DNA from: Sminthopsis crassicaudata | Lineage: Eukaryota | DNA length: 64,000 bases | Direction: 5' to 3' | NCBI RefSeq assembly: GCF_048593235.1 | Contig: NC_133617.1 | Span: 72,872,937-72,936,936 of the forward strand | Shown here: positions 1-64,000 of the stretch, one piece after another | Position numbering within the stretch: position 1 is the first letter of the stretch | Layout: every line of letters begins with the position of its first letter | Program-made: the position numbers and the translations under genes | The notes under the pieces: model-generated | The model's database searches: none | Told to the model about the DNA's origin: nothing | The model's input: the letters and a program-made list of their open reading frames with translations, nothing else

Positions 1-36
1 CCTTGAAGTCCCTGTCAGTGCCATGCATTCTGACAG

Positions 37-1872
37 GCATGCTTCGGCGCTGGGATGACAGCCAGAAGTACCTGTCCGAAAACCCACATCTGGTCTGTGA
101 GGAGACTGCCAACTACCTGGTCATCTGGTGCATCGACCTGGAAGTAGAGGAGGTAAGAGAACAAAAGCATAGACCCTTACTGTGTAGAGCAAGCTGGTCT
201 AGGGAGGTCAGAAGGTCTTTGGTCTTCCAAGGTCTATGGTATGCATGTACTCTAATATAGAATTGTAAAAGAAGAGTTTAAGGAATATCTATTGCTATTC
301 CAGAGGGCATGAAGGGGCTGGGCCATGGAGAGAGGCTTTTGTTCCTATGCCCACTTAAGCCTTTCTCCTCTTTAGAAATGTGCCCTCATGGAGCAAGTGG
401 CTCATCAGACAATTGTTATGCAATTTATTCTGGAGTTGGCCAAGAGCCTAAAAGTGGATCCCCGAGCCTGCTTCCGGCAGTTCTTCACAAAAATCAAGGT
501 GAGTCTTGTGGGCCTGGTTCTGAGGACTAGGGACTTGACTCTGTGGGCCTGTAGGACTGGCTCCAGCCTGAGCATTACAAGGCACCCTTTGGGCCTAGCC
601 AAAGGTCCTAAGGAACTTCGTGCTCCCATTCATCTCAGCAAAAGGATGGTTCCTCATTTCTTTTTTTCCTTACAGACAGCCGACCAACAGTACATGGAAG
701 GCTTCACAGATGAGCTGGAGTCCTTCAAGGAGCGAGTGAGAGGGCGTGCCAAAGTGCGGATTGAGAAGGCCATGAAGGAGTACGAGGAGGAAGAGCGGAA
801 GAAGCGGCTGGGCCCCGGGGGCCTGGACCCAGTCGAGGTCTATGAGGCACTGCCTGTGGTATGTAGCTGTAGCTAGCTGGGGAGCTGCTTTTCTGTGCTG
901 GACCCTGGGAAAATGGCTTAACCTGGGGCTGTTTGAGCCCAGAGAGTTCCCCAGGGACTGTGTTCAGAGAGGGCCATCAGCCCAGAAAGAACCCCTGTTC
1001 TCTCCTTGATTCTGAACCTTTCCTCTTAGGGAGTGCTTTTGTTTAGTCACTGAACCCCCTCTGTTTAAGCTCTCCTTCTCTGTTCTGGACAACTCTCCTC
1101 TTACCCATTCCTGTGCTTACTTAGGAGCTCCAGAAATGCTTTGACATCAAGGATGTACAGATGCTCCAAGATACCATCAGCAAAATGGACCCTGCGGTGA
1201 GTGTCCAGTAGGGGGAGCTCGAAGTAAAACCCTAGTCTTGTCACACAAACTTCCTTAAGTGCTTGGGGTGTGGTGCCAGGTTGTTAGTGCTTTTAGTTTC
1301 CTTTCTTTGTCCTGGCTTTTTTATCTCCTCACCTCCCCACCCCACCCCTCCTTGGCTGAGGATCCTCCTAGCCAGGAGGTGTGGTTGACTTATTCTACCC
1401 TGGCAGTAGAGTCACAGAGACACCCCCCCATCCCCACTCCCCCCAGCCTTTATGGAAAGTTAGCTAGCCTGGCAGAGCTAGGCCTTTTCCTTTTCCTAGT
1501 CCCCCGGGCCAGGAAGCTTGGAGCTTCAGCTGTCTCAGCCCAAGGGAAGCAAAGCATGCTGGCCATTAGGGCCAGCGGGCGGCCTCTTCAAGGGTGCCTG
1601 GGAGTTGTGGGTTCAGCGATGGGCTCTATGTGCAGAGCTGGGGGTTTGGGAAATCCAGGGACTAGAGACAGCATCTTCACCTGTACTGGTGTGCCCTCTT
1701 GTTCCAGGAAGCAAAATATCACATGCAACGTTGCATTGACTCAGGCCTCTGGGTCCCCAATGCAAAGGCAGCCGGAGGACAGGAGAAAGGCGATGATGAC
1801 TCCCCAGCTTCAGACCTTGTGGGTGAGGCCAGGAAGGGCAGGGTCGAAGAAGAAGAGAAAGGGAACGTCTGA
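37..1872 (+). CDS. CDC37: Hsp90 co-chaperone Cdc37, last five coding exons (5' part lies outside the window)
   Basis: Exons 37-152, 376-498, 676-858, 1125-1196 and 1708-1872, all with AG/GT boundaries and consistent phase. They translate to GMLRRWDDSQKYLSENPHLVCEETANYLVIWCIDLEVEE / KCALMEQVAHQTIVMQFILELAKSLKVDPRACFRQFFTKIK / TADQQYMEGF...VEVYEALPV / ELQKCFDIKDVQMLQDTISKMDPA / EAKYHMQRCIDSGLWVPNAK...KGNV*, which matches vertebrate CDC37. Confidence 0.98.
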
Positions 1873-2290
1873 TCTGGCCCCTGCTGGAAACTTTATACCA
1901 GACTCTCTTTTAAGACGACAAAACCAACAAATATATGAATATATAAAATCTGTGAGCTTCTGAGTCTCCTGCTCGCTTTCCACACCAAATCCCTAGTGCT
2001 GGCATTTCCCCCCAACACCCCTTCCCCCCCAGCTCTGATCCAGATATCTGCTTTGAGTGTGAAGGGGCTTCCAAATGGCTCTGTGTGCCACCACTACTGC
2101 CCCCCTCCCCTTCTGTCATCTTCCCTGTGCCCAGTAGGAGTGGGAGCTGGTACTGGGGACTTGGGGGAAGGAGCTTGGTTGGGACTTAGAGCTGACTAGG
2201 GTCGTAGGCATGGCTCTGGGCACTGTAATTAACCCGTTAGTGTGCTGTTGTGTCTATTTTTGAGGTGAGGGTAACTGGCAAACATCTTCA

Positions 2291-2296
2291 AATAAA
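2291..2296 (+). terminator. Likely CDC37 polyadenylation signal AATAAA
   Basis: First AATAAA downstream of the CDC37 stop at 1872 that I could find; followed by a GT-rich tract. Confidence 0.75.
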
Positions 2297-2599
2297 AGAT
2301 TTTGAGGAGTTGTGACCAGGGTTGACTTCTTCTCATAACATTGTGGGTGTCATTTGCCTGGCTTCCCTTATACCCTTTCAAGTTGGCTTTTAACCAGACT
2401 CAATCAGAGGGATATTCTGTCTTTATGGACAGATGGGTTCCTTCTTTATTCTCTTGTTACAGATAGATATGGGGAAACATCTGTCTTCTTGTGACCCTTT
2501 TATTCCTGGGCATGAGGACAAGTAGACATGTTTAGCTTTCCTTAACTCCCAAATAGGAAGAAGTACACTATAAAATACCCTCAAGAAGGGATGGGGCTG

Positions 2600-3040
2600 G
2601 GGGAAGCTAGCAAGAAAAACCTTGTGATAAGATGATCAAGAAACAAGAAATGAGGAAAAAGAGGTCCTAATACAATATAGGAATACTATAAGGCAAGAGA
2701 AAGAAATTTCCATTTCACATAGGTATTAATAATAGTACAGTGACAATTAGACTATATGAAAAAATGAAGCAACCATGAGGACCTCTGGAATGAAAGACAA
2801 CCCAAAGTGAAGAAGGACCTTAAGGGATTTGAAAAGATTTCATTGTTTATAGCACAAGCTGAAAGTTCAAGCAGAGAGTACTCTGAAAACAAAAATACAA
2901 AAGTACATCAACATAGAAGAGAATAGAGAAAATCCAAAGTTGCCACAAAATAAAGTAACAGACCTTGAAAATAGCTCTGATCTAATCTGAGACACTAATC
3001 TTCCAGGAAAAAGTGAAATGAAGAATGAATCATTTATTAA
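2600..3040 (+). mobile_element. Degraded L1/HAL1 ORF1-like fragment
   Basis: A-rich purine strand; aaagtaacagaccttgaaaatagctc resembles the L1 ORF1 'K..DLENRSRR.NL' region. Many stops. Confidence 0.45.
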
Positions 3041-3099
3041 ATGACTACCTGCAAGCATGATTCTAAGTGTTGAGGATATAATGAAAGGTCAAAGATATT

Positions 3100-4250
3100 C
3101 CCTGCTCTTGGAGAGCTTACCATCTAATGGAGAAGATGTACAGATAAGATAAAGGGGGTAAGTGAGAAAATAACAGGGAGGTCATCAGAATTAAGATGAG
3201 GAAAAATATTTTTATAAAGGTGGAATCTTAGCTGGTATGTGAAGGAAGTTTGAAGATGGGGATTAGGAAAGTTCCAGGCCTGGAGGACAGCCACCAGAAA
3301 TTCCTAGTCAGAAGATTGCTTTCCTAGACATCAACAGCAAGGAGGCCAGTCTCTGGATTGCAGGTGTGTTTGGGGGGTAAAGTGTACAAAGTGGGGCGAG
3401 TGTTTCAAGGACTTTGTGTGCCAGAGGAGTCTGTATTTGATCCTAGAGGGGGTGGCCCCTGAGGTTTTGTTAAGATGGAGGAGTGATAGTCACGCTGTTT
3501 AGGAAGATTACATTGGCAGCTGAGTACAAGATGGATTGGATCAGGGAGACACTGGTGGAGACCAGTCAGCAGAGGCCATTGTAGTAATCCAGACTGAGAC
3601 AATGAAGGCCTGCCCTAAGGTAATGGAAGTATTAGAGGAGAGTGTCAGAGCATAGAAGTGGTACCAGAGAGGAGCTCAGGACCTGGAATGAGGAATGCCT
3701 GAGTTCTAACCCAGCCCTAGACAAGCACTAGTGGGGTGACCCTCAGCAAATCACTTCACCTATTTGTTTGGCTTTCCTCATCTGTAAAATGAGCTGGAGA
3801 AGGAAGTGACAAACCTCATCTATATCTTTGCCAAGAAAATCTGAAATAGAGTCACAAAGTGATGCATGTTATTAAAACGACTGAACAGCATTGCAAAGGT
3901 AAAGTCTACAGATTTTAGAAAGAGATGGGACATGGAGAGGAGTGAGTCCAGAGAGAATCAAGGCTGTCAAAGTTCACAATCTAGGTGACTAGGAGGGTGA
4001 TAGTAATAAGGAAGTGAAGAAAGAGGGAGGATTTTGGGGGTAAAAATGAATTGTTTTGAAAAATGTTGAATTTCCTACCTACAGGACATCCACCCCAAGA
4101 TATCCAACAGGCAATTGAAGATGTGGAACTGAATGAAGGTCATCGGATAGGTTAGGGTTGGATAAGTAGATTTGAGAATCATCAATATAAAGATAGTAAT
4201 AGAATCCATGGAAGTGAAATCATATAGAAGAAGAAAAGTGGTTTCAGGAC
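3100..4250 (-). mobile_element. Old L2 fragments, interrupted by a SINE
   Basis: Purine-rich text typical of antisense L2 (gaggccagtctctggattgcag; gaatttcctacctacaggacatcc; agatttgagaatcatc). Boundaries approximate. Confidence 0.5.
3655..3895 (+). mobile_element. CORE-SINE with RTE/BovB-type 3' tail (Mar1-like)
   Basis: CORE segment gtgaccctcagcaaatcacttcacc...tttcctcatctgtaaaatg, followed by the RTE-like tail ggagaaggaagtgacaaacc...atctttgccaagaaaa...acgactgaaca. Confidence 0.6.
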
Positions 4251-4284
4251 AAATCTGGGAGAAAAGAAATATAAGCTCTGTCCT

Positions 4285-5020
4285 TTTTTTTATTAAAGTT
4301 TTTTATTTACAGAACATATGCATGGATAATTTTTCAGCATTGACTCTTGCAAAACTTTCTGCTCCAAATTTTTCCCCTCCTCCCTACCTCCTCCCCTAGA
4401 TGGTAGGTAGTCCAATACATGTTAAATATGTTAAAATATATTTAAAATCCAATATATGTATACATATTTATATAGTTATCTTGCTGCACAAGAAAAGTCG
4501 GATCTAGAAAGGAAAAAAAACCTGAGAAGGAAAACAAAATGCAAGCAAACATCAAGAGAAAGCATGAAAATGTTATATTGTGATCCATACTCAGTTCCCA
4601 CAGTTCTCTCTCTGGGTGTAGATGGTTCTCTTCATCACAAGATCATTGGAACTGATCTGAATCACCTTGCTGTTGAAAAGAGACATCCATCAGAATTGAT
4701 CCTCATATACTCTTGTTGCCATGTATAATGTATAATGATCTGGTTCTGCTCATTTTACTTAGCATCACTTCATGTAAGTCTCTCCAAGTCTCTCTGAAAT
4801 CATCCTGCTTTCTTATAGAATAATAATATTCCAAACATTCATATACCATAATTTATTCGGCCATTCTCCAATTGATGGGCATCTATTCAATTTCCAGTTT
4901 CTTGCCACTACAATAAGGGCTGCCACAAACATTTTTGCACATGTGGGTCCCGTTTGCTCCTTTAAGACCTCTTTGGGATACAAGCCCAATAGAAACACTG
5001 CTGGATCAAATGGTATGCAC
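4285..5020 (-). mobile_element. 5'-truncated L1 (ORF2 C-terminus and 3' UTR), antisense
   Basis: ORF 4813-5070(-) reads LCIPFDPAVFLLGLYPKE...CPSIGEWPNKLWYMNV, the L1 ORF2 C-terminus. Poly-T at about 4285 is the poly-A tail. Confidence 0.85.
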
Positions 5021-5332
5021 AAAAACTGTCTTGAAGGAAGGAAGAGAAGGAAAAAATATAAAGAATTCACAAGCTTTCATCAGGGAATTATCTCAGAGTT
5101 AGTTTTACCTTAATTATCACCAAAATCCAGAGCTTTGATTAAAAAAAAAAAAAATTGACAAAGAACTATGAAGAAATAATTGACATATCCAAGAACTCCA
5201 GCTGTAATCATTTAAGTCCTCTTAAGAACAAAAAAATGAAAGAAAAAGCTGGAATATGAAATGTAAAAAAGAGAACAAAGCTTGTTCTCAGAATAATATC
5301 TGTGAATTGAACATTTTTTAAAAAGACTTTTA

Positions 5333-7160
5333 CATTCAGTGCTTGCGGATAGGCTGAGCGAATATAACAAAGATGACAATACTCCCCAAACTAATCTATT
5401 TATTTAGTGCTATACCAATCAGACTCCCAAGAAACTATTTTTATGGCCTAGAAAAAATAACAACAAAATTCATATGGAAGAATAAAAAAAGGTCGAGAAT
5501 TGCAAGGGAACTAATGAAAAAAAAGTCAGAGGAAGGTAGTCTAAGTGTACCTGATCTAAAGCTATATTATATAGCAGCAGTCACCAAAACCATTTGGTAC
5601 TGGCTAAGAAATAGAACGGTAGATCAGTGGAACAGATTAGATGCAAAGGACAAAAAAGGGTACATCTATAGCAATCTAATCTTTGACAAACCCAAAGATA
5701 CCAACATTAGGGACAAAAATTCATTATTCAGAAGAAACTGTTGGGAAAACTGGAAATTAGTATGGCAGAAATTAGATATAGATCCACACTTAACACCATA
5801 TACCAAGATAAAATCAAAATGGGTTCATGATTTAGGCATAAAGAATGAGATCATAAGTAGATTAGAGGAACAGAGGATAGTCTACCTCTCAGACCTATGG
5901 AGGAGGAAGGAATTTATGACCAGAGGAGAACGAGAGAGCATTATTGATCACAAAATAGAAGATTTTGATTACATCAAACTAAAAAGTTTCTGTACAAACA
6001 AAACTAATGCAAACAACATTAGAAGGGAAGTAACAAAGTGGGAAAATATTTTTACAGTTAGAGGTTCTGATAAAGGCCTCATTTCTAAAATATATAGAGA
6101 ACTGACTCTAATTTATAAGAAATCAAACCATTCCCCAATTGATAAATGGTCAAAGGATATGAACAGACAATTCTCAGATGATGAAATTGAAACTATATCC
6201 ACTCATATGAAAGAGTGTTCCAAATCACTACTGATCAGAGAAATGCAAATTAAGACAACTCTGAGATACCACTATACACCTGTCAGATTGGCTAAGATGA
6301 CAGGAACAAATAATGATGAATGTTGGAGGGGCTGTGGGAAAACTGGGACACTAATGCATTGTTGGTGGAGTTGTGAAAGAACCCAACCATTCTGGAGAGC
6401 AATTTGGAACTATGCCCAAAACGTTATCAAACTGTGCATACCCTTTGATCCAGCATTGCTACTATTGGGCTTATATCTCAAAGAAATATTAAAGAGGGGA
6501 AAGGGACCTGTATGTGCCAAAATGTTTTTGGCAGCTCTTTTCATAGTGGCTAGAAACTGGAAGATGAATGGATGTCCATCAATTGGAGAATGGTTGGGTA
6601 AATTATGGTATATGAATGTTATGGAATATTATTGCTCTGTAAGAAATGACCAGCAGGATGGATACAGAGAGGTTTGGAGAAATTTATATGAACTGATGCT
6701 GAGTGAAATGAGCAGAACCAGAAGATCACTATACACTTCAACAACAATACTATATGAGGATGTATTCTGATGGAAGTGGATATCTTCAACATAAAGAAGA
6801 TCCAACTCACTTCCAGTTGATCAATGAAGGACAGAAACAACTACACCCAGAGAAGGAACACTGGGAAGGGAATGTAAACTTAACACTACTGTCTACCCAG
6901 GTTACTTATACCTTTGGAATTCAATTCTTAACGTGCAACAAGAAAATGGTATTTACACACATATATTGTATCTAAGTTATACTGTAACACATGTAATATG
7001 TATGGGATTGCCTGTCATCTAGGGGAGGGAGTAGAAGGAGGGAGGGGAAAATTTGGAAAAATGAATACAAGGGATAATGTTATAAAAAAAATTACTCATG
7101 CATATATCTTGTCAAAAAATTTTTTTATAATTTTATAATTATAAAATTAATAAAAAAAAA
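5333..7160 (+). mobile_element. Young 5'-truncated L1, copy A
   Basis: Uninterrupted 465-aa ORF2 C-terminal fragment (5373-6770), 3' UTR and A tail. Candidate TSD aaaaagactttta (5320-5332) / aaaaaaactttta (7156-7168) at a TT|AAAA site. Confidence 0.96.
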
Positions 7161-8468
7161 AACTTTTATAGGATGACCTGTTTCAGTGAGTCCTTCACAG
7201 ATAACCAGATATAAACTGGGTTTTGAGGTATACATTTATTAAAAATAAAACTAATGATGTGTAAATCCAATAGCCTTTCAAGCCTATAAAGAAATGCAGT
7301 GTTGTGTGTATTAAGAAAAAGATTGAAGTGTTTCTTAGAATTACTGCCTTGCCTATTGGGGGGGGGGGAGGGCACCAAGGAGAATAATTATCATTAATCC
7401 CAGTAATGGTGATCAGACTCTTGTCCTAAAGGATAAAAGAAGGGAGAAATTAGTGTTTTTTGGAATAAAGCACTACATATAGTGTTACTTCAAACTATTG
7501 CCAAGGAACTCAAACAAAAAAAAAAAAAAAAATGTTGGATAAGGTGTAGAGATATTGTGATTAGATTGTTTTAAAGCAAAATAAGTATAGGCTGACCATT
7601 AAAAAAAAAAAAAAAAAAAAAAACAGGTCTGGGGGATTTGACACATGGTTTTGGAAGGAAGGGTTGTATTTTGAAGGAGATGACTGGGACAGTCATTTCA
7701 AGACAACAAGCTACAATTAACTAGTACTTTGTTTGTTTTGTTTTGTTTTAACAGATTATTCAGCAGGATTTGTTAAGGGGAAAAACATTAAACAATAATA
7801 TCCTTGAATTATAATGACTTTTTCCTGCGTGGACTTAGGCCAAACACTTTTGAGTGATTACAGATCTCATTTATGAGGCCTTGAAATGTTCTGGGGCTAG
7901 ATGTAATCAGTACCACATCTGCAGCAAAAGGGACCATGTGGAGGTCCTCTTTTGAGAAGCCCTCTTTGACTTGGCCTTGCTCAGGATATTGTTAATGATA
8001 TTGGGAAACACCGGGAGTGAGCTTGTCTCCTTTGTTTTATTCCTTGATTGTTATCAGCAATTAGCTTGAAAGTAGAATGACAATTAGATACCGTTCATAG
8101 AGCTGGCCTATGAGTTTATACATTTTGGACAGAAATAATAAGCTGGGCTCAGATTTGAAGTGGAATAAGAAAGCAAAGTGGATTTTTTTTTTTTAAACTA
8201 GACCTGTAATTTCATTTGTGTAGGAAACCCAGAAAGAATCTTTTCCCTACCAATACAAATTGTTACCTGCTCTGCAATTTAGTCATCAAGAGTTTCCTGG
8301 GACACTAGGGAGATTAGTGATTTGCCCAGTCTCACAGCCAATATAGGTGGTCAAATTTGCCCCCATGATGGTTTTACTCCACAGTCACATCTTTGGTAAA
8401 TTTCACAGTTTATTTAATGACGGCCCCCACCTTTTGAAACAAAGGTCCTTCTTAAAACCAAAAGTGTA

Positions 8469-11205
8469 TTTACATGTGAATTCTACCAAACATTTAAAGA
8501 ACAATTAGCCCCAATGCTATATAAACTATTTGAAAAAATAGGGAATGAAGGAGTCCTACCAAACTCCTTTTATGACATAGACATGGTACTGATACCTAAA
8601 CCAGGTCGATCGAAAACTGAGAAAGAAAATTATAGACCAATTTCCTTAATGAATATTGATGCTAAAATCTTAAATAAGACATTAGCAAAAAGACTTCAGA
8701 AAATCATCCCCAGGATAATACACTATGATCAAGTAGGATTCATACCAGGAATGCAGAGCTGGTTTAATATTAGGAAAACTATTAGTATAATTGACCATAT
8801 TAATAATCAAATTAATAAAAACCATATGATCATCTCAATAGATGCAGAAAAAGCATTTGACAAAATCCAACATCCATTCCTACTAAAAACTCTTGAGAGT
8901 ATAGGAATAAATGGATTATTCCTTAGAATAATCAGGAGCATATATTTAAGACCATCAGTAAGCATAATATGCAATAGAAATAAACTGCAACCTTTCCCAG
9001 TAAGATCAGGAGTGAAACAAGGTTGCCCACTATCACCATTACTATTCAATATAGTACTAGAAACGCTAGCCTCAGCAATAAGAGCCGAGAAAGAGATTCA
9101 AGGAATTAGAGTAGGAAATGAGGAAATCAAACTATCACTCTTTGCAGATGGCATGATGGTATACTTAGAGAACCCCAAAGACTCTGCTAAAAAGCTATTA
9201 GAAATAATTCAGAATTTTAGCAAAGTGGCAGGATACAAAATAAATCCACATGAATCCTCAGCATTCTTATATATCACCAACAAAATGCAACAGCAAGAGA
9301 TACAAAGAGAAATTCCATTCCAAACAAATGTTGAGAGTATAAAGTATTTGGGAATCCATCTACCAAAGAATAGTCCGGAATTATATGAGAAAAATTACAA
9401 AACACTTGCTACAAAAATAAAGTCAGATTTAAATAATTGGAAAGACATTCAGTGCTCTTGGATAGGCCGAGCGAATATAATAAAGATGACAATACTCCCC
9501 AAACTAATCTATTTATTTAGTGCTATACCAATCAGACTCCCAAGAAACTATTTTTATGGCCTAGAAAAAATAACAACAAAATTCATATGGAAGAATAAAA
9601 AAAGGTCGAGAATTGCAAGGGAACTAATGAAAAAAAAGTCAGAGGAAGGTAGTCTAAGTGTACCTGATCTAAAGCTATATTATATAGCAGCAGTCACCAA
9701 AACCATTTGGTACTGGCTAAGAAATAGAACGGTAGATCAGTGGAACAGATTAGATGCAAAGGACAAAAAAGGGTACATCTATAGCAATCTAATCTTTGAC
9801 AAACCCAAAGATACCAACATTAGGGACAAAAATTCATTATTCAGAAGAAACTGTTGGGAAAACTGGAAATTAGTATGGCAGAAATTAGATATAGATCCAC
9901 ACTTAACACCATATACCAAGATAAAATCAAAATGAGTTCATGATTTAGGCATAAAGAATGAGATCATAAGTAGATTAGAGGAACAGAGGATAGTCTACCT
10001 CTCAGACCTATGGAGGAGGAAGGAATTTATGACCAGAGGAGAACTAGAGAGCATTATTGATCACAAAATAGAAGATTTTGATTACATCAAACTAAAAGGT
10101 TTCTGTACAAACAAAACTAATGCAAACAACATTAGAAGGGAAGTAACAAAGTGGGAAAATATTTTTACAGTTAGAGGTTCTGATAAAGGCCTCATTTCTA
10201 AAATATATAGAGAACTGACTCTAATTTATAAGAAATCAAACCATTCCCCAATTGATAAATGGTCAAAGGATATGAACAGACAATTCTCAGATGATGAAAT
10301 TGAAACTATATCCACTCATATGAAAGAGTGTTCCAAATCACTACTGATCAGAGAAATGCAAATTAAGACAACTCTGAGATACCACTACACACCTGTCAGA
10401 TTGGCTAAGATGACAGGAACAAATAATGATGAATGTTGGAGGGGATGTGGGAAAACTGGGACACTAATGCATTGTTGGTGGAGTTGTGAAAGAATCCAGC
10501 CATTCTGGAGAGCAATTTGGAACTATGTCCAAAAAGTTATCAAACTGTGCATACCCTTTGACCCAGCATTGCTGTTATTGGGATTATATCCCAAAGAAAT
10601 ACTAAAGAGTGGAAAGGGACCTGTATGTGCCAAAATGTTTGTGGCAGCTCTTTTTGTTGTAGCTAAAAACTGGAAGTTGAATGGATGTCTATCAATTGCA
10701 GAATGGTTGGGTAAATTATGGTATATGAAGGTTATGGAATATTATTTCTCTGTAAGAAATGACCAGCAGGAGGAATACAGAGAGGCTTGGAGAGACTTAC
10801 ATCAACTGATGCTGAGTGAAATGAGCAGAACCAGAAGATCACTATACACTTCAACAACAATACTGTATGAGGATGTATTCTGATGGAGGTGGAAATCTTC
10901 AACATAAAGAAGATCCAACTCACTTCCAGTTGATCAATAATGGACAGAGGTAGCTACACCCAGAGAAGGAACACTGGGAATTGAATGTAAAATATTAGCA
11001 CTACTGTCTATCTACCCAGGTTACTTATACCTTCGGAATTCAATTCTTAACGTGCAACAAGAAAATTGGATTTACACACATATATTGTATCTAAGTTATA
11101 CTGTAACACATGTAAAATGTATGGGATTGCCTGTCATTGGGGGGAGGGAGTGGAAGGAGGGAGGGGATAATTTGGAAAAATGAATAAAAAAAAAAATTTA
11201 AAAAA
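8469..11205 (+). mobile_element. Young 5'-truncated L1, copy B (RT domain to 3' end, one nonsense codon)
   Basis: ORF2 with the RT motifs [13 protein letters not shown] and LFADGM (Gly in place of the second catalytic Asp of the usual FADD). A TGG>TGA stop at 9933-9935 splits ORFs 8514-9935 and 10029-10883, which are in the same frame. Candidate TSD aaaaccaaaagtgta (8454-8468) / aaaactcaaaagtgta (11206-11221). Confidence 0.97.
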
Positions 11206-11231
11206 AAAACTCAAAAGTGTAAGTGCTTGTA

Positions 11232-11252
11232 TGTGTGTGTGTGTGTGTGTGT
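11232..11252. repeat. (TG)n microsatellite
   Basis: About 10 TG units directly visible. Confidence 0.95.
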
Positions 11253-11419
11253 TGTGTTGTATGGCTCAAATCAGAGTTTTATTCCTCAAAGGATTCGAGT
11301 TGATTTCTCAAAAGACAGTAAGAAAGCACTTGGTAGTTGTAAGTGAGCTTCAAAATATATGAAGGAAGAATTACATGCAAGGCACATGTGAAGGAATGGC
11401 CTTAAAGGATTTGAAATTA

Positions 11420-11421
<2 letters not shown>

Positions 11422-11470
<49 letters not shown>
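11422..11470. repeat. (AT)n microsatellite
   Basis: About 24 perfect AT units directly visible. Confidence 0.98.
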
Positions 11471-11472
<2 letters not shown>

Positions 11473-11542
11473 CCAGATTTCTTATGAGCTGAAGTTCCTA
11501 AACTCTACTTCATCCCAGTTAGTAAAGAATGGTATTAGAGAG

Positions 11543-11692
11543 GGGCCTCTAGGGGGCGCAGTGGATGGAGCACCAACCTTGAATTCAGGAGGACCTGAGT
11601 TCAAATGTGATCTCAGACACTTAACCCTTCCTAGCTGTGTGACCCTGGGCAAGTCACTTAACCCCAGCCTCCAAAAAAAAAAAAAAAAAAAA
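11543..11692 (+). mobile_element. WSINE1-like tRNA-derived SINE
   Basis: A-box/B-box head (gcagtggatggagcacc...gagttcaaat), CORE segment and A tail. TSD aaagaatggtattagagag (11524-11542) / aaagagtggcattagagag (11690-11708). Confidence 0.9.
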
Positions 11693-12649
11693 GAGTGGCA
11701 TTAGAGAGATGTAAGATTGGGGAGGGGGAAAAGTGACTCCCATGGTAAGATAAAAGGATAACCAACAGGTATCCATGAAGCATCAGGAGATATAGAAGAA
11801 AGCCTTACTGAGTTGTGTGGAACCCTGTGACAGATATACAATGGGACATGGACAAGAATTGAACAGGATAGGAAGAAATGTATAAATTGTAATCTGAATA
11901 ATTATAAACGGGAGATTGGCTGATGATCTTAATTCAGATGCAGGCACTTGTGGGTGAAATCTCCCAGCCCTTTAGCAACATAGGGATCTTGCCTATTCCT
12001 TCTTTTAACTAATTCAAGAGTCTTGGAGGAGGTTTCTCAAACTACTCTGAGATCAAGTGGAATGACATAATGTTTTACTATTCATTTGTCTTGATTAAAT
12101 ATTTTGCTTTTTTTTTTTTTTTCACCCAGGAATGTTTGCAGGATGAGCAAATAAGGAAGCAATATGATGTAGTGAAGAGACCATTGGTCCTAGAGTCGAG
12201 AACACCTGTACTTAAATTTCCCCTATATTTATTAACTGTATGAGTCTGGGCAAGTCATTCTCTAGGTCTCAGTTTTCTTATCTATGAAATGGATTAGAGC
12301 TGGAAGGAACACTCCAGCATTCTAGCTCTAAATCTATGATCCTATGACTATTTAGACTTGAGTTAACTGCAGAAGTTTTTAGTTTTCTGACTGTGAGGTA
12401 ATAAGCAAAAGAGTAAATCCCTGCAATTTGAACTGTAGTCCAGGATTATCCAGAGATGGTAGGATCTATGGACTACAATTAAATAAAACAATAGCAAAGA
12501 GACTACAGCAAAAGAAATACATTAAAAACAACACTTTCATTATGACAAAGTTGTATTTGTACCAGAAAAGCAAGAAAGTTCAACGTTAGAAACTCTATTA
12601 ACACATTCATTATGAACATATTTATTTCTGGCTAAGGAAAGGACCGGGC

Positions 12650-13660
12650 TCAGGATGACTGCAGACTTCTTTTTGCTATGAGCGCTGGCATCTCCGGGCT
12701 TGGTAGTGAATTCGTTAGGGAAAAGAAATTAGCAAGCAGAGCTAGATTAATTTAGCTTCCTAAGTGCCACGGGCTTGGGCGCGGTGGTAGCCCCATAGAT
12801 GAAGTAGGGACACTTGTTTAAACAGTCTGTAAATGAACAACCGAATTGTGGGAAAAGATTCATTCAGCGAGAAGTGTGTGTGTGTGTCCAGATAAGAGGG
12901 CTGCTTAGATCCTCCCTGACGGGATGGGGCCGTCGCACCGTGGTACTTCAGAAAGCTCTCCTGGATTAGATCGGGAGAAGGGCGCGGAGCCAGACTGGCC
13001 TCTGCGGAATGCGTGTGCATTACACCCTCCACCACCCCGCAGAGCCGGAATGGCAGGGGGCCAGGCCTCCCGAGTGTGCACTTCTCTTGCGGGGGGAGGC
13101 TTAGGAAAGGATTATCCCTTTAATGACTTGGGAGTGGAAGTGACCGCTTCCTTTCTGGAAAAGAATAGGAGCCGAAGGCCATTGCAGGAAGTGCTCAAAG
13201 GAAATCGGGGTGTTCGAGAGCCTGGTTTCCTCCGAACTGCAGCTCCTTCCTGAGCGCCCTCAGCGTCCACCTTCCCGCGACTCCAGGCTCAGCTCCGTCT
13301 CGTGAGCCCCTGGCCTTCTCCCGGCCGGCGGACCAATGGATTCATCCTGAGGGAAGCGGTGGCTAAACTCCGTCACATGGCAGGCGCCGCGCTGGACCTG
13401 CGACAGGAAAACTAACCGGAGAGTTCGTTCTAACGAGGGAGTCAACACTGACATTTATAGGTGGATACAAAATGTGTGAAGCAAATTCAGTGTAAACGGA
13501 GCTGCGGAGAGAGTGGGTTAGAAAGAAGAAGCAGAAAGCCTGCAGGGCCAGGATGAGGGTCAGTGGAAAGCCCCTCCCCAGGTGGTCGCTGAGTGTTTTT
13601 CAGTCCCGTCCGCCTCTGGGACCCCATTAGGGGAAAGTCCCTGGGGAATCCGCCATTTCC
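12650..13660. promoter_or_regulatory. CpG-enriched candidate enhancer or secondary promoter upstream of TYK2
   Basis: CpG-rich relative to its flanks. ETS cores GGAAGTG at 13136 and CAGGAAGTG at 13185, a CCAAT near 13334, and an exact kappaB site (GGGACTTTCC on the - strand, 13632-13641). Function is inferred. Confidence 0.5.
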
Positions 13661-13714
13661 CTCTTCAGTTCATTTTACAGGTGAGGTCCGAATCCAATCC
13701 TTCCTTTGCAATAA

Positions 13715-13940
13715 CAACAACAACAACAAAATTCGGTTCTGCACACATATATTGTACCTAGGATAACATATTTAATATGTACGGGAATGCCTGCCATCCA
13801 GGGGAGGGGGTGGAGGGAAGGAGGGGAAAACCTCGGAACAGGAGAGAGTACAAGGGATAATGTTGTAAAAAATTACCTATGCATATGCACTGTCAAAAAT
13901 GTCATAATTATAAAATTAATTTTAAAAAATTAAAAAAAAT
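13715..13940 (+). mobile_element. L1 3' UTR fragment with A-rich tail
   Basis: cacacatatattgtacctagg...ggggagggggtggagggaaggagggg...caagggataatgttgtaaaaaattacc matches the 3' UTR architecture of L1 copy A. Confidence 0.8.
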
Positions 13941-14299
13941 CACAAGCATTTTACAGATGAGGAAACTGAGGCGAGTTAAGGGATTTTCGCAGGGTCACAC
14001 AAACAGTAAATGTCCGAGGCTCCACGTGAGCTCCGGTCTCCCGGACACTTCCCCTTTTTCCGATGAGGAGCCGGGCTCACGGGGCGAGTGCTCCGTTCTC
14101 CATTTCCCGCTCTCCCCTGCACAGCGCCTCCTCCACAGGGCCTGACCTCGCTGCTCCGGGAAGTGGGGACACTGAGTTCTGGGGCAGAACGAGACCAGAA
14201 AGTGCTTCAAGAAGATTCATGGCCCTGTCGCTCCGCCCATTCTTCTCCTCTCGCCGAGTGAGAACGCCAGGGACCGCCCACCTCATCTAGAGGAAATAT

Positions 14300-14640
14300 C
14301 CCTAGCCCGCCCCCTCCCCTCCAAGTCCCCACCTTTTCCGCCTTCTTTCCGTCGACCAATCACCGTCATCTCCTCCAGGATCCAGCCAATCAACGCTGAG
14401 CACCGGAAGCCTGGCGCTACTAATGGACCGGCGGCCGTCACACTCCCAATAAGAAGGCGCTACAGCAGCCACCAATGAATGAGCTTGTTGCAGGAGGCCA
14501 ATGGGATGCGAGCTCTCGGCTGCCCAGCTAGGGAGGGCCTGTCAGTCAGAGGGTCCGGTTGCGGCTGCCGCTGCTGCGGCTGAGAGAAAGCGAGCTCCGG
14601 GGCCGGAGTCCGAAGTCCGGGCTGAATATCGCGCTGACAG
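14300..14640 (+). promoter_or_regulatory. TYK2: TYK2 CpG-island promoter and non-coding first exon
   Basis: GC box near 14305; CCAAT boxes at 14356, 14386, 14446, 14472 and 14498; ETS site CCGGAAG at 14403; strong donor CAG|GTGAGC at 14640/14641. A second non-coding exon at about 15588-15724 is plausible but unproven. Confidence 0.75.
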
Positions 14641-14799
14641 GTGAGCCCGGGTCCAGGCCCGGGGCCGGGGAGCAGCGCAGCCCTGGAAGCGGTCTGGGAG
14701 TCCGGCGGGATTGGTGTGTGGGAGCCCCGGGGAGTGCGGGGCCCCGGGAAGTGGGGGCTGCGTGCGGGCGCTTCTGCGCTCCTCCGGCTAGCACCAGGG

Positions 14800-15280
14800 G
14801 CAGTGCCCGGGAGGAGGCAGCGCCTGGGAGGGGGGCATGGGAGGAGGCAGTGCCCGGGAGGGGGGCAGCGCCCGGGAGGGGGGCAGCGCCCGGGAGGAGG
14901 CAGCGCCCGGGAGGGGGGCAGCGCCCGGGAGGGGGGCAGCGCCCGGGAGGGGGGCAGCGCCCGGGAGGGGGGCAGCGCCCGGGAGGAGGCAGTGCTCGGG
15001 AAGGGGGCAGCGCCCGGGAGGAGGCAGTGCTCGGGAAGGGGGCAGCGCCCGGGAGGAGGCAGTGCTCGGGAGGGGGGCAGCGCCCGGGAGGAGGCAGTGC
15101 TCGGGAGGGGGGCAGTGCCCGGGAGGAGGCAGCGCCTGGGAGGGGGGCATGGGAGGAGGCAGTGCCCGGGAGGGGGGCAGCGCCCGGGAGGGGGGCAGCG
15201 CCCGGGAGGAGGCAGCGCCCGGGAGGGGGGCAGCTCCCGGGAGGGGGGCAGCGCCCGGGAGGGGGGCAGTGCCTGGGGGG
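14800..15280 (+). repeat. G-rich 17/18-bp minisatellite (VNTR), 28 units, in TYK2 intron 1
   Basis: Units GCAGCGCCCGGGAGGGGG (18 bp) and GCAGCGCCCGGGAGGAG (17 bp) plus variants, parsed by hand. Confidence 0.98.
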
Positions 15281-16053
15281 CGCCCACAGGAAAGATGGCC
15301 AGGGTGGGCAGTGACTGGAGTGCGGTGGGGGTGATCAGTAAGAGGAATGGCAGTGCCAGGGTGAGCTCCGAGGGGAACAGCGTCGGGGGAAGCTGAGGCA
15401 AGGAGGCACCGAAGCGGACAGCGGGACCGTGCGTGGTGGGGGGGCAGCGGGGGCTGTAGGTGGGCCTTTTGGAGAAGGGAAGGAGAACGGGTGAGGGTAT
15501 GGATGGGCTGCAGGAGGGGACTGCAGCGCCGCGGGGGCTGGGAAGCATCGCCAGCGAGGCCTGTAGTTTCTCGGTGTTGCCCCCCAGGAGTCTGCACTGC
15601 AGCTGCCCTCACTTTTGGCCCCAGTTCCCCCCAAACTGCGCACCTCCCCCACCTTCAGCAAGCTTCCATTAAGCGCTTCCTGCGGACAAGGAGCGGGCCG
15701 TATCCCCGCCTCTGTGGTCCTTGGGTGGGTAGTGACGGACCGTGTTGCTCCTTTCCTGCGGTCCGACTTCCAGGAGGGACTCTGGCCCTCCGCAGAGTTA
15801 ACGCTTTTCCCAGCCTTGTTATACTTGTTTCCAGATGACTAAGATTTATTCTGTATCATGTGCCCAGTAAGTGTCAGCGCCGAAACTTAGGCCAGAGTCC
15901 TCAGAGCCCAAGCCCAGGCTCTTTCCGTGAGTCTATGAAAGGCTTTCCATTTGTTCTCTTCCTTTTTCTCCTGACTCCTGGACTAGGACAACTTGGATGC
16001 AGAGAGCTTTGGAGTGAGGCCTAAAGAGCCCCTTCAGTTGGCCGGAGATCAAG

Positions 16054-24598
<8,545 letters not shown>

Positions 24599-25647
24599 AG
24601 GGGAGGTCTCGAGCAACTCGACCAGCCTGAGCTCACCTGTGCACTATGGGAGTAGGAAATCCAACTGGGTGATTGGAGACTTGTCTCCCCCTCTCTCCAC
24701 CATGTCAGTCCTGGAAGGAGTGCGGCCATTTTTAACCTCTTGGGACCCATGGGGAAAAGCCCATTGGTGCCTTCCTCAACTTATGCTAGGAGGTGCCTGG
24801 GGGCTGTATGGCTGGGGCTGACTGGCTACTCCACATACAAGTGTGATACTGAAAACAAGAGAATGCAACACTGTGACCTCTGCCATACTTCTCCCTCAGA
24901 GTGGGAATGAGGGATCACCCAGCTTTACCTTGTGCCTTGCCCCAGTTCCCCTTCTCTCACAACACACCTCTGCTGCCCCCCCCCATTGCCTCAGGATCAG
25001 TGAAGGGAAAACTTGATGCCTTTTTTCCAAGAGGCCTTAACTCTCTTTCTCTGCCTTTATCCCAACCCCATGGATCCTTTTTCCTTCTTCATTGAGTTCC
25101 ATTTTGGATAGAACAGGGCTGAGAGTAGAGACTACTCTTAGTGCCCGGCTTTATCCACAAGCAAACCCACAGTCTGCCAACATGAGCTTCAGTTGTGTAG
25201 GTAGAAGTGTTAGCGGTCCGTTTTAAGCTAAGCTGAGGTGACCCAGGAAAAAGGAATCTGGTCTTAAGGATCAGCCATAGGAAGCTACAGTTTTCAAAGA
25301 TTAAAACTCCTCCCTGGGGTCAGTCACTTGGGCTAGATGAAGCAGAGTAGGCTTAAGTCTTGAGCTACATCTTTCCTTTTACTGTAGCCACACTTGTTTT
25401 GTACATTCTCTCTCCTTCCCCTTTCCTCATATTGGGTCTCTTGGTCTTTAAAGTGAATCTAGACTGGGTATGGATGGGGATGGAGTTAGTCATCACAGTA
25501 TCACTTCCTTTCTCCAAGAAATATTTCCCACTCAAGTCCAGCTGGCCTTTGTAAATCAGCTTCTCCTAGAATGTGACACCAGTTTCTGGTCAGGTTTGCG
25601 TCTGGGGCCCCTACAGTTCACAGCTCACTCAGAAAAGAGTGTCTGTT

Positions 25648-25794
25648 GGGGCAGCTAGGTGGCGCAGTGGATAGAGCACCAGCGCTGAATTTAGGAAGAC
25701 CCGAGTTCAAATCTGGTCTCAGACACTTAACACTTCCTAGCTGTGTGACCCTGGGCAAGTCACTTAACCCCAGCCTCAGGGAAAAAAAAAAAAA
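25648..25794 (+). mobile_element. WSINE1-like SINE downstream of the TYK2 stop
   Basis: ggggcagctaggtggcgcagtggatagagcacc...cagcctcagggaaaaaa. Imperfect TSD aaaagagtgtctgt / aaaaagtgtttgt. Confidence 0.9.
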
Positions 25795-26049
25795 GTGTTT
25801 GTGTGTGAAAGAGAGGGCTATTCAGAGAGGCTGCCTGACCTCTGTAGGCCTTGCAGGCAGGAATTTGAGAAAATCCTTGCTTATGGCACAGTACCCCCAG
25901 GCTACCCACCAGGCACTGTAGGGTGTTTGTTGTGGAGGAAGAGCAAGAGCAGGTAGGTTCTGTCGATTGGTCTGCAGATGTGATGTAGCTTGCCTCATGA
26001 CATCATGAATCAATGTGGTCCTCAGCCAAGATAAAGATTTAATTAATTT

Positions 26050-26055
26050 AATAAA
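26050..26055 (+). terminator. Candidate TYK2 polyadenylation signal AATAAA (alternative ATTAAA at 25300-25305)
   Basis: Motifs seen directly; which one is used is unknown. Confidence 0.55.
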
Positions 26056-26639
26056 ATGTTAGAAGCTTCTGGGCACTATCTAGGGGGATGAGACTGAGGA
26101 GGGAGCTGCCTCTCTTTATCCATCCAGGCCAAGTTTAATGCCTCTTTCCTCAGGAACCTGTTAATCCCTCCCACAGTAGCTGGGGGAGGAGAGCACAGGT
26201 GGAAGTGATTAGCAGTGGTCTGTAGCTGAAATGTCTGTGGCTGGAGGCTGAATGTGGCTGATGGAACATCTTCTATGAGGGCTTGACCACCAACCTGAGG
26301 AGCACTGAAGGAGGGCCCGGGAGCTTTACTCTCAATCCGGGCAATGGACAGTTGGATTCAGAGTCTAGGGAGGGGATTGCCAGCTCTGCTCCCCGCTGTG
26401 TGTGTGTTACCTTGGGCAAAGGTAACACACACTTCTCTTCTATAAAACGATTGGCTAGATAAGCTTGAAGATCACTTGCAGTTCTGCATCTCTACCTGTT
26501 ATAAGGAATCTATTATATTGTACTTCAGCAGAGCTGAAAGTTGGAAGAAGGGACTTGGAAGTATAAAATACTCTAAAGCTTACAGCCTGAGTCAAATACT
26601 TAACCTCATAACTTTAACTGGTTTTCCCCAGTCACTGAG

Positions 26640-27400
26640 CTGTGAGATCCCAACGGAGATCAGGGAGGTGAACTGTTGGACCATCAAAAGTTAGGGTGAG
26701 GTTCCTTACCGAGGGAATCGGGATTTGAATCAAAACATCCTTTTGACCTGTCTGGCAGAGATGTTGCTTCCTGTGAAGAGCCCAGCAACCAAACAACCTG
26801 CTCAGATCAGACTAGCAACAGCTGCCCAATGGCCAAGAGACTTGTGTAGATTGGTCTGTCCACAAGCCCAGTGAAGGGCTGGCTCCACAGCAGAACAAAC
26901 TACTTACTAAACCCAGCAGCAAAATGCACTAGCTACCTAAGAGATCTTGCCCTTGGAATGGTAGCATACATAGTCAGAAGAGCCTATCCAATGGAGATGT
27001 ATCCTAGGAGAGATCAGCCTGGCAGTGGAGTGGCTTGTTCATCACTGTTACCAATGCTTCCCTGAAAGGAACTTATTGAGGATTCTGGAAAAAGAAGGAA
27101 CATGAAATCCCTGATATTCCAGAATTGTGAATTGCCTTGAGTACATGTGTTCCCTACATATGTGCCTCACTACACTGTACTTTAAGTTCATGTCTGCTTA
27201 TCCGGAACAGAGTCTATGTATATTTGTGGGAGAGTACATCCCATATTTTTTTGGGGAAATGCTTTGTAATTACTGTTCTTGTTACGTCATTTGAGTAAAT
27301 GTCTTGTCTAAGAGCTAATTTAGTCTAGTGGCTGATTGTTAAGGGGAAGCCCATTAATGATGCCTTATGAGCTCCAGTTAAGGAGGATCATACCTAGAAT
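26640..27400. mobile_element. Possible degraded LTR
   Basis: Texture differs from LINE/SINE debris and contains CCAAT-like and promoter-like words. No TSD found; boundaries uncertain. Confidence 0.25.
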
Positions 27401-28719
27401 ACTTTAAATAGTAATTGCCCCTCTGGGTACCAAATTCACTAATGCCAGTTCAAGTTGAGGAGTGAGCCCAAGAGGGTGTGATTTACTCGTCTACAAAGAA
27501 TAAAGCATTAAGAACTTTTAAAATTAAATCTTTTAATTAAACACCTTTAATGAATTCAGTGGTGGAATGGTTAAGGAACTCAACCCAATTCAACAAAAAT
27601 ACATTCTGAATATGAGAGCCACAGCCCTTCCAAAAAAGTCTCTAGCTCTGAATTCTATTATAAAATATGTCTTTATTCTGAGACTAGCCTGATGATTACC
27701 CCAAAAAAGGAGTCAAAGTTTTCTTTTCTTTTTTGCTTATGCTCCCTCCTTAGGAGTAGAACTTCAAAAAGAGAAATCTCTAAAAGTAAACAGAATGGTT
27801 CATTATAGAGGTTTACTAAAAAAAGGGATGAACAAGGAGTTTTGTAAAAATAGAAGTAACATTTTTTAAAAATTGATATCAGGTAGGAAGCATTATTTCC
27901 TCCAAAAATTACTTAAAATAGGAAAACTCATAAGTACAAATCAGCAAATAGTGAAAACAAACAAGTCTATCACTACCATTATAAACTCCAGAAGGGTAAA
28001 GACAATTTTACAACAGAAATAGAAATTTCACTTTTATCTTGGACTTGCATTCACAGTGTGTTCAGATAGCCTGCCCATCAGGCAATGATTTTTTCTTAAC
28101 ACTTTCAGCAGAAACATCCTCTTGTTTGTTATCTTATTTTTCTTCCAGTAGAGTAATTGCAGGAATCATCTCTTTTGGGGCAATCAGACTCAAGAAACCA
28201 GGAACACTGGAAATTGCAGAGACATATTCAATCTGTTGTCAAAAAAACAACAATCTATCTTCCTAACAATTAGAGCTATCCAAAAATGGAGTGCACTGTC
28301 TCAAGAGGTGATGGGTTTATCCTGCCTTGGAATTCTGTATAACCACTTAAATGTCAAGGTATGTAGAATGGGAATTCCTTTAAAGTAAGCATTAAGTTCT
28401 ATGGTCACTGAGTTGGAATCTTCCAGTTCTTAAATTTTGTTTTTGTGAAGCACAAATACAGAAAGCAACTAAAGATAGGCTCACTTACACAACATATATC
28501 CTTTATGTCATATCTTCAATTTTCAGATTGCTATTGCCATGATTTAGGGAAGAGAAAAAATGAGAAAAATCTCTTTACCTTGTAGATCACTGAATAGGAA
28601 GAGCCTTCCACAAGAGTTTATTCCCCCCATGACCAAGTTTCTCAATCCTTTTTGCTGCAACCCCCAGTCACTGAAACCAAATCAGAAGTAGTTATGCTAT
28701 GCTTATAGTTTATTTATTC

Positions 28720-29030
28720 ATTTTCAACATTTACAATATTTTTATTTACATTTTTTCCTCCCTCCCTTCCTATTCCCCTTTCCAAGACAGCAATCAATCT
28801 GATATACATTATACATGTACAATCATATCAAACATATTTCCACATTAGTCATGTTGTGAAAGAAGAATCACAGAGAAAAAAATGAGAAAAAAAGATGACA
28901 AAAAGGCAAAAATATCCTGTTTCCATCTGCAATCAGACTCCATAGCTCTTTCTCTCAATGTGGATGGCATTTCCCCATCAAGAGGCTTTTGGAATTGTCT
29001 TAGATCACTATGTTGCTGAAAGAGCAAAAG
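28720..29030 (-). mobile_element. Old L1 3' end, antisense
   Basis: cctcccttcc...caatcaatctgatatacattatacatgtac...ctttggaattgtcttagatcact matches marsupial L1 3' UTR antisense text repeated elsewhere in the window. Confidence 0.65.
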
Positions 29031-29285
29031 TTGATCCTAGTTGATCATTTGATGCTTATCTTTTAACAATGGGCCAAAGCATATGTTTAGCACCAAAGAT
29101 TACTCCTATTACAGATGCATATGAGGCTTATGTCCTCAGAGTTTAGTGGAATCTTTGGAGTAATGGCAAGAGCCTAGATCTTGGTATCAGAAAACCTAGT
29201 TCTGAATCCTGGCTCTCATACTATTGATGTGACCCTGGAGAAGCCACTTAATTTTTCTTAACTTCATTTGCCTTATGTATATAAA

Positions 29286-30182
29286 TATTGGGGGTGGGAT
29301 GATTAATTTAGGCTATCCTTAAGAGTCAAAGGGCTATTCTCTCATAGTCCTGATTAACTGGATGAAAACACTTCTTTAATCAATCATAGGCTTTAGACTA
29401 GGTGTAAAACAAGTCCTGGATCAATGTAGCTATCTTTGAAAACCACTGGATGAATTAGAATGACATCACACAGGGACTGGGTTCTGATTGATTGCAAAAA
29501 CTGGGTCACAGCTGTAAGTTTTCTATAAAATAGCAAACCAGTTTTGAACCAGAGGATTGGAGCATCTGGTAGCTTTGCTGCTCACAGTGGAAGCTTTCCA
29601 GTCCAACCCCTGACAAAGAATTGTTGCTTAGGAAAAATGCAGGAAACAAGTAAATCTTAGTCTCCTTACCCTTGACCAAAGAAGGACCATATCACATTGG
29701 GGGAACCAGAGGACTTTTCATTAGTGCCCAGCAGCATCTCTGAGTGGCAGTGGTTGATGACAGACTCTGTTTTGGGAGTTAGAGGTAGAAGAGATGTAGT
29801 GAAGAAAGATAAGGAGTCCAGCAGAAAAGCTACAGGATATCTAAGGGGAACAATCTGAGAGTAAGCAATAGAACTTGGAGAAGCTGTCCATTCTCTCCTT
29901 TGTCACACTGTTTTAAGCATAAACCCACTTTCCATGAGAAACCCATTTTCCTCGTTTTTCTAGAAGAGAATATTCCAATGTTGGTGGGAGGAAGAGAGAT
30001 GACATTTTGTAACAACTATAGCACCTTGATACCTATTTCTAAAAGTAAATTAATTTGGCTAACTGATCAACTGGTAATCAGTGGTAAAAGAATAGCCTTG
30101 GGGGCTTGTGAGTTGTATAGCATTGGGAAACCCTCCCAGTCTCCTCAGGGTTCCCCCTGGAACCTTACGAAATGATATAACA
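29286..30182. mobile_element. Possible solo LTR
   Basis: TATA-like ctataaaat near 29523 and a 3' end reading ataaca. No TSD confirmed. Confidence 0.3.
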
Positions 30183-30599
30183 GAGACAGTTAGGTGGCAC
30201 AGTGGATAGAGCACTGATCCTGGAGTCAGGAGGATGCAAGTTCAAATGTGGCCTCAGATACTTACTAGCTGTATGACCCTGGGCTAGTTTTAAACTTAAC
30301 TCTGTCTGTCTCTTCTCCCCAAATAAAAAGAATGATGATGTAACAACTGGGCTTTGGAAATTTCATCTCCTAATGAGAATAGGGATTAGGAAAACAGCTT
30401 CAGTGCATAAAAAACATTTTAAAAATAAGGATGATAACACTTGTAGACAAAACCAAATAAAGCACAATTGTAGTTTGAAAAGAAATTTGTAAGTCTTGGT
30501 GTAAATTGTTCACATATAAACTGTTCATAAGAATCTGTTTAAAGAAACATCATATAGTTTACATATGAAATTGTAAACACTCAAGTACAATATGTATTC

Positions 30600-31790
30600 A
30601 AGGAAGAGTAACATGAACTCATGAACCTCATCATCTGGAGAAATTATTCTACCTCCAAGATCTGCAACTCAGTATCTCTCATCCAATTTCAGTTGCCTCT
30701 AAGACTCCCCCAGTCTCCCTATACTGTTCTTTGCCCCTATTCTAGAATATGCAAAAACAGGATTGAGCCCAGAAGATACTGCCTTCATCTCCATTACCTT
30801 TCCCAGTACTAGCTGCACTTCTCACAGCTCCCCACACACTGGTCTTGGAAGAACAGTTGGCTTTTCTTGCTCCCTTTTCTAATTTCAGGTTCTCTCTGAT
30901 GCCATGGCTCAGGACCTTCTCTTCCTTTGAGGTTCAGTCAATCCAGACACACTGGCACAATTATCTACCGCTCATTCTCCCTCCTTTCTCAAGGACTTTA
31001 TTATCTGATTCAATCTTCATCTCCACTCCAATTTCTGCTCTTCTCAAAGAGGATCATGACTTCTGGGAAAGGGACCTTATGCTAGGGGACTTCATTATGC
31101 ATGTCAACATTCCCTTAAATGCCCTAGTCTCCAAGTTCTTCAGTCTCCTCAACTGCCATGGCCTGTTTCTTCACTTAGACAGACACAGGGAGTGACCAAA
31201 ACTTATGTTACCATGACCCCAAAACAATTCTCTCTTCCACCATCAAGAATTCAGAAGTCCTTTATCCAGCCATAACCTCTTGTCATTCTCTTTCCCTATA
31301 ATTTGTTCATTTTAGATCTTTTCTTCTTCCCCCACCTCTAGTCCCTCTATTCACTCAGTAATTACTTAAGTCATCACTCCAGCTGTTTTCAATCTCCTTC
31401 ATTGCCAGCTCTTACCCCTATAATTAAACCAGTGTTATACTATTTTCTACTCTAAAGTCTCTTGTCCCAGTGTCTGATAACTATTGATGTCCTTGACAAA
31501 CAGTAACCTGGAATTACTCTCATTATCCACCTCTTCTGCTCTTATTTGCCAATGCTGAATGGATCTGGAGGAAGTTTCCATGTTGCCATGGAGGCTACTG
31601 TAAATGTTTTCTAATCTCAATTGTACCTTCACTCTGGCAAGACAATCTTTTCATCCTTCCCTAAGTGATTCTCTGTTGTACTACACCCGGTATCTGTTCC
31701 AAACCTTCTAGCCCTTCCTCAAGCTTTTGATATCACGTACTTCCCACACTCTCTCAACAGGGGACCTTATCTCATACTCTACTGTCCCAA
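30600..31790 (+). mobile_element. L2 ORF2 fragment (endonuclease region onward), degraded
   Basis: ORF 30845-31195 contains MLGDFIMHVN...LLNCHGL, the APE-domain LGDFN motif. The 3' part resembles L2 'LFQTFSSLLK'. Runs into the N gap. Confidence 0.7.
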
Positions 31791-31958
31791 NNNNNNNNNN
31801 NNNNNNNNNNNNNNNNNNNNNNNNNNNNNNNNNNNNNNNNNNNNNNNNNNNNNNNNNNNNNNNNNNNNNNNNNNNNNNNNNNNNNNNNNNNNNNNNNNNN
31901 NNNNNNNNNNNNNNNNNNNNNNNNNNNNNNNNNNNNNNNNNNNNNNNNNNNNNNNNNN
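31791..31958. other. Assembly gap (168 N)
   Basis: Run of N directly visible. Confidence 1.
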
Positions 31959-32774
31959 AAATGCTGCATTCATGAGTGTGACTCTATTGCTAATTGGCAG
32001 AGGAGCTTTGACAAGAACAGTTTCTAACTGGACCAATTGTCAGGCAGCCATATTGATACCACATCTAAGATATACCAGCTTGGCTTTAGTTCTAATAAAG
32101 CTCAAAATTCCCAAACTCAAGTCTCAGACTCCCCAGTAGACTATATGTACACACCATCATGCCCTCATTTTAATGCCAAAAGACTTTTAGTTCTACATCA
32201 TTCTATAATGATACCTTACAGGATGCTATAGCTGTCATGTTAGGCAAGAAAGGAACTTGTTCCTCTATCCCAAGTAAAGATGTTGGGTGTCTACTTAGAG
32301 CATCTGCTTATTCTGAGAGCACCCTCAGCAATTTTCTGTGCTAATTTAGAAACAAATGGCATTTAGATATGCTTGAGTTGCTGCTTCAAAGTAACCTTTT
32401 TTAAGCACTTAATTGTTCTTTTGTATCAAGCAGATGGCTTGTATCTTTTATTCTAACAGAAGGTCTTTGCTCTTACTATCTAATATCTTCAGCTCACACA
32501 TCTCTGACCTCCCTGGCTTCCTTTTAGTCCCCACTAAAATCCTGCTTTCTACAGGAAACTTTCCTCAACCCCTCTTAATTCCAGTGACTTCTGTTATTTC
32601 TTGTGCATATCTAATCTATAGTATGCTTTGCACACTTCCCTATTACTTCACAAGCTCCTTGAGGGCATTCTATCAATGATTTCTTATAACTCTAATGCTT
32701 GGAACACCTAATTGAAATTCAACAAATAGTGACTGGTTGTTCCCACATTTAAGTCTCCTCCCCTTAATTTCTTT

Positions 32775-33268
32775 CTTTTTTTTTTTTTTAATAATAATTT
32801 TTATTTACCAGATATATGCATGGATAATTTTACAACATTGACAATTGCCAAACCTTTTGTTCCAATTTTTCCCCTCCTTCCCCCCCACCCAGATGGCAAG
32901 TTGACCAATACATGTTCAATATGTTAAAGTATACATTAAATACAATATATGTATACGTGTCCAAATAGTTGTTTTGCTGTACAAAAAGAATCGGACTTTG
33001 AAATAGGGTACAATTAACCTGTGAAGGAAATCCAAAATGCAGGCGGCCAAAAATAGAGGGATTGGGAATTCTATGTAGTGGTTCATAGTCATCTCCCAGA
33101 GTTCTTTCCCTGGGTGTAGCTGGTTCAGTTCATTACTGCTCTATTGGAGCTGATTTAGTTCATCTCATTGGTGAAGAGAGCCACGTCCATCAGAATTGAT
33201 CATCATATAATATTGTTGTTGAAGTATATAATGATCTGCAGGTTCTGTTCATTTCACTCAGTATCAGT
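32775..33268 (-). mobile_element. 5'-truncated L1 3' end, antisense, with TSD
   Basis: Poly-T followed by L1 3' UTR antisense text. TSD ccttaatttcttt at 32762-32774 and 33269-33281. Confidence 0.85.
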
Positions 33269-45699: not shown

Positions 45700-48340
45700 T
45701 AAAATGAGTATGAAGGCCTTTTTAAATTTTAATTCCTGATGAATTTAAAACTATACTATTCAGCATTCAGAGGTTTCATGTGGAAGGTGATGCTAGAACT
45801 GAGTTCTGAAGGCAACTAAGAGGGAAGGAGTGAATTCCAGGTATAGGAGATGAAATGTTGCTTGTGAGGAAGACCAGTTTGACTGGACCAGGGAACATGT
45901 GAAGGGCAATATCTGTAATAATATTGTAAAGGCAAATTAGAGTTGGTTTGTAAAAGGTTTTAAAAGGCAAATAGAACAGTTTGCATTTTTATTCTAGAGG
46001 CAATAGGGAATCCTGGAGTTTAATGACTAGGGGAACGTCAGGATCATTTCTGTGTTTTAGGAAAATCACTTAGCCTCTCTGTAGAGATTGGATTAGACAG
46101 AAAAGATATGAGTCCAGAGCTAATTAGGATGCTGCTGTCATGATCCAGTTGAAAGGTAATGAGAATCTGATCTAGGATGATAACCATATAAATGAAGAAG
46201 AGAGGACAGACACAAGAAATATTATGGAGGTAGGATTAATAAGACTTGGTAACTAGATATATAGGATGAAAGAAAATAAGAAGTTAAGGATGACACCAAG
46301 GTTGCAAAGCTAAGTGACTAGAAAGATGGTGTTGCCCCCAATAGAAATAAGGAAAATTTGTGGCAACTAGGTGGTCATGTGGCTAAAATACTGGGCTTGG
46401 AGTCAGAAATATCTGGTTCAAATCTAGCCTCAGACTTTTAATATGTGATTTTGGGCAAATCACTTAACCTCTATCTGCCTTAGTATCTCCAACCGTAAAC
46501 TGAAGATATAATTTATAACACTTAGTTCCAAGACCATTGTGAGATAATATCTGTTGTGATAAATTATATATTTATAAAACAGTTAGCATATTTCTTGGCA
46601 TGTAATAGATACTGTATAAAAGCTATAATTTTTATTAAGTTTTAAAGAGAAATGGGTGAGAGGAAGGAGAAAATAATACTGTTTTGGACATGTTGAGTTT
46701 GAAACAACTATAAGACATTGAGTTTGAAATGTCCAGTGGCAGATGATGACTCAAAACAGAGGTTCTGAGAAGGATAAGACTAATGAGAAGAGAAACAAGA
46801 AAAAACTGTGTCATGAAATTCCAAACAGGCAAGAGTATCTAGCAAGACAAAATGATCAACAGGGTCAAATGCTGGAGGATGGTCAAGAAGACAGGAGTGA
46901 GAAAAGTTCATTGGCTTTAGCAAAGAAGAAATCATGGAGGCAGAGAGGAGTCAAGATGGCAAAGAGAGAAGCAATGTTGTCCAGCACACCTCTTCCACAA
47001 TAACCTAAAAATGCATCTGTCCAAATTCTGATCTGAAAAATGAATAAAACATCATTGGTAACTTTGAAGAAATCAATTGCAATTAAGTGATAAGCCTGGA
47101 AGCAAATTTCAAAGGAGAGGAGAGTTAGGGGAGACAAGGAGAATAGAAAGCTTTTTTCTAGGAGTTTGAGAAATGGAAGAAAGATTTAAAATGATAGCAT
47201 TTAGGAACAGGAAGGTGGTAAAGGGGTTTTGGTTTGCTTGGTTTTTAGGATAGAGAAAGCTTGGGCACAGTTGTAGGCAGCAGGAAAGAAATGATAGATA
47301 AGGAGAGATTGGAGTTAATATGAAAATTCAAGAAAAGATGGATTCTTATGAAAGCAATCCACAAAAAAAGGAAGGAAAGATTGGGATGACAGGCACATAT
47401 AGAAAGGATGATTTTGGGAGGGCAGTCCACCTCACCAGCAGAAACTAGTAGCAAGAAATGATATCTAAGGATGGCAGGTATGAGAAGAGGAAGTTCATGG
47501 CAAATAACTGACTTCTGCTTTCTCAATGAAATATGATGCAAAATTCTCTGCTGATAAGATGGATGTATGGGGGGAAGGTGAAGAGCGGGGCTGGAGATGA
47601 GGACAGAAGGTCTGATATAGATGCTCTGAGTAGTGAAAAGTAAAATGATTGTTCTGCTATAGCCAGTGTTTTGTTGAGATCAGATAACAGAAATTTGTAG
47701 TAGATTCATCAAGTTGCCTGATTTCTATCAGCTTAGCAACAGATGAATGAATAGGATCACTCATACACCATTTATTTATTTTTCTTTTTCTGCTGAGGCA
47801 ATTGGGATTAAGTGACTTGTCCAGGGTCACACAACTAGGAAGTGTTAAGTGACTGAGGCCAGATTTGATCTCAGGTCCTCCTGACTTCAGGGCTGATGTT
47901 ATAGCCACTGTGCTACCTAGCTGCCTCTCACTCACCATTTATTAATGGTGACTATGTGACACCACTGTCCTAAGTACTGGAGCAGAAATAGGTGGTGGGA
48001 ATGATCCAAGATTAAGGTTTGGCAAGGATTCAAGTAGTGAAGGGCAAAAAGGCGAGGAATTTCAGAGGAGAGATCTGGTTAGCTATAGGGTCAAGCCTGG
48101 GAAGTGAAATCAAAACAGGTGACCAGATATCTTGAAAGAACTGAAGTCAGGATGGTGATGAGAATGCAACCAGCTGTAAGGCAAAGAGAGAAAAAACTAA
48201 GAGATTGTGGTCAGAGAAAGGAATTTCTGAATTATTGAGGATAGAAGTGGAACATGTGTGTGTGATACTAAAAACAAGGGTATGTTAGTCCTTATAGTTG
48301 CTGAGTTAGAAGAAAAAAAAAAAAAGGTCCTGAAAGTTTA
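45700..48340 (-). mobile_element. Long degraded L2, antisense, interrupted by SINEs
   Basis: Purine-rich antisense L2 text (gttttggacatgttgagtttgaa; gaatttcagaggagagatc; ttgaggtccc). Boundaries approximate. Confidence 0.6.
47771..47927 (-). mobile_element. WSINE1-like SINE, antisense
   Basis: ctgaggcaattgggattaagtgacttgtccagggtcacac...gctacctagctgcc. Confidence 0.85.
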
Positions 48341-49393
48341 GGTGATTGAGGAATTGGAAGGCCATTGTATAAGAGGGAATATCAGTGGGCATATTGAGGT
48401 CCCTTTGTATAAAGGCAGGAACTGAGGTGTCTCAAAGAAAGACTTTGAGCCAGGTATCAAGCTCCTTAAAAAAGAAGGATTTGAATTGTGTGATAGACAC
48501 AATTTGGATAGGCATCTGAGTGGCCCACTGGATAGAGCTCTGGGCCTGCGGTCAGGAAGACCTGCAATTAAATCCAGCCTGACACTTACTGTCTGGTAAC
48601 CTGGGCAAGTCACTTAATCCTTATGTGCCTCAGTTTCCTCAATTGTAAAATAAAGATAATAATAGCACCTTTCTCCCAGGGTGGTTGTATCAAATAAGAT
48701 GATATTTGCAAAGTAGTCAGCACAACAACAGAATACCAGAATTTAAGAGTTGGAAAAAAGCTCAGCAGTCACTTGGCCTGACTCGTGCCAGAAAAAGAAT
48801 TCCCACTCAGCATCTGTGACAAGTAGTGATCCAACTTCTTCTGGAAGATTTCCAATGAACTGGAGCCCATTCTCTCTAAAGGCAGCTAGTCATGCTTGGG
48901 GTAACCTATAACAGGTTAAACAAGCTTAAATGACCTCCATCGCCTGTTGTTCTTTGTCTTACTTTGTAACCCTAAATGCTGTGATCTTTTTTTTTTTTTT
49001 TTTTTTTAAATTTCCCCACTGTGGGAACATGTGAAGAGAACTGAGCAAACAAATGGAGCCTGGGCACCAAAGCTGGGCAGGTAACATTGCCCTTAGAACC
49101 ACCAGTCCCTCCTCCCCCAACTCCAGTTCCACCACTCAAGCTTCTTGTTTAGCAGAAAGGAAGCAGATCTTAACCCTAACTGTTGGCCAAGGGTTGGTGG
49201 CTTCCTGTCGGGGGTGGGAACTGGTGATTTCACTTAGATCAGAGATGCTTCTTTAGGAAAGGGAAAACTGGGTCATGGGCCCATCCTTCTGAGCCTTTTG
49301 CTCAGGAGCAGCTTCCATGCTGGAGTCACGGCTCAGCAGCCAGTACTTCCTCTGAGGTAAGCTTCTACTCAGAAACTCAGCCTACACCCCCAC

Positions 49394-49402
49394 TTCCCGG
49401 AA
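49394..49402. promoter_or_regulatory. GAS (STAT) element TTCCCGGAA overlapping an ETS core, just upstream of the ICAM ATG
   Basis: Exact high-affinity GAS core, ending 57 nt before the ATG at 49460. Confidence 0.6.
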
Positions 49403-49459
49403 GACAGGAGGCAGCTCTGCTTCTCTGCAATCCCGCTGCTGCTACCCACCCAGCCTTCT

Positions 49460-52400
49460 ATGGCACTCCTCAAAACCTGGTCCAAGTTGTCCTTGAACCT
49501 TCTGGTGTTTGCTGTCACGTTCTCAGGTGAGACCCTGGCAAAGGAGAGGGCTCCCTGTAAGTCCCTAGGCTCTCCAACCCCCAGCTTTGAGAGAAGACAG
49601 GGAGGCGAAAGAGAGGCCCGGGCTTTTGCCCTTTGGGCCCAGAGAGGAGGATAACCTGGAGGACAGTATCCCCAACTTAGCCTTGCTTGGCCCAAAGAAG
49701 TTGATTCCTCAAAGTGTAAGAGGGAGCTCTGGGATCTTTGTATCTATAGGGGAATGTGGGTGGAAGGGTGAGAAAGGGGCTGAGACACTTGTTAAGCCAG
49801 GAAGACCTTTCTTAAGAAGAAAGCCTGAGGCAACCACCTTAGCTTTGTGCTTGCAGGGGCTCCAGGAATCATGTGGATAGAACCCCCAGACCCAGTGACC
49901 ACTCCTGGTGGGACAGTGGTAGTGAAGTGCAGTACAGATTGTGATCAGCCACTGCTCATCGGTCTGGAGACCCAACTTGACAAGACACCAGAAGACAACG
50001 GGACCAGATGGCGAGCATTCCGACTAAGAAACATAACCCAGGATAGTCTTCTTCTCTGCTTTGTCAATTGCAAAGACAAAGGCCAGATGCTCCACAGTAC
50101 CAATGTCACTGTGATTCGTGAGTGACTGGGTTGAGGGGGGGGGGTGCACATACTTAGTGACTCTGGCCCAGAACCATACCTAGGATAGGATAGCGAGGGA
50201 TTTGCCATAGATTCATCAACATAGGCAACAGATTTCCTGGGCATGGGCAAATGTGTTCTCTAGAGTCTTCCCATGCCTGACCTGGAAGATCTCTAGTAGT
50301 CTTTATTGCCATGGGGACAACCACCTGTGGACTACTGTGTCTGGGATCTCTCTAGCACACCTCTGCAGGAGGTCCCCTTTCCTCCTAACCTACTCTAGGG
50401 GAGCTGTTCACCCTATGTTTTAGCATGCTAACACCTATCATTAGACGAGCAAAAAACCAAGTGTTTGTTTTGGTTTACCAAAACTGGGTGCCAGGGACTA
50501 AGTGCTTTACAAACATTTACTCATTTAATCTTCACAAAAATCTTGGGAGATAGGTGCTATGATGACCCCCCATTTTAGGTAAGGAAACTGAGGCAGAAAG
50601 AGGTTAAGTAGTGACTTACCCAGTTACTAGTATCTGAGGTCATATTTGAACTCAGGTCTTTCTGTCTCTAGGATCATTGGAGTCAGGTCTAGCTGAGTCA
50701 GCAATGTTCCCTCTCAAGCAAAATGCAAATGGCTTGTGGGTCATCTGACCCGCATGAAAGACTGAGTCCAGGCGGGGTCCTAGGGCCTAGGGAATGAGAA
50801 AATCATTTGCCACCAGTGAACTGTGAAATGTGGGATCTGGAGGGGGTCGTGTGCATGCTACAGATAGGGTATCTTGTGATTGACCAAGAGAGGCTGAAAG
50901 GTCAGAAGCAAAGGAAGCAGGTATATGATGATGAGTAAAGCCTCGGTTTCCTGGACAAGATAGTCTACTCCTTCAGTCTTGTTTTAGCTCTAAATCTATG
51001 GTTATATAATCTCCTGACCAGACCACCTTATTGCTTCCTTCTGATCCAGCACCATTCCCCTTCCTCAATCCAGCTACTGAACAATTCAATCAGTATGATA
51101 GTAAGAAAGAAAAATCATTTAACCTCCACATAGCACTTACTATGCAAATCTGTTGATTACAGAAAATCTAGGAAAGATTAATTTAAATCTTTTCATTAAG
51201 GTTCACTAAGCTGGGTTCAAAAAAGATTCAATCAACTTAACCTAAAAAAGCTTTAATTCTGATAAAGTGTTTTAAAAGGGATATCTGGATATTTATTTAA
51301 ATCCTGGATTGAGGCAATCAATTAACATTTAATAAGTGCTTACTAGGTACACAGGTACTAAGATCTGGAGGCACAAACTGAGACAAAAGACAGTTCCGGC
51401 CCTCTTACAACATTGAGGAGACAACAAATATACGCAAAGCAAGCCATGTAGAGGATATATAATAACAGAAAGAAGGCACTGAATTAAGAGGGGATGGGGA
51501 AGGCTTCCAGTAAAGGATGGGATTTTAGTTTGGACTTAGCTGGGGAGGGGACTAGCCAAAGGACAAAAGGGAGATCTTTCTAGCATGAGGGACAACCAGA
51601 GACAATGTCCAAACCAGAACATATACTCTGAAGAACAGCCAGGAGCCAGTGTGACTAGATTAAAGAAGCACTTGGCAAGGGGGTAAGATGTAAGATGACT
51701 GGAAAGATAGGAGGGGGCTTGTTCATGAAGGATCTGACTGCCAAATAGAATACTCTGTGTTGGGGGCAGGCTCTTAAACCACTAGTTTCACTGTGTTGGC
51801 TACCAAGCCCTTCCACGAGGAGCAGGGAGGAACTAGGGCTATACTCCGCTCTCACAGACACTTGGGCTTCTCTCCCTTCTTCCTAGAGCCGCCAGAACCT
51901 GTGAAGCTTGAGCTCCCGCCTCAATGGATCCTTGTGGGCCAGAACTTCACCCTTCGATGCCAAGTCTGGGGTGGGAAACCCAGACAAAACCTGACCTTGG
52001 CACTGCTTCGGGGATCTCAAGAGCTGAGCAGGCAGAAAGCCCCTGAGCAAGACCCCAGAAAGGCAGCAGAGATCACATTCACAGCCACAGCCAGAATCGA
52101 GGACCACGGAGTCAATTTCTCCTGCAGAGCAGAACTGGACCTACAGCCACAAGGGCTAGGACTCTATCAGAAAAGCTCAGCCCCCGTGGAGCTCCACACC
52201 TTTGGTGAGGGGTAAAAGGAGCAGCTGGGCACAGCCAAAGCTGATGACCCCCTCTGGTCTATCCCCACCCGTCTCAACTGCCCCTCTCCTGTTCCCTCTT
52301 GTCCCCCCAGGCCTGGGTACTCCTCATCTCACAAGCCCCAAGCTTCTGGAGGTCGGGAAGGAGGAAAATGTCAGCTGTGAGATTGATGAGCTCTTCCCAG

Positions 52401-54451
52401 TGGAGAATGCCCAAATCCATTTGTCCCTGGGAGGGAGAAGCCTGAGTTCTTCAGTCACCCGGAGCCAGGACATGCTCAGAGCCACAGCCATAGCAACCAT
52501 CCAAGAGGGAGACAGAGAGGGCCAGTGGGAGCTGACTTGCAATGTGACCCTGGGGAATCAGAACCGGGAAGTCCAGGGAAACCTGACCATCTACAGTAAG
52601 GAGAGTCATATACAGGGCTAAGAAGTTGGGGGGGGGGTGGAGCAGAGGCAAGGTCAGGGCTTTGTTTAGCTTACTGAGGCTACCCCAATGATCCCTGCCC
52701 TTTCCCCAGGTTTCCCTCTGCCTAAATTGGTGATCAGTGAGTCCAATGTATCTGAGGGGACTCTGGTGAACGTGACCTGCGAAGCTAGGACAGGTGCCAA
52801 GGTGTACCTCAATGGGACCCCAAAGTCTCCTGGCAAGGCTGCTCAGCTCTCCCTGAAAGCCGCTGAGGAACACGACGGCTCCTGGATTACCTGCCAAGCT
52901 GTCCTGGAGGTGCTGGGAGAGCAGTTATGGAGGAACAGGAGCCTGAAGCTTCTGGTTCAGTGTGAGTACTTGATCACCAACTCTTTGTGCTGCCAGCAAA
53001 GTCCAGAAATAAACATTGAGCAGCCTTATATTCCATGCCCCGTTGTGGCAGGAACCTCTGCCCTCAAAGGGGCTTAGTTAGATAGAATGATGTGGGCATT
53101 TCTCACACACACACACAAACATATGTGCAGTAGTGGGTAGAGTGTAATCAGGGCAAGAGATGGATACAGACAAATCACTTAGATAATAATCAGAAAATAC
53201 TTCATAGACGGGAGGATGGGCCCTGAAGGTAGAGGAGAGACAGTATAGGAAACAGCTGTGCTTGGAAATAAACTCTGCAAAGGGGAAGATCATACAAGGC
53301 TGGAAAGGTAGGTTGGAAGCTAATAATGCTGGAACTTCATGGATTCTTAGAAAATGCTTTGGGTGGAGTCCTGGCTTGAAGTCAGGAAAACCTAAATTCA
53401 AATTCAGCCTTATTAGCTGTGTGACTCAGGGCAAGTCATTTAACCTTCATTTGCCTCAGTTTACTCATCTGAAAAATGGGGATAATAACATCTATCTCCC
53501 GGGGTTGTGATGATCAAATGAAACAATGTATTTAGTACTGTCAGCTCAATATAAACATGTAAGTTACCAAAAAAAAAAAAAATTGTTGAGTAACTTCCCA
53601 ACAATCCTATGAGGTTAAACAGTCTAAGTATCTATTAAATCTACTTAACAGATGCCTAGAGAAGTTAAATAATTTGCCTCTCTGGTCCCATAGCAAAGCG
53701 TCAGAGGTGGCACAATGTCTCAAAAGTTTGCATTTTACAAGACAATAGCTGCTGAAGGTTTTCGAAGCAAGTCACATGATCAGACCTGGGTATTATTACT
53801 CCTCATGAAATTGACATAAAATAGTGTCAGTGCTCTCAGGCTTATCTGGCACTTTGCACACCTCAAATTTAATTGGATAAAAACCTCTGACTCCTGAAGG
53901 AACGTGTCAGTCAGGGTCTCCCCAGCCTCCGCACTAACCCCGCTTTCACAGATGGCCCACGGCTGAAAGAGGCCGACTGTCCTGGGACCTGGGCCTGGCC
54001 AGAGGGGACCCAGCAGATCCCGCGGTGCAGGGCCAGCGGAAATCCCACGCCATCGGTGGCCTGTGTCCGGGACTACGACCACATGAGCCTACCTCTCGGA
54101 GTCCCCCTGAAGGTCTCCAGGTCTCACGCAGGCCCCTACCGCTGCACAGCCACGAGCCGCAGGGGCCAGGCGGCCAAATATGTGACCGTGACCATAGCGG
54201 GTGAGTGGCCGTGGCGGGAGGAAGCGAAAGCCGGGCCGGGCTAGCTGGGACCCTGATCCTCTCTATTTGTCCCCTCTTCCCACCCCGCAGAACCCCCGAG
54301 GGACTCGGTGCCAATCATTATGGGGGTGCTGCTGACGGTGGGCCTCGCGATCATGGCGGGGACGATCGCAGCCCTGTGCCTCCGGCAGAGGAAGCGAAGA
54401 GGCAGTTACGAGCCGCAGATGCTGCCCCTGAGAGATCGGCAAGCCGACTGA
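49460..54451 (+). CDS. ICAM3: Intercellular adhesion molecule with five Ig domains; positional orthologue of ICAM3, 530 aa
   Basis: Exons 49460-49526 (signal), 49857-50117 (D1; CSTDC...IGLET...CFVNC, integrin-binding Glu present), 51887-52204, 52311-52595, 52710-52961, 53952-54200 and 54291-54451 (TM and tail). All introns phase 1, total 1593 nt. About 13 N-x-S/T sequons, three in D1. Position between TYK2 and RAVER1 matches human ICAM3; paralogue identity rests mainly on synteny. Confidence 0.88.
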
Positions 54452-54506
54452 GCAACCGCCGCCGACCCCTCTTAGAGGTCCAAACCCGGAAGCCTCAGCC
54501 TAGATC

Positions 54507-54512
54507 AATAAA
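54507..54512 (+). terminator. ICAM3 polyadenylation signal AATAAA
   Basis: Starts 56 nt after the stop codon, and is the only AATAAA seen before the RAVER1 promoter. Confidence 0.8.
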
Positions 54513-54559
54513 CTACCACAGACACAGCCTCCGACCTCTTGCTAAACTCTCCGCGGGTT

Positions 54560-54849
54560 CGTCCGCTGGTCCACGTGGGGCGGGGCCACGAGGAGGCATG
54601 CTCACCGTTTCCGCCGGTCACTTCAATCACGCCTCCCCACCTATAATAGGCTACCAAAGTCCAATTAGGGAACAGAGCTAACCCATGAGTGGGCGGGGTG
54701 ATGGCGGGAGGAGTTTCGCAGCCAATGGGCTGCAAAAGGATCGGAGGGAGGTGGGACTAGACCTAGCCAATGGATGGGCGCGGAGCCGTTGCCGCTCTAG
54801 GCCGCTCCGCCCCAGCTCGCTGGTCCCAGAAGGCGCCGGGTTTCCCAAG
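54560..54849 (+). promoter_or_regulatory. RAVER1: RAVER1 CpG-island promoter
   Basis: CACGTG and GGGGCGGGG near 54572-54586; CCAAT at 54661, 54722 and 54767; ATG context CCAAGATGGCGG at 54850. Confidence 0.75.
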
Positions 54850-57800
54850 ATGGCGGCAGACGTGTCCGTTACTCACCGGCCCCCGCTGAGCCCGGAGCCC
54901 GAGGCTGAGGCCGAAGCGGGCAGTGTCGGGGAGCGTAGGGCGCAGGACGAGAAGCTGCCGCCCCTAGATCCCGAAGAGGTGCGGAGCCGCCTGGAGCGGA
55001 CTGAGCGCCAGTTCCGTAACCGCCGAAAGATCCTCATCCGGGGCCTCCCGGGGGACGTGACCAACCAGGTGTGACGCGGGGGGTATGGGGGAGAGATAGG
55101 GAAGGAGAGAGGCAGGAAAGACCCATATTCATGGTGTGTGTGAATGGAGTTGGGGGAGGCACGGACACGGACCAGAGACAGCGCATGAGGCTGGCTGGGA
55201 GGCCCGCGGGCAAGACCTCTGACGGCTGGAGGGACTGAGGGGCATCCTCCGCCTCGGGGTTGGGGGGTAGTGGGAGAGACCGACGTGGGAGTTCGGGGCG
55301 GGGTACGCCTAGGGAGCGTGCTGCGCTGGGGGGGGGAAGGGAGAGAAGGAAAAGATCAAAGGGGCGTGGCAGCCCCGAAGCAACCAACCAATTTGGGCGA
55401 GGCCGGATGATTGACGTTGCGGGGAGGGACCGTGGACGGTCTTGGGAGGGACGCTGGTAGTAGGTCTGATGGGGTGTTAGGGCGGTGGGCTAGTGGGGGG
55501 CGGGGAATCTCCACACCGGGAACCTGCTGCGCCAAACTGGGACGTCTGAGGCTCGTGGCCAGTCCAGCATAGCCCAGAGACAACAGGTTTATGGACTGCC
55601 TACTAGCTCTTGGCCTTTTCCTATGCCCTCGGGGTGGAAGGGAGGGAGGCAGCCAGCCTCCAATTCCAGAAATTGTGGAAGGGCAAACTTAGAGGGATGC
55701 CCGGCCTTCTTTTCACTAATCCTTCAGCCTTAGTAAAACAGAAGTCTCCCCGGGTGCCTGATGTGAGCCTTCGGGTCCCGACTCTGGGCTGGCTTCCATT
55801 GCAGTTCCCTTTTTCCTCCAGGCGTGCTGGGAAAATGGAAAATTTGTTTTGTGGTCTAGTGCCCTTTGAGGCAGTGGAGATGGAAGTGTGGAAGGCACTT
55901 ATTTCCGGGAAGGAGCGGGCACTTTTGTAAAGAAAGGAGGCTGTAAATGTGAATCTGAGGCTGGTGGTTGGGGATTTTGTTAGACTGGAATCGCTGAGAA
56001 GGAGCTCACTAGGAAGGGACCCCACTGGTGGCTTCTTGGGTTTCAGGGCGAACACTCCTCGGCCCTAGCAGGGCATTAGCGCTTGTGGAGTGGGTGCTGC
56101 CCACCGCGCCAGCTCTGCGGGTAACACGATGTCGCCCCTCAGGAGCACTGTCAGGACAGTCAGCCCCCACACATATCCCCTCTAAGTTCTCTTCATCCCT
56201 ATTCCATTTTCTACCTTAGGATCCCTGCTTTAAGACTCCAGGTGACATTCTCAATATGTCTATTTCTCTAGGAAGTTCATGACCTCCTCAGTGACTATGA
56301 ACTCAAGTACTGTTTTGTGGACAAGTACAAGGGAACTGGTGAGTGGTGCTGTGGCTGGGAGTGCAAGTAGGGGAGGTGGCTCCAGGTCAGGAGGCTGAGG
56401 TTCTGAAGGCAGCTGCGTCACTTTGGGCGCTTAGTCTATGATCTCTTCCCTTAGCATTTGTGACTCTATTGAATGGAGAACAAGCAGAGTCAGCAATCCG
56501 TGCATTTCACCAGAGCCACTTGAGAGACAAAGAGTTGTCGGTGCAATTGCAGCCTACAGATGCCCTGCTTTGTATCGCCAACTTGCCCCCAAGCTACACA
56601 CAGCAGCAGTTTGAGGAGCTGGTGAGGCCCTTTGGCAATCTGGAGCGCTGTTTCCTGGTGTACAGTGAGCACAGTGGCCACTCCAAGGGCTATGGCTTCG
56701 TGGAGTATATGAAGAAGGATTCAGCAGCTCGAGCTAAGTCAGACCTGCTGGGCAAGCCGCTCGGCCCCCGGACTCTGTATGTTCATTGGACAGATGCCAG
56801 CCAGCTCACTCCGGCACTATTGCATTCACGTTGCCTCTGTGTCGACCACCTACCCCAAGGCTACAGTGATGTGGATGAACTTCGACAGGCTCTCTCTTCT
56901 GTACACCCTCCTACCTTTTGCCAGGTGAGCAGGCTCCCTGTTGTCAGGTTTTTATAGCTTTATTAAGAGGGTCATGAGAGGTACCTTAAGAATTCACTTC
57001 ACTTCATTGAGAAAATTGGCCTGGGGACAGGGCATGATTTGCCCAACATTCCCACAGATAATGCCAGAGCCATGATTTGAATTTGGGTTCTCTCTAAATC
57101 TTTTGGTTTTTCTGTTATGTCAGGACTTTAGATTTCTTGACTTGCCTAGTCGTAAAACTGGAGTATAGATAGTGACAGACCTCCCCATTGATTTCTTCTT
57201 TTATTCTACAGCTTGCATATGGGCAGGATGGACAGCTGAAGGGATTTGCAGTATTGGAGTATGAGACTTCACAGATGGCTGAAGAAGCTCAGCAGGAAGC
57301 AGATGGGATGGTCCTGGCTGGGAGCCCTATCAGAGTCTCTTTCTGTGCCCCGGGTCCCCCTGGCCGAAGCATGCTAGCTGCCCTCATTGCTGCCCAGGCC
57401 ACAGTGAGTAGGATCTCCCTGGACATAGAGCACTAAGCTCATTAAGAGACTCATGTTCCCTAGGTTTGGGATCTCTTCCTTCTGGTCAAGGTCTGGGTTA
57501 TCTGTGTAGAAATGCTGGAGTATGAATGGGTTCTTTGGTTTGTCTCTTAAGGCTCTGAACAGGGGGAAGGGACTACTGCCTGAGCCAAACATTCTTCAGA
57601 TCCTCAGTAGTTTAGGCCCGCCTGCGTCGCTACAACTTCTCCTGAATCCCCTGTTGCACGGCCCTGGGAGTGGAAACAAGCAGGGTAAGTGTTCCCCTTA
57701 GCCTGCTGTGATATGGGCATAGAGCCTGGGAATGGTCTGTGAAGTAAGGAAATACAGTGGGAAAAGGGAAGTAGTGAATGGGACTGGTTTTTCTGACTTT

Positions 57801-60536
57801 GACAGGCCTCCTGGGTGCACCTCCAGCCATGCCCCTGTTAAATAACCCAGCTTTGTCTACAGCATTGCTCCAGCTCGCCCTACAGACTCAGAACCAAGTC
57901 CAGCAGGTACGACCTCCCCTCCCTTCTTGGGCTACAGTTCCATACACTGTACCAGCTCTCCACTAGAACCGGGATTAAGAGATAAGACCAGGAACAATTA
58001 CCAGGCCTCTCCATTTCTTTCTGTAGAACTCTTAACACGTTCCTTTACTTAATTATCTATGTCTGCCTGGCTGGCTGACAATGGGAGACCTAGTTTGCCA
58101 TGGGATCATTGTGACCATCTGAAAGTCCACAATCTATTCCATTACCCAAGAAGAGACTACCCAGGGCTAGCTAAGCCTAGGGACTTAGGCCTTTCTGTTG
58201 GCCCCTCCTTTTCTTTATAAGCCTCATCTCCTGGCTTTCTATAATGGATTTTCCCTCTCAGCTTTTGCTTGGCCTCCTTGGAATGGCAATCACCCTGAAT
58301 CCCATCCCTTTCCTCCTCACTACTAGGGGTGCTGATGCTTTTCCCCTTGGGTTCCTTTGACTGGCCACCTTCTGCCCCCCAATAGTGCTCAAATCCCTGA
58401 TGGCTGACCCTGTGACCAAACTATTTCTAGAAACCAGGAATCCTTGGAGACTCTCCCTTGGGTTCATTCCAGTCTGGAGCCCAGCCTGGCCCCACGCTTC
58501 TTGGAGGAGAGTTACCGGCAGGTAAATTGAGCTGCTGCTACCCATTCCACAGTGGGGGGAGGGCCAGGGGCAGAAGATGCACACTGCATATAATGGGGCA
58601 ATGCAAAGAGCCTGGGGATGCTTGGAAAGGCCAGGCAAGAAACATTAGGCTCAAACACAGAGCTGTGTCTTTTACATGTATGCTAAAGAGCGGCCTGTGC
58701 TCATGACAGATTCTCTCTTCCAAGGAGGAGTCCTGCCCTCTGACATGCCCCCAGTTCGAGGGAAGCCACCATCACTTTTGCCACCCCTGCTGGGTACAGC
58801 AGGAGGAGACCGTGAAGCTCTGGCACTAGGGGCTTCAGCTCCTCAGCTCACTTCACCCCCTGCCTCTCTCCGAGGTTCTGTCCTCAGTGGATTACAGAAG
58901 TTGAGTGAGAATGGGCCCCCACCAGCCTCTGGGGTAAGGCTCAAACCCTTCCTCTGGGGGAGGGGCAGACTGGGTTATCAGACATTGTGTCTCTGCCGAA
59001 GGTGACTGTGTTTTCCTTTTCAGGTCTCACTGTTGGGAGAGCCACCCAAGGACTTCAGGATCCCCCTGAACCCTTATTTAAACCTTCACAGTCTCTTGCC
59101 TACAGGTACTGCCTAGTAGGGTGTCCCAGCTAGGAGTTAGGTTGGAGTAGCCCTAGGTTGGGAGGTGATGGTTTCAGAGCAGCTTCCAAGGAGCTGATGT
59201 TCTTACCTTTGGCCCCAGGGGGAAGCAGCAAAGCCTTTAACCTGAAATCCAGCATGCTGGGCAGTGCTTCCAGTACCCGTCTGTCTGCTGAGGCCGGCCT
59301 CTCCTCGGATGGCTATGGCTTTGACTACCCATCGGTAAGTCTGGGCCTGAGGCCCTGATGCCTGCCCTTCTTCTGGATTCCTGGTTTGTTCCTGAGTTTT
59401 TGTCTCAGCATGCACATCAAGCTCAGACTTTTTCTGCTCATGTTAATCATGACCCAAGAGCAAATTCCCAAGTTCTCTCATAGAGAGGCTGGTTTCTATA
59501 CCTGTTACAGCTGAGATATGAGCAAAAGGGAAGTGTTCAATCAAGGAGACCACTTGGGCTATAGTTATTGAGGTGGTTGTTGTGAAGTCATTTAGTTCCC
59601 TTTTTCTTTCAACTGTATGGTTTTTCCCCCCCAGGACTTAGGACCACGGCGTATGTTTTCCCATCCCCGAGAATCTGTGGGACCCATGCTAGGACCACTT
59701 GGGCATAGCAGACATAAGGTAACAGGTCCCTTTTGTCCAGCCCATCCCATTCTGGTTTTCTCCCACAATCTCACCCTGGCCTTTGTTTTCTTGGCTCCTT
59801 ACAGATGTCTCCCCCACCTAGTGGATTTGGAGAGCGGGGGAGTGGAAGTGGGGGGCTTCCTCACTTTTACTCCGGCTCCCCTACCTCCTACTTTACCAGT
59901 GGTCTGCAGGCTGGCCTCAAGCAGAGTCACCTCAGCAAGGTAAGATACTCTAATAGACCATGCAAAAGATGGGAAGGAGAATTCCAAGAACCCCTTGCCT
60001 GTACCTGACATGGGAAATCCCAAGTCTTAGAGGGATGGGGAGCCTGACAGCAGTACTTATATTTAAATTGTGGGGGAGCTAAGATCTTAGCATGACAGTC
60101 TGAGTTCCCTTGGGGAAGAGCAGCTTTATCTAGTGAAAGGGCTCTGAGACAGAGAGATTAGCAAGCCTGGGTTGTGGGAATTGAGACTGATGGCTCCCTC
60201 ACCTCTCAGGTTGTTGGCACGTCCCCCATGGGTTCTGGAGAGGGTCTCTTGGGTCTGGGTCCTGGCCCTGACAGCCATGGCAGCCTGATGAAGGTAAATG
60301 GCTTGGAGCAGGTGGTAGCAGGTGGTGAGGGGTCAGACTGGGGGAGGGGGACCACCTTTCACTTGTTGCTTTGTGCTTTGCATTCACAGACTCCCATGGG
60401 TGGCCAGAAACGGGGCTTCTCACACCTGCTTCCTTCCCCAGAGCCCAGCCCTGAAGGAGGCTATGTGGGCCAGCATTCCCAGGGCCTGGGGGGCCATTAT
60501 GCAGATTCCTACCTAAAACGCAAGAGGATATTCTAA
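54850..60536 (+). CDS. RAVER1: Ribonucleoprotein PTB-binding 1 (Raver1), three RRMs plus PTB-interacting motifs, 709 aa
   Basis: Exons 54850-55068, 56272-56338, 56455-56924, 57212-57403, 57552-57684, 57806-57906, 58431-58521, 58725-58933, 59024-59105, 59219-59334, 59635-59718, 59805-59939, 60210-60293 and 60390-60536. Total 2130 nt, phase-consistent. Starts [15 protein letters not shown]; PRI motifs GLLGAPP and SLLGEPP; C-terminal [11 protein letters not shown]. Confidence 0.97.
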
Positions 60537-61794
60537 TGAATCCTGGCCAGAATCTTCACCCTACCCTAGGCTGGCAGACTGCTTTTAAAGCTCACTCTTG
60601 GGATTTCCAATTTAAAAAAAAAAAACCAAACAACAAATTGTATGTAAAGAACTTGCCTTCTGACAGGGCCAGCCCCCTAGACCCAGCCCCTTTCTTCTCA
60701 GTAGAAATGGCTGTGCCAGGGGACGGGGGTTGTTCCCTCCAATACCAGCACCTTTTGACATCCTCCCTGGGACCCTGTAGCTCTTGAGGCTCAGTGTTTC
60801 AGTTGTTGGAGAAGAAGAAAAATGAGGGGGTATCCTCCCAGTAACAAGTAGGGACCAGATTGGGCAGGGGTCAGGATATCTTCTCCCCATACTCTGGGAT
60901 CTATGTCACTCTTCCAGGGCAATGTCCTTGTCCTGCCCCACTTTGGACTTTTGGGGGGCCACCAGAGACCCTGTCCCCAAAACATTGTAGCCTTAAGAGG
61001 CCCCCAGGGTTTGTGACCTCATTCTTGCTTTCTCCTCAGTACCCTTTGCTCTGTGACCTCTTTCTTCATTCTTTTTTCTTCCTCTGTCCATTCTTTGTCA
61101 TCTCGTTGTGTGTTTTGCTCCTCTCTTTCTCCTTGGTGTCTCTTGAGAGGCGTCTTGGGCTCCCTGGGTGGCTCCATCAGGCTGGGCCTATGCTGGATCC
61201 TGGGGTTTGAGTGCCTTGGACATCATGCAGCAGTTTCTTTAGGGAGATGTTGCATCTGTAGGTTGCCTTTAAATTTTTTTTTTAGCAATTGTTACTTTCT
61301 TGTGTGTATTGTTTTTTAATAAGAAGCCAGGAAAAACCCAGCTTCCTGATTCCCATTCATTCTAGGGAGCCCGGGAAGTTCAACTTTTAATATTTTCTTT
61401 ATGGCTTTATAAATTTCTTAGCCATATGTTAGAGGTGATTTTTAGCCCCTCCTCTTCCTTTTTTTTTTTTTTTTTTTTGGAATGCTGCAGGTGAGGCTGC
61501 CTCCCACCCCCTGCTGCTGCTTCTAGTCTTTATAGAAATGGCCCTTCCTCTGTCCCCAGATGCCTTAAGGCCCTGAGCCTCAGTCCCAGGCCAGTCCAGA
61601 GAACTCAGCATCTGTGGTTCATTCTGAAGCTGCTGGGGCTACATTTCTCTCCTTAAAACTCAGGACCAAACAAGTTGAGAGAGGAAGGGACAGATTGGGA
61701 GGCGAGCCTTTCAGCCAGCCCATCCTCTGTCAGTCAGCTGGAGAGTGACTTGCTGCTGGATTATAAATGCAGCATTTGCAGAGGTCTCCTTTGA

Positions 61795-61800
61795 AATAAA
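61795..61800 (+). terminator. Likely RAVER1 polyadenylation signal AATAAA
   Basis: First AATAAA seen after the stop at 60536; followed by a U-rich tract. Confidence 0.7.
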
Positions 61801-62742
61801 GCTTTATCTTTCATTTCACCCATACTTCACTCCTAGTTGTTTTTATGGTGAAATTCTGCCCAATGATGTCAGCTGGAGACTCCCAGCTACCCCTAGCTAG
61901 CCCTAAGGCCAAAGTCTCCATGCAGAATGATACCTTCTTAAATGCCCCCAGGGAGAGAAAAGGGCCATCCCGGGCCTCTGATGTTTAGGGTAGGCTGCCC
62001 CTCTCCCAAACTCTTAAGTGAGCCAACCCCTTCTAGTGCCTCCATGTGCCCCTGGCACACCACCTCATACGCCTATCCCACCAAGACCTGCCATGCTTTC
62101 CTTTCACTCCCACCTTCCCAATATTTCCTCCTAATCTGTACTTTTGTCTTTGTCATCCGAGCTAGACCTGGTTGGACTACCCGTCCCGGGGCTCTGGGCT
62201 CAGACTCGCTGTCTTTGGACCAGCCCTAGCTTCCAGGGGCAAGGTTTTCAGTGCCTCCACTGTCTGTCCTACAGGAACCCTGGGTGGGGGGTAGTAGCTC
62301 TGTCCTCGTAAATATGACTGTCCCCTGAAATCTACATTTGCTGAATTAAAGTTTTTAAGTAAAATGATTTTAACAAAACTGGCGCCTGACTGATTCTTTG
62401 ACCGGCTAGCCACGGTTTACCCAGATGTTGCCCATGCTTCAGATTCTAAGCTTCAGTTCGGAATTCACACCTTGCATAGTTGTGACATTTGTCTCCAGTC
62501 CCACATCACTCGGTTGAATTTAACAGTTGTATGCGGGAAGCGTTTATGTAAAAGTTCATTGAGCAGCAGGCGCGATCAAAAGGCTGTACAAACTATTTTA
62601 GGGGAAAAAATCCCAAACTCGAAAATTCACGCATCCACCTTTGAGATCTACCTGAATCCGCCCACCTGCGCGCCTATTCTGAGAATTACAGCTCCCCTCG
62701 GGGATGGTTAGTTCACGCAGGCGCCAGGGGTGGCCCTGTTAG

Positions 62743-62752
62743 GTCACGTGGC
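62743..62752. promoter_or_regulatory. E-box GTCACGTGGC immediately upstream of the FDX2 ATG, within a CpG island
   Basis: Motif seen directly; the binding factor (USF/MYC/TFE class) is inference. Confidence 0.45.
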
Positions 62753-62759
62753 GTCTGTC

Positions 62760-63505
<746 letters not shown>

Positions 63506-64000
63506 TAAAAGGAAAAGTTATATTGCTTTCGTTTACGTCGTAGTCATTTATAGACATAATCCTTCCCTTCCTCTCGCGTTCCAACCCTCCCTTGTAATAA
63601 TTTTAAAAACTAGCCACGCGACGTCCGGACCTCCCCGGCCTTGTCGGCCACACCTCCGCCAGGAGCAGGGAGGGGGTGCCGGGAGGAAAGGAGGCACGTG
63701 TTTGGTCCTCCAAGGTGCCAGTCAGAATGGGAGGCGGGTCTCTGAAGTCTTCTCTGCCAGTCACTCCGGGACCTTTGTGCTAATTACACTGCAATCAGCA
63801 AAGGAGCGGAGCCCATCCCTTGCAGGCTTTTCCCGTCTTTATTTGGGGTCACTTTCTCCTCCGGAGATAGCCTAGAAAGATCCCCTTTCTCCCCTAACGT
63901 CCCAGTATTTGTGCACTTGAGCCCTCAGCTTCCCATCGTACTTCTGCTAAGCTGCTGCCCCCCCACTTCCCCTTGTGCTGGCGGGTTTGTCCCCGGCCGG

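What the first reader, a model, noticed from the sequence alone, without database searches (positions are those of the whole stretch)
5333..11205. Apparent ~1-kb gene-conversion tract between two neighbouring, independently inserted L1s
L1 copies A (5333-7160) and B (8469-11205) align at an offset of 4113 bp. Each has its own TSD and a different 3' end, so they are separate insertions. Within A 5370-6380 / B 9483-10493 I count only 5 mismatches in about 1010 bp (about 99.5% identity), and both carry an extra AAA codon (WKNKKRSR) absent from the older L1 near 38420 (KNKRSR). Outside that tract identity drops sharply on both sides: about 5 mismatches in the first 40 bp of A, and about 30 in the 330 bp after 6381 (about 91%), with indels in the 3' UTRs. 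A high-identity block with both ends inside a longer, more diverged homology is the expected signature of ectopic gene conversion between direct repeats 4 kb apart. Such a pair could also delete the intervening ~4.1 kb by unequal recombination, upstream of TYK2.
Basis: partly seen in the sequence, partly recalled or inferred. Interest (0 to 1): 0.7.

Follow-up and report, generated by a model that had tools for sequence, protein, structure and literature searches.

The report
Recombination patch between neighbouring L1 copies
Two dead LINE-1 copies 4 kb apart upstream of the marsupial TYK2 gene share a 1-kb stretch that is nearly identical while the rest differs by about 8%. One copy was most likely partly overwritten by the other, a known kind of repeat-to-repeat copying that could not be proven here.

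Summary
L1 copy A (5333-7155) and copy B (8469-11186) align at offset 4113. Identity is 99.5% over A 5369-6381 (5 differences in 1013 columns), 86% in A's first 37 bp and 92.3% over 6382-7067. The block scores LLR 37.2, against a maximum of 13.2 in 1000 permutations.

Both block ends lie inside ORF2, and the 3' end is 386 nt before the stop. The step is therefore not a coding/UTR boundary. Each copy has its own target-site duplication, A-rich tail and 3' end, so they are separate insertions.

- All five 5'-flank differences are private to A, and they include a stop codon.
- Both 3'UTR indels are deletions in A.
- A-private coding changes run 12 non-synonymous to 2-3 synonymous, against 9:8 for B.
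- The patch ends 37 bp from the edge of homology.

So A looks like an older insertion whose interior was replaced by young B-type sequence, probably from B (confidence about 0.58).

A mosaic source element (about 0.25) and an assembly artefact (about 0.07) remain open. Gene conversion between neighbouring repeats is well known, so interest is low.

The parts
5320..5332 (+). 5' target-site duplication of L1 copy A, preceded by a T-run/A-run junction that fits an L1 endonuclease site
   Evidence: 13-mer repeated at 7156-7168 with one mismatch
5333..5368 (+). 5' flank of the patch in copy A. It has five differences from B, all private to A, including an in-frame stop at 5355-5357 and changes in the conserved CSWIGR stretch of ORF2
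5369..6381 (+). High-identity patch in copy A (99.5% to B 9482-10494). ORF2 stays open throughout and the patch ends just after the CCHC zinc knuckle
6382..7067 (+). 3' flank of the patch in copy A: the last 129 ORF2 codons (stop at 6768-6770) plus the 3'UTR. It is 92.3% identical to B and has two A-private deletions near 6879 and 6888
7068..7168 (+). A's canonical 3'UTR end (absent from B, present in older fragment O4), an 11-A tail at 7152-7162, and the 3' TSD at 7156-7168
8454..8468 (+). 5' target-site duplication of L1 copy B
8469..9481 (+). B-only upstream part of ORF2 (reverse-transcriptase region). It is open, and its catalytic box reads FADG at 9141-9152
9482..10494 (+). Counterpart of the patch in copy B, the presumed donor. 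It has one in-frame stop at 9933-9935
10495..11221 (+). B's 3' flank: ORF2 end (stop 10881-10883), a shortened 3'UTR ending about 11186, an A-rich tail, and the 3' TSD at 11206-11221
43195..43688 (-). Older L1 3' fragment O1, used as a comparator. It groups with B, not A, in the ORF2 C-terminal region
38469..38699 (-). Older L1 3'UTR fragment O4, used as a comparator. It carries the full-length 3' end seen in A

Best explanation
Copy A is an older, 5'-truncated L1 insertion of a slightly different 3'-end type. Copy B is a much younger L1 that landed 1.3 kb downstream on the same strand. A break or nick inside A was then repaired by homologous recombination using young B-type sequence as template, most likely B itself. 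This non-allelic gene conversion was non-reciprocal. It replaced about 1 kb of A's interior (5369 to somewhere in 6333-6381) and left A's outer 37 bp and its last 0.7 kb untouched. What is shown: the patch, its significance, the independent insertions, and the A-private damage confined to the flanks. What is inferred: the direction (B-type into A), B as the donor, and the DNA-level mechanism.
For: (1) The patch is significant, with both ends inside homology and inside ORF2. (2) A-private changes are 25 in 725 flank bp against 3 in 1013 patch bp (p = 2e-7). (3) All five 5'-flank differences are A-private by outgroup, and they include a stop codon and changes in a motif conserved across mammals. 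Three or more mutational events in 37 bp has probability 1e-4 if A were as young as the patch, and 0.07-0.14 at 2.5-3.5% decay. (4) Both UTR indels are deletions in A. (5) A-derived coding changes run 12 N to 2-3 S, against 9:8 for B-derived ones, so A's branch looks neutral and B's looks selected. (6) A's TSD has one mismatch. (7) The patch stops 37 bp short of the end of homology, as expected if a homologous anchor is needed. This would be a coincidence for a truncated copy of a mosaic source. (8) B is open across 814 codons except for one stop, so it is a coherent young element. (9) The patch differences split 2 B-private and 2-3 A-private, as expected after one recent event. (10) Non-allelic conversion between repeats is reported to be elevated within 10 kb (review PMC6598467).
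Against: No third sequence covers both patch and flank, so the incongruence cannot be shown on a tree. The N:S contrast is weak (two-sided p = 0.06-0.15). A's branch in 6594-6867 (0.023) is shorter than that of older fragment O1 (0.043), although A branches earlier. So A is not heavily decayed, and more than one 3'-end type was present, which is the setting in which mosaic source elements arise. Conversion between sequences only about 92% alike is inefficient (established knowledge). No reads or orthologous loci were examined.
Confidence: 0.58

Rival explanations
1. The mosaic arose in the source or at insertion. A is itself a young insertion, copied from a recombinant L1 master element or made by reverse-transcriptase template switching between two L1 RNAs. 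That source already combined a B-like interior with an A-type 3' end. Nothing happened at this locus after insertion.
For: Recombinant L1 families are well documented in mouse and rat, with breakpoints inside ORF2 (PMC3600994). The window holds at least three 3'-end types (A, B, O1/O4), and A's own branch is short. Derived changes in the 3' flank are about equal on the two branches, 20 A and 24 B. ORF2 stays open through A's 3' flank.
Against: A's 5' flank carries a stop codon and substitutions in a conserved motif, which an autonomous source could not have. As post-insertion hits in a young copy they have probability about 1e-4. The model needs two breakpoints, one of them by chance 37 bp from the truncation point. 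It also needs two young insertions 1.3 kb apart in a species reported to have few open L1 copies (PMC5010896). A-private UTR deletions and the N-heavy changes also count against it.
Confidence: 0.25
2. Assembly, read-correction or polishing artefact. A's true interior is as diverged as its flanks, and the assembler or polisher overwrote it with sequence from young L1 reads.
For: Logan contigs of organism-A runs hold only 0.81-0.88 of the sampled words of 5300-11290.
Against: Runs from three studies hold most of the words. The patch has 2-3 A-private differences from B, so it is not a plain copy of B. A recent dunnart assembly was built from long Nanopore reads with hifiasm (PMC13408496). Such reads would span both copies, though which assembly the window comes from is unknown.
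Confidence: 0.07
3. Conversion at this locus but from a different donor: another young B-type L1 elsewhere in the genome, or an L1 cDNA or RNA used as repair template, with B only a bystander. This is a variant of the best explanation and is counted within its confidence.
For: B has two private changes in the patch, one of them a stop, that A lacks. cDNA-mediated replacement is known for yeast Ty and Tf2 (PMC6598467).
Against: Proximity and same orientation favour B. The 0.5% difference fits post-event mutation in both copies.
Confidence: 0.15

Closest known systems
Non-allelic gene conversion between dispersed retroelements (Alu: Kass 1995, Roy 2000, Aleshin and Zhi 2010; Y-chromosome LTRs: Trombetta 2016; all as reviewed in PMC6598467)
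   Same: An older element is partly overwritten by sequence of a younger subfamily. The result is a mosaic of diagnostic sites, with higher rates reported for copies less than 10 kb apart.
   Different: Here the elements are marsupial L1 fragments and the patch is about 1 kb. The classic proof, an unconverted orthologue in a sister species, is missing.
Recombinant (mosaic) L1 families of mouse and rat, for example L1Md Tf and Gf (PMC3600994)
   Same: There are breakpoints inside ORF2 between L1 types, with sharply different relatedness on either side.
   Different: Those mosaics are shared by whole families of copies and keep intact reading frames. Here only one copy is known, and its flank carries a stop codon.
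L1-L1 unequal homologous recombination causing deletions (Burwinkel and Kilimann 1998, cited in PMC3600994)
   Same: Same-orientation L1 copies a few kb apart act as a recombination substrate.
   Different: No deletion or duplication is seen here, only a non-reciprocal patch.

Membership tests
Non-allelic (ectopic) gene conversion tract | Two paralogous sequences of independent origin at separate sites | tested here: met
   Separate TSDs, tails and 3' ends; no homology in the spacer or outer flanks
Non-allelic (ectopic) gene conversion tract | Contiguous block of significantly raised identity bounded on both sides by more diverged homology | tested here: met
   LLR 37.2 against a permutation maximum of 13.2; 99.5% against 86% and 92.3%
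Non-allelic (ectopic) gene conversion tract | Phylogenetic incongruence between tract and flanks, judged against third sequences | tested here: inconclusive
   In the flank B groups with O1 rather than A (UFBoot 98, AU p = 0.014), but no third copy of that clade covers the tract
Non-allelic (ectopic) gene conversion tract | Unconverted state at the orthologous locus of another species or individual | not testable with these tools
Recombinant L1 subfamily (source-level mosaic) | Many copies genome-wide sharing the same breakpoints | not testable with these tools
Recombinant L1 subfamily (source-level mosaic) | Coding capacity intact across the recombinant parts in a young copy | tested here: not met
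   There is a stop at 5355-5357 and changes in the conserved CSWIGR motif in A's 5' flank; the 3' flank ORF is open
L1 target-primed reverse transcription insertion (each copy) | 5' truncation, A-rich tail, TSD, T-rich/A-rich target | tested here: met

The most novel reading that the evidence does not exclude
The patch was not copied from chromosomal B. It was templated by an L1 transcript or cDNA of the same burst that produced B, so that a retrotransposition intermediate repaired a break in an old resident L1. This would be a mammalian counterpart of the cDNA-mediated replacement known for yeast Ty and Tf2. In a lineage with waning L1 activity it would give young L1 sequence a second way to spread.
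Probability: 0.07. Interest if true: 0.55.

Novelty: new member of a known kind. Interest (0 to 1): 0.25.

Why it matters
If it is local conversion, this is a clean, datable marsupial example of repeat-to-repeat copying. It restored a 465-codon open frame in a dead L1 fragment 7-9 kb upstream of the TYK2 CpG island. It also shows that divergence-based dating of single L1 copies can be wrong by an order of magnitude within one element. It bears slightly on how L1 decayed in dasyurids (PMC5010896). It does not change any general view, because both conversion between nearby repeats and mosaic L1 families are established.

Tried and rejected
- **Coding/UTR boundary.** Rejected as the cause of the identity step: the ORF2 stop is at 6768-6770, 386 nt beyond the boundary.
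- **Tandem segmental duplication.** Rejected: the spacer and outer flanks have no second copy.
- **Twin priming with the inverted L1 at 4591-5021.** Rejected: that piece is only 78% identical and overlaps A's own coordinates.
- **Reads.** Searches used 6183-6767 beside them. Later work on those letters was local scripting only.
- **Protein search.** The search with 6183-6767 found no copy above 80% identity; the best named hit was Sarcophilus at 78%.
- **Metagenome scan.** Blank.
- **The look-up of encoding contigs.** Closed.
- **Earlier scan notes.** They gave the species name but no L1 subfamily data.
- **CpG decay count.** Too few sites to be useful.
- **Single-lineage ladder model.** It fits only loosely, because A branches before O1 yet has the shorter branch.
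Full report
**Observation.** Identity at offset 4113 is 48-50 of 50 in every 50-bp bin from 5350 to 6399. It then falls to 43-50 of 50 up to about 6850, and the register is lost after small indels. BLAST joins A 5332-7091 to B 9445-11209 at 95.8%.

A gapped alignment gives these counts:

| Segment (A coordinates) | Differences | Identity |
|---|---|---|
| 5333-5368 | 5 in 37 bp | 86% |
| 5369-6381 | 5 in 1013 columns (at 5822, 5932, 5985, 6275, 6332) | 99.5% |
| 6382-6767 | 30 in 386 | 92.2% |
| 6768-7067 | 23 events in 302, including a 2-bp and a 4-bp indel | 92.4% |

The best two-breakpoint model picks 5369-6381, with a log-likelihood ratio of 37.2. Permutations gave a mean of 5.0 and a maximum of 13.2 in 1000 runs. 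The longest perfect run is 453 bp, against a maximum of 334 in 10000 permutations.

**Anatomy.** Both copies are 5'-truncated L1 fragments on the + strand.
- Copy A has a 13-nt TSD at 5320-5332 and 7156-7168 (12 of 13 match), an 11-A tail and a T-run/A-run target.
- Copy B has a TSD at 8454-8468 and 11206-11221, with a perfect 10-mer core.
- B's L1 sequence stops about 90 nt earlier than A's. The older fragment O4 (38469-38699, minus strand) carries the long end, so A's end is the canonical one.
- Nothing in the spacer or outer flanks is duplicated.

**Position in ORF2.** In the ORF2 frame, A's native stop is at 6768-6770 and B's at 10881-10883. The 3' edge of the patch therefore lies inside ORF2, just after the CCHC zinc knuckle and 386 nt before the stop. 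A change of selective constraint cannot explain the step in identity.
- B reads open over 814 codons apart from one stop at 9933-9935, and its catalytic box reads FADG at 9141-9152.
- A has one stop at 5355-5357, in its 5' flank, and is otherwise open to the native stop.

**Polarity of the differences.**
- The older L1 at 38286-38446 matches B at all five 5'-flank differences. All five are therefore private to A. They include the stop and changes in the CSWIGR stretch, which I know to be conserved between eutherian and marsupial ORF2.
- In 6382-7067 the in-window outgroups assign 20 differences to A's branch, 24 to B's and 8 as ambiguous. Both indels are deletions in A.
- By codon, A-derived changes are 12 non-synonymous and 2-3 synonymous. 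B-derived changes are 9 and 8. The direction fits neutral decay on A's branch and purifying selection on B's, but the contrast is weak (Fisher two-sided p = 0.06-0.15).
- Inside the patch, 2 differences are B-private and 2-3 are A-private.
- A-private changes are 25 in 725 flank bp against 3 in 1013 patch bp (p = 2e-7).
- If the patch had decayed like A's flanks, its frame would stay open only 14-22% of the time.

**A small tree.** For 6594-6867 the maximum-likelihood tree groups B with the older fragment O1 (43195-43688, minus strand), with support 98. The AU test rejects A and B as sisters (p = 0.014). So in the flank A is not even B's nearest relative in this window, while in the patch the two are 99.5% identical.

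A's own branch (0.023) is shorter than O1's (0.043). A is thus an early-branching type with only moderate decay. The 3'UTR patterns indicate a third type formed by O1 and O4. Several L1 3'-end types therefore existed, which keeps a source-level mosaic plausible.

**Attempts to reach other copies.**
- Runs of organism A hold 0.81-0.88 of the sampled words of 5300-11290. Two related organisms hold about 0.3.
- A protein search with 6183-6767 found nothing above 80% identity. The best named hit was Sarcophilus harrisii at 78%.
- Earlier scan notes name the genome as the fat-tailed dunnart. I did not verify this beyond the dasyurid affinity of the L1.
- TYK2 is confirmed downstream on the + strand: a kinase exon at 23481-23639 matches TYK2 at E = 2e-27, against 1e-17 for JAK2.

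**Weighing the explanations.** A recombination event is certain. The open question is where it happened.

Local conversion of an older A by young B-type sequence explains several things together:
- damage confined to both flanks of A;
- a patch that ends 37 bp from the edge of homology;
- a same-strand B-type copy 4.1 kb away;
- the even split of the few patch differences.

A mosaic source or template switch needs more. It requires two breakpoints, one of them by chance next to the truncation point. It also requires a source with a stop codon, or three mutational events in 37 bp of a very young copy (probability about 1e-4). It further needs two young insertions 1.3 kb apart in a species where few open L1 sequences were found (PMC5010896).

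Against conversion: the flanks are only about 92% alike, the selection contrast is not significant, and A's branch is short.

I put conversion at this locus at about 0.58, with B as donor in roughly two thirds of that. The mosaic source or template switch gets about 0.25 and an assembly artefact about 0.07. A recent dunnart assembly used long Nanopore reads (PMC13408496), but which assembly this window comes from is unknown.

**Comparison with what is known.** Non-allelic conversion between retroelements, with higher rates within 10 kb, is reviewed in PMC6598467. Recombinant L1 families, and the three proposed mechanisms for them, are described in PMC3600994. This case is a new instance of a known kind.

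Noticed in passing
window 8442-10883: Copy B keeps ORF2 open over about 814 codons with a single stop (9933-9935), and its reverse-transcriptase box reads FADG at 9141-9152. The older L1 at 37834 reads FADD. A copy this well preserved is notable in a dasyurid, where L1 was reported as largely degraded (PMC5010896).
   Followed up: partly
window 5373-6770: The patch leaves copy A with a 465-codon open frame from an ATG to the native ORF2 stop, covering the ORF2 C-terminal third. No expression evidence was sought.
   Followed up: no
window 4302-5021 (minus strand): An older L1 3' fragment lies inverted just upstream of A. It forms a roughly 430-bp inverted repeat (78% identity) with A 6433-6867 and with B 10546-10984.
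   Followed up: partly
window 43195-43688 and 38469-38699 (both minus strand): These two older L1 3' fragments share six 3'UTR states and a 4-bp gap that both A and B lack. They suggest a third 3'-end type. O4 has very few private changes.
   Followed up: partly
window 37752-39799: An older plus-strand L1 is interrupted at about 38469-38699 by the minus-strand fragment O4. This is a nested insertion.
   Followed up: no
window 11232-11252: A short (TG)n microsatellite starts 10 bp after B's 3' TSD.
   Followed up: no
window 14000-15500 and 21522-23900: There is a CpG-island-like stretch with GC of 0.68-0.75. TYK2 pseudokinase and kinase exons lie on the + strand, so the L1 pair sits about 3-9 kb upstream of the island.
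   Followed up: partly
   Followed up: no
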